Source: a virus | Lineage: Duplodnaviria > Heunggongvirae > Uroviricota > Caudoviricetes | Virus record (IMG/VR): IMGVR_UViG_3300021255_002129 | DNA length: 64,000 bases | Reading direction: 5' to 3' (one strand) | Shown here: positions 1-64,000 of the stretch, piece by piece | How positions within the stretch are numbered: the stretch's first letter is position 1 | How the letters are laid out: each line of letters opens with the position of its first letter | Translations under genes and position numbers: made by a program | The notes under the pieces: generated by a model | What the model saw: only the letters and a program-made list of their open reading frames with translations | What the model was told of the DNA's origin: nothing | Databases searched by the model: none

Positions 1-3000
1 CAGTATTATCTTCTTTATAATATGAAGAAAAATCAACTAATCTAGCCATTGCATTTCCAAGTATATCATCATCTTCAATACCATCAATTATTTTCTTTTT
101 AAATTCATTTCAATCTCTTTCAGCTTCTGCTAAATCTAAACGAATTTCAATTTCCATATCAAATTTCTCAATTTGAAGGTCAATTTTTTCATCTACAGCG
201 TCTTGAATATCCGCTTCAAGATCTGGAATTTCACTAGTAATTAAATCATCATATCTATCTAAATTTTCTACAAACTTATCAAAATCTTCTTTTGCTTGTT
301 CAACAGTGTCCTTAAATCCTTCTTGAGCTTCAGCACTCATTGAATTATATCTTGCAATTAAACCATTAACATAATTTAATTGAGATGCATATGCAGTAGC
401 ATAATTTGCAATAGTTCCATCGACATTAAATGAAACCCCTTTTCCACGTAATTTATCTTGAAGTTCTTGAGTTTCTCCTCTAGCAATTTTTATTTTTTCA
501 TTTGTAGTATCTATTTGTTTATCTAACAACTTTAATCTTTTATTTAAATTGGTTATTAAATCTTTACCAAATAATTTATCTTTTTGTTTTTCTAATTTAT
601 CTAAATCATTACTAATTAATTCTAATTGAACATTAACATCATGATATCTATCTATCTCTTTTTCAAGCGGATCCATCTTATCCGGTTCTTTAGCTTTGCT
701 TCCGCCGCCGCCTCCGCCACCAGATTTTCCACTTCCACCCGTTTTACCTTTTTTAGCATTATTATTATAAGAAACTGCTTGTCTACCAGAACCTTTATAT
801 ACAGTTTTATCCGCATTGATAATTGGAACTTCTAAATCAAAGGTATCGGTTTCGGTATAATGAGTAGTTTCTCCTGTATCATCATTAGTTCTTGTATAAT
901 GATGAACCTCAGTTTTAGGAACTTTAGTTGTTCCTATGCTAGGTTGATAACCAATACTACTAAGAATTTGATTTGCTTCATTCGCAGTTATTTGTCCTTC
1001 TTGAAGCATATGGTTCATTGCATTGATAAATTCAGTGTCATCAAGTTTAGAACCTATAATTAAATCTTGATTACTAAAATTATCAATATAACTTTGAATA
1101 ACTGCTAAGTCATTAGCAATTTCAGCATCATCAACATCGACTGTTAAATGTGCTACAATATCTTTTGCAGCTTCAACTCTTAATCTATCTAATGCATCAA
1201 CATTACCATCAACTAAATCTTGAATATCTTTTAAATGAGTTTTTACAAAATCGTTAGAAACTTCTGTTCCTAATATATCTTCTGTCGCTTCTTTTACTTC
1301 AGCTAAAGCTTTTACATATTCATAATCAGCTTCATTCCCATCTTCAATAATTTTTCTATTAGTTTCAAAATTTTTACTCAAAGTTTCAATAGCTTTATTC
1401 ATTTTAACAATACTTAAAGCTACTGCCTCGGCTTGATCTTGATATTCTTCTAAAGTTGCATTAACTTTATCTGCACCTTTGTTCATTTCTTGAAGAGTGT
1501 CTACATATTCTTCAAAAACATCTGAATCAATATCTAAGTCTTTAAGTTCTTTTTCAATAGACGCAGTGACATGATATTTTTCTGCTTTATCTTTTGCTTT
1601 TTCTAAAAATTCTTCTAAATTTAATAAAGATTTTTCATCGTCAACTTGAACTATATATTTTAAATCTTCATAATCCAGCCCATTTACAGCATCCATTATT
1701 TTTTGTCTGTTTTCTTCGCCAAATTTTTCAACAAGAGTATTAATAGCATATATTTTATTTAATAATTGGTCTGCATTTTGTGATACAGAACTAATATATA
1801 AATCTGCAGCTTGTGTAACTTCTTCATTAGATTTATTTTTATATTCATCTAAAGTTTTTAAATAATCAACTAATTGTTGTCTACCTTTTTCAAACTCATT
1901 GATATCAGTCATTTTATCAAAATTAATATCTAACGCTTGAATTTCTGTTGTATATTTACTTACTTCTTCAAGAGCTTTCTTATAAGTATTAACATCATCT
2001 TCCATTTTTTCAATTCAATCATTAAGACGTTGCCATACTTCAGATTCAGCTCTTTCAGTTGCTGTCATATAATATTGAGAATTTTCATCTGCAGTTTTAT
2101 CTAACACTTCTCTAAATTTGTCATATAATGCAACTATACTTTTCGCATCAAAATCTACATCAAATCCCGCCCATGAAACCGTTCCATCGTCATTTTCTTG
2201 ATATCATCTTAACATATCACTAGGTATAGTATTTACAATAGCACTACTAATTATATCTTCATCTGAACTAGATCATCCTGATAAATCACCATAATTAATT
2301 TTATATCTGTCACCATCTTTATATCCAGTACCTTCACGAGCTTTTTCAGCTACATTTTGTTCAGCAGACGTCAATTTTGACTTAGCTGCTTTTTGTCCAC
2401 TTTGAGCAGCTTCTTTTCTAGCTTTTACAATTTCTTCATTTAAAGTTTTATAATCACCCGTTAAATTGGCTACCTCAACACGCTCTTTCCCAAGTAATTC
2501 TACTAAATTATCTGTAGATTTAGATAAATCTTCCTTTGAAGCTTTACCTTTTTCATATTGACTATATAAATCAGTGTATTGTTTATATAACTTTTCATTT
2601 TCATCTATTTCTGCAATTTTTTGATTTTGTGCTTCAATATTTGCATCATTAGCTTCTCTAACTGCTTTTGCATGTGCTGCAATAGCTCCTGTAACTGCAG
2701 CAATACCCGCAACAACTAAGGCAGCCGCCCCAACTATCCACATTAATGGATTTGCCATCATACTAACTGTTAATGCATCTATTGCGCCTTTTAGTCCCGT
2801 AGTAGCTACCGTTTGGGCTCCTTTGGCTGCGGTATCAGCTACTTCTGCTGCTGTTTCAGCCTTTAAAAGACCAATATTTTGAAGTCTTGCAGCAATTTCC
2901 GCCTCAGACAATGTAACATTTTTTTCTTTTAAAATAGTTTGAGCTTCTTTAATAACTTGTTCTTCTGTTAATCCTGCTAGATTGGTAGCTCTTAAAGTAG

Positions 3001-5542
3001 CTTCCATTTCATCTAAAGCATTTTGTCTTGCTTTAGCCACATTCATCATTTGTTGAGCAGTTAATAAACTTTTATATGCCGAAATTACTCCAGGAATAGC
3101 CATACTTAATGCCATAACTGTTTGAGTAATTTTATCACTTAATGTTGCATTTTCATCTGTTCATACTTGGAACATTGAATTAATTGAACTTCAAGTAAGA
3201 GCTAGTGAAGAAAGTGCTCCAGTGACTGTCATTACTCTTTCGGCAATGCTTGAAGCTTTTTCTGCGTAGCCCATCGTATCATCAAATTCAATTTCTAATT
3301 GTCCTTCTTGACCTCTAAGCCTTGCAGCCTCTTCCTTATTTTTTCTTTGCTGTTCTGCAGCCGCCGCATTCTTTTCTGCAGTTTGTACTTCTTCTTCTTG
3401 TTCTTTAACAATCTTTTTTACAACATTTAATATTTTTTCTTTTTGTTTTAATGTTGCTTTATTAAGATCTACATCTTGAGTAGCTTCTTTTAATTCTTTT
3501 CCTAATTCTTTTGTAGACCTTCCTATAAGACCATTAATTTCTTCTTGTATTTCTGCAATCTCTTCAGAAGTTAATTCCATTTTTTGTGAAAATTTGACTT
3601 GTTCTTCTAAATATTTTGCTGCATCTTGTCTAATTGCAAGCTCATCTTGCTCTTTATCTAATATACTAGACCAGTGAGCATCAATTTCTTCTTGAGATTG
3701 TAAATTTAAATTTAAATATTCTTGATATTGTTCTTCTCCAAGGGTTCTTTGCATTTCTGTTTCAGCTTCTTGCTCTAACAATACTGCTTGTTTTTCAAGT
3801 TCTCCCATCTGAACTTGTAAAGTAGTTAATTGATTGTATTGTTCTTGAGAAATACCTGCTTCAACTTCTTGGATTCTTTCAGCATATTTTAATTGGGTTT
3901 GAACATTTGCTAATTCTGCTTGATCTCCTGGCTGTGTCAATCCAGAAGTAGCAGCCCCAGTTTCTATAGTTTGACGTTTTTTCTCTAATAAAGCAATATT
4001 TTGCTCCATTTTACTTTGATTTTCTATAAAATTAGCAATAGCGCCACTAATTTGTTTATTAAATACATTAGCAAATACAGCTCCAAAAGCACCTAATGTT
4101 TTAATACCTCCACCAAAAGAATCAATAAAATTATCAAATGTTTGAACTAAATTTCTTAATAAATCAATTCCACCATTAATTTCATCATCATTAATAGCAC
4201 TATCATATAAGTCTTGCCAAGTCGCTTTTAATTCTTTTAAATGAGCTTCAGTGCTTTGCATGTAAATATCTTGTTGTTTTTGTAAAGTACCGGCAGCATT
4301 TGCAGACATCTCTAAAGATTCTGTATACATATCTCAATTATCAAATAGTGATAATAAATTATTATATTGTCTAGTACCAGCCATAACTTGCGATAAAGCT
4401 ACTTGTTGCTCTCTAGACATTGTATTCCATTTACTACCAATTTCTTCAATAACTTCGCCCATATCACGAAGATTATTATTAGCATCTAAAACATTTATTC
4501 CATATGCTGCCATCTTTTCAGTATAGTTACCAAGAGTAGTTTCATCACTTAAACCAGATTTAATATCTGACATACGTGCATAAATTGTTTTTAATGCAAC
4601 TCCGACTGATTCAGGAGCTTGTCTAGTTACAGATACAATAGTTGCTAATTGAGCATTTAATTGATCAACATCTACACCCATTATATTTGCAGCAGATGCA
4701 ACCTTACTCATACCTGTTGATAATTCTTCTAGGTCTGCTGCTGTACCTGCGGCAACCGCAGCTAATTTATCAATATATAATTCTGCTTCTTCTGCAGATA
4801 CCTTATAACCATTTCATACAGCAGTTAATTGTTCTGAAACTTCTTGACCTGTTTGACCTGTAACGTTTGCGGCTTTGATTGTTACTTCGGCCCTTGCTTT
4901 AGCTTCTTCATCACTTAAACCTTGTTGATAATAAATTAAAGCTGCATTAGTATAATCAAGAGTATTAGCTCCTAATTGTTTTGCAGCTTCATTTGCGTGA
5001 ACTGCAAATTGCTCCATCTTATCTGCAGAAAAATCTGTTACTATTCTAATATCATTTAAAGATTTATTTAAATCCCTAGCATAATCATAAGCCTTTTGAA
5101 AAGAATTTGAAAAATTATTAAAAATACTAGAAGAAATACCATATCTAATAGTATTTTTTAATGTTATTGCCATCTTTTCTAACGTTTGATTAGCTGTTTT
5201 AATTTGAGCAGTAGTTCCTAATATTGATGAACTTAATATATTAAATGCAGTACTACCTTGTGCAACATTTTCTAAATCTTTTTTAATAGTAGTCATATCC
5301 AAATGAGTTTTTAACAGCTCTTGATTAAACTTTGTAACATTTACGGTTCCTAAATCTCTATTAAAACTTCTATCTAATATAGTTGAAAGTTGTCTTGCTG
5401 TAGTAGCAGCTTTTTGTAATTCTGTATTCATTTCTTGTCCAGGTAATTTAGCTTGAACAGAAATAGTATCTAACATTTTTTGCAATTCACTTAAGCCACT
5501 TTTATCTATAGAATAACCAACTTTTATATTAACATTAGCCAT
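1..5542 (-). CDS. Tail tape measure protein, >1847 aa in code 4, runs off the window start
   Basis: Track ORFs 4814-5542, 4334-4711, 3191-4330, 2273-3115 and 110-2005 share one frame. They are separated only by TGA codons (4814, 4334, 3191, 3161, 2273, 2204, 2015, 110). The junction reads EQLTAV-W-NGYK. Helical Ala/Gln/Glu-rich sequence downstream of the tail genes. Confidence 0.93.
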
Positions 5543-5641
5543 AATATCCTTTTCCTCCTTTTTGTTTTATCTCACAAAAAAAAATCCCTTCATTTACTAT
5601 ATCTTGTAAATAAAGGGTGTTCTATTAATTTAAATTGGCCA

Positions 5642-6172
5642 TTATTGTATTTCGCGTCCACCATTTGCTGCTTTTGCAAAATTCAAAACTTCTTTATATT
5701 TATTGGGATCAAAATTATCCATAATATTCTTCATAGCTTCTGCTTGTTTTGGTAAATCAGATACTAAACTTTGAATTAATGCACTTGTACTTCTTTTATA
5801 CTCTGTTAATTCTCTTTTTGTATCATCTAGCATATTAAATAATTCACTATAATCAAATTCATTCATTTGTTCAATAAATGCATCGATTAAACCATTACTT
5901 TTTAAACTATCATAAAGTTTATGTTCATCTTCTTTTTGCTTTTCAGTAAAATTAATATTAGTATACATATAAATTAAATGTAAATGAAAGAATTCATCGA
6001 TTTTAACTGGATTATAATATCCATCTTCTAATGATTTTTGTAAGGTAATCATAATTAAATCATATTTATCTTCAATAGGTAAATAATCTAATACTTCTAT
6101 TTCATTTCCATTCCACTCAAATTTATGAGTAGTAGTTACAGGTTTTAATTTCATATTTGCATAACTTATCAT
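5642..6172 (-). CDS. Hypothetical protein, possible tail assembly chaperone
   Basis: 176-aa ORF immediately upstream of the tape measure; function inferred from position only. Confidence 0.5.
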   Translation of the reverse strand: MISYANMKLKPVTTTHKFEWNGNEIEVLDYLPIEDKYDLIMITLQKSLEDGYYNPVKIDEFFHLHLIYMYTNINFTEKQKEDEHKLYDSLKSNGLIDAFIEQMNEFDYSELFNMLDDTKRELTEYKRSTSALIQSLVSDLPKQAEAMKNIMDNFDPNKYKEVLNFAKAANGGREIQ

Positions 6173-6233
6173 AAATATCTCTCCTTTTCTCTCTTTATTA
6201 TATTATATAACTTTTTTTGAAGTTTGTCAAATT

Positions 6234-7697
6234 TTATTCATGAGTATATTGAATTTGTGTAGTAAGTTCATTTAAAGTTTTAAATGCTTGTCTTGAACGA
6301 ACTCATGCTACTAGACTTTTTGATTCTGAAGTTAAATCAGTATATCCTTCACTTTTTAACAAAGCATTTAATTTTTCTCCACGTCTAGTTACAAAATCGT
6401 TTGATGTTTTTATTTTATTCGCACCTACAATACTTAATGATGGTAATTGATTTTGAGATGCAGAAGCTAATAATTCAAAAAATTCATCCAATCTAACTAA
6501 ACTATCTAAGTATTGTAGGAATAATACATTTTCACCTTGATTAGAGCCAGTAATCGCATCTAATAAAGCTTCAGCTGCATATTTCCTTCTTAAATATTGC
6601 ATTTCCGCAGTACTTGTTAACCCATGATATAAATTATTATAAAATACATACTTTTCAAAATTATTTGCTTGTATATATTTTTCAAAAAAAGTTTTTAATT
6701 TAGTTGTTTCAAAAGTTGTAGTAACTTTTCTTCCTTTATTAATAGCTTGAGCTTTTGCACTAATTCCAAAAGATAATGTAATACTACCATTTTCATTATC
6801 AACAGAAATAGTATAGTCAGCTTTTTTTGTACTACCGCCCTCTACTCTTTCAGTACCAGTACCTTCAATATTAACTGTCATATCTTCATTTTCTAAAGTT
6901 TGTAAAAATTCATTTAAAGATTTAATAGCAAAACTTGCTCCTAAACCTTCTCCTAAACCACCTAATATATTTGAAAATAAGAAATGCATTGGATATATTA
7001 AAGAATCATAACTTACTGTTTTGTTTTTGTATTGCACTTTTGCAGGTTTAGATCCTGCTCTCAATGAATTACTAGCAGACTCTAATTGACTAACTCTTTC
7101 TTTTAAAGTGTCAAAAGAAGTTAACGCGGTTTTATTTATCGCTAATAAATTTAATTTATTTCCTATTGAAAATAAACTATTTATATTGGCCGTTGCTTTT
7201 GGGTCTCCTTGATATAAATCTAAAATATATTTCATATAATCATCATTCCCTTTTTCAAAAGCATTAATAACTTCATGAATATATTTAATATAATTATCTA
7301 ATACACTAATTTGTTGCTGTGCGGTTGCCGCCTGCTTTAAGGCATAACTAGTTGAAGTGCTTTCTCCGATACCTCTTCTAATTAATTCAGTTACATCATT
7401 TGCAATTTTTTGTTCCACATCATTTAAAATATTAGAACTACCATTTAAATCGTTAATAACACCAAGAGCTTCAACTAAAGATTTTCCATCTTTATTAGTT
7501 ATACTTTCAATTGCGCCCATACGTCTTCTAAGCTCCGCAGCATCTCGTCCATATATACTAGAAATCAATCCTCAATTCATATCTATTGGAGCATATTTAT
7601 TTTTATAATCTAAATAACTTTGTTTATGATAATGAATATATAATTCTTGAGCTAAATTAATCTCTTTTTCATTTACTTCTTGCACAGTTTTTGCCAT
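6234..7697 (-). CDS. Hypothetical tail-region protein (487 aa, code 4)
   Basis: ATG at 7697 with an upstream GGGAG RBS; in-frame TGA at 7572 and 6303; ends TAA at 6234. Confidence 0.75.
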
Positions 7698-7719
7698 AAT
7701 CTCACTCTCCCTTTAAACT

Positions 7720-7749
7720 AAAAAAAGAGAGGGATTAATCCCTCTCTTT
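7720..7749. terminator. Intrinsic terminator after the tail tube gene
   Basis: AAAGAGAGGG-attaat-CCCTCTCTTT hairpin with a T-tract on the minus strand. Confidence 0.75.
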
Positions 7750-7764
7750 AATTTATTCTTTATA

Positions 7765-8694
7765 CTAGATAGATCCAGCTTCTCCATGTTCAACGTTAGA
7801 GTCATCATTAGATTCTGGCATTTCAAATCCAGTTAAGTGTTCCATAACTGATTTTCTAGCTTCAGAACCAGCAGTTGCATCTTCAACGATTTGGATTACG
7901 CATAATACTTTTTTAGTTCTATCGAACATAGTATATCCTGGGAATGCATCCATAGTAAATGAGAATGTACTTGGATCTCCAGTTGCAGCCATGTTGAATG
8001 TAAAGTTAGATTGAATCTTAACGTTTGGTAATGTGATTTCAGCAGGCATATCTACACCATCAGATTCTCTTCTGAATAATGTACTAGCTTCAACATAGTA
8101 GTTTCCTGCGAAATGGTCAGCATCGATTTGTAGTTCAGATACATCAGCAGAATCTTTTACTACATAGAAATCAACGAATACAGTTCTACCATGATATTTA
8201 CTAGCAGCTCCTGTTAAAGTTTTTCCTGAAGTAGTTAATCCAGTGATTAAATCACCAGTAATTGAACCATCAGATTCAGTAACCATAACGAATACTGGAG
8301 CAGTTGCATCGATTTCTTCAGTTGCTCCTAAAGCATCTGTTAAGTCAATAACACCTGTATCACTTACATAAGCTTGAGATGTAACATGAACGTGTACATC
8401 AGTGTTTTCATCTTTAAATAATCCAGCACCAGATAGAATTGAGAAACCAATTGGAGATAATAATGCATCTTCAACTGTGAAAGTTAATGTTTTTTCTCCT
8501 TCCCATGCGATTAGACGTGTATTACCTCTACCACCTTGTGCATATACAGTAGTAGCTGCACCTTCGATAGTTGAAGTAGTTGCTGAATCGATATATAATA
8601 CTGGTTGTCCAGCTTTGAAAGTAGATGTTCCAATAGTAGTATCTGCTTTTGCTTTAAATACTACGTTAGCAATTTCTCTTACACCAAATTTCAT
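7765..8694 (-). CDS. Major tail (tube) protein
   Basis: Beta-rich 309-aa protein (AQGGRGN..LIAWEGEK, GDPSTFSFTMD); position between neck genes and tape measure. Confidence 0.75.
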   Translation of the reverse strand: MKFGVREIANVVFKAKADTTIGTSTFKAGQPVLYIDSATTSTIEGAATTVYAQGGRGNTRLIAWEGEKTLTFTVEDALLSPIGFSILSGAGLFKDENTDVHVHVTSQAYVSDTGVIDLTDALGATEEIDATAPVFVMVTESDGSITGDLITGLTTSGKTLTGAASKYHGRTVFVDFYVVKDSADVSELQIDADHFAGNYYVEASTLFRRESDGVDMPAEITLPNVKIQSNFTFNMAATGDPSTFSFTMDAFPGYTMFDRTKKVLCVIQIVEDATAGSEARKSVMEHLTGFEMPESNDDSNVEHGEAGSI

Positions 8695-8728
8695 ATTTGT
8701 TTATCCTCCTTCAAATATTTATATTCTA

Positions 8729-9460
8729 TTACGAATGAATATCTTTCATTCAGTCTTCAACTTCCTTTAAATCCTTTGCTCCAGCCATTTTAGCTTGGAA
8801 ATAAATATCATAACTCATTTTCAATTTAAATCTTTCAAATTCATCAAATAATTGATAAACTGATAAATTTAATAATGAATTCATATCTTTATGTTCACCA
8901 ACAGCTAAAATAGAAACATAACGACTTAATATGTCAATTTTTTGCTTACCTTCCTTAAGTTCTGCTAGTTTTTGATGTCTTTGCTTTAATTTTTCAGCAA
9001 TTCTTTTAGCAACTTCTCCACTAGGATTATAATCTCTAGATTCATCTTTGCTAAATGAAAACATCGTATTAAAAATAGTTTTAAAGGTTTCAAAATTGTC
9101 ATTATTAATTAAATGGCGTTCTTCTTCTTTTTCTAACACAATAGCATCACTAGTGATATCTATCGTATATCATGGAAAAATAAGGGCTAGAACCATTTCA
9201 ACGCAATTCCTATTTCTTTGCATTACCGCATTACGCTCTCTTAGTATTGCTATTAATATATCAAAATTCGTTTTATCTTCTAAATTCACTTTGTCCTGTT
9301 CTGGTAAAATGTTTTTAGAAAAATTAATCAACTCGCATCCTGTAAAGAATGCTTCCTCCCCAATATATGCGATTTCTTTAATTGTAGGTTGATGAATAGT
9401 AACTTGAGCTTCTATAAATGGAATGTCATTACCTGACAATAGTAATAACTCATTATCCAT
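8729..9460 (-). CDS. Tail-region hypothetical protein (243 aa, code 4)
   Basis: Track ORFs 9170-9460 and 8750-9139 are in one frame, joined by TGA at 9170; C-terminus EVED-W-MKDIHS-TAA. Confidence 0.75.
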
Positions 9461-9463
9461 TTA

Positions 9464-10060
9464 TTATTCATCACGCGGAGGTAGTCGGTCATCATTACCA
9501 TGGATGGCTCTATAAGATAGAGAATATCCAGCTAAATCTTCATTTAAGATTAATTCATTACATCCTAAAAAATTTAATTCTCCAATTCCGCTTAATTTAG
9601 CATTATTTAATAAACCATCAATATAACCTACTATTTTCAATGGTCTTAATCTATAATTCCCAATGTCCCAATAATCTAAATGACATATTATATCAAATGT
9701 AATAGTGCAATCTCTATAATATGGATTTTCTTTATTAGGAGTAAAGTTATCACAAGATATAATCATATATGATTTAACTTCTTCATGTTCAGGCATTCTA
9801 ATTTTAGGATTTAATTTTATATATCCTTCTTGAATTAGTTTAGCTAATGTCATTTCTTCAAGTTTATCTTTATACACTTGACTTTCATAATTATCTAAAC
9901 AATCCTTAGTACCTAATACAAGCAATCTTTTTAAACCATCACTATGTGGATAACTTTCTACAAATAATGCTCTTAATATTGTTTCTACATCTTTTTCAAA
10001 AGATAAAAATGATGATTTTAGCGGAATAGTACTTCTTGTATCTCTTTTCATAATCCGCAC
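9464..10060 (-). CDS. Probable tail terminator/completion protein
   Basis: Position in the neck module; ITFDIICH..W motif. Confidence 0.55.
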   Translation of the reverse strand: MRIMKRDTRSTIPLKSSFLSFEKDVETILRALFVESYPHSDGLKRLLVLGTKDCLDNYESQVYKDKLEEMTLAKLIQEGYIKLNPKIRMPEHEEVKSYMIISCDNFTPNKENPYYRDCTITFDIICHLDYWDIGNYRLRPLKIVGYIDGLLNNAKLSGIGELNFLGCNELILNEDLAGYSLSYRAIHGNDDRLPPRDE

Positions 10061-10070
10061 TCCTTTTTCT

Positions 10071-11063
10071 CTATAATGATTGAATAGTGATATTTAAAAC
10101 AATATCTTCTTCATTTTCTCTTATATATTTTAACTCAAAATTACCACTTCGACCAGTTGTTATTTCTATATAAACCGTAGTATCATCTTGTTGTAAAATC
10201 TTTGCTTTTGAACTACCTATAACCCATGTTCCATTTTCTGCATTTTTTATAGTATAAGTTTTCTTATCATATGGATAAACTGCGGTTGGTCCCTCTATTG
10301 CAGGTTCATCCTCGGTAATTATACTTATTACCTCGGCTGCCGCATCTTCCTCAGCTTTCGCTTTTTCTATACTATTTTGATACCACTCTTTTAAATAAAC
10401 TATAATAATTCCTTCAGAACTCATATTATCAATAGATTGAATTTCCCATGGCTTACCATTTATATCAATGATATGGAATCTATGGAAAAACATTTCAGTT
10501 TTTTCATCTTTTGTAATATACATTTGTAATGTATAATCAATATCATTCCAAAGTTTTTCTTGTTGATGACGCCAATCTATTTCATTAGTAGAAGGTCTTG
10601 CTACGTAACATTTATATTCAGTATCATCAATAGTAACTGTATATCTACATCTACGGATTTCCGCCCTAAAATATGCAGTTTCTTCTAATCTTCTTAAATA
10701 AACTAATCAATCTGTTCCATTTTCTTTCCATGTAAATACGTCACCAGGTTTCATTCCAATTTCTTGTAAACCTTCTATAGTTTTTCTAATTTGTATTTTA
10801 CCATCAGCACTGATTTCCTTCTCATTTAAACAAATATCTTCAAAAGGTATTGATATATATTTGTTATCATAAACATTCTTAATTTGATCAGGATTAATTA
10901 AACATCTAAATTCTCTACCATCCGCCAAAATTGCAGTCGCACTTTGATACGAATATAAAAGAGCTTTTTTTAAGCTCCTTAATTTATCTTCATTCATTCT
11001 ATCTACTTGGCGGTTGCCGCCAGCGTATTTTAATCTAGTTGACATTGTATCTAATCCTGACAT
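10071..11063 (-). CDS. Probable head-closure/adaptor protein (330 aa, code 4)
   Basis: ORFs 10707-11105 and 10071-10523 are in one frame, joined by TGA at 10707 (ENGTD-W-LVYLR); likely ATG at 11063. Confidence 0.65.
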
Positions 11064-11377
11064 TCTGATACACCATCCTTTAATGAAGATAATAGATTTA
11101 GACATTCAAAAATTGTTCTTCTATAAAGAAAGAAATCTTCTTCTTTAGTTAAATCATACAATCCTTGTAATTTACAAAGTAATGGAAATAATATTTCATG
11201 ATATTCTATTAAAAGTTTATCCATTCCAGATAACTCTTCTATAATTGTTCCTAATGGAGTTTGCCAATCTATAGCTTCTTCTCTATTAGGTAATAATTTA
11301 TAAATTTGATTAGTTAATTTTTTTAAATTTTCTATAATTGCTTCTTTTGTTATTTCTGCGCCTGTTGTTAAGACCAT
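11051..11377 (-). CDS. Hypothetical protein in the neck module
   Basis: 108-aa ORF overlapping both neighbours (translational coupling). Confidence 0.6.
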   Translation of the reverse strand: MVLTTGAEITKEAIIENLKKLTNQIYKLLPNREEAIDWQTPLGTIIEELSGMDKLLIEYHEILFPLLCKLQGLYDLTKEEDFFLYRRTIFECLNLLSSLKDGVSECQD

Positions 11378-11949
11378 AATCCAGACCCCCTTCTACCTAC
11401 AGGGGATTCCTCCATAATAGTTCCAAATGTAGAACGCATAATACCATCTTCATCTTTTAATCTTCTCTTATAAAGTCTTTGAAGGTGAAATCCTTCTCTT
11501 TCATAATCTTTTTTAAGAGTAAGCAATTTAGACATATGATTAGCTTGAGAAGTAAATTTAAAATCACTTCCGCTATATTTCATTCTAACATTTTCAACAC
11601 TTGCTAATTGTTGACCTAACCATTCTACTATCATATAAGTTGAAAGAATATTAATTTCTTCTGGAGTCAATGCAACATTAAAGCGGCCACCGCTATATAT
11701 AATTGCTGGAACTTCTTCATTATTACTTTCAACACCTTCATAAGTTTCTACATCATCTACGTAGTTTCCTTCAAAGTCTGTGATATCAAAACGCGGAAAT
11801 TCAAATTTATGCATTGCCGCATTAAGTAATTCTTCAAGTAATCTGAAAGTATCTAATTCAGTTAATTCCATATACATATCATCAGTAATTTTACTAAGAA
11901 AACTATCATAAATCATAGAAAAAGGTGTAGTAGTAGCTATATTTTCCAT
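11368..11949 (-). CDS. Probable head-tail connector protein
   Basis: Position after the capsid genes; SDFKFTSQANH motif. Confidence 0.55.
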   Translation of the reverse strand: MENIATTTPFSMIYDSFLSKITDDMYMELTELDTFRLLEELLNAAMHKFEFPRFDITDFEGNYVDDVETYEGVESNNEEVPAIIYSGGRFNVALTPEEINILSTYMIVEWLGQQLASVENVRMKYSGSDFKFTSQANHMSKLLTLKKDYEREGFHLQRLYKRRLKDEDGIMRSTFGTIMEESPVGRRGSGLWS

Positions 11950-11968
11950 ATTACACCTCCAAGATTTA

Positions 11969-12553
11969 TTATTTATCTAAAATTTTGTATTTACTTTCAC
12001 TAACAGTTGGAGCTGCAGTTCTTCTTCCTGTAGATTTAACTTCTTCTTTTACAGGTTCATTAACTCTTCTAACTCTTTGAGTGTCTTCTATCTCATCCTT
12101 AGTTTCTTCGTTAATCATAATTGCTGCGTCTACATTAAATCCAGTCATATCTAAAATAGCTTTTCTTTTTGTAATATCATTTACAGGTAATTCCACTGCT
12201 AATTGTTTAACTAAATCTACAGTTCCTTTTGGAGCAAATTCTATACAATCTTTTAACTCATCCAAAGAACCATTTAATAATAATTTCTTAACATCTTCTT
12301 CATCGTAGTAGTATTCAGGTTCAACATCTCCTAGAATTTCTTCTACAACTTCTGGGTCTTCAATAACTAAATAATCTCTAATTAAAGTTGGACCTCCTGA
12401 AATGTAAGCTAATTTTTTTAATTCTTCTACTGTAATATTTTTAGTTTCATTAGCACTAAAATCACGTACTAAATTATTCATGTCTGGAATTCTATATCCT
12501 ACATGTCCATTATCTCTGTTAGTAACCCTAACAATCTTTTTTTCATCTATCAT
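11969..12553 (-). CDS. Hypothetical virion-module protein
   Basis: 194-aa ORF with AAGGAG RBS. Confidence 0.65.
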   Translation of the reverse strand: MIDEKKIVRVTNRDNGHVGYRIPDMNNLVRDFSANETKNITVEELKKLAYISGGPTLIRDYLVIEDPEVVEEILGDVEPEYYYDEEDVKKLLLNGSLDELKDCIEFAPKGTVDLVKQLAVELPVNDITKRKAILDMTGFNVDAAIMINEETKDEIEDTQRVRRVNEPVKEEVKSTGRRTAAPTVSESKYKILDK

Positions 12554-12666
12554 AATTTTTAACTCCTTTTCTCTCTAAATAAAAAACGGGGAAGGTTAAA
12601 ACACCTCTTTATTAAAGAAATGCCAAACCTTCCCCAAAGTTTTTATATTAATCTATTTACTAAATC

Positions 12667-13713
12667 CTAAATAGAACCAGTTGGCGCTACTTCTTTTGTT
12701 AAAGATGTATTTCTATATACACAAATGTTATTAGTGATTAATGCACCAACACCAAGTTTTCTATAAACTTGAATTTCTTTAGACCAATCATCGTTCTTTC
12801 TATCATCAACAAGTGTTTGTCCTTCGAAAGCGATTTTAACTGGTTTTTCATTTGATCCAGTTGGGATAATCCAAGCATAAGATGGGTCAATAACTTTAGT
12901 TGTATTAGTTTCATCAACTAATGATTGATTTAATACAATTACGTTATGTCCTTTATAATTTGCTAAATATCCATTATTCCATTTTTGGTCTTTCATAGCA
13001 TCTGAAACCCAACCTTCAGCTGGAACCATAGTTGCTGCAAATTCATAAGTACAATAAATAGTTGATTTTCCATAGCTATCAGCGATAGAAACTAATCTGT
13101 CCATTGCAGTTTCATTGAATCCTGCACCAACATATTTGTTATTAGGTGTGAAGCTTGTACTTTCAGTAGCTCCGATTAATGCTTTTTCGATTTCTAGATA
13201 GATAGCTTCATCTAATCCTTCCATAACGATTTCTACTAATGTGTTGAAATCTACTCTTCCATCTAAGAATTCTTCGATAGAGATTTGAGCAGCTCCACCA
13301 AAAGCAGTTGTTGGAACTTCATAAGCTTTTCCATCTAATTTAAATACTTCGTAAACACCAGCTAAACCAACTTTAGTGATGAATTGTTTAGCTCTTCTTC
13401 TTGAAGCTGCGCTTACTTTTTGTCTGAAGATAGCTTTGTCACCTTGAGCAACAGTAGTTATTTCAGCAAACATTCCATATTCTTCTAATACTCTTGTTGG
13501 TAAAATGTCATCAATAACATTTTCAACTAAAGCAAAGATTGTATGTTTATTTTGTTCATATAAATGATAATTACCTGCGATTGCTTTTAACTCACTTCTT
13601 AAAGTTTCATTAATTTCTGAAGCAGTGAAATTTTCTCCTTCAAAAGAATAAGTAGTAGAAGGTTTTGCAGTACTAGCAATCTTAGCTAATTTTGTTAAAT
13701 CTTTTAATTCCAT
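12667..13713 (-). CDS. Major capsid protein
   Basis: 348 aa; order portal-protease-decoration-capsid; followed by a hairpin terminator (about 12588-12634). Confidence 0.8.
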   Translation of the reverse strand: MELKDLTKLAKIASTAKPSTTYSFEGENFTASEINETLRSELKAIAGNYHLYEQNKHTIFALVENVIDDILPTRVLEEYGMFAEITTVAQGDKAIFRQKVSAASRRRAKQFITKVGLAGVYEVFKLDGKAYEVPTTAFGGAAQISIEEFLDGRVDFNTLVEIVMEGLDEAIYLEIEKALIGATESTSFTPNNKYVGAGFNETAMDRLVSIADSYGKSTIYCTYEFAATMVPAEGWVSDAMKDQKWNNGYLANYKGHNVIVLNQSLVDETNTTKVIDPSYAWIIPTGSNEKPVKIAFEGQTLVDDRKNDDWSKEIQVYRKLGVGALITNNICVYRNTSLTKEVAPTGSI

Positions 13714-13732
13714 AGTTCTTTTCCTCCTTAAA

Positions 13733-14260
13733 TTAATTTATTCTTTGAAGTTTAACACCTGGTTGTCCATCTGGCATAGTATATTCTTTAACTACTTTCC
13801 AAATCATACCTGTGCTAACCGCGTCATCCTTTACTAAGTATCCAGTAGCAGTATCAACTTTTAATTTGTCTCCTACTTTTAATTCAATTCCTGCATATTC
13901 AGCATCTTTAGATGTATTAGCTGCTCCTACGCAGTTTGTTGTATAAATATCTCCAACATTTGTTTTAAATAATCTTGGATAAATTTCTCCACCAACGTAG
14001 TTTTTCTTAATCATAGCAAAGTCTTTATATGTTTCTCTTTCATCATAAATTTTAACTTCGTTGAAAACTAACATATATTCACCATCACCAGTTAGATTAA
14101 CTTCGTTGTGTTCATAATCATATTTCATAAATTGTCCATTTTCAAGGATATTTATGTCGCTTTTTAATGGTAATTGAGCATAGATTTGTCTATTACCTTG
14201 AGCAGATAAATGATTAGGTTCAACTTGTCCAAAACCAATTCTTTTAATAGTTGTAGCCAT
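13733..14260 (-). CDS. Capsid decoration/cement protein
   Basis: Between scaffold and capsid genes; GFGQVEPN and TMPDGQPGVK motifs. Confidence 0.6.
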   Translation of the reverse strand: MATTIKRIGFGQVEPNHLSAQGNRQIYAQLPLKSDINILENGQFMKYDYEHNEVNLTGDGEYMLVFNEVKIYDERETYKDFAMIKKNYVGGEIYPRLFKTNVGDIYTTNCVGAANTSKDAEYAGIELKVGDKLKVDTATGYLVKDDAVSTGMIWKVVKEYTMPDGQPGVKLQRIN

Positions 14261-14283
14261 ATTCTATATCCTCCTTATTAAAA

Positions 14284-15684
14284 TTATTCCTTACTATCTC
14301 TAGTATTTTTTAATGCCTTTAACCATTCAGGCATAATAGCAGATCCTTCGTTATTTAAATTGTAAGTCATAACTTCATCTTCTACTGTATTTTCATTTTT
14401 ATCTGTATCCTCTGAATCAAAATTAACCTTTTTTCTAACACAAATTACAGATAATTTTGCTTCTATTTCATCTAGAGAATATTTTGATTTATTTTCAATA
14501 ACGTCCTTTTTATCTTCATCAGATAACATATAGAAACTATTGATTAAAGCGTCTTTCTTTTCGTTATCTACAGCTTCTTTAAATGTTACCAATTCTTGAT
14601 ATTTTGCTTCCATTTCCGCATAACTAGTTTTTAAAGTTTCTAGCTCTTGTTCTAATAAAGAATAATCTTTTTCTTTTTTATCTTCATCTTCTTCGCTATC
14701 GTCTTTCTTATCTGTGTCTTCAGCGCTTTCATCTTCATCTTTATCTTCTTCGGATTCTTCTTTATCATCTTTAGCAGCAGTATATTCTTCTTCTTGACTA
14801 GGTTGAGTAGCATCAATGGAATCATCAGTATCTTCTGTTGAAATAGTTTCTTCTTCTACAGCAGCTACTTCTTCTACTGTTTCTTCAACAGTTTCAGTTT
14901 CAGGAGCTTCTACAGTAGTTACTTCTTCTTCAATAGCAGTAGTAACTTCAGTTTCAACATTTTTATCTTCTAGTTCCATTTTGTATCCTCCTTTTAACGC
15001 ATGTTTTAGATCTTGCATCATAGTAAATAATGTCTTTTTAAAGTCATCATCCATTTTAGTGAATTGTTTGCTTACTTCTGGTGCGGTAATGCTTGAGCCT
15101 TCGAAGCAAGGTTCAACATCTTCACCTAAAATGCAAAGCTTTGAAAAAATTGCATCATTTATTATGAAAAAATCCATACCTGTATTATTGTTTGTTGACC
15201 AGCGTCCATCTAAAGTTTCTTCATCTAGTTCCATAGATTGAGGTCTTCCCTCTTCTATAGCTAGCTTAGCCTCTTCATATTGACCTGTCCAAAGATACCC
15301 AGTGGTCATAAGATACTCTCTAGTAACTTTATTTCCAAAATCATCAGTATCTTCAAATTTTTGAAACCATACTTTGGCATCAGGTGCAACGAAACCATAA
15401 GGTTTAGTTAAACACTCAAACTTAACGCCTTCATCATCAAAGATAATCTTTTCACCGTGGTCTCTAAAATCTTCTTTTTCATCTTTATAATATCCAACAA
15501 TAGGCGCTCCACGTAGAGTTTTTGCCATTTCTGTCGCAACCTCTTTAGTAATATAACTGTGGTTTCTATTTTCACCTAGATATAAAACTTTTATTTCACA
15601 GCTGCTCATTAGTGGGTTAATCTCTAAAGGTTGTAGATTAATAAACTCTGGAGAGTCTATAGTTGCTATTGATTGGTGCATCAT
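14284..15684 (-). CDS. Prohead protease/scaffold protein
   Basis: GENRNHS, QSMEL and LCILGEDVEPCFE protease-like N-terminus; acidic coiled-coil C-terminus. Confidence 0.75.
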   Translation of the reverse strand: MMHQSIATIDSPEFINLQPLEINPLMSSCEIKVLYLGENRNHSYITKEVATEMAKTLRGAPIVGYYKDEKEDFRDHGEKIIFDDEGVKFECLTKPYGFVAPDAKVWFQKFEDTDDFGNKVTREYLMTTGYLWTGQYEEAKLAIEEGRPQSMELDEETLDGRWSTNNNTGMDFFIINDAIFSKLCILGEDVEPCFEGSSITAPEVSKQFTKMDDDFKKTLFTMMQDLKHALKGGYKMELEDKNVETEVTTAIEEEVTTVEAPETETVEETVEEVAAVEEETISTEDTDDSIDATQPSQEEEYTAAKDDKEESEEDKDEDESAEDTDKKDDSEEDEDKKEKDYSLLEQELETLKTSYAEMEAKYQELVTFKEAVDNEKKDALINSFYMLSDEDKKDVIENKSKYSLDEIEAKLSVICVRKKVNFDSEDTDKNENTVEDEVMTYNLNNEGSAIMPEWLKALKNTRDSKE

Positions 15685-15770
15685 AACTATCTATTCCTTT
15701 CTTCTTATCTCCACTTATTTATATATAAATAAAGTGGGAAACAATTTTTCTTTTTTTGCCCTGATTTTTA

Positions 15771-17399
15771 TTAAGATTGACTTTCTTCATTTTGAATAGT
15801 CTTTTCAGATTTTTCATCATCAGATTTTTCAGGTCTTCCACCTTGACTATCAGAGCTATTTCCGCCATTAGTTTTATTTTCTTTATTTTGTTGATTTACT
15901 CTATTTAATACATCACTATTCATTGTACTAGACATCATAGGAGGTATAAATACATTAACTAAATCTAATATATCATTTTCAAAATATGCATTTGCAAGTA
16001 TTGTACTTTGAGCTTGACCCATTGCAATTTGTGGTAACATTTTACTGAAACCAACTTGCATTTGTTCTTTATATATTTTTGCCATATCTTGATAATTATA
16101 AATTGTTGTAGTAAGAATTTGCGCTCTATAATAATATTTTTTAGGTTTTTTGTTATATTTTTCAATAACATCATTTATAAAACCTTCAAATTGTAAAATT
16201 AAATTATACAATGATGCTTCATCATTTCGTATTGATTTTTCAAGAGCTATATTACCATCTGTATTGAATTGCATTTGAGAAATACCAGCTTCATTATAAA
16301 CTCCACGTTCCACTCTCTCCAAATCATCAGTAGTTGCAGTACTACGATTATCGCTCATATCCGCAACTTGAACCTCTGCAAACGTTGTTAATACATCTAT
16401 CCCTATAGCTTTTTTAAGCATAGCAACCGCATTATTATGTAATTGTTGTGCTTCATCTACATCGAATACTAAATCTCCATTTTTATCAACAGGCATCTTT
16501 TGAATAATAATTTTAAGTAATTCTTGAGCCATTTTCTTTTTATCTAAATCTTTTGCTTCATCTAAATCAATTAATGCAGGAATAACAGACATAAACATTG
16601 GTGCATCATCACCATTTATATTAAATTTAATTGTGGCATTTACGTCTAATAAATACCAACCTTCAGTATCTCCCGCAAATTGAGGCGGTAATTTTCCCTC
16701 TTTATATAAGATGTATCCTCTCTTAAATTCAGGAGGGAACAAGTTTAACATTTTAACCCTTTGAGTTGTGTCTTTAAACGCTAAGTCAAAATATCTCATA
16801 TTAAATTCTATTGCTGGACGTCCATTTACTGTAAATCTTGAACGGCAATAATTTACAGGTAATTCTTGAACAGTAATTCTTTTTGCAGTAGGCACTAAAT
16901 ACCCATAATAGCATCCATTCTTTATAACTTTTAATGCTATTTCTCCAAAAAGTTTTTTAAGTTCAGAATTATCTAAATATAATAAGATTTTATAGAAATC
17001 CGCTAAAGCAGTATCTTTATCTTTTTCACTAGCTACTTCATCATTAATATAAGGAGTAACCATCCAATCATATCTATACATATAAGCCATGTATTTACAT
17101 AATCTTGAATAAATACCACTTGTTTCAAAATAAAATTTTGATATTTCACGCATTTCCGCATAATCATTATCATATAGAGATTTAAGAATTAAATCTCTTC
17201 TAGTAAATCTTTTATCAACTTTCTGATAATTACCTAGATCTAAAATAGCATCTTCTAATGTTTTTGCTCCTACTTTAATTTTTGAAAAATCAACAGGAAC
17301 AAAACTATTTTGAGTTTCAGAATTACTGGTGCTATCAGCGAAAGACATTTTAAAGCCTTTCTTTTTTATTTCTTCTTTTCTATTAATCAAGATAGACAC
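15771..17399 (-). CDS. Portal protein
   Basis: 542 aa between terminase and protease; C-terminal GGRPEK tail typical of portals. Confidence 0.8.
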   Translation of the reverse strand: MSILINRKEEIKKKGFKMSFADSTSNSETQNSFVPVDFSKIKVGAKTLEDAILDLGNYQKVDKRFTRRDLILKSLYDNDYAEMREISKFYFETSGIYSRLCKYMAYMYRYDWMVTPYINDEVASEKDKDTALADFYKILLYLDNSELKKLFGEIALKVIKNGCYYGYLVPTAKRITVQELPVNYCRSRFTVNGRPAIEFNMRYFDLAFKDTTQRVKMLNLFPPEFKRGYILYKEGKLPPQFAGDTEGWYLLDVNATIKFNINGDDAPMFMSVIPALIDLDEAKDLDKKKMAQELLKIIIQKMPVDKNGDLVFDVDEAQQLHNNAVAMLKKAIGIDVLTTFAEVQVADMSDNRSTATTDDLERVERGVYNEAGISQMQFNTDGNIALEKSIRNDEASLYNLILQFEGFINDVIEKYNKKPKKYYYRAQILTTTIYNYQDMAKIYKEQMQVGFSKMLPQIAMGQAQSTILANAYFENDILDLVNVFIPPMMSSTMNSDVLNRVNQQNKENKTNGGNSSDSQGGRPEKSDDEKSEKTIQNEESQS

Positions 17400-17456
17400 C
17401 TCACTTTTCTTAATCTCTATTTTAGTATATCATAATTTTTAAACTCTGTCAAAAAT

Positions 17457-17837
17457 TTAATATCCACCTTTTGCATAATATAAATTCATAATATAATCGT
17501 AATCTATTCTACCTTCAACAGTATAAGGTATTTCTAATAATATAATTCCATGTTTTTGACAATATTCTTTTTTCTTCATATCATTGTATTGTTGTTTACG
17601 GAGTCCAGTATAGCCACCAAATTTACTTTTAGGAGAATAGTGTTGAATACCTTGATATTCTAATAAAAACATTAATTCATGTTCATCATCAAATACCGCA
17701 AAATCAAATCTTAACGGACGTCCGCTTGTGCTAACTAAATCTGGAAAAGAATACTCTTCTTCAAATACTAAGCCAGCCTCTTGAAGGACTTCTTCAATCT
17801 TAATTTCTCCTCTACTCGCTCTCATGTATACCTCCAT
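17457..17837 (-). CDS. PD-(D/E)XK / Vsr-like endonuclease
   Basis: GEIKIE..LRFDFAV..LEYQGIQHY..D..K..YC..LLEIPY motif series. Confidence 0.7.
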   Translation of the reverse strand: MEVYMRASRGEIKIEEVLQEAGLVFEEEYSFPDLVSTSGRPLRFDFAVFDDEHELMFLLEYQGIQHYSPKSKFGGYTGLRKQQYNDMKKKEYCQKHGIILLEIPYTVEGRIDYDYIMNLYYAKGGY

Positions 17838-17925
17838 TTCGCAGATATGATAGACATACTAAAATATTTCTATATTTATATTAATATTCCAGTATCTCAA
17901 TCAGTTAATTTTGTCCAAAGTCTTT

Positions 17926-19677
17926 TTAACTTCCTGAGTAAAATACCATTTCCGCAATATTTCTTTTCTTTCTTTTCTTTTTTCTATCTTCTTCTTGTTT
18001 TACATAATACATTCCATATTCAAAAGCAGAAAATTTATCTTTTTTAATTCCTTTATTAGATTGTTTTAAAATAATATTTGTACCTTCATTCTCTTCCACT
18101 AAATTTAACATTTGGTCTTTTAAAATAGTGGTTTGAGTAAAAGGCATAAGCTCTTCTGCTCTTTTATCAGGCGTCATATTTTGTCCTACTTTTGTAGACA
18201 TTAATTTAGTTTTAGCTTGATTTTCATCAATTAAAAATCTAACTTTACCACTATACATTTGAGTTTGAACATAAGTATGAGCTTCAGTATTAATGGCTGC
18301 ATTTGCTTTAATTAAATACATAGCATCATTTTCAACATCAGGACCTTTTATCTTTTTATAAGGCTCTGTAATATCTTCTGATGTTCCACCTGAAACACCA
18401 AAAGCAGGCAAAGCATCTCCAGTTTCTGGGTCTATTTGAACTTTTGTCATAAAATCAATTAAACCAGCACCTAAACCATTAGCATCTATTGCAACTTGTC
18501 TTGCTTTATATTTATAAAATAATCTTTTTATATTAATTGCTTGAACCTCAAAATCTTCAGCCTCATAAGGATATATATTAACAATAGCCTTAAGTGCTGG
18601 ACCTTGAACTTGAGGAGTAACTTTAATTACAACAATTTCGGTAGTACACTTAAAACGTCCAACATCGACTCCAAGCACATAATATTGTGCTTTACTGTTG
18701 CGGCCGCTAGCCTCCCTCTCAGGTTGAAGTAATACACGATGTTGATCAAACTTCTCTGCAGAGAAAAACGCATTTTCCGCATCTCCGCTCCATTCAGATT
18801 CATATTCTCTTGAAAATGAAGCATCATTATAAGTACCATCTAATTTTAATCCTTGAATAAAGTTTTTAGGTTGTAATCCTTCCATAACTGGAATTCTTCA
18901 AGTTCCTCCAAGCATTATAGCTTCTTCAGGATGAATGATTTGTTGTATTAAAATTTGAATTAACTTATCATAAGAGAATGAATTTTTCCAACCCGCAGTA
19001 GTAACATAAATTTGAGATTTGTTTGCAACTTCTTCTTCATGTCTTGAACCGTCTGCAAGACGTCTATCTACAACCATGGTTGGGATAATAACTTCATTTA
19101 ATTGTTGTTGGTCAATCAAAATAACCTCTTCCATTAAACCACCAGTAGCACGTTTACCACGGGAGCTTTGTTGTGCAGCCATAATATCTAACTTACTACC
19201 ATTTTTAAATACATAAGTTACCTCATTTTTTGATGCTTTTGATGCCCCTCTTGACCAATCTATTTCATTTTTAAGACCTGGAATAAGTTTAACTAATTCC
19301 TCAGCTTTTTCACGCGCGATACCTGCCGCTTGTTCCTTACCACCAGTAGTAACAAAGAAATGCGCTCCAGGATATAACACACAACGCAACATTAAAACTA
19401 AAACAGCTAAAAATGATTTAGAATAACCACGAGGAAATGTTGCATAAGCATATTTATGACGCATTACCGCCCTTAAAAATATTCTTTGATAAAAATATAA
19501 TTGAAAATTTTCAGGGTTACTTCCGCATAAAAATTCAATAAACATATCTGGATATTCACGCCAATAAGCAACATATTGTCTAATAATAGGAATTTGACTT
19601 TTGATACGTTCTTCTGATAAACCTATTTTACCATTGGTTCTTGAAGAAGATAGTTCTAATAAATTTGCTAAAGCCAT
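17926..19677 (-). CDS. terL: Terminase large subunit (583 aa, code 4)
   Basis: ATPase half (RGYSKS, GKRATG..MEE, VTTAG) and nuclease half (LGVDVGR, IDANGLG, KDKFSA) fused in frame through TGA at 18898 (LGGT-W-RIPV). Confidence 0.92.
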
Positions 19678-20858
19678 TATTCATCACCTAATTCTTCTTC
19701 ATCTAATTGTTTTTGTTTCTCAATAGCATTATGATATTCTTCAAAGTCGTTATCATCTAATTCCACGTCTTGATCAAAACTCTCTTCCATTTCTTTTTGA
19801 ATTTGAATTTTCTTTAAAGCATCTTCAATTTGTTGACCAAAACCTAAATCTTGAGTAACAAGTTTTTTAACATAATCATTCATATCTTTTAAAGTGGCAT
19901 CTACTTTATCTTGAGGAACATCAGTTACATATCGAGGTATAAAACCGTCTTTCTCACACATAGCAATTAGTTCGCCAACAGAATCAACATATTCGTCTTT
20001 ATCATCCTTATTTTGTGCAGCAGTAAATTTAGCAGATTTTCTTAATTCATTATAAACCTTTGAGAACTTTTGAAATCCTTCCACATCACCGCTATCTATT
20101 GCCTGATTCATTTTTAAATAAGTTTTACAAATTGTAATTAATGTATTTTTTGTATCCGCATCTTGAATGTCAAAAGATTCCATCATTTCTTTATAAACTT
20201 TCTCTAATTCAACTCATTCCGCAGGTTTATATAATCTTCCTCACTTCATAGCAAGATATTTTTTATCATCTTCAGTAAGCTCTTCTCCTAAATCAACTAA
20301 ATCATCTTCAGATATAAAACCACTACCATCTCCAAAAGGATTGTCAACAGCATTAGTAACAATAGGTTGAGCATATAATTGTTCTTGGTTTTGAGTAGAA
20401 GTACTTACTAATGTTCTGTATTGAGCTTCAGTAATTTCTCCGCTATCTAATTGTTCTTTTAAATGTTCTTCATATTTTTCTCTTTCCACTTCGATAGCTT
20501 TCTTTTTTTCTGCGTTTATTGCTTGCAACTTCTCTGAATCTTCCCATCCATAAGGTTTTCATTGTTTTAATTTCATTTTAGATAAATATTTTCCAAATAC
20601 AGACATTCCATCTAATGCTTTTCCTTTTTGTCTTGCATTTTCAAAAGCTCTATCTCTTAAAACATTTCATTCTTCAGGAATATAAGGCAAATCCATATCT
20701 TTTAAAATTCATAAAAAAGTTTCAGGTTCATAGTTATTAATATGCATAGTTAAGCATTTTTTACATAAATCCATACGAGTTCCATTTTTACGAAGATAAA
20801 ATTGCGCTTCTTCATCCATTACCTTACCGCATTTTTGACACGCTTTTAAATTACCCAT
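19677..20858 (-). CDS. Zn-finger protein upstream of terL, possible terminase small subunit (393 aa, code 4)
   Basis: ATG at 20858, CQKC...CKKC motifs; five in-frame TGA (20709, 20667, 20559, 20241, 20214) link track ORFs 20241-20528 and 19677-20186. Confidence 0.7.
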
Positions 20859-20878
20859 TCAATTCAACTCCTTTCTTA

Positions 20879-22000
20879 TTATTTAACTTCTTTAGTCTTT
20901 TTATTTCTACATTGTTTACAAATAGAATAAAATCCATCTTTTGAAGTATTATTTTTTGAAAAAAATCTATTGTGAGCTAATTTAACTTCACCACATCTTG
21001 AACATCTTTTTCATTTACCATATTCTTTATAAGTATAATATCACATTAAATAATCTTCTTTAGCCTTTTCCGCAATCATTTTAGGTATTTTATTACGCCA
21101 TAAAGAAGATAAATATTCAACTGTATAAGTAATACCAAATTCATCATTTAATAATTCTTGTATTTCCGCATTTGATTTACCATCAATTTTATAAATTAAT
21201 AATTTATAATATAGCGGATATTCATCTTTTAAAGCTGCATCTACTAAATTATCTAAATCCTCCATTAAATACCAAAAATCCCAAGAAAATTTTCCTCAAC
21301 AATCTTGTTTTAAAGCAGAATAATTACAAAGTAATGCACAAACATGAGTTGGATTAAAAAAACTAACTGCGCAATCGCTTATAGGTTCTCCTTTTTCATC
21401 TATTGTAATATGTTCATTTAAACTAATTTTTGTTAAGTTTTTTATAGCTGCTCCTGAACTTGTCATAGTAGGTTTATAAGAGTCTTTAATTATATATTGC
21501 TCTTGATGCATTTCTATTAACCATTTTTTTAATTTGTATCTTTTTTTACCAGTAGCTTTCTTTTCCATTTCTTCTACTATTTTTATAGCTTCTTTTAAAT
21601 CTCTTAACGCTTTTATTTCTTCTAAATCTTTATCAGTAATTTCTTTCTTATGAGTTAATAATACATTTTTATCATTATCAATAGCCATACGCCATAAACC
21701 ATCTTCGCCATTTTCTAATGATTCAACAATGCGTTGCATAGATGTCTCTCTTTTGTTGACTGTCACCATTCTATTTTCAGTTAAGATCAACTTCTCTTTC
21801 TTTTCTTCGGGAGTCATTGCGGAAACAATATAATTTGATAATATTTCTATATATTTTTCATTTTTTAATTGTTCTTTTGTTAAAGTAGGTAATAATTCAT
21901 CAACAAATTTAGTACGCTCTTTCGCAGTTTTTAATGAATAATCTAATTTTCTATGTTGTATTACCTCTTCTTCTTGTAATTCTGTTTCCGTAAGAATCAT
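20879..22000 (-). CDS. DNA-binding protein with HTH-like segment and C-terminal CxxC...CxxC (373 aa, code 4)
   Basis: ORFs 21296-22000 and 21041-21265 joined by TGA; continues through TGA at 21041 and 21011 to CSRC...CKQC and TAA. Confidence 0.7.
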
Positions 22001-22142
22001 CTCCTTTCTTGATCTTCTCTAACTATATTCTACCATAAAAATTTCGTTTTGTCAAGTTTGTTTAAAGGTATGATTTGATTTTAATTAAAAAATATAATAT
22101 AATATTTATATAAAGAAAAATAAATGAAAAGAAGGTGTCTTT

Positions 22143-22412
22143 ATGGATAAAGTAAATTATTATCAAGTTATAGAAGGAAATGAAATGTATTATCCATGGT
22201 ATGTTCACAAATTAGAAAATGATATAAAAGTATTGAGAAAAATACTAGAATGAGCAGATGAATGCGATGCTTTTGATACTATTAATGAATGAAATGAAAA
22301 TCCAAATTGGTATGATTTAGAAGAAGAAATGGAAAATAAAAATTGATTAGATTGCATAATTCTTTATGCAGAAAGGTGGATGGATAAAAATGAGCCAGGT
22401 TGAAGATCGTAG
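22143..22412 (+). CDS. Small hypothetical protein (89 aa, code 4 only)
   Basis: ATG after a GAAGGTG RBS and a TTGATT..TATAAT promoter; four in-frame TGA; ends TAG. Confidence 0.6.
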
Positions 22413-23391
22413 AGTGGCTATTTCCGCAAGAGTAAAAGAACATTATGATTATTTGGTTGCCGCAGGATATGATGTAGTATTTACCGCATTGCAAGGAAGC
22501 CAAAATTATGGATTAGATGAATATAGTGATGACTATTGTTCAGATGTAGATACTAAAAGCATTGTTTTACCATGCTTAGATGATTTTATTAGAGCTAAAC
22601 AACCCATTTCCGCAGTAGAAATTTTGGAAAATGATGAACATGCTGAAGTTAAGGATATCCGCGTAATGTTTGAAATGTTTAAAAAAGAAAACATTAGTTA
22701 CATTGAGCTGTTGTATAGTGATTACATTATATTTAATCCTAAATATGAAGCATTAATCAAACCAATTTTCGAACGCCGCGATGAAATCGCTACCGCAGAC
22801 ACCGCACAATTTTTAAAATGTATCGCGGGAATGGCTTATGAAAAAGATAAAGCACTTTGTCACCCTTATCCTGGGATTATTGAGAAGATTGAAAAATATG
22901 GGTATGATGGAAAACAATTAAGTCATTGCCGTAGACTATATTATTTTATGCAAGATTTTGCAGAAGGGAAGCCCATTGCCGCATGCTATAAACCAAGCGA
23001 TGACCGCAAAGAAATTTTAATGAATTATAAGAAACAATTGACTGGCGCAGGAACTCCAATGTCTGTAGATATGGCTGTTTATTTTAGTAAAACATTAGTA
23101 GAAAAAATAAAAAAATTAAAAGATAAATTAATTGAGGATGGCGATTACGGAGTTAATGACGCAGCCGCGTTATTTTTAGATGAAATTAAGGCTAAGATAC
23201 TAAAGTTTAAAATCACAAAAGAAGTGATTATGGAAAAGTATAATGAATTTCAACAATTATGTGAAGATATGGTTTATCCAGATGAAGATTTTAAAAAGGC
23301 GGAGATGGCAGCTATTGAAAAATTAAAGGTGCAACCGCAAGATAATTTTTTTGATTATTATAAGGAGGATGAAGATGAGACGAAGAGTTAG
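22390..23391 (+). CDS. Pol-beta-superfamily nucleotidyltransferase (RlaP/YcgL-like)
   Basis: GSQNYGLD...SDVD motif and downstream YDGKQLSH..R. Confidence 0.75.
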   Translation: MSQVEDRRVAISARVKEHYDYLVAAGYDVVFTALQGSQNYGLDEYSDDYCSDVDTKSIVLPCLDDFIRAKQPISAVEILENDEHAEVKDIRVMFEMFKKENISYIELLYSDYIIFNPKYEALIKPIFERRDEIATADTAQFLKCIAGMAYEKDKALCHPYPGIIEKIEKYGYDGKQLSHCRRLYYFMQDFAEGKPIAACYKPSDDRKEILMNYKKQLTGAGTPMSVDMAVYFSKTLVEKIKKLKDKLIEDGDYGVNDAAALFLDEIKAKILKFKITKEVIMEKYNEFQQLCEDMVYPDEDFKKAEMAAIEKLKVQPQDNFFDYYKEDEDETKS

Positions 23392-23523
23392 AATGCCAAA
23401 AAGCTTATTACCTAAGCCAAGTAAAATAATTAAAAGAGGTATTTATGAAATGGTAAGTGCGGCGACTGGTGGAAATACTAAACCGCGCAATTATGGAAAA
23501 AGAGTAGAAAAGGGGAGGTATTA

Positions 23524-23727
23524 ATGTTTGAGCTTTGGGCAAGAAGAAGGATAATAAATGGAGTCGGTAGTCCTTATGAATTTATATTTAGTTTTAATGA
23601 TGAAAGTTATAAATATACTGCTTTAGATATGTTAGATAGAGATATATATCAGGAAGCAATGATAGTAAGGGGAAATGACTGTATAATGTATGTAGAATTA
23701 GAAAAACCATATACAAAAAGAAGGTAA
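23524..23727 (+). CDS. Small hypothetical protein
   Basis: GGGGAGG RBS before the ATG. Confidence 0.6.
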   Translation: MFELWARRRIINGVGSPYEFIFSFNDESYKYTALDMLDRDIYQEAMIVRGNDCIMYVELEKPYTKRR

Positions 23728-24606
23728 AAAATGTACGAATTATTAATAAAGCTATATTATGAATTAGATTATAAAAAGTTTACATTGGAAGATTTAAAAG
23801 AAATAAAAGAAATATTAAATCAATTTAATGGAAGAGTGGAAGAAGTTAAATTAAAAAAGATAAAAGATGATATTAAAAAATAAATAGATTTTAAAATAAA
23901 AAAATATTTGGAGGTTGAGTGGTCGTGGCAAAACTTTTTTTCAAAATCAAATTAAAATTTTTCACAAAACACAACCCCCACCTAATCAATTTCTAAAAGT
24001 ATGTGTGTACCTTCAGCAAGGTCCTATTTGGCGGGTCGCAAACAAGCGATGCGATCCGAATTTTACACAAACTTTACACTTTAAAAATTTTTTATTTGAC
24101 ATTTGAACTTTACATTTACTTTACACTTTCACAAAACTATTTTTACGTTTATTCGATAAAGAGTAAAAAAAATAGCAAAGCGAACATTTGTTCTATTTTT
24201 ATTCGCAATACATAAAAAATAAAAAAGTTAAAAAAATAAAATAAAGTATTGACTTTCTTTTGTTACTATGCTATAATAATATTGTAATAAAGGAAAGGTG
24301 GTAAATAATTATGAAATACGAAGTTAGATTAGGAAACAACTATTTAAATAGATTTAAAACTTATTCAGAGGCTTGTGAATTAAGAGACCAAATTTTAAGA
24401 AGATTTCCAAAAGCAAAAGTTGAAATAATAACACTTTAAAAATTATTATTTCTTTGCTTTTACAAAGGGTTTAGACTAGCAAGCAATAAAGCTTTTAAGA
24501 AAAAATTTTTGAATAAAAAATAAATTAAAAAAGAATAAAAAACTATTGACAAATAATTAGTTAAATGATATAATAATAATGTAATAAAGAAAGAGAGTTG
24601 AAAGTT

Positions 24607-25110
24607 ATGATTAATTTATTCTTAGATTTAGATGGAACACTAGCAAAGTTCAATAGTAAAAGAAACGCTTTAAAAAGATTTGATAATGAAATTGGTTTCT
24701 TTGCAAATTTAAAACCTTATAAATACATTGAATTTGTTAATGAATTAGCAAACAATAAAAATATTAATGTGTATGTTATTAGTGCAACACCTAACGACCA
24801 AGCAGACCAAGATAAACTTGTTTGGATAGAAAAGTATTTAAATAACATTAAGAAAGAAAACATTTGTTTTTCTAGAATTGGAGAAAACAAAGCAAAAGTT
24901 ATTAAAGATAAATTAAACATTACAATAGACAATAATTGTTTATTATTAGATGATTACACAAAGAACTTAATTGAATGGCAAAATCTTAATGGAATTGGAA
25001 TTAAAAGAATAACTTCAAAAGCAGACAATTCAAGAGGTCTTTGGAAAGGTTATTGTTTAAAAGATTTAAGACAACTTTCAATTCTTATCAATTCAATAGT
25101 AAATGCTTAA
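24607..25110 (+). CDS. HAD-family 5'(3')-deoxyribonucleotidase-like protein
   Basis: FLDLDGTL, ISATP, K, LLDDY..NL..W motifs. Confidence 0.8.
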   Translation: MINLFLDLDGTLAKFNSKRNALKRFDNEIGFFANLKPYKYIEFVNELANNKNINVYVISATPNDQADQDKLVWIEKYLNNIKKENICFSRIGENKAKVIKDKLNITIDNNCLLLDDYTKNLIEWQNLNGIGIKRITSKADNSRGLWKGYCLKDLRQLSILINSIVNA

Positions 25111-25607
25111 TAATGAGAATGCGGAAGTCGGTTGACACTTCCTTTGTCAAGGTCTAAAGTTTTTTGACCGATTTCCGCAAAAGCATTGACAAGCAAAGCA
25201 AACAATGTTATAATAATAATGTAAGATAAAGAAAGAAAGGAAATGATTAAAATGTTAAGATTAATTGATAATGTAAGTAATGAAAGATTACAAGGTAGTA
25301 GAACTACTATCAAGGCTCTTGTGTATAAAAGATTTACTCAATACAAAAAACAAGGACTTTTAAAAGGTATTGTTTTTATAAATAATACTTACTACTTAGG
25401 TTAATAATGTAAAGTGAAGATACTTTACATTTTTTTTACAGTGGCGCGCGGGCGATCGCTGCGGGCCGAAAATTTTATTATACCACACTCTAAAGAATTT
25501 GTCAAGACTTTTTTGTGAAAAAAATAATTAAAAAACTTTCACAAAACTGTTGACTTATTTTTGCTACTATGCTATAATTATAATGTAAGAAAGGAAAGGT
25601 GTTAAAA

Positions 25608-25793
25608 ATGACTGAAACACAAGAAATAATTTTAAATGCACTTGCAGAACTTTGCAAGAAGTATCCACAACAAAGACTAGGACAAATAATTTATAACTAC
25701 ATCTTAACGCATTGTCCAAATCAAGACCCATTCTATGTAGAAGATGAGCAACTATTATGGATAATGGAACAAGAAATTGCAAAAAATATTTAA
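25608..25793 (+). CDS. Small hypothetical protein
   Basis: Own promoter and RBS; KYPQQRLGQII...DPFYVED. Confidence 0.65.
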   Translation: MTETQEIILNALAELCKKYPQQRLGQIIYNYILTHCPNQDPFYVEDEQLLWIMEQEIAKNI

Positions 25794-26063
25794 AAAAAGT
25801 ATTGACATTTAAAAACGATTATGCTATAATTATAATGTAAGAAAGGAAATGATTAAAATGAATAAAGAAGAAAAAATTGAAATTGCTAAATTAGCAATAG
25901 AACTAACTAAAATAGACATAGAATTAATTGCAAAAAAGAAATATTATTGTGAACCTAAAGCAATAGAAAAGTTTGAAAAAAACTTTAAAGAAATTAAAAA
26001 AATACTTGACAAAGAGTAATAGAAATGCTATAATTAAAATGTAATAAGAAAGGAAATGATAAA

Positions 26064-26306
26064 ATGAATAAAATGGAAATATTAAAAAATGCTTTTGAAC
26101 AAATAGGTTTTAAAACTAAAGTAGAACCCTATTATGAAGATTACATTTTATACATAGAGGGAACTCACAATGGTGATGGTAATAAATATCAATTTACTTT
26201 TAATCAAAACTTTGAACCTACTTTATTTGATTGGGATATTCAAGATAATATTTTACTTAATGATTACTATAAAAAAATAGAAAAAAGTATTGACATTGAA
26301 GAATAA
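26064..26306 (+). CDS. Small hypothetical protein
   Basis: Own promoter and RBS. Confidence 0.6.
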   Translation: MNKMEILKNAFEQIGFKTKVEPYYEDYILYIEGTHNGDGNKYQFTFNQNFEPTLFDWDIQDNILLNDYYKKIEKSIDIEE

Positions 26307-27427
26307 AAGTAGTATAATAATATTGTAATAAAGGAAAGGTGGTAAATATTATGAAAATTTATAAAACTTGTATTTATGATTTAAATATTATAGAGGCACT
26401 AAACAAAACCGACTTTGAAAAAGAGTTAAAAGAAGAAATTTGTGATTACATTAGTGATTTAAAAAAACAAATTGAAGAAAAAGAAGATTTACAAGAAGAT
26501 TAAAATTTTCTTGTAAATCTTAAAAAACTATTGACAAATATTTTCTAAAGTGATATAATAATATTGTAATAAAGGAAAGGGAAAGGTGATTACAATGGCT
26601 AAAAGAAAATCAGTTGTAAACAAAATCGTAGTTGACAAAAATGCAGCACAATTTATGAGAACTGCAGAAAATCTTGCTAGAAAGGGAAAAACTAACAAGA
26701 AACTACACGGCAGAAATGCTAATCTAAAAGCAACTAAATACGCAAAATAGTTGCTTTTTTATTTTTAACAATAGTCTAACAACTCAACCAGGTGTATCGC
26801 GGCGGCGCGTGTGCGGTTGTGGGCGCGCCGCCTTTTACACTTACTTGACACTTTGGCATTTCCGCAACAAAAAATTAATTTAAAAAAAATTAAAAAAATT
26901 TCACAAAACCTATTGACTTTTTTCTTATAGTATGAGATAATTATAATGTAAGAGAAAGAGGCGTTTAAAATGGAAAAACCTATTGTAAGAATAGAAAATG
27001 GGGAAGAAATTTTGATTTATAATGATTTTAAAATAACTAAATACTATAATAAAAAAGAAAATAAAATAATAGTTATAAAAGAATATTTTAAAGAAGATAA
27101 AATAATAATAGAAAAATATTAAAAAACTATTGACAAATAATCAATAGTATGAGATAATTATAATGTAAGAGAAAGAGAGTTGATTAAAATGAGTCAAAAA
27201 ACAAAGATAGCTTATTTAAAAATTTTATTAAATATTAAAAATAATGCTTATGAAAATAATACTGGGTTATTAAAAAAAGATTTAATAGTATTAAAAAAAA
27301 TATTGTTAACTCAAAAAGATAATCAACAAATGCAAAAACTTGAAAAAAATATGCAAAAAGTGTTGACAAAAACAAAGTAAAATGTTATAATTATAATGTA
27401 ATCAATAAGGAAAGGGAATGATTAAAA

Positions 27428-28171
27428 ATGATTAAAAAAGTTGATTTAAAAAAAGAAAGATATTTAATGTTTATTGATGTTGAAACAATAGGGACATTAA
27501 ATGTAAAAGAAAGTGTTTTACCTTTTGAAATAGGTATGAAAATATTTGATTTAGAAAGTAAAAAAGTTGTTAAAGAAAAAAGTTATTTAGTAAGAAAATT
27601 CTTCAATAATAAATACATAATGTTATCAACATTTAGTGCTACAAAATATCCAAACTATTTTGAAAAGTTACAAAATGACAAAAGATACAAAACAATGAGT
27701 GTTAATGATATTTCAAAAGACATTGAAAAAAATGTTCAAAGATACAATGTAAAAATAATGGTTGCTCACAACGGCAATTTTGATAAAACTGCTATGGCAA
27801 GATTATTTGAAGATTTTGGAGTTGACAATCCATTTGAAAATATTGATTTACTTGATACTCAAGAAATATCAAAAGTTATTACTTTCTCAAAAGCTTACAC
27901 TGAATTTTGTTTAGCAAACAAAGATAGATTAAATTCTATCAAAGAAAGTTGTTTTATTACAAATAGTGGTAGAGTTAGAATTACTGCACAAGCAATTTAT
28001 TGCTATCTATCAAACAATAGCCAATTTGAAGAAGCCCACACTGGACTTGAAGACATTGACATTGAAATTGAAATCTTTAAAAAGTCAATGGAAATGTTAG
28101 GAAATACAATAGTAAATCTTAACACTGCACCAACTTGGAGAGATTATTCAGTTGTAGTTGAAGAAGATTAA
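27428..28171 (+). CDS. DEDDh 3'-5' exonuclease
   Basis: IDVET, AHNGNFD and HTGLED motifs. Confidence 0.85.
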   Translation: MIKKVDLKKERYLMFIDVETIGTLNVKESVLPFEIGMKIFDLESKKVVKEKSYLVRKFFNNKYIMLSTFSATKYPNYFEKLQNDKRYKTMSVNDISKDIEKNVQRYNVKIMVAHNGNFDKTAMARLFEDFGVDNPFENIDLLDTQEISKVITFSKAYTEFCLANKDRLNSIKESCFITNSGRVRITAQAIYCYLSNNSQFEEAHTGLEDIDIEIEIFKKSMEMLGNTIVNLNTAPTWRDYSVVVEED

Positions 28172-28312
28172 AAGTCTTCTTTTTTTTGTATGCGGCGGGC
28201 GTCGGTCATTCCGCATCAAACCTACTATTTCCGCTTGACAATTTTTAAAATTTTTGATATAATATTATTATAGAAAAGATAAAAAAGAGAGAAAGGAAAA
28301 GTGGAAACGTTT

Positions 28313-28507
28313 ATGACAATTTATGTTTTAATCACTAGTGATAAAACAATAAGTGGCGTTTACTCTAGCAAAAATAAGTTAATCTCTGACCTTACTACTA
28401 CATTAGCGGCAACCGCTATTGATAGAGTAGAAACTTGAGAGGTTGACAAGGGTTTTGTAGATTACTTGAAAATTAGTAAACAAACAACGGTCACTATTGA
28501 AAACTAG
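28313..28507 (+). CDS. Small hypothetical protein with an internal TGA
   Basis: Promoter at 28235; reads RVET-W-EVDKG through TGA to TAG. Confidence 0.55.
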
Positions 28508-29261
28508 TGACACTAAGCACGTAACCCCGTAAAAGGTTCGTGCGGGTGTCGTTTCCACACAAACCCGACCTCCTCAGCATTTTCACACGAAAAAAGTCGC
28601 ATTTCCGCGATTTTTTATTTTACCCAAAACTTACGAGCGGCTCGTGGGCGCAGGTCACGAGCCGAATTCGCCATTATACCACAGCTTTCGAGTTTTGTCA
28701 AGTGTTTTTTACAAAAAAACTTTTTTTATTTTTTTCACAAAACTGCTTGACAATTTTTTAATAATTTGTTATAATTATAATGTAATAAATGAGAGAGAGT
28801 AAAACAAAAAAAATAAAAATAAAAAAATTAAAAAAAATGCTTGACTTATTTATTAAAAAATGTTATAATTATTATAGAAATAAGGAAATGGCAGTGCCTA
28901 GCCAAGAGCAATAGACTGCAGGGTTCGTCGCTCGGTTCGGAAAAACGAGATAAAGACGTAATGACTATACCAGCCACAAAAGGTAAACATCTTGTATGTG
29001 TACTTATGAATGTGATACAAGAAAAAGGTTGGCAACTCCTACCGAAAAAAAGTTGCAAAAATTTAAAAAATTATTGACTTTTTAAAAATAAAATGATATA
29101 ATTATTATAGAAAAGTTAAGAAAAGGTTATAACATAATCATTAAAAAATTAAAAAACTTTTAAAAAAGTGTTGACAATTAAAAATGATTATGATATAATA
29201 TAAATGTAATAAGAAAAGAAATAACTTATTACAAAGCCAATAAGAAAGGGAGATGATTAAA

Positions 29262-29645
29262 ATGGCTGAAACAAAAAAATTAACAAAGAGAGATTATTTC
29301 GCTCAATTAAAGGAAATAGTAAAGGATAATGCTGAATTAGTAGCATTTATCGACCACGAAGTAGAGTTATTAACTCGTAAAAATAGTGGAAACTCACAAA
29401 CTAAGACTCAAAAAGAAAACGAAGTTGTTTGTGAAATGTTAGTAAATGAGTTAGCAAAAATCGCTAAACCTATCACTATCACTGATTTAATGGCAACAAG
29501 TGAAGTTGTAAAAAATTATGTGTTAGAAAATGGAAATCATTTAACTAACCAAAAAATCAGTGCTTTACTAAAACAATTAGTTGAAAGCAACAAAGTTGTA
29601 AAAGTTACTGATAAGAAAAAATCTTACTTCTCAGTAAGTGAATAA
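29262..29645 (+). CDS. Winged-helix-like small protein, paralog family A
   Basis: TKTQKENE..ITITDL..QKISALLKQLV..KKKSYFS. Confidence 0.75.
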   Translation: MAETKKLTKRDYFAQLKEIVKDNAELVAFIDHEVELLTRKNSGNSQTKTQKENEVVCEMLVNELAKIAKPITITDLMATSEVVKNYVLENGNHLTNQKISALLKQLVESNKVVKVTDKKKSYFSVSE

Positions 29646-30320
29646 GATTTGGTAAGGTCAAACCTTACCAAGAGTTTACAAAAATACTTGTAAACTCTTG
29701 GTAGGGCTTGGGAAACCTACTGGGTTATAATGTATTCGCCCATTAACCAAAAGCGTTGCGAAAAGTGTTTTACACCTAGTAGACGCTAGAAATACATCGA
29801 GGTTTACTTGTTCCCTATCGTTAGTGAATGAAACAAGTGTAAAAAATTTGACATCCCAAGTGTCAAATTTTTTATTTGACATTTACTTGACGGCTCGCGA
29901 CTGGCCGCCGCGAGCCGAAAATTTTATTATACCACATCTTTGGTATTTTGTCAAGAGAAAAATGAAATTTTTACATAATTTTACATTTCCCAAAACCTTG
30001 ATCCTGATCTGACACGCCAGGGCGCGTTGTTAGAAAAACACTGATTAAAAAAATTTAAAAATTTTTTAAAAAACTATTGACTTATTTTTTTATTTATAGT
30101 ATAATTAAAGTGTAATAAGAAAGGAGAAGAAAAGCAAAAAATAATTTAAAAAATATTTTAAAAAACTGTTGACTTTTAAAAAGTATTATGTTATAATTAT
30201 AATGTAATAAGAAAGGAAAGGCAATAGCAAATAAAAATATTTAAAAAAATTAAAAAAATTGCTTGACTTTCTAATTACAATATGATATAATTAATATGTA
30301 AGTGAAAGGAGATTGATAAT

Positions 30321-30698
30321 ATGGAAAAAAGACTTACAAAAAAAGATTATTTTGAAATGATTAAGGGGGTATGTGCTGATAGAACTGATATCGTTGATTT
30401 CTGCAACCACGAAATAGAATTGCTATCACGCAAAAACTCAAAGAGTGGGGCAACTAAAACTCAAAAAGAAAATGAAATAGTTGCAAATATGCTTGTTGAA
30501 GAACTTGCTAAAATTGGTAAACCAATTACAATTACTGACTTAATGAATACAAGTGAAATTGTCAAAGGTTATACACTTGAAAATGGAAACAACTTGACAA
30601 ATCAAAAGATAAGTGCTATCTTTAAACAACTTGTAGAAAATCAAAAAATTGTCAAAGTAGTTGACAAGAAAAAATCTTATTTCTCAATAGGGGAATAA
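30321..30698 (+). CDS. Paralog family A protein
   Basis: Clearly similar to 29262-29645 along its length. Confidence 0.75.
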   Translation: MEKRLTKKDYFEMIKGVCADRTDIVDFCNHEIELLSRKNSKSGATKTQKENEIVANMLVEELAKIGKPITITDLMNTSEIVKGYTLENGNNLTNQKISAIFKQLVENQKIVKVVDKKKSYFSIGE

Positions 30699-30989
30699 GA
30701 TATGCGGAAATAGTCGGTTAGTGGCAACATTAACCGACCACCGCAAAATCAATAAGAGATACTTCTTATTGAAATATTTTAAAAATAAAATATTTGAATA
30801 AGGAGTTGTGTTTTGGTAGTTTCGTTCTCCCTCATGGCTATAAAAAAAGATAACAAATTAAGTTTTGTTGCCCAATGTAAAAAAAATCTTCAAAACTACT
30901 TTTATCTCTTGTTGAAAAAAGTAAAAAAAGTATTGACTTAATAATAATAGTATGGTATAATTAAAATGTAATAAGGAAAGGGTGATATT

Positions 30990-31424
30990 ATGAAAGATTA
31001 CAAAGTTAATGGAAAAGTTATTGAAATGATACTTGAAAATGGAAAAGTTGTTAAGTGTGCTACTGAATGGGTAGAAAAAACAATGAAAATACTTGAAACT
31101 GATATGGAAGATGTCCTTCTAATGTGGCTTGAAGATAATGACTACATTGTAAATGAAGAACAAGAAGAACTTGACAAACAAGCAAAGGGAAAAGTTAAAC
31201 TTGTTGCAAAAACTGAAAAACCAGTCAAAAAAACACCAAAAGAAAGAGTGCAAAAAGAAAACCCTACAAAAGAGTTAATTATACAAACTATTTACAATGC
31301 TTTACAACAAATTGACAATATTTCAAGTGTAAATGTTGAAAACAAAGCAAAATTGATTACATTTGAATTAAATAATGAGCAATTCAAGATTGATTTAATC
31401 CAAAAACGCAAACCAAAGGCGTAA
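30990..31424 (+). CDS. Hypothetical protein, paralog family B
   Basis: WLED..ENPTKE..FKIDLIQKRKPKA, shared with 34071-34517. Confidence 0.75.
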   Translation: MKDYKVNGKVIEMILENGKVVKCATEWVEKTMKILETDMEDVLLMWLEDNDYIVNEEQEELDKQAKGKVKLVAKTEKPVKKTPKERVQKENPTKELIIQTIYNALQQIDNISSVNVENKAKLITFELNNEQFKIDLIQKRKPKA

Positions 31425-32128
31425 GAAGTGTCAATTTGACACTTTTTTTATTGTTTTTTGGCGGATTTACGTCAATTTACATGTAAAAAAGTGTCAATTT
31501 ACATGTAAATTTACTGTCAAGCGCCGGGCCGAGGGCGGACGCTGCGAGGCCGAAAATTTTATTATACCATAGTTTTAAAAATTTGTCAAGTGAAAAATGA
31601 AAATTTTTAAATTTTTTTTACACTCCCAAAACTATTGACGCTGACCCCGTCAGCAGTCCTATATGGTCGCAATTGATCCGTAAAGTCGACCGGGGCCACC
31701 ATATGCAATTTTTTCGTGGATTTTTTGTCTCTGCCGATCGGAACCAAATTCCCATAATATATGCTTGACAAAATTAAAAAAATATGTTATAATATAAAAA
31801 AAGAACTTAAAACCGATCGGGTGACCGGCGACCGCATCTTTATTTGATTATTTTAATAAATTATATTATAATATAATGGGAGAGTATTATTATATATATA
31901 TTTATATTTATATTTCCCCTTTAATTATATCATAAATAAAATAAAAAATCAAATAGAAATCGGCAATCGGGAGCGGCGTTTTAATTTATATGCAAGAGGA
32001 AAACGATAAGGACAAAATAAAAAAGATGGTTGGACGGGACCCGAGCCACGTCTAAACCACCATTTATAACCATTTCTACAATTTTTATACAGTTTCTACA
32101 TATTCTTTATATCTTCTTATCCAATGTA

Positions 32129-32494
32129 TTATATGCTAAGCTGTCTCTTATCTTCTTCATCCCATTCTCTTTCTTTTTTTATTTTAAAATCCATCAAATC
32201 CGCAGGACTAATATAATCTAATATATATTTAGGTTTAATTACCTCTATCCATTTATTTAATGTTTCTTTTATCTTCTCTTCATCAGTGTCTATCTCTTCT
32301 AATATAACTACATTCCTATCTCAATCTATACCATCTACTTCATCCATCAATTCTATATTATCTAATTTAATTATCTTCCAATCCGCATCTTCATCTATTC
32401 AATAATCCGGATCCCAATCAACAGGTTGCAAATCACTAATAAATACTATCTCTCTATCTTCATTCAATAACCCATATATTCTTGTTTTATTCAC
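32129..32494 (-). CDS. Hypothetical acidic protein (121 aa, code 4 only)
   Basis: AAGGAGG RBS, GTG start, two in-frame TGA, TAA stop; absent from the ORF track. Confidence 0.6.
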
Positions 32495-32516
32495 TTTATT
32501 ATTCCTCCTTAAGACA

Positions 32517-32646
32517 TTTTAGACAAAAGTTATATTTTTTCAACCTCACCAAAGCAAATCAATTAATTTTAGACAAATTTTATATTTTTTCAACCTCAAT
32601 ATATATTATATATTGTTCAGTATGTAAAAATCCAATTTTTGTCTAA
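32517..32646. repeat. Iteron-like repeats
   Basis: TTTTAGACAAA..TTATATTTTTTCAACCTCA at about 32517 and 32567, plus an inverted degenerate copy ending about 32646. Confidence 0.7.
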
Positions 32647-33413
32647 CTTTCCTTAAAGTTTATGCCATTTATATCTGCGGATGAGCCTACACAATAAATA
32701 AAATCTCCATCTTTTATCGTTTCTTTGTGATATATAACTACGTTATTGTCTTTTAATAATTTTTTACTCTCTTTTATATTATATTCACTTAATCCTGTTA
32801 ATCTTTTTATATCATCAACAGTATAAGGTTCAGCATCTTTAAAGTATATTGCGGCAGCTATTACTTTAGTTAATGGAACTCAATCTCTTTTATGATTAAG
32901 TTCTGCAATTTGATGACTTTTTTTAATAACATCTAATTGTAAATCAACTATCTTCTTCTCAGCTTGTCTGCGGAGACCTATAATGAAATATCCATCTGAA
33001 TCTTCAGCAAACAAAATGTGCCCCCTATTTTTTAAATTCTCTACGGCTAATGCGGCAGCCCCCATATTTGCGGAAGTAGCCCCCTTACCAAGATATTCAA
33101 CTAACATTTTATATGTACCCCTAAATACTAATTCTGGTTTAGCCAAGAGTGCAACTAATATCATAAACTCTCATATTTCTAGCCCTATTATTTCTTCATC
33201 AACATAAAATAAAGTATTTTCTTGCTCTTCATATAAAGTCATTGCTCTAGTATTAGTATCAAGAGACTCCAAATATTCTGCGGCGGTGCCTCGCCCCATT
33301 TTTATTATATGAACACCATATTTCTTTAATATAGATTCTTGAGTACGTTTAAATTGTGTCTTTATAGAAGATGGTGATACATTATATTTTTTACATAATT
33401 CTTCTAATGACAT
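32643..33413 (-). CDS. Multi-HTH DNA-binding protein, possible replication initiator (256 aa, code 4)
   Basis: ORFs 33171-33413 and 32880-33164 joined by TGA and extended past TGA 32880 to TAG; HTH-like segments at both ends. Confidence 0.65.
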
Positions 33414-34070
33414 ATATATCCTCCTTTATATAATATGAAAATTTAGACAAAAAAATTGTCTAAAATTGACCAAAGGAGTGGGAGATTCATCACTTCGTGA
33501 TGAATACACCCCCTCATCAATAGGTAAAATAAATAGATAACTAAGATTAGTTATCTATCTCTATCTTTCTTATATACGGAATAGATGCATAATAACTAGT
33601 AATTTTATCATTAGCAACCCCGCAATAACCAAAGTTTAACTTAAACCAAAGTCAAAATATTAGCAAATTTTTCATATCTAATCAACTTTATAATTGTGTG
33701 CGGCAATGCGTCCCTGTTCAAAGAAAACGGTAAACATATCTCTAATATCATTAACAGGAATAAAACCTCCATCAGGAGTTGCAATTATATCTCCTTCAAA
33801 TATTTTATTTCCATTTATATCGCGGTAACCGGTATATTGACCTATAGAACTGGGTTCAACCTGCCACTCATCTCCGCACTTATCAATTATAGTATAATTA
33901 AGCGTAAGACAACCATAAACTCATTTTTCTTCGTCTTTAGAGTATCCCCTAAATAAAATCTCACGCATAAATTGTTTTGTTGCTCCTTTCTAATTCGTAT
34001 TTCTCGTATCGTCTTAACAAAAATCGTATTTTCTAAAAATGCGTATTTTTTAGCAACTCAGAGAAAACCA

Positions 34071-34517
34071 TTAGGCTTTTGGTTTTCTTCTCTGTATTAA
34101 ATCAATCTTGAAACTTTCATTGTTTAGCTCAAAAGTAATAAGTTTTCCTTTGTTTTCTACTACTATATTAGTAGTTCCCTCAATAGCCTCAATACATTTA
34201 AAAATTTCTGATATAACCATTTCTTTTGTTGGATTTTCTTTTACCGTTCTAACGACTTTTTTCTTTTCTTTTGCACCGTCCCTGATACCTTTTCTAGCTG
34301 CGGCAAGTGATTTATTTTCTTTTGCGGCTGCACATAACTCTTCTTGTTCTTCGTTTTCAAGATAGCCTTCATCTTCAAGCCAAGTTAAAACTGCTTCGTC
34401 CATATCAATATCTAATCTTGTACACATATTTTCAAGATAGCTAGTCATAGCCTTTACAACTTTTCCGTTTTCAAGAGTAATATCAACTACTTTTCCATTG
34501 ATTACATAATTTTCCAT
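34071..34517 (-). CDS. Paralog family B protein
   Basis: Similar to 30990-31424. Confidence 0.75.
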   Translation of the reverse strand: MENYVINGKVVDITLENGKVVKAMTSYLENMCTRLDIDMDEAVLTWLEDEGYLENEEQEELCAAAKENKSLAAARKGIRDGAKEKKKVVRTVKENPTKEMVISEIFKCIEAIEGTTNIVVENKGKLITFELNNESFKIDLIQRRKPKA

Positions 34518-34719
34518 ATTATCCACCTTCCCTTTCTTAAACAATATTTTAATTATTTTTTATTTTATATATTTATTATAACAAATTTTTTTAATTTTGT
34601 CAATGAAAAATCGTAAAATCTTTTGCGGGATCCGGTTGAAGATGGTTTGATCTGGATCATATGTCCGGAACTCGATTGCCGCATATGCAAACAAAAAAGC
34701 AACCATATGGTTGCTTATA

Positions 34720-35082
34720 TTATTCTGCTATTGAGAAGTATGCTTTTTTCTTATCTTCAGTTCTAGTAACTCTTCCAGCATCAACTAATTTCTTAACTAA
34801 TGCAGATACTTTTTGTGCTGATTTGATTTCATCACTTTCAACTGCTTTGAATAATTCAGTTACAGTTACTGGATGTCCAGCATTAGCAATTCCTTCAAAT
34901 ACAACTTCAACTAATTTCTCGTTTTCTTTTTGAGTTTTAGTTTGTCCATTTCTTTTCTTAGATACTAACTCAATTTCATGATTTAAGAATTCTACTACTG
35001 CATCAGTATCTTCGATATTAGCTCCTTCTACGATTTCAATTAATCTTCCAAACATTTCTTTTTTAGTCATTTTCTTTTCCAT
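34720..35082 (-). CDS. Paralog family A protein
   Basis: MEKKMTKKE..TKTQKENE..QKVSALVKKLV..KKKAYFSIAE; GAGGTG RBS supports the ATG at 35082. Confidence 0.75.
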   Translation of the reverse strand: MEKKMTKKEMFGRLIEIVEGANIEDTDAVVEFLNHEIELVSKKRNGQTKTQKENEKLVEVVFEGIANAGHPVTVTELFKAVESDEIKSAQKVSALVKKLVDAGRVTRTEDKKKAYFSIAE

Positions 35083-36009
35083 TATTATCACCTCATTTAA
35101 CCTTTCTTTTATTTTATTATTTCTATTTAAACACTTTATAGTGTTGAGAAGATTTAGTGAAGCTCTTTCGCTTATAAGAAACCCCTGCGGCAATCGCTAG
35201 GATTAAGAAGAACAGCCTCGTCACTAAGGATTTTTCACTTATGGCTACGACTCTTTGGTCTACCAGCCTTAGTAAGTTTCATAAACTATTTTTCTTTCTT
35301 TTTCTATATATATTATATAATAATTTTTTAATAAAATCAATAGAGTTTTTATTAAACTCTTCTTAAAAATACTATTGCCGCACCTCATCTATCTATGCAC
35401 TCTCTACCAAATCTTACGCCCATAGCGGCGTCTTTGTAGACTTAATGTCCATATATTAACGACTATATACTTCGCGGCGGTTCGTTATACTTATCAACAC
35501 TTTACATAAGTCTCACCACCGACAATAGTATCTTTAAGAAAAGTTTAATTTTCTTAACTTTTCTATATATATTATATAATAATTTTTATAAATTATCAAT
35601 TAAAATTTATTGGCTTGTTCTCATGAAACCTATTAATGACCATCCGTTGGAACATCTATAGCTGTCTTACCCAACGCCCGCATATCTTAGAGAACTAACT
35701 TAGCGGAGGCAGCACTCTCATTCCTATTATAATTATACTTATCATTATTTTTTAGATAAGCAATGAGATTAAGTTTAATACCTTTTGTTAAACACGTGAC
35801 CTTACCTTTTCGTTCTTCCCGTACCAATATTAATTATTTTTAGGAAAGGGCGGCTATTCTTTACTTTATTAAATAGTATTTCAACCGTAGCCAACGGATA
35901 CTCACACTTTCGCTAGCAGTGAGTCGCATTATATTTAACTCTTGTAAATAATGATTACTTTTCTTATTTACATATATATTATATTATATTTTTTTATAAA
36001 AATCAATAT

Positions 36010-36720
36010 GTTGAGTTGAGGCTCAGGACAATCTTTTTATCCTCATTCTGCGGCTGCACCCTGATTACTCTGTATATATTATAATTACCTACAATTTTAT
36101 CCACAGTCTCTGTCACACACCAGAGTTTAATCAGTGCGGCAGGATCGTGCCCGCGTGAGGAGTTCTCATATTGGTTGCCTCAGGTAATTATTATCATTTA
36201 CAGTAAGTCAGACGCATCCGACTTACCAAGTGAGCTCCGAAGAGACATCACCACAATTTTTTATCAAAGTGAGATATATTCAACCAAATGGCTGTCCCGA
36301 AGTAGCCTCCCATTTTTTATATCGGTGTTTTATTATTAAAGCCTCTTAATTGGAGTGTTACTTTAATAATTGCTACAATAGAATATATCAATATTATTGC
36401 CGTCTAACTCTGGTCACGGCTTGGCACCACCCATTGGACAATCGCTACTAAGCAGCTCAGACGTCCCTATTTCTATACCGCCAGTTCAGTCCATCACTGC
36501 GTATTGTTACTTCTATATGAACCAAGTAGTCATATGACTCGAACCCCCTGATTTATTACATATAGGTAGCCGCAAGCACGTGGGTGCATTCCCTCTGGTC
36601 CCGGTCTAAGTTTAAACTTCAACGGAGAAGTTTTTGATAAAGGAGAACTTCCAGATTAACCGCACCCTGCTTCAACTTAGCTCATGGGTTCCTCAATAAC
36701 TCCTAATTTATATTTTTTCT
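36010..36720 (-). ncRNA. Candidate large structured ncRNA (about 700 nt)
   Basis: No ORF, GC-richer than the flanks, many hairpins, directly downstream of a promoter at about 36730-36762. Confidence 0.55.
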
Positions 36721-36766
36721 TTTGTTATATATATTATATAATATTTTTTAAATATTATCAAATATA

Positions 36767-36991
36767 TTACATTATCCTATCATCATCAGCATAACCTTCG
36801 GCTTCTAAGTCTTCAACTAAATTCTTTAATGTTTTTAAAGTTGCGTGGTATGTTGCTACATTTAACAATCTTAGAAAAGCCTTTATTGCCATATCTGCGG
36901 AGATGTCCTCATTTAATGTTATGTTAGTTTCTATATTATATGGTTGCCCATCAAAGACATCATAATCATATGGTTCTTGAACATAATTCAT
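36767..36991 (-). CDS. Small hypothetical protein
   Basis: Promoter and RBS upstream. Confidence 0.6.
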   Translation of the reverse strand: MNYVQEPYDYDVFDGQPYNIETNITLNEDISADMAIKAFLRLLNVATYHATLKTLKNLVEDLEAEGYADDDRIM

Positions 36992-37074
36992 TTTAATCAT
37001 ATCAATTCATCTCCTTTTCTTTATTACATATATATTATATAATAATTTTTATAAATTATCAATGATTTAACTCT

Positions 37075-37144
37075 GGGCGGAGATGCGGATTTGAACCGCA
37101 GACTCCCTGTGAAGAGGCGTTTTCCCACTAAACTATCTCCGCCC
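37075..37144 (-). ncRNA. tRNA-like RNA with UCA loop, 3-bp anticodon stem and 9-bp acceptor stem
   Basis: GGGCGGAGA/TCTCCGCCC; D stem GTTT/AAAC; CCT-CTTCACA-GGG; T arm TGCGG-TTCAAAT-CCGCA. Confidence 0.65.
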
Positions 37145-37423
37145 TCCATTAAATCTTTTTTGTGAATGAAACGAGTTATTCCTCACGCTACGCATACTTC
37201 TTTACCTTTTAATTCACCTTCGCTATCGTAGCAATTTTCTAGTTTGCGGCAACGCGTACTCTAGTTCTATGACTATTTAGCGGCTACGCATATTCTAGCT
37301 ACAGAGGCTCGCCTATCAATCTACAATAGCTTATAAATTGATAGCCAAGTCTTTGCAGACTTAATTAATTAAATAAGTTATATGACTTTGAAGAGTTCAG
37401 AAGCTCACTTACTCCTTTTTATT

Positions 37424-37717
37424 TTAATAATATTCAAATTTAATTGGAAAAGTATATAACTTTTCATCCTCTATTATTGATAAACAGTAGCAAGATAAAT
37501 CATATCCAGGGCTATCAAAGCCTCCTATATATGTAAGTGTATAATTTGTAAAATCATTATTTTTAAACAATTTATTTAATTCAGTTTCAAACTCTATTTC
37601 CTCTACTTCCTCATTTGTTTCTTCAATATATTTACAATTTAAATAGCTATCTTCTAACTGATAATTATCATCTTGTCTTTCCCACTCTTTTAAAAATTGT
37701 TCAATTTTTTCTTTCAT
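37424..37717 (-). CDS. Hypothetical protein
   Basis: AAGGTG RBS before MKEKIEQF; promoter upstream. Confidence 0.6.
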   Translation of the reverse strand: MKEKIEQFLKEWERQDDNYQLEDSYLNCKYIEETNEEVEEIEFETELNKLFKNNDFTNYTLTYIGGFDSPGYDLSCYCLSIIEDEKLYTFPIKFEYY

Positions 37718-37871
37718 ATTATTCACCTTTTCTTTTTCTATAATAATTATATCATTATTTTTATAAAAAATCAATTTAAAATTGCGGCAGCCGGTTAGAC
37801 GAGCTTGAGATCTCGATAATAGGAAGGAAGATCCGCTGCCGCATGCATTATATATCTCTTAATAGATTTAA

Positions 37872-39410
37872 TTATTCATCTAGATGTTCAAACCATTGTC
37901 CCATAATATATCGTTTATATGGTTCGTATGAAAATACACTTGATCCAGTTGCCCAATCATATCCTGTGGTAGTAGTACCTTCAGGTAATTTGTCTAAATC
38001 TATATGAACACTTTCCATAGCTGTTTTTGATTCATCTTCAAATTTTGTTTCTTCTGCTTCTGGATGATGTGTTTTATATAATGGACATCCTTCACAATGG
38101 TCGCCGCAATGAACGATATTATTTTCATATGGGTCAAATTTATTATCATCTTCAGCTTCATCTGCATTATCGCAAGTTTCATCATCATCTAATTCGCACA
38201 CTGGATGAGCTCTATTCCAATGAGGACAATCATCACAATCTTCATCTCTTTCACAGTAATCATCACAATAGTCGCACCATTGTCTATCGTCTTCTTTTTC
38301 ATAGAAGTTTTCTGCTATAAAACCTTCTCCATTATATTCATACCCTTCATATTCATCGTCCCAATCAGATCCAGGTAAATAATCTCCACATCCGCATGGG
38401 CATAAGATTTGTTCATTATATGGCTCCCACATCTCATCTTTAGCATTTTTAATTTTATATATTCTATAACTATCAAATTCTCCATATCCATAAGGTTGCT
38501 CTCTATTACAATTAGTATCCCAACCTTCATTTTTCTTCCAAGTAGCATTTTTATTTACTAAATCTTCAACAATTCTTCTTAAAGATTTTTCAAAATCATC
38601 ACTATATCTTTTACCCGGATATATTGCATTAAAATGAATTGCAGTTTGGTTTGGAGATATAGAAATCCACTCTCTCATTCTGTAATATCTAACGTTTTTA
38701 AATTCATAAGTGTTATATAATGAGAATTTACCTTCTCTATTCCATATATAAGTTATCAAAGAACTATCATCAAGTATTGCTGCCATACAACCATCTGCAT
38801 GAGAGCAGTCATTATCAACAGCAAGTCTATAGCAAGATTGCCAATTATATGGATTTTCACTTGCTAACATCATATCAACAGGGTCAATAGAAATAGTATA
38901 TATACCTTCTACCATTTCATTTTCCCAAATACGCCCTATTTTAGTAACTAATTCATCTGGTGCATCAAGATAGCTTTTAAAGAAATGAGTTAATGAACAA
39001 CTATCAAGGCGGCAACCAGGAAATACATCACTAACTATTTCTCGAATATCCCAACTTACATCTCTTATACTAATTTTATTACTTTCAACATATTTAAAAC
39101 CATCAAGCCATAAAGCGTATGCAGGAAAGTCCTTTTCTAAAGCTTTAATTTCTGTTTCTTGGTCTTTATTTTCATCTTGGTATTGAATTTTATTATCTAC
39201 TTTTAATTTATTGCCAAGTAATTGATAAAATCTATACTTATTTTTAGCCCAAGTTAAAAGATATGTTTTAATTACTTCATCACTTACTTTTGAAATGTGC
39301 AAACCACTAAATTGTGCCACACATTTAGTAAAATCTGGAATACTAACCTCTTTTAACATAAGTCTATATTGTTCATCTGCAGCCGCTAATAAATCTTTCT
39401 TAATTAACAT
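37872..39410 (-). CDS. Hypothetical phage protein with Cys-rich C-terminus (512 aa)
   Basis: ISIDPVDMMLASENPYNWQSCY motif; multiple CxxC. Confidence 0.75.
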   Translation of the reverse strand: MLIKKDLLAAADEQYRLMLKEVSIPDFTKCVAQFSGLHISKVSDEVIKTYLLTWAKNKYRFYQLLGNKLKVDNKIQYQDENKDQETEIKALEKDFPAYALWLDGFKYVESNKISIRDVSWDIREIVSDVFPGCRLDSCSLTHFFKSYLDAPDELVTKIGRIWENEMVEGIYTISIDPVDMMLASENPYNWQSCYRLAVDNDCSHADGCMAAILDDSSLITYIWNREGKFSLYNTYEFKNVRYYRMREWISISPNQTAIHFNAIYPGKRYSDDFEKSLRRIVEDLVNKNATWKKNEGWDTNCNREQPYGYGEFDSYRIYKIKNAKDEMWEPYNEQILCPCGCGDYLPGSDWDDEYEGYEYNGEGFIAENFYEKEDDRQWCDYCDDYCERDEDCDDCPHWNRAHPVCELDDDETCDNADEAEDDNKFDPYENNIVHCGDHCEGCPLYKTHHPEAEETKFEDESKTAMESVHIDLDKLPEGTTTTGYDWATGSSVFSYEPYKRYIMGQWFEHLDE

Positions 39411-39434
39411 AATAATTCACTCCCTTCCAATAAA

Positions 39435-39893
39435 TTAGTTATGTAACCAATCATATTTTTGCATTAAATCTAAATGAGATAAGGCATAGTCAATACCCCA
39501 TTCGGTTGCGTTTTGCTCCAACGGTATTCTAAAATACATATCGCAATATTCTTCTAATCTTTCATCGCTTAACTCTTCTTCATCATCATATTGCATTTTT
39601 AATATTGCATATTTCATATCTTTATCATCTTCATCTTCTTCTGTGTATGTTTCGATATGTCCTATTTCATGAAGCAATGATAATAAAAATGGATTAACTT
39701 TGCTACATTCTGAATTTAATTGATTAACAAAGTTTGCAAAATATCTATCAGTTCTTTTATCGTAGCTTTCTCCAACATATATTGTTTCTTCGTCTATATC
39801 ACATTCTAAATCATATTTTTGAAACTTTACTGCATAATCAGGATTAACCTCTTTAATAAACTTATAAATACCTAACTTCATTTCCTTATTCAT
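39435..39893 (-). CDS. HEXXH metallopeptidase-like protein
   Basis: LLHEIGH...PLEQNA. Confidence 0.65.
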   Translation of the reverse strand: MNKEMKLGIYKFIKEVNPDYAVKFQKYDLECDIDEETIYVGESYDKRTDRYFANFVNQLNSECSKVNPFLLSLLHEIGHIETYTEEDEDDKDMKYAILKMQYDDEEELSDERLEEYCDMYFRIPLEQNATEWGIDYALSHLDLMQKYDWLHN

Positions 39894-39965
39894 ATTATCA
39901 TTTCCTTTCTTAATTTTTATTACATATATATTATAATATATTTTTATAAAAAAATCAAATGACTA

Positions 39966-40763
39966 TTAGTCATCTGATTCTGGATATACTAACCTATTTA
40001 TATAATCTCTATTTTCAGTAAATATAGGTGTTAACTCATCTATAAACCATTTACCTTCATTATCTTTAATTGCGGCGATCCCGCGTTTTTCATTTGTTTT
40101 ATAATCATTCCAATTGACATTTTTTTCAGTAAGCATTTTGTTTTGTAATTCTTTTGTCCCAACCCCTTGCAATTCTTTATGAGAATATAATGATTGAGCA
40201 ACAGATAAAATACTATTTCTAGTTGCATCTTGTTGACGCCATATTAAATTATTTATTACTTCATGAATTGGAATATTAAATGCCCTTGCATCAAAATTTG
40301 CTTTCCATTTTTTATCAATTAGTAAATGCATTTTTTCTAAACATTTTTCTTGTTTAAATAATTGGTCATTCCAATAATATTTTTGAGCATCAACTTCCAA
40401 CTCATCAATTTCTTCATGTAGCGCTTTTTCGAATGCGGAAGTTGCAATGCTTGCAGCAACAGAACACATTTTTTGAACTTGATTATCAAACCATGCCATG
40501 CTTTCTATTCTTTGATAATCTACTAATACAAGAGTAATCTCATCAGATTGAGTATAACCTAATACACACCCCTGAGTTTGTTTACAAAGTGCTAACATTG
40601 TTTTTTGCATTATATGCATCAAATTTCTATCAAAAGGTCGATCTAATCCTCTTGTCCAAGTATGAAATGCTTTTCCATCCAAACGAATAATTACAGGAAC
40701 TTTACGAAGCAATCTTGTGCGGGATTGCATTTCATATTCTTTCATTCTTTCTCCAAGTGTCAT
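39966..40763 (-). CDS. thg1: tRNA(His) guanylyltransferase Thg1-like protein
   Basis: IRLDGKAFH, YTQSDEI, FDARAF, WRQQDATRNSI, KRG motifs. Confidence 0.92.
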   Translation of the reverse strand: MTLGERMKEYEMQSRTRLLRKVPVIIRLDGKAFHTWTRGLDRPFDRNLMHIMQKTMLALCKQTQGCVLGYTQSDEITLVLVDYQRIESMAWFDNQVQKMCSVAASIATSAFEKALHEEIDELEVDAQKYYWNDQLFKQEKCLEKMHLLIDKKWKANFDARAFNIPIHEVINNLIWRQQDATRNSILSVAQSLYSHKELQGVGTKELQNKMLTEKNVNWNDYKTNEKRGIAAIKDNEGKWFIDELTPIFTENRDYINRLVYPESDD

Positions 40764-40775
40764 TATTATCACTCC

Positions 40776-41009
40776 TTATTTATTAGTTTCAATAAAATCA
40801 TCATTATTAATTGCTTTTCTTATATATCTCATAAAGTAAATTGCTTTGTCTTCCTTCATAAATGTTGCGTTTCCTACTTCATTAATATCATTAAAAGGGA
40901 CTGGAAATTGATATGTCTTTTCTAAATAATTAATTCCATAATATAATTTACCTTCTCTTGCATATAAGAAAAATACTTTATTATCTTTTATAATATCTTT
41001 TAAATCCAT
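40776..41009 (-). CDS. Small conserved-looking hypothetical protein
   Basis: FPVP...GNATF...KAIYFMRYIRKA; GGAGG RBS. Confidence 0.7.
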   Translation of the reverse strand: MDLKDIIKDNKVFFLYAREGKLYYGINYLEKTYQFPVPFNDINEVGNATFMKEDKAIYFMRYIRKAINNDDFIETNK

Positions 41010-41454
41010 ACTACACCTCCTAATTTACTTTTTTGATTTTCTTCTTTAATCTATTTAATTCTCTTTTTATATTCTTATTATCTTTTTCTAATTTATTTAT
41101 TTGCATTTGCATAAATTTACATATTTCTATTAATATATCATCTGTTTTACTAAGTCCAGAAGTAGATAAACATATTAATTCATTAATATTTTTTCAATCT
41201 TCGTGTTTTAACATATCTTCCTCACTCCTTTATTTTTCACATATCTTTAATAATAAAATAATTATTAATAACTGATTAGCCAAAACACATATAATTAAAT
41301 CATTGTTTATTATAGCAGAAATATATAATATTATTATTGCTATCCAACATAATATATTTATTGTTTTATCTTTTACTAACATACTATATTTATACCTCAT
41401 TTTCTAATTTATACTCGTCATTCAACATTTGATTAAAAGTAACAATCGGATACA

Positions 41455-41778
41455 TTAATTGCCACCACTAAATGGACTTATTCCATAAAAAGAGTTAAAT
41501 CCAAATGGTATTCTGCCATAACCCTTAACGTTCAAAGATTTCATTAATTCAGCTTCTTGCCGTTTTCGTGATATATTTAATTCAGTTTCTATACTTTGTT
41601 TTATTAAACCGTCATAAAAGTCATATAAAATATGGCATTCGCTAATTCGTTTATTTATTTTTTCTGGAACATTTTTACCACTTTTTTCATATCCTTCTTT
41701 TCTCTTGATTAATTTTTTACCCTCTTTAAAATACTCATTACATTTGTCTTCAAGCCACTTCATATCTTTTTCGTCCAT
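41455..41778 (-). CDS. Hypothetical protein
   Basis: ORF with GGAGG RBS in an operon. Confidence 0.55.
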   Translation of the reverse strand: MDEKDMKWLEDKCNEYFKEGKKLIKRKEGYEKSGKNVPEKINKRISECHILYDFYDGLIKQSIETELNISRKRQEAELMKSLNVKGYGRIPFGFNSFYGISPFSGGN

Positions 41779-41788
41779 CTACATCCTC

Positions 41789-42040
41789 CTATCCATTTAC
41801 ACTATATAAAATACCATTTGTTGTTACTAACACTTTTGTACCTTGTTTTTCGGTTTTAATTTTAAAAAATTCGTCAATATTTATATTTAATAAATTGTTA
41901 TATAATAATTCATAATATTCAACGAACCAATTAATACCCAATTTATGTATTTTCAAAAATTGTTCTTCATCATTCCATTCAAAATCAAATTGATGTTTTT
42001 TAAGATATTTTTCTATTTTAGTTTTCTTTTCTTCGCTCAT
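41789..42040 (-). CDS. Hypothetical protein
   Basis: Coupled ORF. Confidence 0.55.
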   Translation of the reverse strand: MSEEKKTKIEKYLKKHQFDFEWNDEEQFLKIHKLGINWFVEYYELLYNNLLNINIDEFFKIKTEKQGTKVLVTTNGILYSVNG

Positions 42041-42291
42041 TACTTTTTACTTCTTTCTTTATAACTTTTAGCAAAATCATCATTACCTAATGCTATGCCA
42101 ATCACAATAACTAGTCCGACAAATATCCACCTAAAAATAGGTATTAAACATGGTAATAATCTATTAAAATTTCGTACCAATATGTTGTGGTGTTTAGGAT
42201 TTAGTTTTAACCAGTTTTCTTTTGTTATAAACATGGCTGCATTTAGCGAAATAAAACTTATTATTGTTTTAAATATATAATTTTTTATCAT
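42040..42291 (-). CDS. Small membrane protein
   Basis: Hydrophobic segments; GGAGG RBS before MIKNYIF. Confidence 0.5.
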   Translation of the reverse strand: MIKNYIFKTIISFISLNAAMFITKENWLKLNPKHHNILVRNFNRLLPCLIPIFRWIFVGLVIVIGIALGNDDFAKSYKERSKK

Positions 42292-42462
42292 TATATTTAC
42301 CTCCAATATTTCTTTAATTATTAATTTTACTTCTGTCTTTAATATTTTTATTTTCATTATTAATTTCTTTTTCACCAAATAGTGCTAATCATAATATTTT
42401 TAATATCCAAGATTCATCATCTTTATTTATATTCATTATCTACTATCCTCCTAGTGTATTTA

Positions 42463-43167
42463 TTATAATTCTATAAAATCATTTAATAAACAAGTATATT
42501 TATCATCAAGTTGCTTATCAACATGATAATGACCAAAAAACCATTTGTCAAAATCTATATTTGCGGCAAGTTTATCTAACATTAATTCAGAAGTATGGTC
42601 TACTGTTCTTTGGTCGACTCCTGTCAATGTAATTAAATAAACTATATATTTATTAAATACACTATATGGGCAACAATGAGTTATTATATAATCAACTTTT
42701 TTTATATCTTTTTTATGTTCTAAACATTTATTTATATCTTCTTGAGTGATAGCTTCATCAGCCCACCAACTTATATGCGGAGTTCTATGAAATTTATCTA
42801 TACTATCAGCACCGCCGCAACATAATATAGACCTTACCCCAGCATCAGTTTGAATAAATAAACCTGTACCTCTTGGCATATAGTGAATATGTGGACTTAT
42901 ATTTACTATTCCATATTCATCAGGTTCATATGGTTTTAATACATCAAAATTTTCATGATTACCATCTATAAACCAGATATGAAAATCATAATTATCTTCA
43001 TGAAATTGAATAGTTTGTTTTAAATCTCTTTTATCTTTACGCCAACATATACCAGCATCACCCGCAATAAATATATTAATTTCAAAATCATTAAAATTCA
43101 TTCTATCTATCCAATTGTATATACGGTCTAAATCTCCGTGAGTATCGCCTGTAATGAACCATCTCAT
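42463..43167 (-). CDS. Calcineurin-like metallophosphoesterase
   Basis: GDTHG, GD, DGNHE, THC and GHYH motifs. Confidence 0.9.
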   Translation of the reverse strand: MRWFITGDTHGDLDRIYNWIDRMNFNDFEINIFIAGDAGICWRKDKRDLKQTIQFHEDNYDFHIWFIDGNHENFDVLKPYEPDEYGIVNISPHIHYMPRGTGLFIQTDAGVRSILCCGGADSIDKFHRTPHISWWADEAITQEDINKCLEHKKDIKKVDYIITHCCPYSVFNKYIVYLITLTGVDQRTVDHTSELMLDKLAANIDFDKWFFGHYHVDKQLDDKYTCLLNDFIEL

Positions 43168-43495
43168 ATTATCACTCCTTTCTTAACTATTTCATTAATG
43201 AATAAAACATATTCATAATAAGTATTGATATATTCATTTTAATAACATACCTAAAACATTGATTATCATTTCTTTTTATTGCTATAATAGATTTAATTAT
43301 ATATATTACACTTATTATAGCACTAATCAACCAACATATCCTATACATTTTATAACACCTTCCCTTTCATTTTCTATAATAATTATATCATTATTTTTAT
43401 AAAAAATCAATAAAAAAATAGGCGGTTGCCGCCTATTTAATGAACATGCGGAAGCGCGGGTATATCCCGTTTAACCGATCTCCCACAATCTTACA

Positions 43496-44215
43496 TTAGC
43501 ATACTAAATATTTGTCTCCTAATATCATATCTAACGTAATATTATCACGTTCTCAGTAAGGAATACGAACTAAAGGTATATTATTTTCTTTTGCTCATTC
43601 ATTTTTTTCTTTATCCCTTTGCTGTATCCTTTCTAATGATTCAGAGCTATTTCATAACCCTTTTAAATCATTATAATGTTGTTCTCCATCAAATTCTATT
43701 AATCTAATTATAGTATTTTTTGTTAAAAGAGCAAAATCATATCTTTTCAATTTTAATTCTGAATTTGTATATTGAGATATATAAGTAATATTATTTTCTT
43801 TTAATACTTTTTCTATATTTTCTTCTCCAATAGAATAATTAGTACAACCGCAAGAACTAGTATTCCCTGTTGTTAATGAATTAGAACGTACCTCAATAAT
43901 ATTTCCACAGTCACATTGGCATTTCCAAACTATACAAGTTCCACTTCTTTTTTCTGTCGGTTCTAAAGCTATTAATTTTCCAAATCTCATATTTGTTAAA
44001 TCTTTTTTTGATAATGTTGAAATTTGTTCATAATTAAAACATCCACAAGAATGATGCTGTTGTTTACGTTTTAAAACATTAGAACTTCTTTCACATATAT
44101 TACCACAATCACATTGACATTTCCAAACTATTGAACCACAAGAACGTTTATCAGTTTTTTCTAAAACAGTTAATCTATCAAATCTTTGTCCAATTAAATT
44201 TAAAGCTTTTGCCAT
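43496..44215 (-). CDS. Homing-type endonuclease: two CxC/CxxC repeats plus a Vsr/PD-(D/E)XK domain (239 aa, code 4)
   Basis: WKCQCDCG twice, YDF..LIEFDGEQH; continues through three TGA (LVRIPY-W) to TAA. Confidence 0.8.
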
Positions 44216-44286
44216 TTATATCACCTCTGTTTATATATAAAAAATTCGTAAGGAGTTTTTATTACTTTCGTCCTCACGAATTAATT

Positions 44287-45801
44287 TTATTTAACTAAAG
44301 AATATCTTTCGCTATTTAACTTGTCTAACATAAGTTGAATTCCACTTTTACCAGTTATAACAGTTTGGAAAATTACGGGTGAACATCCTGATACAAAAGT
44401 TACATCTTTATTGTCTGGGTCATCTAAAATGTTGTTATGGCGAGCACTACAATTCCAGTATACTAATTTTGGCATTTTTACTCCTACCATTGCCCATTGA
44501 TTTCTAATAGCTTCCATTTCAGTGTTTCTTCTATGAGCATCTCTCCAATAAGATCCGCGATCAATTTCCATATCTGAAATTACAACAAGTTGTTCTGGCA
44601 TATCTTCAGGTTTAACCTTACCGCTTGTATACATATTAAGTAACATATCAAATACCGCTTTTAAGTCTGTATTTTCACAAAGGTTTTGTTGATATATTCT
44701 TTTAACTTTATCACAAAAGTCTATTCCTTCAACTTCAATTAATTGAGGTCTACTTGAGAAACTAATGAAATAATTTTTAAAAGGTTCTCCAATTCTTTCT
44801 GCACAATACATACCAAGTGAAATTGCTACATCAATAGGTTTAACACTTGTGCCATATGAACTATCCATTGAACCAGATGTATCTACTACACACATCATTT
44901 TACAAGGTTTACCTTCTAAATAATCTTTTTGATTAGCCCAATATTTATTAAGAACTTCTCTTTCTATTTCTTCTAAATCTGTATGTCCCCAATAATCAAG
45001 AGTGTCGGTAACCTTTTTAACAATTTCATATGGATAAAGTGTTGCCGCATTTACTTTAGTTTCTTTACTATTAATAAATGCCTCGTATTTATCTTTAATT
45101 AAGTCATTATGAGCAAACGCATTTCTATAAATTAAACCTGCTTTACTTGGTAGTTTTGCAAATTCAATTTCTTCCCATCTGCCTTCTGACATAAGTTTTT
45201 CTACAATATTAATTCTTGTACGCAAAGCTGATAAAATTTTACGATATTTTTTATGAGAATATCCAAGAGCAATTCTGGTTTGATTAGCTAAATATTTTGT
45301 ATCTTTTGCAGAAGCATTTTCTGATTTTAGCCACTTACCAAGTAAAGATACGCCCTCTTTTTCTCCTTCTTTTAATGACATTAAATCTTTATTTAATTGA
45401 CATTGAATTACATCAAAAGCATCTGTTCTTAATTCAGTTCCTTCTACGCAGTATAGGTCATCCCATCTACCATATTCAGGAATATTGTCTAAGTTTCTAA
45501 ATGCTAATTCTGGATAATTTTTTGCTAACCATTTAAAGCACACACGGAAAAATCTTCTCTCTCCTTGTCCGCCTCTTATATCACGAAGATAGAATAAACA
45601 TTTTAAAGCAAGTTCTTCATTTTCTTCAAGAGCCTTCTTAAAAAGTAATATACAATCTTCATCACTGCGGCTACGGTATGCTCCACCAAGTGCGAACATA
45701 TCATACACTGCATCTAGAGTTGACTTATGAGTAATTCCGCCATTTTCAGTTTCTGTATAATTCATATCTCTTTTCATACTATCTAAAAAAGTATTTTCCA
45801 T
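44287..45801 (-). CDS. DUF2828-family protein (TROVE/Ro60-like helical region plus vWA domain)
   Basis: TENG, RDIRGGQGER, YGRWDD, KWLKSE, DTSGSM (MIDAS), ISDME, YWN motifs. Confidence 0.85.
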   Translation of the reverse strand: MENTFLDSMKRDMNYTETENGGITHKSTLDAVYDMFALGGAYRSRSDEDCILLFKKALEENEELALKCLFYLRDIRGGQGERRFFRVCFKWLAKNYPELAFRNLDNIPEYGRWDDLYCVEGTELRTDAFDVIQCQLNKDLMSLKEGEKEGVSLLGKWLKSENASAKDTKYLANQTRIALGYSHKKYRKILSALRTRINIVEKLMSEGRWEEIEFAKLPSKAGLIYRNAFAHNDLIKDKYEAFINSKETKVNAATLYPYEIVKKVTDTLDYWGHTDLEEIEREVLNKYWANQKDYLEGKPCKMMCVVDTSGSMDSSYGTSVKPIDVAISLGMYCAERIGEPFKNYFISFSSRPQLIEVEGIDFCDKVKRIYQQNLCENTDLKAVFDMLLNMYTSGKVKPEDMPEQLVVISDMEIDRGSYWRDAHRRNTEMEAIRNQWAMVGVKMPKLVYWNCSARHNNILDDPDNKDVTFVSGCSPVIFQTVITGKSGIQLMLDKLNSERYSLVK

Positions 45802-45946
45802 ATTTCATTTCCTCCTTAATCTTTTTCAAGATTTTTATTTTATATATATATTATATCATTATTTTTTAAAGTAGTCAATTCGGACGAATTTAATTAAGAT
45901 GTTTTTCCTTATTTTTATATAGATTTAGAAAAGGAGGATGTATATT

Positions 45947-46126
45947 ATGTATATAGTTAAACAAGGTGGAAGGGTAGATTATAATTATAAAGAATATTAT
46001 TTAGATACATTAGATGAATTGTCTACAATTCCAGTATATGAATGCGCTACAGGAAGTGTAGCTTATATAATTGCAACACAACAAGTGTTTATTTTAAATA
46101 GTAAAAAAGAATGAAAGGAGCAATAA
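45947..46126 (+). CDS. Small virion-type protein (59 aa, code 4)
   Basis: AAGGAGG RBS; C-terminus NSKKE-W(TGA)-KEQ-TAA. Confidence 0.6.
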
Positions 46127-46129
46127 GAT

Positions 46130-46504
46130 ATGGATATTATAACATTAGCATTAGCAAAAAAATTTGCTACTAAAGTTGCCGCAGGTTTTAGTAGTGTTGA
46201 AGTTGATGGAATGGACATTATCTTTACACTTAATGATGGTTCTCAAGTAACTTTAACAGTTCCAGAACCTAAAGATGGAGTTTCAGTAACAGATTTAGAT
46301 ATAGATAATAATAAAAACTTAATTTGTACATTATCTGACGGCTCTACTGTAAATGCCGGAGAGCTCCCAATGGCAATTCCAGAAAAAGGTGTAGATTATT
46401 GGACAGAAGAAGATAAACAAGAAATTAAAACATATGTAGATAATTTAATTGGTGATGTTGATACAATACTTGATAACATTAATGGTGAAATTATAGGAGG
46501 TTAA
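46130..46504 (+). CDS. Tail-fibre/baseplate-associated protein
   Basis: MDIITLALAK, PKDGVSVT..LICTLSDG and PEKGVDYWTEEDK motifs seen in phage fibre proteins. Confidence 0.6.
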   Translation: MDIITLALAKKFATKVAAGFSSVEVDGMDIIFTLNDGSQVTLTVPEPKDGVSVTDLDIDNNKNLICTLSDGSTVNAGELPMAIPEKGVDYWTEEDKQEIKTYVDNLIGDVDTILDNINGEIIGG

Positions 46505-46508
46505 GAAT

Positions 46509-48212
46509 ATGGCTATAAGTGATAAATTAAATTATTTAATAGAAACAAAAGATTTATTCAAAGACCGACTTAATTCGCTAGGGGCAGAGATAATTGAAAG
46601 TACAACTTTTAGGAACTATTTGAACTGGCTTGATACATTTTATGGAGAAGCCAGTGATAAGACTGATTTAAGTGTAAATGGTGTGATTGGTAGAACAAGT
46701 CAAGAACGTACAACAGGGAAGAATGTGTTTAAAAAAGCTAATGATTTATATAATAATATGAGGGACACTGGACAATTTACTTTAACTGATATGGGAAATA
46801 ATATTTTAAAAGCAACTAAAAATGTAACTGGGACAACCTCACCAAGATTTTATATTACTGATAGTATAGTTAGTTCAACAACTTATTATGTTTCATTAGA
46901 CGTACTAGGAAATTGTAATTCTTTAATAGTTGGTATATGGATTGATGAAATGGGACAAACTGATTTGGTAACAATAACTCCAACAAGCAATTATCAAAAA
47001 ATAAGTTTTTCATTCACTTCCAACGGAAATGTTGCAAGAATATATTTTAGAAATACTAATGAAAACATAGAAGTAGGACAATATTTTCAAATAAAAAATG
47101 TAATGATTTCAACAAGTAATGACACAACATACGAACCCTACACAGGCGGGCAACCATCGCCATCTCCCGACTACACACAAGAAATTAATAATCTAAGCGG
47201 AAATGCTAGTTACAAGGTTAGTGGAAAGAATTTGTTTGATAAGAACAATTATATAGAATTAAATGGTACTCCTAATTTTTCTAGCACAAGTACATCTGGC
47301 ACATTCACTGGAGGTGGGGCTAATTATAATATAGTAATTCCTTGCCAACCTAATACAACATACACTATACAAAAAAGAAATGATGGAAATACCAATAGAT
47401 TTGCTTTTTGCTGTAGCGAAACAATTCCGTCTGATGTAGAAAGTGTAAACACTCCAATATTAAATGGGACTAGAAAAGACACCGCCTCAGAAATAACAAT
47501 AACAACTGCCCCTACAGCAAAATATTTGATTGCACATTATTATAGAAATGTTGAAACAGCATTAACAAAACAACAAATATTAGATAGTATCCAAATAGAA
47601 AAAAATTCAACTTCCACCCCATATGAATCACACATATCAGAAAGTTTTCCTTTAAGTTTGGGAGATATAGAACTATGCAACATCTCAGATTACAAAGATA
47701 AAATCTATTCTCAAAATGGAAAGTTTTATTTGGAGAAAAAGACTGGTAAGGTTGTTTTGGATGGTAGTGAAAATGTTTCAAGAGTATTGACAAATATTAG
47801 TGGAAATTATAGATTTTCAATAACTGGTCCAACCGATATGAAAAAAAATGTTAATGTTGCACTAATTCCTGCAGGATTAGTTATTTCAAATAAATTTGTT
47901 GAGATTTCAAATAGTGATAGTTATAACGTAGATTCAATTAATGGTATTTTAGTAAGAATGAATAATACAAATAACTTTATAATAAATTGTATAGAAACAC
48001 AAACATATACAGTAGAACAATTTAAAGAATGGTTATCAACACACAACACCAAAATACAATACGTCCTAACCACCCCAACAACCACAGAAATAACACAAGA
48101 AAACTACCCAACATTGTATTCTCAATTACTTGCTATTCAGGAGTTCTTAACTAAATACAAAATCAACAAAGAATTTTTACTAGACTATTCTAGTCCAGAG
48201 ATTAAATATTAA
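46509..48212 (+). CDS. Receptor-binding/fibre-like protein with carbohydrate-binding-like beta domains
   Basis: TTGKN, YEPYTGGQPSPSPDY, GKNLFD, FKEWLSTH motifs; Thr/Asn-rich. Confidence 0.65.
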   Translation: MAISDKLNYLIETKDLFKDRLNSLGAEIIESTTFRNYLNWLDTFYGEASDKTDLSVNGVIGRTSQERTTGKNVFKKANDLYNNMRDTGQFTLTDMGNNILKATKNVTGTTSPRFYITDSIVSSTTYYVSLDVLGNCNSLIVGIWIDEMGQTDLVTITPTSNYQKISFSFTSNGNVARIYFRNTNENIEVGQYFQIKNVMISTSNDTTYEPYTGGQPSPSPDYTQEINNLSGNASYKVSGKNLFDKNNYIELNGTPNFSSTSTSGTFTGGGANYNIVIPCQPNTTYTIQKRNDGNTNRFAFCCSETIPSDVESVNTPILNGTRKDTASEITITTAPTAKYLIAHYYRNVETALTKQQILDSIQIEKNSTSTPYESHISESFPLSLGDIELCNISDYKDKIYSQNGKFYLEKKTGKVVLDGSENVSRVLTNISGNYRFSITGPTDMKKNVNVALIPAGLVISNKFVEISNSDSYNVDSINGILVRMNNTNNFIINCIETQTYTVEQFKEWLSTHNTKIQYVLTTPTTTEITQENYPTLYSQLLAIQEFLTKYKINKEFLLDYSSPEIKY

Positions 48213-48358
48213 ACAATAAGAAGAGTAGCTTTTATATAAAAGCTATTCTTCTTTTTTTTTGCATAAAAAAATTGCGGAAACCCGATATATTAAATCAAAG
48301 GTTTCCGCATATATTAGACTTATTACAAAGTCCATTGAAAGGGAATGAATGAAAAATC

Positions 48359-48525
48359 TAGACAAGAAGAATATTCTAAATTGCTTTCGTTAGAGGAATA
48401 CCCCAATATTCCATAACAGATATTCCCTTCTACGCTCTCCAAGAGAGTTGTTATATATTATTAATATATACTTTTTATAATTCCAATTCAAAACTATTTT
48501 CTATTATTTGCTGTTTTCTTGTCTA
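48359..48525 (-). ncRNA. ACAGC-stem RNA, copy 1
   Basis: TAGACAAGAA-AACAGCAA...TTCTTGTCTA terminal helix; own promoter at about 48543-48571. Confidence 0.55.
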
Positions 48526-48579
48526 ATTTATTTTACATTTATATTATATCAAAAATTTTTTATTTTGTCAAAATTTTAA

Positions 48580-48665
48580 TGGTGGGCAGAGATGGATTTG
48601 AACCACCGTAGACCGAAGCCAAGGGATTTACAGTCCCCCGCATTTGACCGCTCTGCCATCTGCCC
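48580..48665 (-). tRNA. tRNA-Tyr(GTA)
   Basis: Cloverleaf with long variable arm and encoded CCA. Confidence 0.95.
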
Positions 48666-48668
48666 ATA

Positions 48669-48745
48669 TGGTGTCCCGCCAGAGATTCGAACTCCGGACC
48701 GATCCCTTAGAAGGGGATTGCTCTATCCAACTGAGCTAGCGGGAC
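48669..48745 (-). tRNA. tRNA-Arg(TCT)
   Basis: ATCCC-CTTCTAA-GGGAT; CCA end. Confidence 0.95.
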
Positions 48746-48754
48746 ATTTATAAA

Positions 48755-48946
48755 AATAGAGGATAGGATTTCGACCTATATCTCCGTCTTAGCAGGACGG
48801 TGTATTACTCCATTTCAGTTCTAGAAACTTACTCTTTTGTTATTAGTTTCCTCCTTGCTTGGTCATTAACATCACTATAGTTTTTAGTTAATCTCTTCCT
48901 TTATAGCACAAGGCAATCTCCTTTACGAACTCTATACTACCTCTAT
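48755..48946 (-). ncRNA. tRNA-like RNA (GCT loop) with a 128-nt D-loop
   Basis: All four tRNA stems are perfect; the D-loop is expanded. Confidence 0.7.
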
Positions 48947-48958
48947 AAATAAACTTAA

Positions 48959-49035
48959 TGGCGCCTCAGGCAGGGCTTGAACCTGCGACACCGCGGTTAA
49001 CAGCCGCGTGCTCGTACCAACTGAGCTACTGAGGC
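48959..49035 (-). tRNA. tRNA-Asn(GTT)
   Basis: CGCGG-CTGTTAA-CCGCG. Confidence 0.95.
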
Positions 49036-49036
49036 A

Positions 49037-49115
49037 TGGTCGGGGATGAGAGATTTGAACTCCCGATTTCTTGCTCCCAAAGCAAGCGCCCTAAGCCAAA
49101 CTAGACCAATCCCCG
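49037..49115 (-). tRNA. tRNA-Pro(TGG)
   Basis: CTTGC-TTTGGGA-GCAAG. Confidence 0.95.
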
Positions 49116-49121
49116 ATATTC

Positions 49122-49195
49122 AAGACACATTTTTCCAATTTAGCAGATTGGTGATAATGGCGCTATCCTAACTATTAAATTGCTGTTCGTGTCTT
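49122..49195 (-). ncRNA. ACAGC-stem RNA, copy 2
   Basis: AAGACAC-GAACAGCAA...GTGTCTT. Confidence 0.55.
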
Positions 49196-49345
49196 TTTTT
49201 ATAATATTTATATTTCAAAAGCCAATAAAGTGCCTTTATATAGTGTTTACTATAACTATATGCAATATATCTTCTTTCAGCATAAATTTCTAATTCACAA
49301 TACAGCTTTTTCATATACATATCTTCCTTCTTCAACAAAATTAAA

Positions 49346-49422
49346 TGGTGCGGGTACAAGGACTTGAACCTTGGACCCCCAGTTTGTAGGACTGGTGCTC
49401 TAACCAACTGAGCTATACCCGC
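49346..49422 (-). tRNA. tRNA-Val(TAC), with C33
   Basis: CCAGT-CCTACAA-ACTGG. Confidence 0.9.
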
Positions 49423-49702
49423 ATATATATCTCTAAACAAATATCTCCACAACCAGTGTTTTAATACTGTCTGCGCCTCACCGCACTTGCAATCAAAGGC
49501 GTTCCTTCCTTCAATTCTTGTAGAAATATATATCATTTCCCCTTTATAATATTTACCATCGCTATCTGATTTCTTCAATAGCCACATCCCAATTAAGATT
49601 TTCACTTAATACTTTACTCCAAGTTACCATAGGACACGCCCTTAGGTTTTTATCGCTCCATACCGGATTACGCTTGGATTTAAAATAATTATAAAAGTTC
49701 AA

Positions 49703-49775
49703 TGGTATAGATAAGAAGAATTGCACTTCTATTACCGTGTATCAAGCGGCAGTTTTACTATTAAACTATATCTAT
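49703..49775 (-). tRNA. Divergent tRNA-Ile(GAT)
   Basis: Cloverleaf with CCA, but AT-rich, with a C-A mismatch in the anticodon stem and a TGCAATT T-loop. Confidence 0.6.
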
Positions 49776-49798
49776 ATATACAAAAGGTAAAAATAATT

Positions 49799-50254
49799 TT
49801 ACCAAAATTTAGCTTCAACTAAACAATAAACATCTTGCCCATTAATATTTCTACTATTTATTGTTCTTTCTATATAATTTTCACAATCATCTTCATAATT
49901 TAACCATTCATCAATAGTAAAATATTGCTCTCCATCATCACGAAAATAATTATAATTATCTTGAAAATATTGATAAAGATTTTCTTGCTTAAGATATTCT
50001 TCTGGCATATAATCATCCATAGTCCATTGTTTTAATCTAATAATATTTTTAAACTCTTCATCTGAATAATTATAATGATTAATTAAACCATTTTCTTTAT
50101 AAAAAGTGAATAATTTATTTATTTCTACATCTACTTCTTGCTTATTAATAAAATTAAAATCTTCATAATTACTAAGATAACATTCTCCATTAGCAAATCT
50201 GTCATACTCTTCTTTTGATAAAATGCTTGTATTTATATATAAACTCATTCCCAT
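49799..50254 (-). CDS. Hypothetical protein
   Basis: Own promoter and RBS. Confidence 0.6.
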   Translation of the reverse strand: MGMSLYINTSILSKEEYDRFANGECYLSNYEDFNFINKQEVDVEINKLFTFYKENGLINHYNYSDEEFKNIIRLKQWTMDDYMPEEYLKQENLYQYFQDNYNYFRDDGEQYFTIDEWLNYEDDCENYIERTINSRNINGQDVYCLVEAKFW

Positions 50255-50321
50255 AAATAATTTTCCTTTCTTATTTATATAAATATTATATGATATTTTT
50301 TAAAAATAATCAAATATTTTT

Positions 50322-50398
50322 TGGTGGCAGCGGTAGGACTCGAACCTACGACCTTCCCGGTATGAACGGGATGCTCTAGCCAACTGAGCTACGCCGCC
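50322..50398 (-). tRNA. tRNA-Met(CAT), elongator type
   Basis: GGCGGCG acceptor strand; TTCATAC loop. Confidence 0.9.
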
Positions 50399-50405
50399 AC
50401 GAGGG

Positions 50406-51356
50406 TTAATACCAATTCTTTGATTGGAAATGACTCCATGCATTAGCTGGTGAACCATATCTTTCTTTGATATATTTTAATCCCCATCTAATTTGAGTAT
50501 ATCCATTTGTATAATAATCTGCCCCTTCGTTTGCCATTCTTGAAGCAGGTAAAGACTGAGGAATACCATGAGCCCCTGAAGACCCATTATGAGAATTTGG
50601 ATTCCATCCACTTTCTTTCTCCCATAAATTAACTAAACATTGGAAATCATATTCTGACCATCCATATGTATTAATTACTAAATCATGAGCATACTGTTGA
50701 TATTCGGCTTTGCTTCCTGTCTTTGCAGGAAAAACATTTTGTTGCTGTTGTCTCTTTTTTTCGGCAGCCGCTTCTCGTTCAGCTTTTTTTCTAGCTTCTT
50801 CTTGAGCCTTTCTTCTAGCTTCTTCTGCTGCTTTAGCCTTTTCATATGCCGCTTTTTTATCTGCGATTATGTTTGTTAAATCTTCATCAGATGTTTCTTT
50901 ATTCACCATTAATCTTGCAGTAGTCATTTCATATTTTTGGCTAGTGTATTGCTGAATATTATTAATGAATTCTTTACATTTTTCTTTATTTTTAAATATA
51001 TAATCTTTATCGTCTATTGTAATTTTATAATAAGTTGCATAAAAATCATATTTTTTAATAACTGTATCTTCAATGCTGTTGTTTAAATTAACTGATGGTC
51101 TATATACCATATTGTTTTTTTGCATTTCTTGAATGATTTTATTTAACTCATAAGATACTTCTTCATATCCTTGTTCAGTTAATTTTTGTTTATGTTCATC
51201 TAATATCTTCATCTCAAAATTTTGTAATTCTAATGCTGTGTTTTTACTTTTTGTCTTTTGCATTGTTAGAAATATTCCTCCAACTATACAAATTGTAAGC
51301 AATAAACTAACTAAAAATATTTTAAACCAATGTGTATTCTTCATATATATACCCAT
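50406..51356 (-). CDS. Membrane-anchored lytic transglycosylase (SLT/lysozyme-like C-terminal domain)
   Basis: N-terminal TM helix, coiled coil, ESGWN..SSGAHGIPQ..QIRWGLKYIKERYG. Confidence 0.85.
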   Translation of the reverse strand: MGIYMKNTHWFKIFLVSLLLTICIVGGIFLTMQKTKSKNTALELQNFEMKILDEHKQKLTEQGYEEVSYELNKIIQEMQKNNMVYRPSVNLNNSIEDTVIKKYDFYATYYKITIDDKDYIFKNKEKCKEFINNIQQYTSQKYEMTTARLMVNKETSDEDLTNIIADKKAAYEKAKAAEEARRKAQEEARKKAEREAAAEKKRQQQQNVFPAKTGSKAEYQQYAHDLVINTYGWSEYDFQCLVNLWEKESGWNPNSHNGSSGAHGIPQSLPASRMANEGADYYTNGYTQIRWGLKYIKERYGSPANAWSHFQSKNWY

Positions 51357-51407
51357 TTACCTTTCTGTAAAATCTAAAAAGATAAAAAACTTTAAAAACA
51401 AATTTAA

Positions 51408-51494
51408 TGGTGGGCGAGGAGGGACTTGAACCCTCACGGTCTTGCGACCATAGCATTTTAAGTGCTATGTGTCTACCTATTCCACCACTCGCCC
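51408..51494 (-). tRNA. tRNA-Leu(TAA)
   Basis: TAGCA-CTTAAAA-TGCTA; long variable arm. Confidence 0.95.
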
Positions 51495-51592
51495 ATTTTA
51501 AGGGAGGTTATAACTCCCTTACGGGATACCACTTATTTTAATCTAAACAAGAAATCTACAAATTATTCAATATTATTAATAGTAATTAATTA

Positions 51593-51668
51593 TGGTGGGG
51601 CGGGGAGGGATTGAACCTCCGACACCAGGATTTTCAGTCCTGTGCTCTGCCAACTGAGCTACCGCCCC
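51593..51668 (-). tRNA. tRNA-Phe(GAA)
   Basis: CAGGA-CTGAAAA-TCCTG. Confidence 0.95.
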
Positions 51669-51669
51669 A

Positions 51670-51746
51670 TGGTACTCCCCCAGAGAGTCGAACTCTGAAA
51701 CAGTAGATTCTAAGTCTACTCGCTTTGCCATTTTGCGTAGAGGAGC
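51670..51746 (-). tRNA. tRNA-Leu(TAG) lacking the long variable arm
   Basis: GTAGA-CTTAGAA-TCTAC; 5-nt variable loop. Confidence 0.8.
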
Positions 51747-51749
51747 AAA

Positions 51750-51824
51750 TGGTGTGAGGTAAGAGAATCGAACTCTTATTAATGGTGCCACAAACCACCG
51801 CACTACCATTGTGCTAACCTCACC
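51750..51824 (-). tRNA. tRNA-His(GTG), G-1 encoded, A73
   Basis: G-GTGAGGT/ACCTCAC-A-CCA; loop TTGTGGC. Confidence 0.9.
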
Positions 51825-51827
51825 ATA

Positions 51828-52253
51828 TTATTTATCAAGAATATATTGGACATCTGCAAATACATCTTTAATATTGTCCCAACTTTCTTGATTAAACATT
51901 CCACATATATATTTTTCTAATAAATTATAATAACAAATAGTTAAATACATAAAATCCATTTTATCTTTATACACTTCATCAATAGGTAGTAAATTATAAT
52001 TAGGTTTTAAACTAACTATTTTTTCCCATACTGAATTCATAGTTCTAATTTTTCTTCTATTCATCTCTTCTCTTAAATAATAAGCATAAGATATAAAATG
52101 GTCATAATCATAATCTAATACAAAGTTTACCAAAATATGATTTGGAGTTCCATTTTTTTGAATAGCCCCTGCAATAGCAGATAGCTCTCTCCATTGTGCT
52201 TGTAAGTGCATATTTGGCAATGCCTTAATCAATTTTGTATGCCATAATCTCAT
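51828..52253 (-). CDS. Pyrimidine-dimer DNA glycosylase (endonuclease V)-like protein
   Basis: MRLWH..L..LP..HL..QWREL...EM..R motif. Confidence 0.7.
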   Translation of the reverse strand: MRLWHTKLIKALPNMHLQAQWRELSAIAGAIQKNGTPNHILVNFVLDYDYDHFISYAYYLREEMNRRKIRTMNSVWEKIVSLKPNYNLLPIDEVYKDKMDFMYLTICYYNLLEKYICGMFNQESWDNIKDVFADVQYILDK

Positions 52254-52312
52254 TTCATTCACTTCCTTTATTATATAATTATTATATCATATATTTTTAT
52301 TAAAATCAATAA

Positions 52313-52401
52313 TGGCGCCCAGTAGAGGACTCGAACCTCTAAGTCGCGTTAACGACCAACGGTTTTCAAGACCGCCCGACTACCAATTATCACAACTGGG
52401 C
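52313..52401 (-). tRNA. tRNA-Ser(TGA)
   Basis: GCGGT-CTTGAAA-ACCGT; long variable arm. Confidence 0.92.
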
Positions 52402-52405
52402 AAAA

Positions 52406-52481
52406 TGGTGGCTCCGGTGCGGATCGAACGCACGACCCTTTGATTAAAAGTCAAATGCTCTACCTTCTGAGCTACGGAACC
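52406..52481 (-). tRNA. tRNA-Lys(TTT)
   Basis: TTTGA-CTTTTAA-TCAAA. Confidence 0.95.
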
Positions 52482-52485
52482 AAAA

Positions 52486-52567
52486 GGTAGACTGAGAAGG
52501 AGTTGAACCTTCTAACCTCTTAATATAATATTAAGTGTTCTATACCGATTTTGAACTATTCAATCTA
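52486..52567 (-). ncRNA. Degenerate tRNA-like RNA (TATTATA loop)
   Basis: Acceptor, D (GTTC/GAAC), CTTAA/TTAAG and T arm present; non-canonical loop; no CCA. Confidence 0.55.
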
Positions 52568-52569
52568 TA

Positions 52570-52663
52570 TGGCGTCCGCAGTAGGATTCGAACCTACGCA
52601 CCGATAACTCGGTCTAATGCTTTAGCAAAGCATCCCCTTATGACCAGACTTGGGTATACGGAC
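52570..52663 (-). tRNA. tRNA-Ser(GCT)
   Basis: ATGCT-TTGCTAA-AGCAT; long variable arm. Confidence 0.93.
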
Positions 52664-52664
52664 A

Positions 52665-53081
52665 TTAATACCAAAGATGATTATAATATTTGATAAATAA
52701 TCTCATACCATATTTTATCTTTTTTTGTCTATTTTTACTTGCTTTAACTCTTTCCGCCTCATTAGGATATTGAAGTCTATCCCAAGTATTATCTTCTAAT
52801 ATTTGGAGTTTAAATGCTTCAATCATTTTATCAATAATATCTTTCCATTGTTCAAAAGTCATAAATCCAGGATGTCCTACTAAACAATGGTCGCGGAAAT
52901 AGCATAATTGTGAATAAATATATAAACTTAATGAATAATCTAAACTAAAATGTTCTGCATCTACAAAACCTTCTTCATCAGGTTTATATCTATCATCTAT
53001 TTCTTGTGTTTCTTTATTAAAAAGCCAATTATGTTCATCTATACCTAATTCTTTTAAATATTTATTTAATTTTAAAATCAT
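52665..53081 (-). CDS. Hypothetical phage protein
   Basis: AAGGAG RBS before MILKLN; W..IIDKMIEAF...GMRLFIKYYNHLWY. Confidence 0.65.
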   Translation of the reverse strand: MILKLNKYLKELGIDEHNWLFNKETQEIDDRYKPDEEGFVDAEHFSLDYSLSLYIYSQLCYFRDHCLVGHPGFMTFEQWKDIIDKMIEAFKLQILEDNTWDRLQYPNEAERVKASKNRQKKIKYGMRLFIKYYNHLWY

Positions 53082-53427
53082 TATAATCAGCTCCTTTATT
53101 CTATAAAAATAGCATCTAGTTAATTTATTACGCACATAATCGAGTTGTGTTAATAAATTAGAACGAATATGCTTTGTGTCCCATTTTAAACATATTCCAA
53201 TACTAGATGCACACGATACTTTATCTCGATATCAGGATGACCTCGTGTATAAGCGGAAGAGCTCGAGATCGATAATATGAGAATTTTCTACTATTTATAA
53301 CAAAGTTTTATCTCTTCCGCTTATATGCGAGTTCATCACTTAATAGCGAGTTCATCACTTAATAGCGACTCCTATCAGCCCTATTGGCAATGACCTCATA
53401 AACGCTACTTTAGATAGGTTTAGGCAC

Positions 53428-53757
53428 TTAGCAGCTTAGCCCATCGTTATAGTTGTCTATTATATATTTTGCTAATATTCTCACATTTGGTTTAACTTGA
53501 GAATATACATCTATTTTTTCATATTTATTTAAGTCAGTTTCAAAAGCATCACTAACCGATATTTCATACTCTCTTTTACTCCAGAAAGCGTATTGTAATT
53601 GTTTTTCTAATTTTTCAACAAAATCTTCAAAAGTAATATAGTTATCTAAAAGTTCTTTTACACCATCTACAAAACGGCAACTCCTAAATATATTAAAATT
53701 TTCTACTTTCTTTCCATTGAAATCATAATTCAAAACATACCATTTTAAATTTTCCAT
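53428..53757 (-). CDS. Hypothetical phage protein
   Basis: LKWYVL..FNIF..FWSKREYE..KIDVYSQ. Confidence 0.65.
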   Translation of the reverse strand: MENLKWYVLNYDFNGKKVENFNIFRSCRFVDGVKELLDNYITFEDFVEKLEKQLQYAFWSKREYEISVSDAFETDLNKYEKIDVYSQVKPNVRILAKYIIDNYNDGLSC

Positions 53758-53986
53758 ATTATCACTCTCTTTCAAGATTCTAATTAGTCAATTTTAGTTG
53801 ACTAAACTTTTTTCGCAGACCCAACCCACAAACGGTCTAATGGAGAGCCTTCGTTCCCTAGCCAAACACCACCTTACTCATAAAGAGTAAGATAATGCAA
53901 GGATACTCTCGTTTCCACAAAAGTTCTTTATTTATTATATATATATTATATAATAATTTTTATAAAAAATCAATTATCTTTAAAAA

Positions 53987-54060
53987 TGGCAGGAGTGGAA
54001 GGTAACGCTCCCTCGTCTGGAGTTTTGGAGACTCTTATTCTACTATTGAACTACACTCCT
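53987..54060 (-). tRNA. tRNA-Trp(CCA), atypical T-loop
   Basis: AGAGT-CTCCAAA-ACTCC, G73, T-loop AGCGTTA. Confidence 0.85.
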
Positions 54061-54063
54061 ATA

Positions 54064-54159
54064 TGGCACGGGCTCTAGGATTCGAACCCAGACCCCGGGT
54101 TTTGGAGACCCGTCTTTACGGTTTTGAAGACCGCTGTGCTACCGTTACACTAAGCCCGT
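54064..54159 (-). tRNA. tRNA-Trp(TCA) carrying a second, CCA anticodon arm in the variable-arm position
   Basis: ACGGGCT/AGCCCGT-G-CCA; GCGGT-CTTCAAA-ACCGT; AAAGA; CGGGT-CTCCAAA-ACCCG; canonical D and T arms. Confidence 0.85.
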
Positions 54160-54166
54160 ATAAAAA

Positions 54167-54808
54167 TTAAATATATAATCAACAATGTTGGTAAGCAGAT
54201 TTTCTTATTCCATTACAACATTGTGATATATGAGCAGAAATTCCTTTAATATTATCTTTAGATAAATTATTATTAATACAGTATTGGCTTGCTTCTGCTA
54301 CACTTTTAAATCTTTTTATTTCTTGCTTTGTTTTTTTATTTAACATTATTACTTGTTTTTCTTGTGATTTAACACTTTGTATATTTATATCGTTTTGAGA
54401 AATCCTTCCCTTTTCTTTCAAAATCTGAGAAATATATCCTTTATCATGACCAGTTTTATTTGCTATTTCTGTGATATTTAACCCCTTTAAAAACAAATCA
54501 ATAATTACTTCATAATTTATATAAGATTTTCCATCGCCGCCTAAAGTTGCATTATAACCATTTTCAAAAGAATTATAATATTTAATTCAATATTTTTCTC
54601 TTTCTTCTAAATTATTACACTCTTCTATTTTTTCTATTGAAAAATGTTCTATTCCATATTTATTCATAGCTTTATATAAGGGTCTATTTTCATAACCTTT
54701 TTTACTATCTTGACAATGTTCTTTAAACCTTTTTTCTATATTAAATTCAGTTTTTCCAATATAAATTTTATTATTTATATCGTTGACAATTTTATAAATA
54801 TATCCCAT
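54167..54808 (-). CDS. GIY-YIG homing endonuclease with NUMOD1-like C-terminus (213 aa, code 4)
   Basis: GYIYKI..YIGKT..R.KEH; REKY-W(TGA)-IKYYNSFENGYNATLGGDG joins two track ORFs. Confidence 0.88.
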
Positions 54809-54874
54809 AAATTTATCCTCCTTATTATAAATATGAATTTTTGGCAGGATAAATTATACAAAGTTGCCAAAAAA

Positions 54875-55579
54875 TTATTGTTTTGCTATTTCTTCAAGAG
54901 CATCTCTAAATACATCAAACTCCGCCCTATCAGTTAGAGAAAAGAATGGATATTGCATTACTCTTAAAGGCTCATTAAATTTAACATCGTATTTAATTTC
55001 CACTATTGTATTAGAAAAATTTTTTTCTTCACATAGTTTTATATACATTGTCCTTTTTAAAGCAGGGCAATCATTTATATTACATTGTTCAATAGCTTCA
55101 TACATAACACTTGGATAATCTATTATCATAGGAATATGAACTTCATAATTTTCAAAATTTCCAAATCTTTTTAAGAATGAGTCAATATTTAATCCATATG
55201 CTGATAATTTAAGTTTATTTATTTTTTCATTGATAATATAAGTTGTTAAAGACCTGTTTTGTAAAGTATCAAAATAATAACAAGGAATAGTATCAACACT
55301 TTCAGTTAAAAAGAAATCGTCATTAAATAAAATAAAAGGATTTCCAATTGTTTCAATATAAGTTTTTACTAAAAAATTACTATCTAACCACTTATTATAT
55401 TTTTGTTCATTTACAACAATATTAATAACTGAGTCTTTAAATTGATTAACCTCATCACCAATAATATAAATGTTATCACAATTAATTTTTAAATTCTTTT
55501 TAATTAATTTGATACACATATCAAGCTCGTCAGTCCCGCATGTGTTTCTAAAAGGTATTACTATATTCACCTGACTCAC
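54875..55579 (-). CDS. Stealth-like/glycosyl-phosphotransferase-like protein
   Basis: IVIPF..DEL...FILFNDDFF...YEVHIP motifs. Confidence 0.55.
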   Translation of the reverse strand: MSQVNIVIPFRNTCGTDELDMCIKLIKKNLKINCDNIYIIGDEVNQFKDSVINIVVNEQKYNKWLDSNFLVKTYIETIGNPFILFNDDFFLTESVDTIPCYYFDTLQNRSLTTYIINEKINKLKLSAYGLNIDSFLKRFGNFENYEVHIPMIIDYPSVMYEAIEQCNINDCPALKRTMYIKLCEEKNFSNTIVEIKYDVKFNEPLRVMQYPFFSLTDRAEFDVFRDALEEIAKQ

Positions 55580-55598
55580 TTCCTTTTATCATATTAAA

Positions 55599-55675
55599 TG
55601 GCGGTTCCTACGGGACTCGAACCCGCGATCTTTTGCGTGACAGGCAAACGTGTTAACCAGCTGCACCAAGGAACC
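55599..55675 (-). tRNA. tRNA-Asp(GTC)
   Basis: TTTGC-CTGTCAC-GCAAA. Confidence 0.95.
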
Positions 55676-55680
55676 AAGAC

Positions 55681-55823
55681 AAGACACTTATAAATAAATT
55701 TACTGGTGCTCTATCCAGTTGAGCTAATCTCCCATATAAAATGTCGGGAGATAGAGGATTTGAACCTCTGACCGCCAGTTCCCTGCCTTAATTTATAAAT
55801 AATTATTTGGCTGTTCGTGTCTT
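55681..55823 (-). ncRNA. ACAGC-stem RNA, copy 3, containing a circularly permuted tRNA module (YrlA-like)
   Basis: Order T arm, closed acceptor stem, D arm inside an AAGACAC/GTGTCTT terminal stem. Confidence 0.8.
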
Positions 55824-55861
55824 TTATATATATTAAAAGCAAAATGCTTTTATTATCAAAT

Positions 55862-55937
55862 TGGTGACGTCGGCGGGATTCGAACCCGCGAATGTTGCCG
55901 TGAAAGGGCAATGTGTTAACCGCTTCACCACGACGCC
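55862..55937 (-). tRNA. tRNA-Glu(TTC)
   Basis: TTGCC-CTTTCAC-GGCAA. Confidence 0.95.
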
Positions 55938-56077
55938 ATAATAATATGTTGGCGGTTGTAGCAATCAACACTCTTTACTCTCTGTGCCACTGAGATACCA
56001 ACAAGAATTTTATTATGGTCTTTTTATTTACATATATATTATATAATATTTTTTAAATATTATCAATTATAATCAAA

Positions 56078-56151
56078 TGGAGGGGTAGATGGGAATCGAA
56101 CCCACGTCGTCTGCTTGGAAGGCAGAGGTCCTACCTCTGAACGACTACCCC
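56078..56151 (-). tRNA. tRNA-Gly(TCC)
   Basis: TCTGC-CTTCCAA-GCAGA. Confidence 0.95.
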
Positions 56152-56154
56152 AAA

Positions 56155-56254
56155 TGGAGCAAAAGTCAAGGTATTGCCTTATCTTCATTCATACCCATTT
56201 TATAAGTTAAGTCGCAATACAACCTTATAAAACCTCTTTGAATTACTCTTTTGC
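56155..56254 (-). ncRNA. CCA-ended tRNA-like RNA without a canonical anticodon arm
   Basis: GCAAAAG/CTTTTGC-T-CCA; internal TTTTATAAG/CTTATAAAA hairpin. Confidence 0.55.
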
Positions 56255-56259
56255 ATATA

Positions 56260-56335
56260 TGGTGCCGGCTTCAGGACTTGAACCCGAAACCTACTGATTA
56301 CAAATCAGTTGCTCTACCAATTGAGCTAAGCCGGC
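56260..56335 (-). tRNA. tRNA-Thr(TGT)
   Basis: ACTGA-TTTGTAA-TCAGT. Confidence 0.95.
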
Positions 56336-56695
56336 ATATTAAATGGACGAATGCTTTATAAATGACTTTTAGGTGGTTTCGTCCTGTCATTCACCTATAC
56401 GAATACGCATTTTGCGTAATCTCCGCTCCTTCAACACTTGGTCAATGAGCTAACATTTACAGATTTCTCTGCAATAGGACTTATCTACTTCTTGAGCAGT
56501 AAGTGTTAGTTTTTACTATTCCTTCAGTTATGGATAAGCAATAGCTAAGCAACCATCTATCTCTTTCACCATAGCAGCGGTGAGGTTTCTTACGCCCAAG
56601 CCTCACTAAACGGTGTGGTCTATCTACCAGTAAAACTATAACTTGGTGTGCGTGACACAGCCCGCACTATATTAAACTTTTTATTCTTTTTATAC

Positions 56696-56777
56696 AAGGC
56701 ATAGCAATGGGATTGAACCATCTAAATCGGGATTTGCAGACCTAATTATTAACCAAAAACTTTGCTGTGTATGCCTT
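56696..56777 (-). ncRNA. ACAGC-stem RNA, copy 4, with T-arm and anticodon-loop remnants
   Basis: AAGGCATA-CACAGCAA...CTGCAAA...GATGG-TTCAATC-CCATT..TATGCCTT. Confidence 0.6.
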
Positions 56778-56831
56778 ATTTATTTTACATATTTATTATA
56801 TCATTATTTTTATAAAAAATCAATTAATTTT

Positions 56832-57248
56832 TTATATCCATTCGCCATCTATTCTAACTTTTCCAAGATTAGCTGGCTCTTTTGTTTTTTTAACTATTTC
56901 TATTTGAACTAAATAGTTTCTATCTTTAAAAGATATGAATTTTCCACCTGTGATAGCAAAATCTAAATTATATTTACTTAATGTTGTGGCAACCGCATCA
57001 ATAACCTCATCTTTTTTAGCATCTCTAAATGCTTTTTTACCATCACTAACAGGTAAAGATTTAATTTCTTTAAATCTAAATTCATAAATGTAATTATCTA
57101 TATATAGGAGATTAAATATTCCTTCTCCTGCTAATGAATATCTTTTTATCATTTGTCTTTTGCCAAATATTTCTTTTAAAACTTTGTCCACAAAATGATA
57201 TTCGTAACTATCAAAATTATCATATTCTTTTTTAAAAAATTCTTCCAT
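56832..57248 (-). CDS. Hypothetical protein
   Basis: Own promoter and RBS. Confidence 0.6.
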   Translation of the reverse strand: MEEFFKKEYDNFDSYEYHFVDKVLKEIFGKRQMIKRYSLAGEGIFNLLYIDNYIYEFRFKEIKSLPVSDGKKAFRDAKKDEVIDAVATTLSKYNLDFAITGGKFISFKDRNYLVQIEIVKKTKEPANLGKVRIDGEWI

Positions 57249-57437
57249 ATTTATCACTTTCCTTTTTTATTACATTATTATTATATTATATTTTTTAAAT
57301 AAAATCAATAAAAATGTATATAAAAGAGCTATGCGTATTTACACCAGATAACCTGCTCTAGAAAGAAGGAAGCATTTTATTTTTGACGCAGAGAATAAAA
57401 TGAAAAACTCTTTGAAAATAATTAAAATATCACTAAT

Positions 57438-57512
57438 TGGTACGCTCGCAGGGATTTGAACCCCGATAACACGGATATAAGCCGTGCGCCCTAACCATTA
57501 GACGACAAGCGT
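57438..57512 (-). tRNA. tRNA-Ile(TAT)
   Basis: CACGG-CTTATAT-CCGTG, A73, CCA. Confidence 0.88.
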
Positions 57513-57746
57513 ATATGGAGCGGGTTTTATTCAATGTAATCCCCGCCTAAATGTTCGGCTTCTTACTCTGCAACTCATGATTCTTACATTTCACCACCTT
57601 AGCACAACTGGTACTTACCCTTGAGGCTTGTGCAACCCAATCAACATTTACTAGATATTGAACCGATTCCATTTTGACTCACTAGGAATTTAGTTACTCT
57701 ATATATGTTAGCTAATAGTCACAAAAGCTAACCTAATATTCAAATA

Positions 57747-58305
57747 TGGTGCAGGTGGAAAGACTCGAACTTTCGACAGCTCGCGTGATTTTACAATGCT
57801 ATATGTTGACTATTTTATTCACCACCTTTTCTAGCTCATATTCTTGTGCAAAAGTTATTCCTTTGATTTGTCCATTTTTTGGAGGTTCAAATCTTAAAGT
57901 TTTTTCTCTTACACTACATTCCTTAACAGGAATTAAATAAGCTTGGTTATCATAAAAAGTCATAAAGTAATCTATCTGGGTTTCATCATAAGAATGATGA
58001 ACCATTTTCCCTTCTTTTGTAGTTTGACTTGAAGTATTAAATACTATACTGCCTTCACTAGTTCTAGAAGGTCTAGATGTTTTTACTTGTATTTTTAATA
58101 GCTTTCCATTTACATCAGCTATAAAGTCATATCTTTCACAATCTCCATATGGAGTTAATACATTATAACCTAATTTCATAAATGCTAACATACATTCTAA
58201 TTCAGTTATATTTCCTATTTGTTTTGAATTTAACATAATCTTAATAGCCAACAATGATAGTTTGTGAAATCAGACGAGTACTCTAACCAACTGAGTTACA
58301 CCTGC
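57747..58305 (-). tRNA. tRNA-Ile(GAT) interrupted by a 482-nt endonuclease-encoding insertion
   Basis: 5' half 58269-58305 and 3' half 57747-57786 join to CTCGT-CTGATAC-GCGAG. Confidence 0.85.
57799..58236 (-). CDS. PD-(D/E)XK homing endonuclease inside the tRNA-Ile gene
   Basis: KQIG..E...PYGDCERYD....KIQVKT...Y....IDYF...YLIP. Confidence 0.85.
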   Translation of the reverse strand: MLNSKQIGNITELECMLAFMKLGYNVLTPYGDCERYDFIADVNGKLLKIQVKTSRPSRTSEGSIVFNTSSQTTKEGKMVHHSYDETQIDYFMTFYDNQAYLIPVKECSVREKTLRFEPPKNGQIKGITFAQEYELEKVVNKIVNI

Positions 58306-58308
58306 ATA

Positions 58309-58731
58309 TGGTGGAGATGGCGGGGTTCGAACCCGCGTCCAAAAATCAACTACTAATTAGAAATCTCATTCTTACCTTACAAGTTTTGTGTATACCGTTC
58401 TATCTATACTCTTTACCATATACAAATCTCAAGAGCAAGTCTATGCAAATAAGTAAGTCATTAAAGGTGGCTGACATAGATAGCTGACCTATAATGGCGG
58501 TCTTTGAATCGTTAATACGACTATGCGTTTCCCTGTCCGCTACTGGTACTTAACATAGAAGTTTCTTAGTCTTACGCAAAGGCTACGCAATTGAATGCGA
58601 ATAAAGATTTAACTTTATTAGAAATTTTTGTAAATAAGTTTCCGTTTATTTTTATTTGTTACCTTTTAACTAACTGCCTAGTACTTGTATTCTAACTTTT
58701 CGCCAACTCCTGTCGAAACCTAAACATCCCC
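58309..58731 (-). ncRNA. ssrA: tmRNA; predicted tag (A)GNLFTKISNKVKSLFAFNCVAFA
   Basis: 5' GGGGATG..GGTTTCGAC, 3' GGTTCGAACCCCGCCATCTCCACCA with G3:U70; tag ORF 58572-58643 after ATAAAC. Confidence 0.92.
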
Positions 58732-59039
58732 ATAAAAATGGTTTTCAAAACCCCCTATGCGGGAATCGGTGACTACAGCTTTATATCTCGAATGAGAATT
58801 AACAAGCCGATTCCCACATAGCGAGCTTTGAAGCCCGCATAATCACATTGTAATAGGAAGGTTTGTGATATAGGTAGCCATAAGCGAGACTTTCACTCAC
58901 ATTTCCGATAAACGGCGTTCTTTTATTAAACTATTATGACATATATAAATGGCTGTTAATGGCATATAATATTTTTCAATTATCTCCTTAATAACATTTA
59001 AAATCTACTACTGCCCAAGATTACCAATAATAATCTAAA

Positions 59040-59115
59040 TGGTGGAGAGTACGAGGATCGAACTCGTGACCTCCTGATTGCAGGTCAGGTGCTCTCCCAG
59101 CTGAGCTAACTCCCC
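59040..59115 (-). tRNA. tRNA-Ala(TGC), with C33
   Basis: G3:U70; CCTGA-CCTGCAA-TCAGG. Confidence 0.92.
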
Positions 59116-59216
59116 ATAAGACACAGCATTTATACACCTGCTGCTCGGCTGGTTTTATGTTACTTTTTTAAATGGGTTAGAACATCACCACCGCAGTATC
59201 CCAATAATTAACTAAA

Positions 59217-59291
59217 TGGCTGCCGGGGTTGGATTCGAACCAACGCATCATAGAGTCAAAGTCTATTGTCTTACCGCTTGACTACCCGGCA
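59217..59291 (-). tRNA. tRNA-Gln(TTG)
   Basis: ATAGA-CTTTGAC-TCTAT. Confidence 0.95.
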
Positions 59292-59297
59292 ATATAT

Positions 59298-59465
59298 AAT
59301 ATTAGTTAGGACTCACACCTAAATCTCTACCCTCCACGGATAATGTTTTGGACATTATAGTATATATTGCAATTCAACTATAATGAACTAGCAGACTTTC
59401 ATTGCCGTAGGCTCTGTTAGATTTTGAGCTCGCCTAGGTTCTGTATCGTTTTAAACTACTAATAT
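59298..59465 (-). ncRNA. tRNA-like RNA (TGG loop) with a 104-nt D-loop
   Basis: ATATTAG/CTAATAT, GTTT/AAAC, TTATC-CGTGGAG-GGTAG, TTAGG-TGTGAGT-CCTAA. Confidence 0.65.
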
Positions 59466-59671
59466 TTTCTTAACTTTTCTATATATATTATATTATATTT
59501 TTTTATAAAAATCAAATATTTTTTAAATCGGTGTTCTGCGGGGAGGAATTAACCTCCCGCCTTACTAATATACTCCCTAGGTTTCGAGTACAGAACATAT
59601 ATAAGAAGAGGCCACTCGCGTCCCACCAGTCTGTTTCACCTGCCAAAGCCTTGTCCGCCTCTAATAATCAA

Positions 59672-59749
59672 TGGTTGCGGAGGTGGGATTTGAACCCACG
59701 GCCTTCAGGTTATGAGCCTGACGAGCTGACCAAACTGCTCCACTCCGCG
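59672..59749 (-). tRNA. tRNA-fMet(CAT)
   Basis: C1:A72 mismatch; CTCATAA loop. Confidence 0.93.
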
Positions 59750-59821
59750 ATGTATAATGCCGTGACCCCGTTTTTATAAAGGTGCTTTCTGCACACGGCT
59801 CTGACCAACCACCTTATGTAT

Positions 59822-60043
59822 TTATCTTTGAAAATCTCTAATCTCTTTTTTGGCTATTTTGTCCATATTTTTATATTTATTTATTCTGTTACCTAAACAC
59901 CACGGACATTGATTCGCAGCACCACCGCTTCTTCCGCCATGATTTCTGCAAGTCTTATCAACAGCCTTACAATATGGTTGTCCTTTTGTCCCATATTCTA
60001 CTCTATGTTCTTTTCCACTTTTAATTGCTTTATGCATAGCCAT
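59822..60043 (-). CDS. Small basic protein with CRNHG..CPWC motif
   Basis: KAIKSGKEHR...CRNHG...CPWC..NR; GGAGG RBS. Confidence 0.65.
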   Translation of the reverse strand: MAMHKAIKSGKEHRVEYGTKGQPYCKAVDKTCRNHGGRSGGAANQCPWCLGNRINKYKNMDKIAKKEIRDFQR

Positions 60044-60058
60044 AAAACTCACCTCCTA

Positions 60059-60277
60059 TTATGAGGCTTGTTTCATTCTCTCTCTATGCTTAGTCATATT
60101 TTCTTTATATGCTGCTTCTCCTGCGTCTTTTAATTCTCTACCTTTTACAGTTAAATACTTAGAAGCCATAGGATTTCTTTTTAATTTCTTATTAGTTTTT
60201 CCTTTTTTATCTAGGTTTGCTTGAGTAATTATAAAATGCCCTTCTCCGCTACCTGATTTACCTTTTCTTTTAGCCAT
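60059..60277 (-). CDS. Small basic protein
   Basis: Own promoter; MAKRK..KGKTNKKL resembles the short plus-strand ORF at 26595-26750. Confidence 0.6.
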   Translation of the reverse strand: MAKRKGKSGSGEGHFIITQANLDKKGKTNKKLKRNPMASKYLTVKGRELKDAGEAAYKENMTKHRERMKQAS

Positions 60278-60345
60278 TTCAGTTCACTCTCCTTCTTTTA
60301 TTTACATTTATATTATATTATATTTTTTAAAAATAATCAATAGCA

Positions 60346-60717
60346 TTACTTAATAGGCAACTTTTCTTCTTTTTTACAAAGACTTACTAAATAAAAATCT
60401 CTATAATCATATTTATCATATTGATATTTATCTAAACCTTCAATTAAATTCATCGCTTTTGCCATAACTTCTCCCCATTTTCTCATTGATAACATTACAT
60501 ATTCATCATTTTCAAAAACAGGTAAACACATATATTGATGAGTATCACCACATATAATATATTGATTATCTACTAATTCTTTTATTATAGCATCTTCATA
60601 AAAGTCATTATAATCTGCTTCTATATATTTATTTATATAACTACGTCCAAATCCGCAATAGTAAACTTCTTTTTGTTCATCTAATTCATTTGGATGTATC
60701 CACTTTACCACTTTCAT
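60346..60717 (-). CDS. Hypothetical protein
   Basis: GDTHQ..PVF...SMRKWG motif; RBS present. Confidence 0.65.
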   Translation of the reverse strand: MKVVKWIHPNELDEQKEVYYCGFGRSYINKYIEADYNDFYEDAIIKELVDNQYIICGDTHQYMCLPVFENDEYVMLSMRKWGEVMAKAMNLIEGLDKYQYDKYDYRDFYLVSLCKKEEKLPIK

Positions 60718-61120
60718 ATTATCACTCCCATAGAATTAAGAAAAGAGGTTTATTTTATTATCTATAAAGGTAATTTTTACTACCTCTTTAATATAATCTA
60801 ATTGCGCGGTCGTCGCTCTTCAATCCGCATGTCCAGATTGTTGTAGCCACTAGGCAGGCTACCGCAGCTCATTCTTTATTCTCATTTTTACTTCCAATAA
60901 GAGATAAAATTCCATTCTGACGGACGGTGATCCCCGTATTTTATTTACTTTTTCTATTGATTTTCCGACCATTTTTCTAATCTATATGTTATTGAGGGAA
61001 CATGTAAACTATTCAAAGTGTGAAATCACTTAACGGAGCCTCAATAAAAATTATAAATATGATAGACCTTTCTATCTTCAGAGCTTCTTTTTATCTTTAG
61101 CCTTATCTTTCATAAAACAC

Positions 61121-61175
61121 AAGAAGCGGTTCACAAATGATTATATTAGATACAGTCTTTTGCTGTCTACTTCTT
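61121..61175 (-). ncRNA. ACAGC-stem RNA, copy 5
   Basis: AAGAAGT-AGACAGCAA...GCTTCTT. Confidence 0.5.
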
Positions 61176-61287
61176 TTAAAAATAAAGACATATTAAGGAA
61201 TTAGTTTAAACATCAACGCCACGAGAAGGCTTCCTTATGTTGACATGGAGCCGGTGGTCGGACTCACGACCCGTCATCCGGCATATA

Positions 61288-61362
61288 TGGAGGGAGTAGT
61301 AGGATTCGCACCTACGATCTCAGTGTTGCAGACTGATGCCTTAACTACTTGGCTATACTCCC
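61288..61362 (-). tRNA. tRNA-Cys(GCA)
   Basis: TCAGT-CTGCAAC-ACTGA, U73. Confidence 0.93.
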
Positions 61363-61408
61363 ATAAGAAGTAAGAAGTCAAGATTAAAAAACAATATGTT
61401 TTTTATGA

Positions 61409-61813
61409 TTATAATATTTCTATATTCTTACTTTCTTTTTTTAATTCTTTTTTCTTTGTAGGGATTGTTATATATAACAAACCATTTTTTGCAGTTGCTT
61501 TAATTCCTGATAAATCTAATTCATCAGCATTTAAAGAAAATCTAGAGTCAATTGAATACTCTTTACCAGTGATTGCGTCTTTTGTTTTTCCTTTTATAGA
61601 AATAAAAGTTTTTCCATTTTCGCTTTCATTAGTAATTTTTAAATCTTTTTTATCAATACCTAGGATATTATGAGTAATAAACATTTCTTTTTCACTATAT
61701 TTAATAGTGTAAGGATGCATATCTTTTTCTTCTCTATTAAACTTATAATTTTTTTTATCCCAATCTAAAGGGAATAATGTATCTATTAAAATATCTAAAT
61801 CTTTATCAAACAT
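61409..61813 (-). CDS. Small heat-shock protein (Hsp20/alpha-crystallin-like)
   Basis: GIDKKDLKI...IKATAKNGLLYITIP...IEI. Confidence 0.8.
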   Translation of the reverse strand: MFDKDLDILIDTLFPLDWDKKNYKFNREEKDMHPYTIKYSEKEMFITHNILGIDKKDLKITNESENGKTFISIKGKTKDAITGKEYSIDSRFSLNADELDLSGIKATAKNGLLYITIPTKKKELKKESKNIEIL

Positions 61814-61891
61814 ACTAAGACCTCCTTAAATAAAACATCTTGACATTCTTACTTAATATTATTATATCAAAATTTTTATAAAAAGTCAACC

Positions 61892-62080
61892 TTACTCGCC
61901 AATAGTCTTGACACTTATTACTGAATAATTTGTCTGTAAATATTTAAGGTATGTTTCATCTTTAACAGTAGCCAAGTGTCTATAACCACAATCATCAATG
62001 TATTCTACCCACCAATATGGAGGTTTAATAACCTCTTCTTCATCATCTTCAATTTGAATATAAATCTTTTCTTTTTCCAT
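61892..62080 (-). CDS. Small hypothetical protein
   Basis: Own promoter and GGAGG RBS. Confidence 0.6.
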   Translation of the reverse strand: MEKEKIYIQIEDDEEEVIKPPYWWVEYIDDCGYRHLATVKDETYLKYLQTNYSVISVKTIGE

Positions 62081-62178
62081 AATAAAATTCCTCCTTTAAT
62101 TTACAATATAATTATACAATAATTTTTATAAAAAAGCAAATAAAAACAATAGTAAGATAAATACTATTGTTCTAAATT

Positions 62179-62484
62179 TTATAATCCAAAAGTCTCCATT
62201 AATTTCTTAACATTATCTTTTTCTTCTTGTGTAGGTTCTACTACTTTTTGTTCAATAGGTTTACTATCTTCAAAATTAATATCTGCGGAAACCTCTCCTG
62301 GAATCGCAACATCGCCATTTGGTTCTACATTAACCTTAGCACAAGTAAGAACACATTTTAATTGAATTTCTTCTCCATCTTCTTGAAAAGGAATTCTAAT
62401 TTCTTTATCATATGTAAAACTACCTGGAAATGCTTTTAATATCATTTCAGTAGCTTTAGTTTTACTTACAGCTCCTCTAGCCAT
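62179..62484 (-). CDS. Hypothetical phage protein
   Basis: MARG..K...F..SF..DKEIRIP..E.GE..QLKC.LT.AK. Confidence 0.7.
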   Translation of the reverse strand: MARGAVSKTKATEMILKAFPGSFTYDKEIRIPFQEDGEEIQLKCVLTCAKVNVEPNGDVAIPGEVSADINFEDSKPIEQKVVEPTQEEKDNVKKLMETFGL

Positions 62485-63022
62485 TGTTTATCCTCCATTC
62501 TTCAAATTGTTTCATTCTTTTTAAACATTCTTGATATTGATAAATTGTAAATCCAAGATATGGGTCACATTTCACAAGACTTGATTTCATTACACTCATA
62601 TCTGTATCATCATCTAGAATAATGATATCTGCATCTCTTTCTTTATTATCTATAATCCATTGAGCAATTTCATCTCCTCTTTTCGCTCCACTTATATTAG
62701 GCGTGTATCCAAGAATAGAAATTTTCATACTTAAACCACTATTATATAATATTCTTCTATAATTACAATGAGTTCTCCATGTTGAAGTAATAACTATATC
62801 GAAAGGATAATTCTTATATAACTCATTTAATCATTGAATAGCTTGCTCATTATTTACAAAACCATCGGCAGAATTCGCATATCTAAATTTATATTTATTA
62901 TCTCGTTCATAAAAACGATAATATATAGTATTTACAACTCCATCAAAATCTAAAAATATAATAGGGAAATTCTTATGTCTTTTTCCATAATCAAAAATAC
63001 TAGGTAAAATTTCCATATCCAT
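62477..63022 (-). CDS. HAD phosphatase of the RNA-repair (Swiss-Army-Knife) type (code 4)
   Basis: FLDFDGV, ITSTWR, RGDEI..W, IILDDD; two track ORFs joined by TGA at 62831. Confidence 0.8.
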
Positions 63023-63049
63023 TTCCCCTTTCATTATATATTTATTATA

Positions 63050-63856
63050 TTATATATTTTTATTTTTATCAATTTTTACAACTAATTCACTTTGTTCAAG
63101 AGAGTTAGAAAGCTCTTCTATCACTTCACAACGGCGGCAATGCCCTCCTTTAAAGCAGTTTTTGCCACATTTAATACGCATTTCCGCAAATCTTGGAATT
63201 ATATATTTATTATCTATCTCTGAATTAAAATCTAATATAATTTCATTTAATTTACCAAACCACTGTTTCTTTATTTTATAAATATTATAATATATATCAA
63301 TTTGTTTATCAACATTATAAAATTCTATCGTATCAATATATTTTTCATATTCATCTATATCTTCTGGTCTAATAAAAAATTTTTTTAATGCGGGAGTATC
63401 ATCCCATTTAGATTGAGCTATATTTGGATACACTCTGATCGCAGCATTGTATGAATGAACTAATTCAGAAATTTTATCTAATTCAAAACACAAATTTTCT
63501 ACAATATATACATCAGTTGCTCCTAATTTAAGTAGAGCATTTAAAGTATCAACATCACTGATTTGTGTATCAAAAAAGAAACGAATTTTTGGCTCATTCT
63601 GCTTATCCGCAAAAATCTTATCATATAATTGATAATTTAATTTAATATATACATTAGAATATTTATTACATAATTCTTCTAAAAAATTTTGTTTAATTTC
63701 TTCTTCAAAATATATATTAATTCTTTTATCTTTATGTAAATCTAAAAACTCTAATAAAGTAGCATCTTTACTATTGTATTTGATAGTTCATTCATTCGCA
63801 TCTTGTATATGATTAGCGTGTTCAGTATCTCTATTATAATTTAAACAATACTTCAT
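63050..63856 (-). CDS. Hypothetical protein, possibly U32-peptidase-like (268 aa, code 4)
   Basis: ATG at 63856, one in-frame TGA; FFIRPED and C-terminal C..C....C..C. Confidence 0.6.
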
Positions 63857-63912
63857 TATATCCTCCTTTCCTTAATAGGAAAAAGGGGTGGTATGTTGCC
63901 ACCCTATTATTA

Positions 63913-64000
63913 TTATTCAGCAAGTTTATATGCTTTTACAGTTCTATTATCATCAGTTTTAACATCTGTCTTTTCAGCTTCACCATTTTTAACAAGTTGT
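63913..64000 (-). CDS. C-terminus of a gene cut by the window edge, resembling paralog family A
   Basis: QLVKNGEAEKTDVKTDDNRTVKAYKLAE-TAA followed by a hairpin. Confidence 0.45.
   Translation of the reverse strand, partial: QLVKNGEAEKTDVKTDDNRTVKAYKLAE

What the first reader, a model, noticed from the sequence alone, without database searches (positions are those of the whole stretch)
54064..54159. A tRNA-Trp with two complete anticodon arms (UCA and CCA)
Seen: one 96-nt gene with a perfect acceptor stem, G73-CCA, and normal D and T arms. It holds two tandem 5-bp stem/7-nt loop arms: GCGGT-CT-TCA-AA-ACCGT (54118-54134, canonical position) and CGGGT-CT-CCA-AA-ACCCG (54096-54112, variable-arm position). 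These are the anticodons for both Trp codons of this genome. The stems differ in sequence yet both pair fully, which argues against a fresh neutral duplication. It is the only full-length UGA decoder in the window, lies next to a normal tRNA-Trp(CCA), and is directly downstream of a GIY-YIG gene. Inference: a dual or switchable decoder, an extra CCA arm that helps TrpRS charge the UGA reader, a decoy for anticodon nucleases, or a precursor spliced to one arm. I know of no described equivalent.
Basis: partly seen in the sequence, partly recalled or inferred. Interest (0 to 1): 0.97.

Follow-up and report, generated by a model that had tools for sequence, protein, structure and literature searches.

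The report
Phage tRNA with two anticodon arms
A phage that spells some of its tryptophans with the stop codon UGA carries a transfer RNA gene with two anticodon arms, one matching UGA and one copying the ordinary tryptophan anticodon; the second arm is likely the handle by which the host's charging enzyme loads it, which would let a virus change the meaning of a codon without bringing its own enzyme.

Summary
Confirmed. Window 54064-54159 (minus strand) is a 96-nt 7/5 tRNA with a Trp body (A1-U72, G73), a UCA anticodon arm and a second arm whose loop is a tRNA-Trp CCA anticodon loop. It is no assembly artefact: 14 viral contigs hold the same pattern. In a scan that left the variable region free, 41 of 42 long G73 UCA tRNAs carry the UCCA loop, against 0 of 18 tRNA-Sec. 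The stems covary, and the loop keeps an ordinary anticodon's distance to the T arm. The window reads TGA as Trp. The design recurs with the second loop matching the amino acid: CUA+YUG (Gln), UCA+UCC (Gly), UAU+GAU (Ile). Two RF2-less bacterial assemblies, one of them shown to be code 4, have it as their only detected UGA reader. Best reading (0.7): UCA decodes, CCA is a surrogate identity element for host TrpRS; charging is untested, and single-arm suppressors without a phage TrpRS also exist. This scan noted the Trp, Gln and Ile forms before on other genomes; ten paper searches found no description.

The parts
54064..54159 (-). Two-anticodon tRNA gene, 96 nt, 7/5 cloverleaf plus a fifth arm, encoded CCA end
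54153..54159 (-). Acceptor stem 5' strand; A1-U72, G3-C70, G4-C69, G5-C68 (Trp-type body)
   Evidence: identity elements from PMC12135181 and PMC9976931 passages
54136..54150 (-). D arm, 4-bp stem and 7-nt loop of an ordinary (type I) tRNA, not the long D stem of tRNA-Sec
54118..54134 (-). Arm 1: UCA anticodon arm (anticodon at 54125-54127), in canonical position after the D arm; the predicted decoder of UGA
   Evidence: role inferred
54113..54117 (-). 5-nt linker between the arms; the spacing on this side varies across the family
54096..54112 (-). Arm 2: 5-bp stem with a tRNA-Trp anticodon loop (CCA at 54103-54105), 9 nt from the T stem like an ordinary anticodon loop; the predicted synthetase handle
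54092..54095 (-). 4-nt linker equal to the short variable loop of an ordinary tRNA-Trp; its last U can make the 15-48 pair with A15
   Evidence: tertiary pair inferred from standard tRNA structure
54075..54091 (-). T arm, 5-bp stem, canonical loop
54064..54074 (-). Acceptor 3' strand, G73 discriminator (54067) and CCA end (54064-54066)
53987..54060 (-). Neighbouring single-arm tRNA-Trp(CCA), 74 nt, 3 nt downstream, with an aberrant T loop
   Evidence: missed by ARAGORN
54167..54808 (-). GIY-YIG homing-endonuclease-like gene with 2 in-frame TGA; adjacent but not conserved beside homologs
17926..22000 (-). Example of genes that need UGA read as Trp: terminase large subunit (1 TGA), PHROG 3314 protein (6 TGA), PHROG 5767 protein (3 TGA)

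Best explanation
This is a phage tRNA gene with a UCA anticodon arm and a conserved second arm that copies the tryptophan anticodon loop, in a genome that uses TGA at tryptophan positions; the UCA arm likely reads UGA on the ribosome, and the CCA arm likely serves as a surrogate identity element by which the host tryptophanyl-tRNA synthetase charges it. The predicted route: for charging, the CCA arm sits where an ordinary anticodon arm would sit relative to the T arm and acceptor stem; for decoding, the UCA arm stacks under the D stem and the CCA arm projects like a long variable arm. No base pair has to break between the two states. In origin the molecule looks like an ordinary tRNA-Trp(CCA) into which a new anticodon arm was inserted between the D arm and the old anticodon arm. 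Shown: architecture, conservation, covariation, register, TGA=Trp, recurrence with other amino acids. Inferred: decoding by arm 1 (strong), synthetase contact with arm 2 (moderate), the stacking switch (weak).
For: (1) Loop kept, stem free: 41 of 42 long 7/5 G73 UCA tRNAs carry UCCA in a scan that did not constrain the variable region, against 0 of 18 tRNA-Sec. Second-arm stems pair in 93.5% of cells against 54% shuffled, maximum 61% in 2000 shuffles; 3 of 5 pairs change on both sides in a 13-row alignment. (2) Register: loop to T stem is 9 nt in 42 of 55 (8-10 in 54), as in 31 of 32 ordinary tRNA-Trp, while the 5' spacing spreads over 5-15 nt. (3) The amino acid follows the second loop. CUA suppressors: 52 of 65 long-arm ones carry a YUG (Gln) loop, 9 nt from the T stem in 42, and 5 of 5 such phages sampled read through TAG. 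Gly-body UCA tRNAs carry UCC/ACC loops, and the one such genome tested has TGA at Gly-like positions. UAU tRNAs: 32 of 41 carry a GAU (Ile) loop at 9-10 nt. The anticodon is an identity element for TrpRS, GlnRS and GlyRS. (4) Window TGA aligns to TGG in 16 of 24 positions on real genes, like window TGG (72 of 112 to TGG or TGA). (5) All 14 other Trp-type phage records sampled gain more coding cover from reading TGA than TAG; no single-arm UCA tRNA was found in 25 such records (3 pattern hits were a tRNA-Leu(CAA), and two spans too short for a tRNA). (6) TrpRS is in 0 of 30 two-arm records and 3 of 15 single-arm records (Fisher p 0.032). (7) Two bacterial assemblies with one release factor have this tRNA as the only UCA tRNA detected; one of them, G095, was tested and is code 4. 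(8) A single-arm G73 phage tRNA(UCA) was not charged by E. coli enzymes without its own TrpRS (bioRxiv 10.1101/2025.10.30.685624).
Against: No charging, structure or mature-RNA data. The arm is not required in general: complete record G040 is TGA-recoded, has a single-arm UCA tRNA and no TrpRS, and assembly G267, a relative of the two-arm cells, has one release factor and a single-arm UCA tRNA. The TrpRS contrast is weak among near-complete records (0 of 13 against 2 of 6, p 0.088), and records are related. A structure paper states that E. coli TrpRS need not tell C34 from U34 (PMC12135181); 9 of 31 phage UCA tRNAs were strongly active in E. coli extract and 13 of 13 tested inserted Trp, with architectures I could not see. 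E. coli GlnRS accepts CUA, so the Gln form may tune rather than enable charging. In about half the family the second stem runs to 6-7 pairs, so the geometry of a swap is not uniform. Two G73 members lack a clean arm (L081, L270). The host and its TrpRS are unknown.
Confidence: 0.7

Rival explanations
1. The second loop is read by another host factor that measures anticodon-to-elbow distance, most plausibly a T-box riboswitch, so that the tRNA would raise host trpS or trp expression while it decodes UGA.
For: A T-box would need the same fixed register. The window looks like a phage of low-GC Firmicutes, where T-boxes control synthetase genes (recalled, not tested).
Against: The design also occurs in a contig binned to Parabacteroides and on a Riemerella chromosome, in a phylum where I recall no T-boxes. 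It covers four amino acids, each with anticodon-dependent synthetases. Ile-type loops mostly have A33.
Confidence: 0.08
2. Dual or switchable decoder: either arm can enter the ribosomal A site, reading UGA or UGG.
For: In this window the second loop is a perfect canonical anticodon loop (C32, U33, A37, A38) in canonical register, and the neighbouring tRNA-Trp(CCA) has a damaged T loop.
Against: G32 in 28 of 55 second loops against 0 of 32 ordinary Trp loops and 0 of 57 first arms. Ile and Gly second loops mostly lack U33. UCA already wobbles to UGG, and the host supplies tRNA-Trp(CCA).
Confidence: 0.06
3. Decoy or shield against anticodon nucleases that target tRNA-Trp.
For: Phage tRNAs are thought to offset host tRNA cleavage (recalled). 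The loop copies a natural nuclease substrate.
Against: A cut in the second loop would break the only UGA decoder. A decoy does not need to match the acceptor identity or keep a 9-nt register. The form is kept on a bacterial chromosome among housekeeping genes.
Confidence: 0.06
4. Neutral relic of an anticodon-arm duplication, or a purely structural long variable arm.
For: The arms share 12 of 17 letters in the window; single-arm suppressors exist and work.
Against: The loop letters are invariant while the stems diverge with compensation across gut and environmental phages, and the design recurs for four amino acids.
Confidence: 0.04
5. Precursor that is spliced or processed to a single-arm tRNA, or a Ser/Sec-type tRNA charged by SerRS through its long arm and G73.
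For: Removing either arm leaves a normal 74-nt cloverleaf. A long arm with G73 is the SerRS signature (PMC7609411, PMC5389517), and ARAGORN calls it SeC.
Against: No conserved junction sequence. RNA-run contigs of two studies hold both arms without gaps or joints (contigs cannot show the mature RNA). TGA aligns to Trp, and to Ser in only 1 of 24 positions. The acceptor is 7 bp with an ordinary D arm, unlike tRNA-Sec.
Confidence: 0.04

Closest known systems
Phage suppressor tRNA(UCA) of TGA-to-Trp recoded gut phages (Borges et al., bioRxiv 10.1101/2021.08.26.457843; passages read)
   Same: UCA anticodon, Trp identity, phage genome with in-frame TGA in packaging and other genes; most such phages lack their own synthetase, and the authors ask how the tRNAs are charged.
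   Different: No second anticodon arm appears in the passages seen. Their Jade phages solve charging with a phage TrpRS and RF1; two-arm records lack TrpRS (0 of 30).
AP1 and HF2 phage TrpRS:tRNA(UCA) pairs (bioRxiv 10.1101/2025.10.30.685624; Results parts 1-2 of 3 and passages)
   Same: Natural phage UGA-to-Trp systems, tested in E. coli.
   Different: A dedicated enzyme rather than an RNA handle. The text does not mention a second arm; its tRNA table and structure figure are supplements I could not see, and the library may include two-arm tRNAs unremarked.
Bacterial tRNA-Sec and the allo-tRNA / selC* tRNAs (PMC5389517, PMC7609411; passages)
   Same: UCA anticodon, about 95 nt, long variable arm, G73; annotation tools file it here.
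   Different: 7/5 acceptor branch, ordinary D arm, fixed 7-nt anticodon-type loop on the extra arm, Trp rather than Ser/Sec/Cys at UGA.
Type II tRNAs (Ser, Leu, Tyr)
   Same: A helix in the variable region that the ribosome tolerates and that some synthetases read (PMC9976931 passages).
   Different: Their arm is read mostly by shape and ends in short loops; here it is a copied anticodon loop at fixed register on a type I body.
Anticodon mimics read by synthetases: E. coli thrS operator, plant viral tRNA-like structures (PMC9976931 passages)
   Same: A synthetase recognises an anticodon-like loop that does not decode.
   Different: Those are mRNA or viral genome elements; none is a translating tRNA with a separate decoding anticodon.
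[quoted passage not shown]
   Same: Solves the same conflict: keep CCA for TrpRS yet read UGA.
   Different: One arm with a loosened stem, not two arms.

Membership tests
Phage opal-suppressor tRNA-Trp(UCA) | UCA anticodon in a canonical 5-bp/7-nt arm | tested here: met
Phage opal-suppressor tRNA-Trp(UCA) | Trp body: G73, A1-U72, 7/5 acceptor branch | tested here: met
   family 1:72 pair is A-U in 45 of 57
Phage opal-suppressor tRNA-Trp(UCA) | Phage genome with TGA at Trp positions | tested here: met
Phage opal-suppressor tRNA-Trp(UCA) | Expressed, charged with Trp, suppresses UGA | not testable with these tools
   RNA-run contigs of relatives only; indirect support from RF2-less assemblies
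Bacterial tRNA-Sec | 8-bp acceptor stem and long D stem with 4-nt loop | tested here: not met
   7-bp acceptor, 4-bp D stem; best Rfam match is the general tRNA family
Bacterial tRNA-Sec | UGA read as Sec at Cys-like positions | tested here: not met
   TGA aligns to Trp
allo-tRNA / selC* tRNA | 8/4 or 9/3 acceptor branch | tested here: not met
   7/5
Type II tRNA-Ser (SerRS substrate) | Ser inserted at the cognate codon | tested here: not met
   1 of 24 aligned TGA positions is Ser, 16 are Trp
Intron-containing pre-tRNA | Conserved splice junctions and a joined product | tested here: inconclusive
   No conserved junction and no joints in contigs, but contigs cannot show mature tRNA
Jade-type code-change operon (tRNA + TrpRS + RF1) | Phage-encoded TrpRS beside the suppressor | tested here: not met
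   0 of 30 two-arm records; RF1-like genes in 2 of 30. The window's own whole genome is not held, so absence there is untested outside these 64 kb

The most novel reading that the evidence does not exclude
A general, undescribed class of two-anticodon tRNAs that split charging from decoding: the old anticodon arm is kept as a handle for the unmodified host synthetase while an inserted arm reads a new codon. Phages use it for UGA=Trp, UAG=Gln, UGA=Gly and AUA=Ile, and at least one bacterial lineage that lost RF2 relies on it. A single 96-nt gene is then a portable cassette for changing the genetic code.
Probability: 0.6. Interest if true: 0.95.

Novelty: new variant of a known kind. Interest (0 to 1): 0.88.

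Why it matters
It gives a concrete, cheap-to-test answer to an open question stated by the main survey of recoded phages: how suppressor tRNAs get charged when the phage brings no synthetase. It breaks the textbook assumption that the anticodon the synthetase reads is the one the ribosome reads, and so offers an evolutionary path to codon reassignment without synthetase change. It explains a class of false tRNA-Sec annotations in phages and code-4 bacteria. For genetic code engineering it suggests a way to give any decoding anticodon the identity of an anticodon-dependent synthetase.

Tried and rejected
Assembly artefact: rejected by 14 contigs with the exact pattern and diverged members in viral, metagenome and genome scans. 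The likely source run was uninformative: no listed piece spans the gene. Expression: RNA runs X16 and X17 hold relatives with both arms (6 differences over 94 letters), but contigs cannot show strand, ends or a mature RNA and may be DNA; X15 gave nothing. Folding z-score: not significant. Protein-level test of TGA=Trp (5 of 5 columns W in 119 homologs) may be circular, because the database holds code-4 translations; at codon level replaces it. My single-arm control set first had 20 records; 5 were tRNA-Leu(CAA) read one base off and were removed. Coding-cover tests are unreliable at GC near or above 50% (G031, G039, G049, G050, G057), so I make no code claim for those. A further 43 mixed records had no TrpRS/TyrRS match, but most are fragments. 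Comparing TrpRS of a two-arm cell, a single-arm cell and three phages showed no difference I could interpret. A scan for UCG first arms with CCA second arms in viral contigs gave 9 hits, none a convincing example. GenBank phages gave no full-length match to the window tRNA. Automatic sorting of the metagenome sample into Sec and non-Sec was not clean; by eye, 30 ordinary-body entries among 112 distinct ones carry UCCA 8-10 nt from the T stem and the rest look like tRNA-Sec or are truncated. ARAGORN inside scripts returned nothing through a usage error and is not used. The primary paper on E. coli tRNA-Trp identity (PMC329181) is not held, so the size of the C34-to-U34 penalty is not sourced.

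Full report
Observation. The gene is on the minus strand at 54064-54159. It folds as a 7/5 cloverleaf with a fifth arm: acceptor stem, 4-bp D stem, a UCA arm at 54118-54134, a 5-nt linker, a CCA arm at 54096-54112, a 4-nt linker, T arm, G73 and CCA. ARAGORN labels it tRNA-SeC; Rfam files it under ordinary tRNA at 58.2 bits. Its folding energy alone is unremarkable (z -1.38). It is the only UCA tRNA found in the window. The adjacent tRNA-Trp(CCA) has an aberrant T loop and is missed by ARAGORN. The upstream GIY-YIG gene is real but absent upstream of 14 of 14 homologous loci.

Setting. The window is part of a 30% GC tailed phage: terminase, portal and virion genes match PHROGs, and it has a large tRNA array and a tmRNA. 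Matching runs are animal gut metagenomes. No whole genome is held. Six of 18 long frames need TGA read through, against 0 of 16 for TAG. On real genes, window TGA aligns to TGG in three related phages at 16 of 24 positions (4 Tyr, 2 Leu, 1 Ser, 1 Thr), the same rate as window TGG aligning to TGG or TGA (72 of 112). TGA therefore means Trp, not Ser or Sec.

Not an artefact, and under selection. An exact two-loop pattern hit 14 viral contigs. Because that pattern fixed both loops, I ran a scan that fixed only the UCA loop and the T arm (complete, 117 loci, 105 distinct). Of the 79 distinct sequences that passed stem filters, 16 are short single-arm tRNAs, 18 are tRNA-Sec type, and 45 are long with a 7-bp acceptor. 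The 26 dropped rows include truncated genes, further tRNA-Sec-like rows and tRNA-Leu(CAA) read one base off. Among the 45, 42 have G73 and 41 of these carry UCCA in the extra loop; none of the 18 tRNA-Sec does. Pooling with the window gives 57 distinct G73 members, 55 with an anchorable arm; fixed the UCCA letters, so they inform stems and spacing only. The five stem pairs are paired in 93.5% of cells against 54% after shuffling. A 13-row alignment shows double-sided changes in 3 of 5 pairs of each anticodon arm (the rows were mostly chosen by the two-loop pattern, and one is the single-arm neighbour). A metagenome sample gave 30 more ordinary-body entries with the loop at the same place (sorted by eye).

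Which arm is the old one. From the second loop to the T stem there are 9 nt in 42 of 55 members and 8-10 in 54; ordinary tRNA-Trp has 9 in 31 of 32. On the 5' side the spacing runs from 5 to 15 nt. The CCA arm thus keeps the place of a normal anticodon arm relative to the T arm and acceptor stem, which is the geometry a synthetase reads, while the UCA arm has the normal connection to the D arm. I infer that a new arm was inserted in front of the old one. Position 32 of the second loop is G in 28 of 55, never in first arms (0 of 57) or ordinary tRNA-Trp (0 of 32), which argues against decoding by the second loop in much of the family; in this window it is a canonical C.

The amino acid follows the second loop. 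Long-arm CUA tRNAs: 52 of 65 distinct sequences have a YUG loop, 9 nt from the T stem in 42; 11 of the 13 misses are ordinary Ser/Leu-type arms and two are looser YUG cases. Five of 5 phages with the Gln form read through TAG; I did not test the residue, and TAG=Gln rests on the literature. Three U73 Gly-body UCA tRNAs carry UCC or ACC loops, and complete phage G058 with such a tRNA has TGA at 23 per 1000 codons in Gly-like contexts. Long-arm UAU tRNAs: 32 of 41 have a GAU loop at 9-10 nt, mostly with A33; the Ile lead came from earlier scan notes. Anticodon letters are identity elements for TrpRS, GlnRS and GlyRS (PMC12135181 section 15; PMC9976931 passages); for IleRS this is partly recalled.

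Genome context. All 14 other Trp-type phage records sampled gain more coding cover from TGA than from TAG read-through, weakly in G003, G019 and G012. A pattern for single-arm UCA tRNA found none in 25 two-arm records. TrpRS occurs in 0 of 30 two-arm records and 3 of 15 single-arm records (p 0.032; 0 of 13 against 2 of 6 for near-complete records, p 0.088; records are related, so these are loose figures). In bacteria, assemblies G095 and G264 have one release factor where 21 of 25 small family genomes have two, and the two-arm tRNA is the only UCA tRNA the patterns found in them. G095 is code 4 on 5 of 5 contigs sampled. These assemblies may be incomplete, but the simplest reading is that the two-arm tRNA decodes UGA as Trp in a living cell.

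Against. Nothing here measures charging. The arm is one solution, not a requirement: complete phage G040 is TGA-recoded with a single-arm tRNA and no TrpRS, and relative G267 uses a single-arm tRNA. PMC12135181 says E. coli TrpRS need not discriminate U34 from C34, and 9 of 31 phage UCA tRNAs were strongly active in E. coli extract. On the other side, the single-arm G73 AP1 tRNA needed its own TrpRS. The second arm may therefore raise efficiency in competition with RF2 rather than be essential. How the enzyme reaches the loop is inferred from spacing only.

Mechanism, with status. Shown: two arms, selection on the second loop and its register, TGA=Trp, recurrence across four amino acids. Strongly inferred: the UCA arm decodes. 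Moderately inferred: host TrpRS reads the CCA loop together with G73 and A1-U72 (0.7). Weakly inferred: the two helices exchange stacking under the D stem between charging and decoding. Rivals: T-box or other factor 0.08, dual decoder 0.06, nuclease decoy 0.06, relic 0.04, spliced or Ser/Sec type 0.04.

What is known. It meets the testable features of a phage opal-suppressor tRNA-Trp and fails those of tRNA-Sec, allo-tRNA and tRNA-Ser. Ten searches of the held library found no natural tRNA with two anticodon arms; most subscription journals are not covered. Papers seen: passages of 10.1101/2021.08.26.457843, PMC7609411, PMC12386605, PMC5389517, PMC9976931, PMC8629427, PMC13092985 and PMC10607447; passages and one section of PMC12135181; passages and two of three Results parts of 10.1101/2025.10.30.685624, whose closed supplements list 213 phage suppressor tRNAs and may bear on both novelty and function; passages and a supplement search of PMC13462651. 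Earlier unchecked notes of this scan report the Trp form on five other windows, and the Gln and Ile forms. My reading before the first look-up was already the TrpRS handle at 55%. The notes are not independent support; the counts above are my own.

Verdict. A real, conserved and widespread tRNA architecture: a new variant of the suppressor tRNA kind, whose likely working principle, separate anticodons for charging and for decoding, I could not find in print. Interest 0.88.

Noticed in passing
L821:1471-1662 (G094, record titled Riemerella anatipestifer chromosome): Two long tRNA genes in tandem between a Lon protease-like gene and an RNase III-like gene (names from my reading of the translations): a Gly body with UCA and a UCC second loop, and a Trp body with UCG and a CCA-containing second loop. 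The pair matches the Absconditabacteria code (UGA=Gly, CGA/CGG=Trp, PMC8629427), yet the surrounding 40 kb are standard code. Full-length match in 1 of 121 family genomes searched. Unexplained; it would be a sense-codon case.
   Followed up: partly
L846:4597-4692 (G095) and L851 (G264): Two bacterial assemblies (G095 titled Phoenicibacter sp.; 2 of 301 family genomes) carry the two-arm UCA/CCA tRNA and have a single release factor. In G095 it lies among housekeeping genes and all 5 contigs sampled are code 4. Relative G267 has one release factor and a single-arm UCA tRNA. PMC13462651 infers two separate reassignments in this family; the two tRNA forms may mark them.
   Followed up: partly
L1006:514-679 (phage phAss-1, OQ749652): A single-arm CUA suppressor sits next to an 88-nt CUA suppressor with a CUG second loop; the genome paper (PMC10607447, passages) does not mention the structure.
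   Followed up: partly
L759:6383-6476 (G058): Complete 75-kb phage with TGA at 23 per 1000 codons at Gly-like positions and a Gly-body UCA tRNA whose second loop has UCC with A33.
   Followed up: partly
window 53987-54060 (-): tRNA-Trp(CCA) with a non-canonical T loop and a mismatched top anticodon pair; possibly decaying, or a 4-bp-stem form.
   Followed up: no
window 52489-52565 (-): Weak tRNA-like gene (Rfam 29.1 bits) missed by ARAGORN; identity not worked out.
   Followed up: no
window 58309-58731 (-): Phage-encoded tmRNA with a 23-residue tag.
   Followed up: no
window 44287-45801 and 39966-40772 (-): A 504-aa PHROG 850 RNA-binding protein and a tRNA-His guanylyltransferase near the tRNA array.
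   Followed up: no
window 57438-57512 (-): The window's tRNA-Ile(UAU) is single-arm, although two-arm UAU/GAU tRNAs are common in other phages.
   Followed up: partly
window 29253-31424 and 34071-35193: Paralogous small genes on opposite strands (130, 125 and 157 aa; 144 and 157 aa) flanking a divergent region; each has several matches in relative G003.
   Followed up: no
window 53150-53370: Short direct repeat (about 20 nt, two copies near 53327-53367) and inverted repeats in a non-coding stretch between tRNA genes; seen by eye.
   Followed up: no
L006, L009, L011: Phages with the two-arm UCA tRNA that also carry a normal-length CUA tRNA.
   Followed up: no
L755, L756 (G015, G012): Two two-arm phages encode a full-length RF1-type release factor (PxT motif) without TrpRS.
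   Followed up: partly
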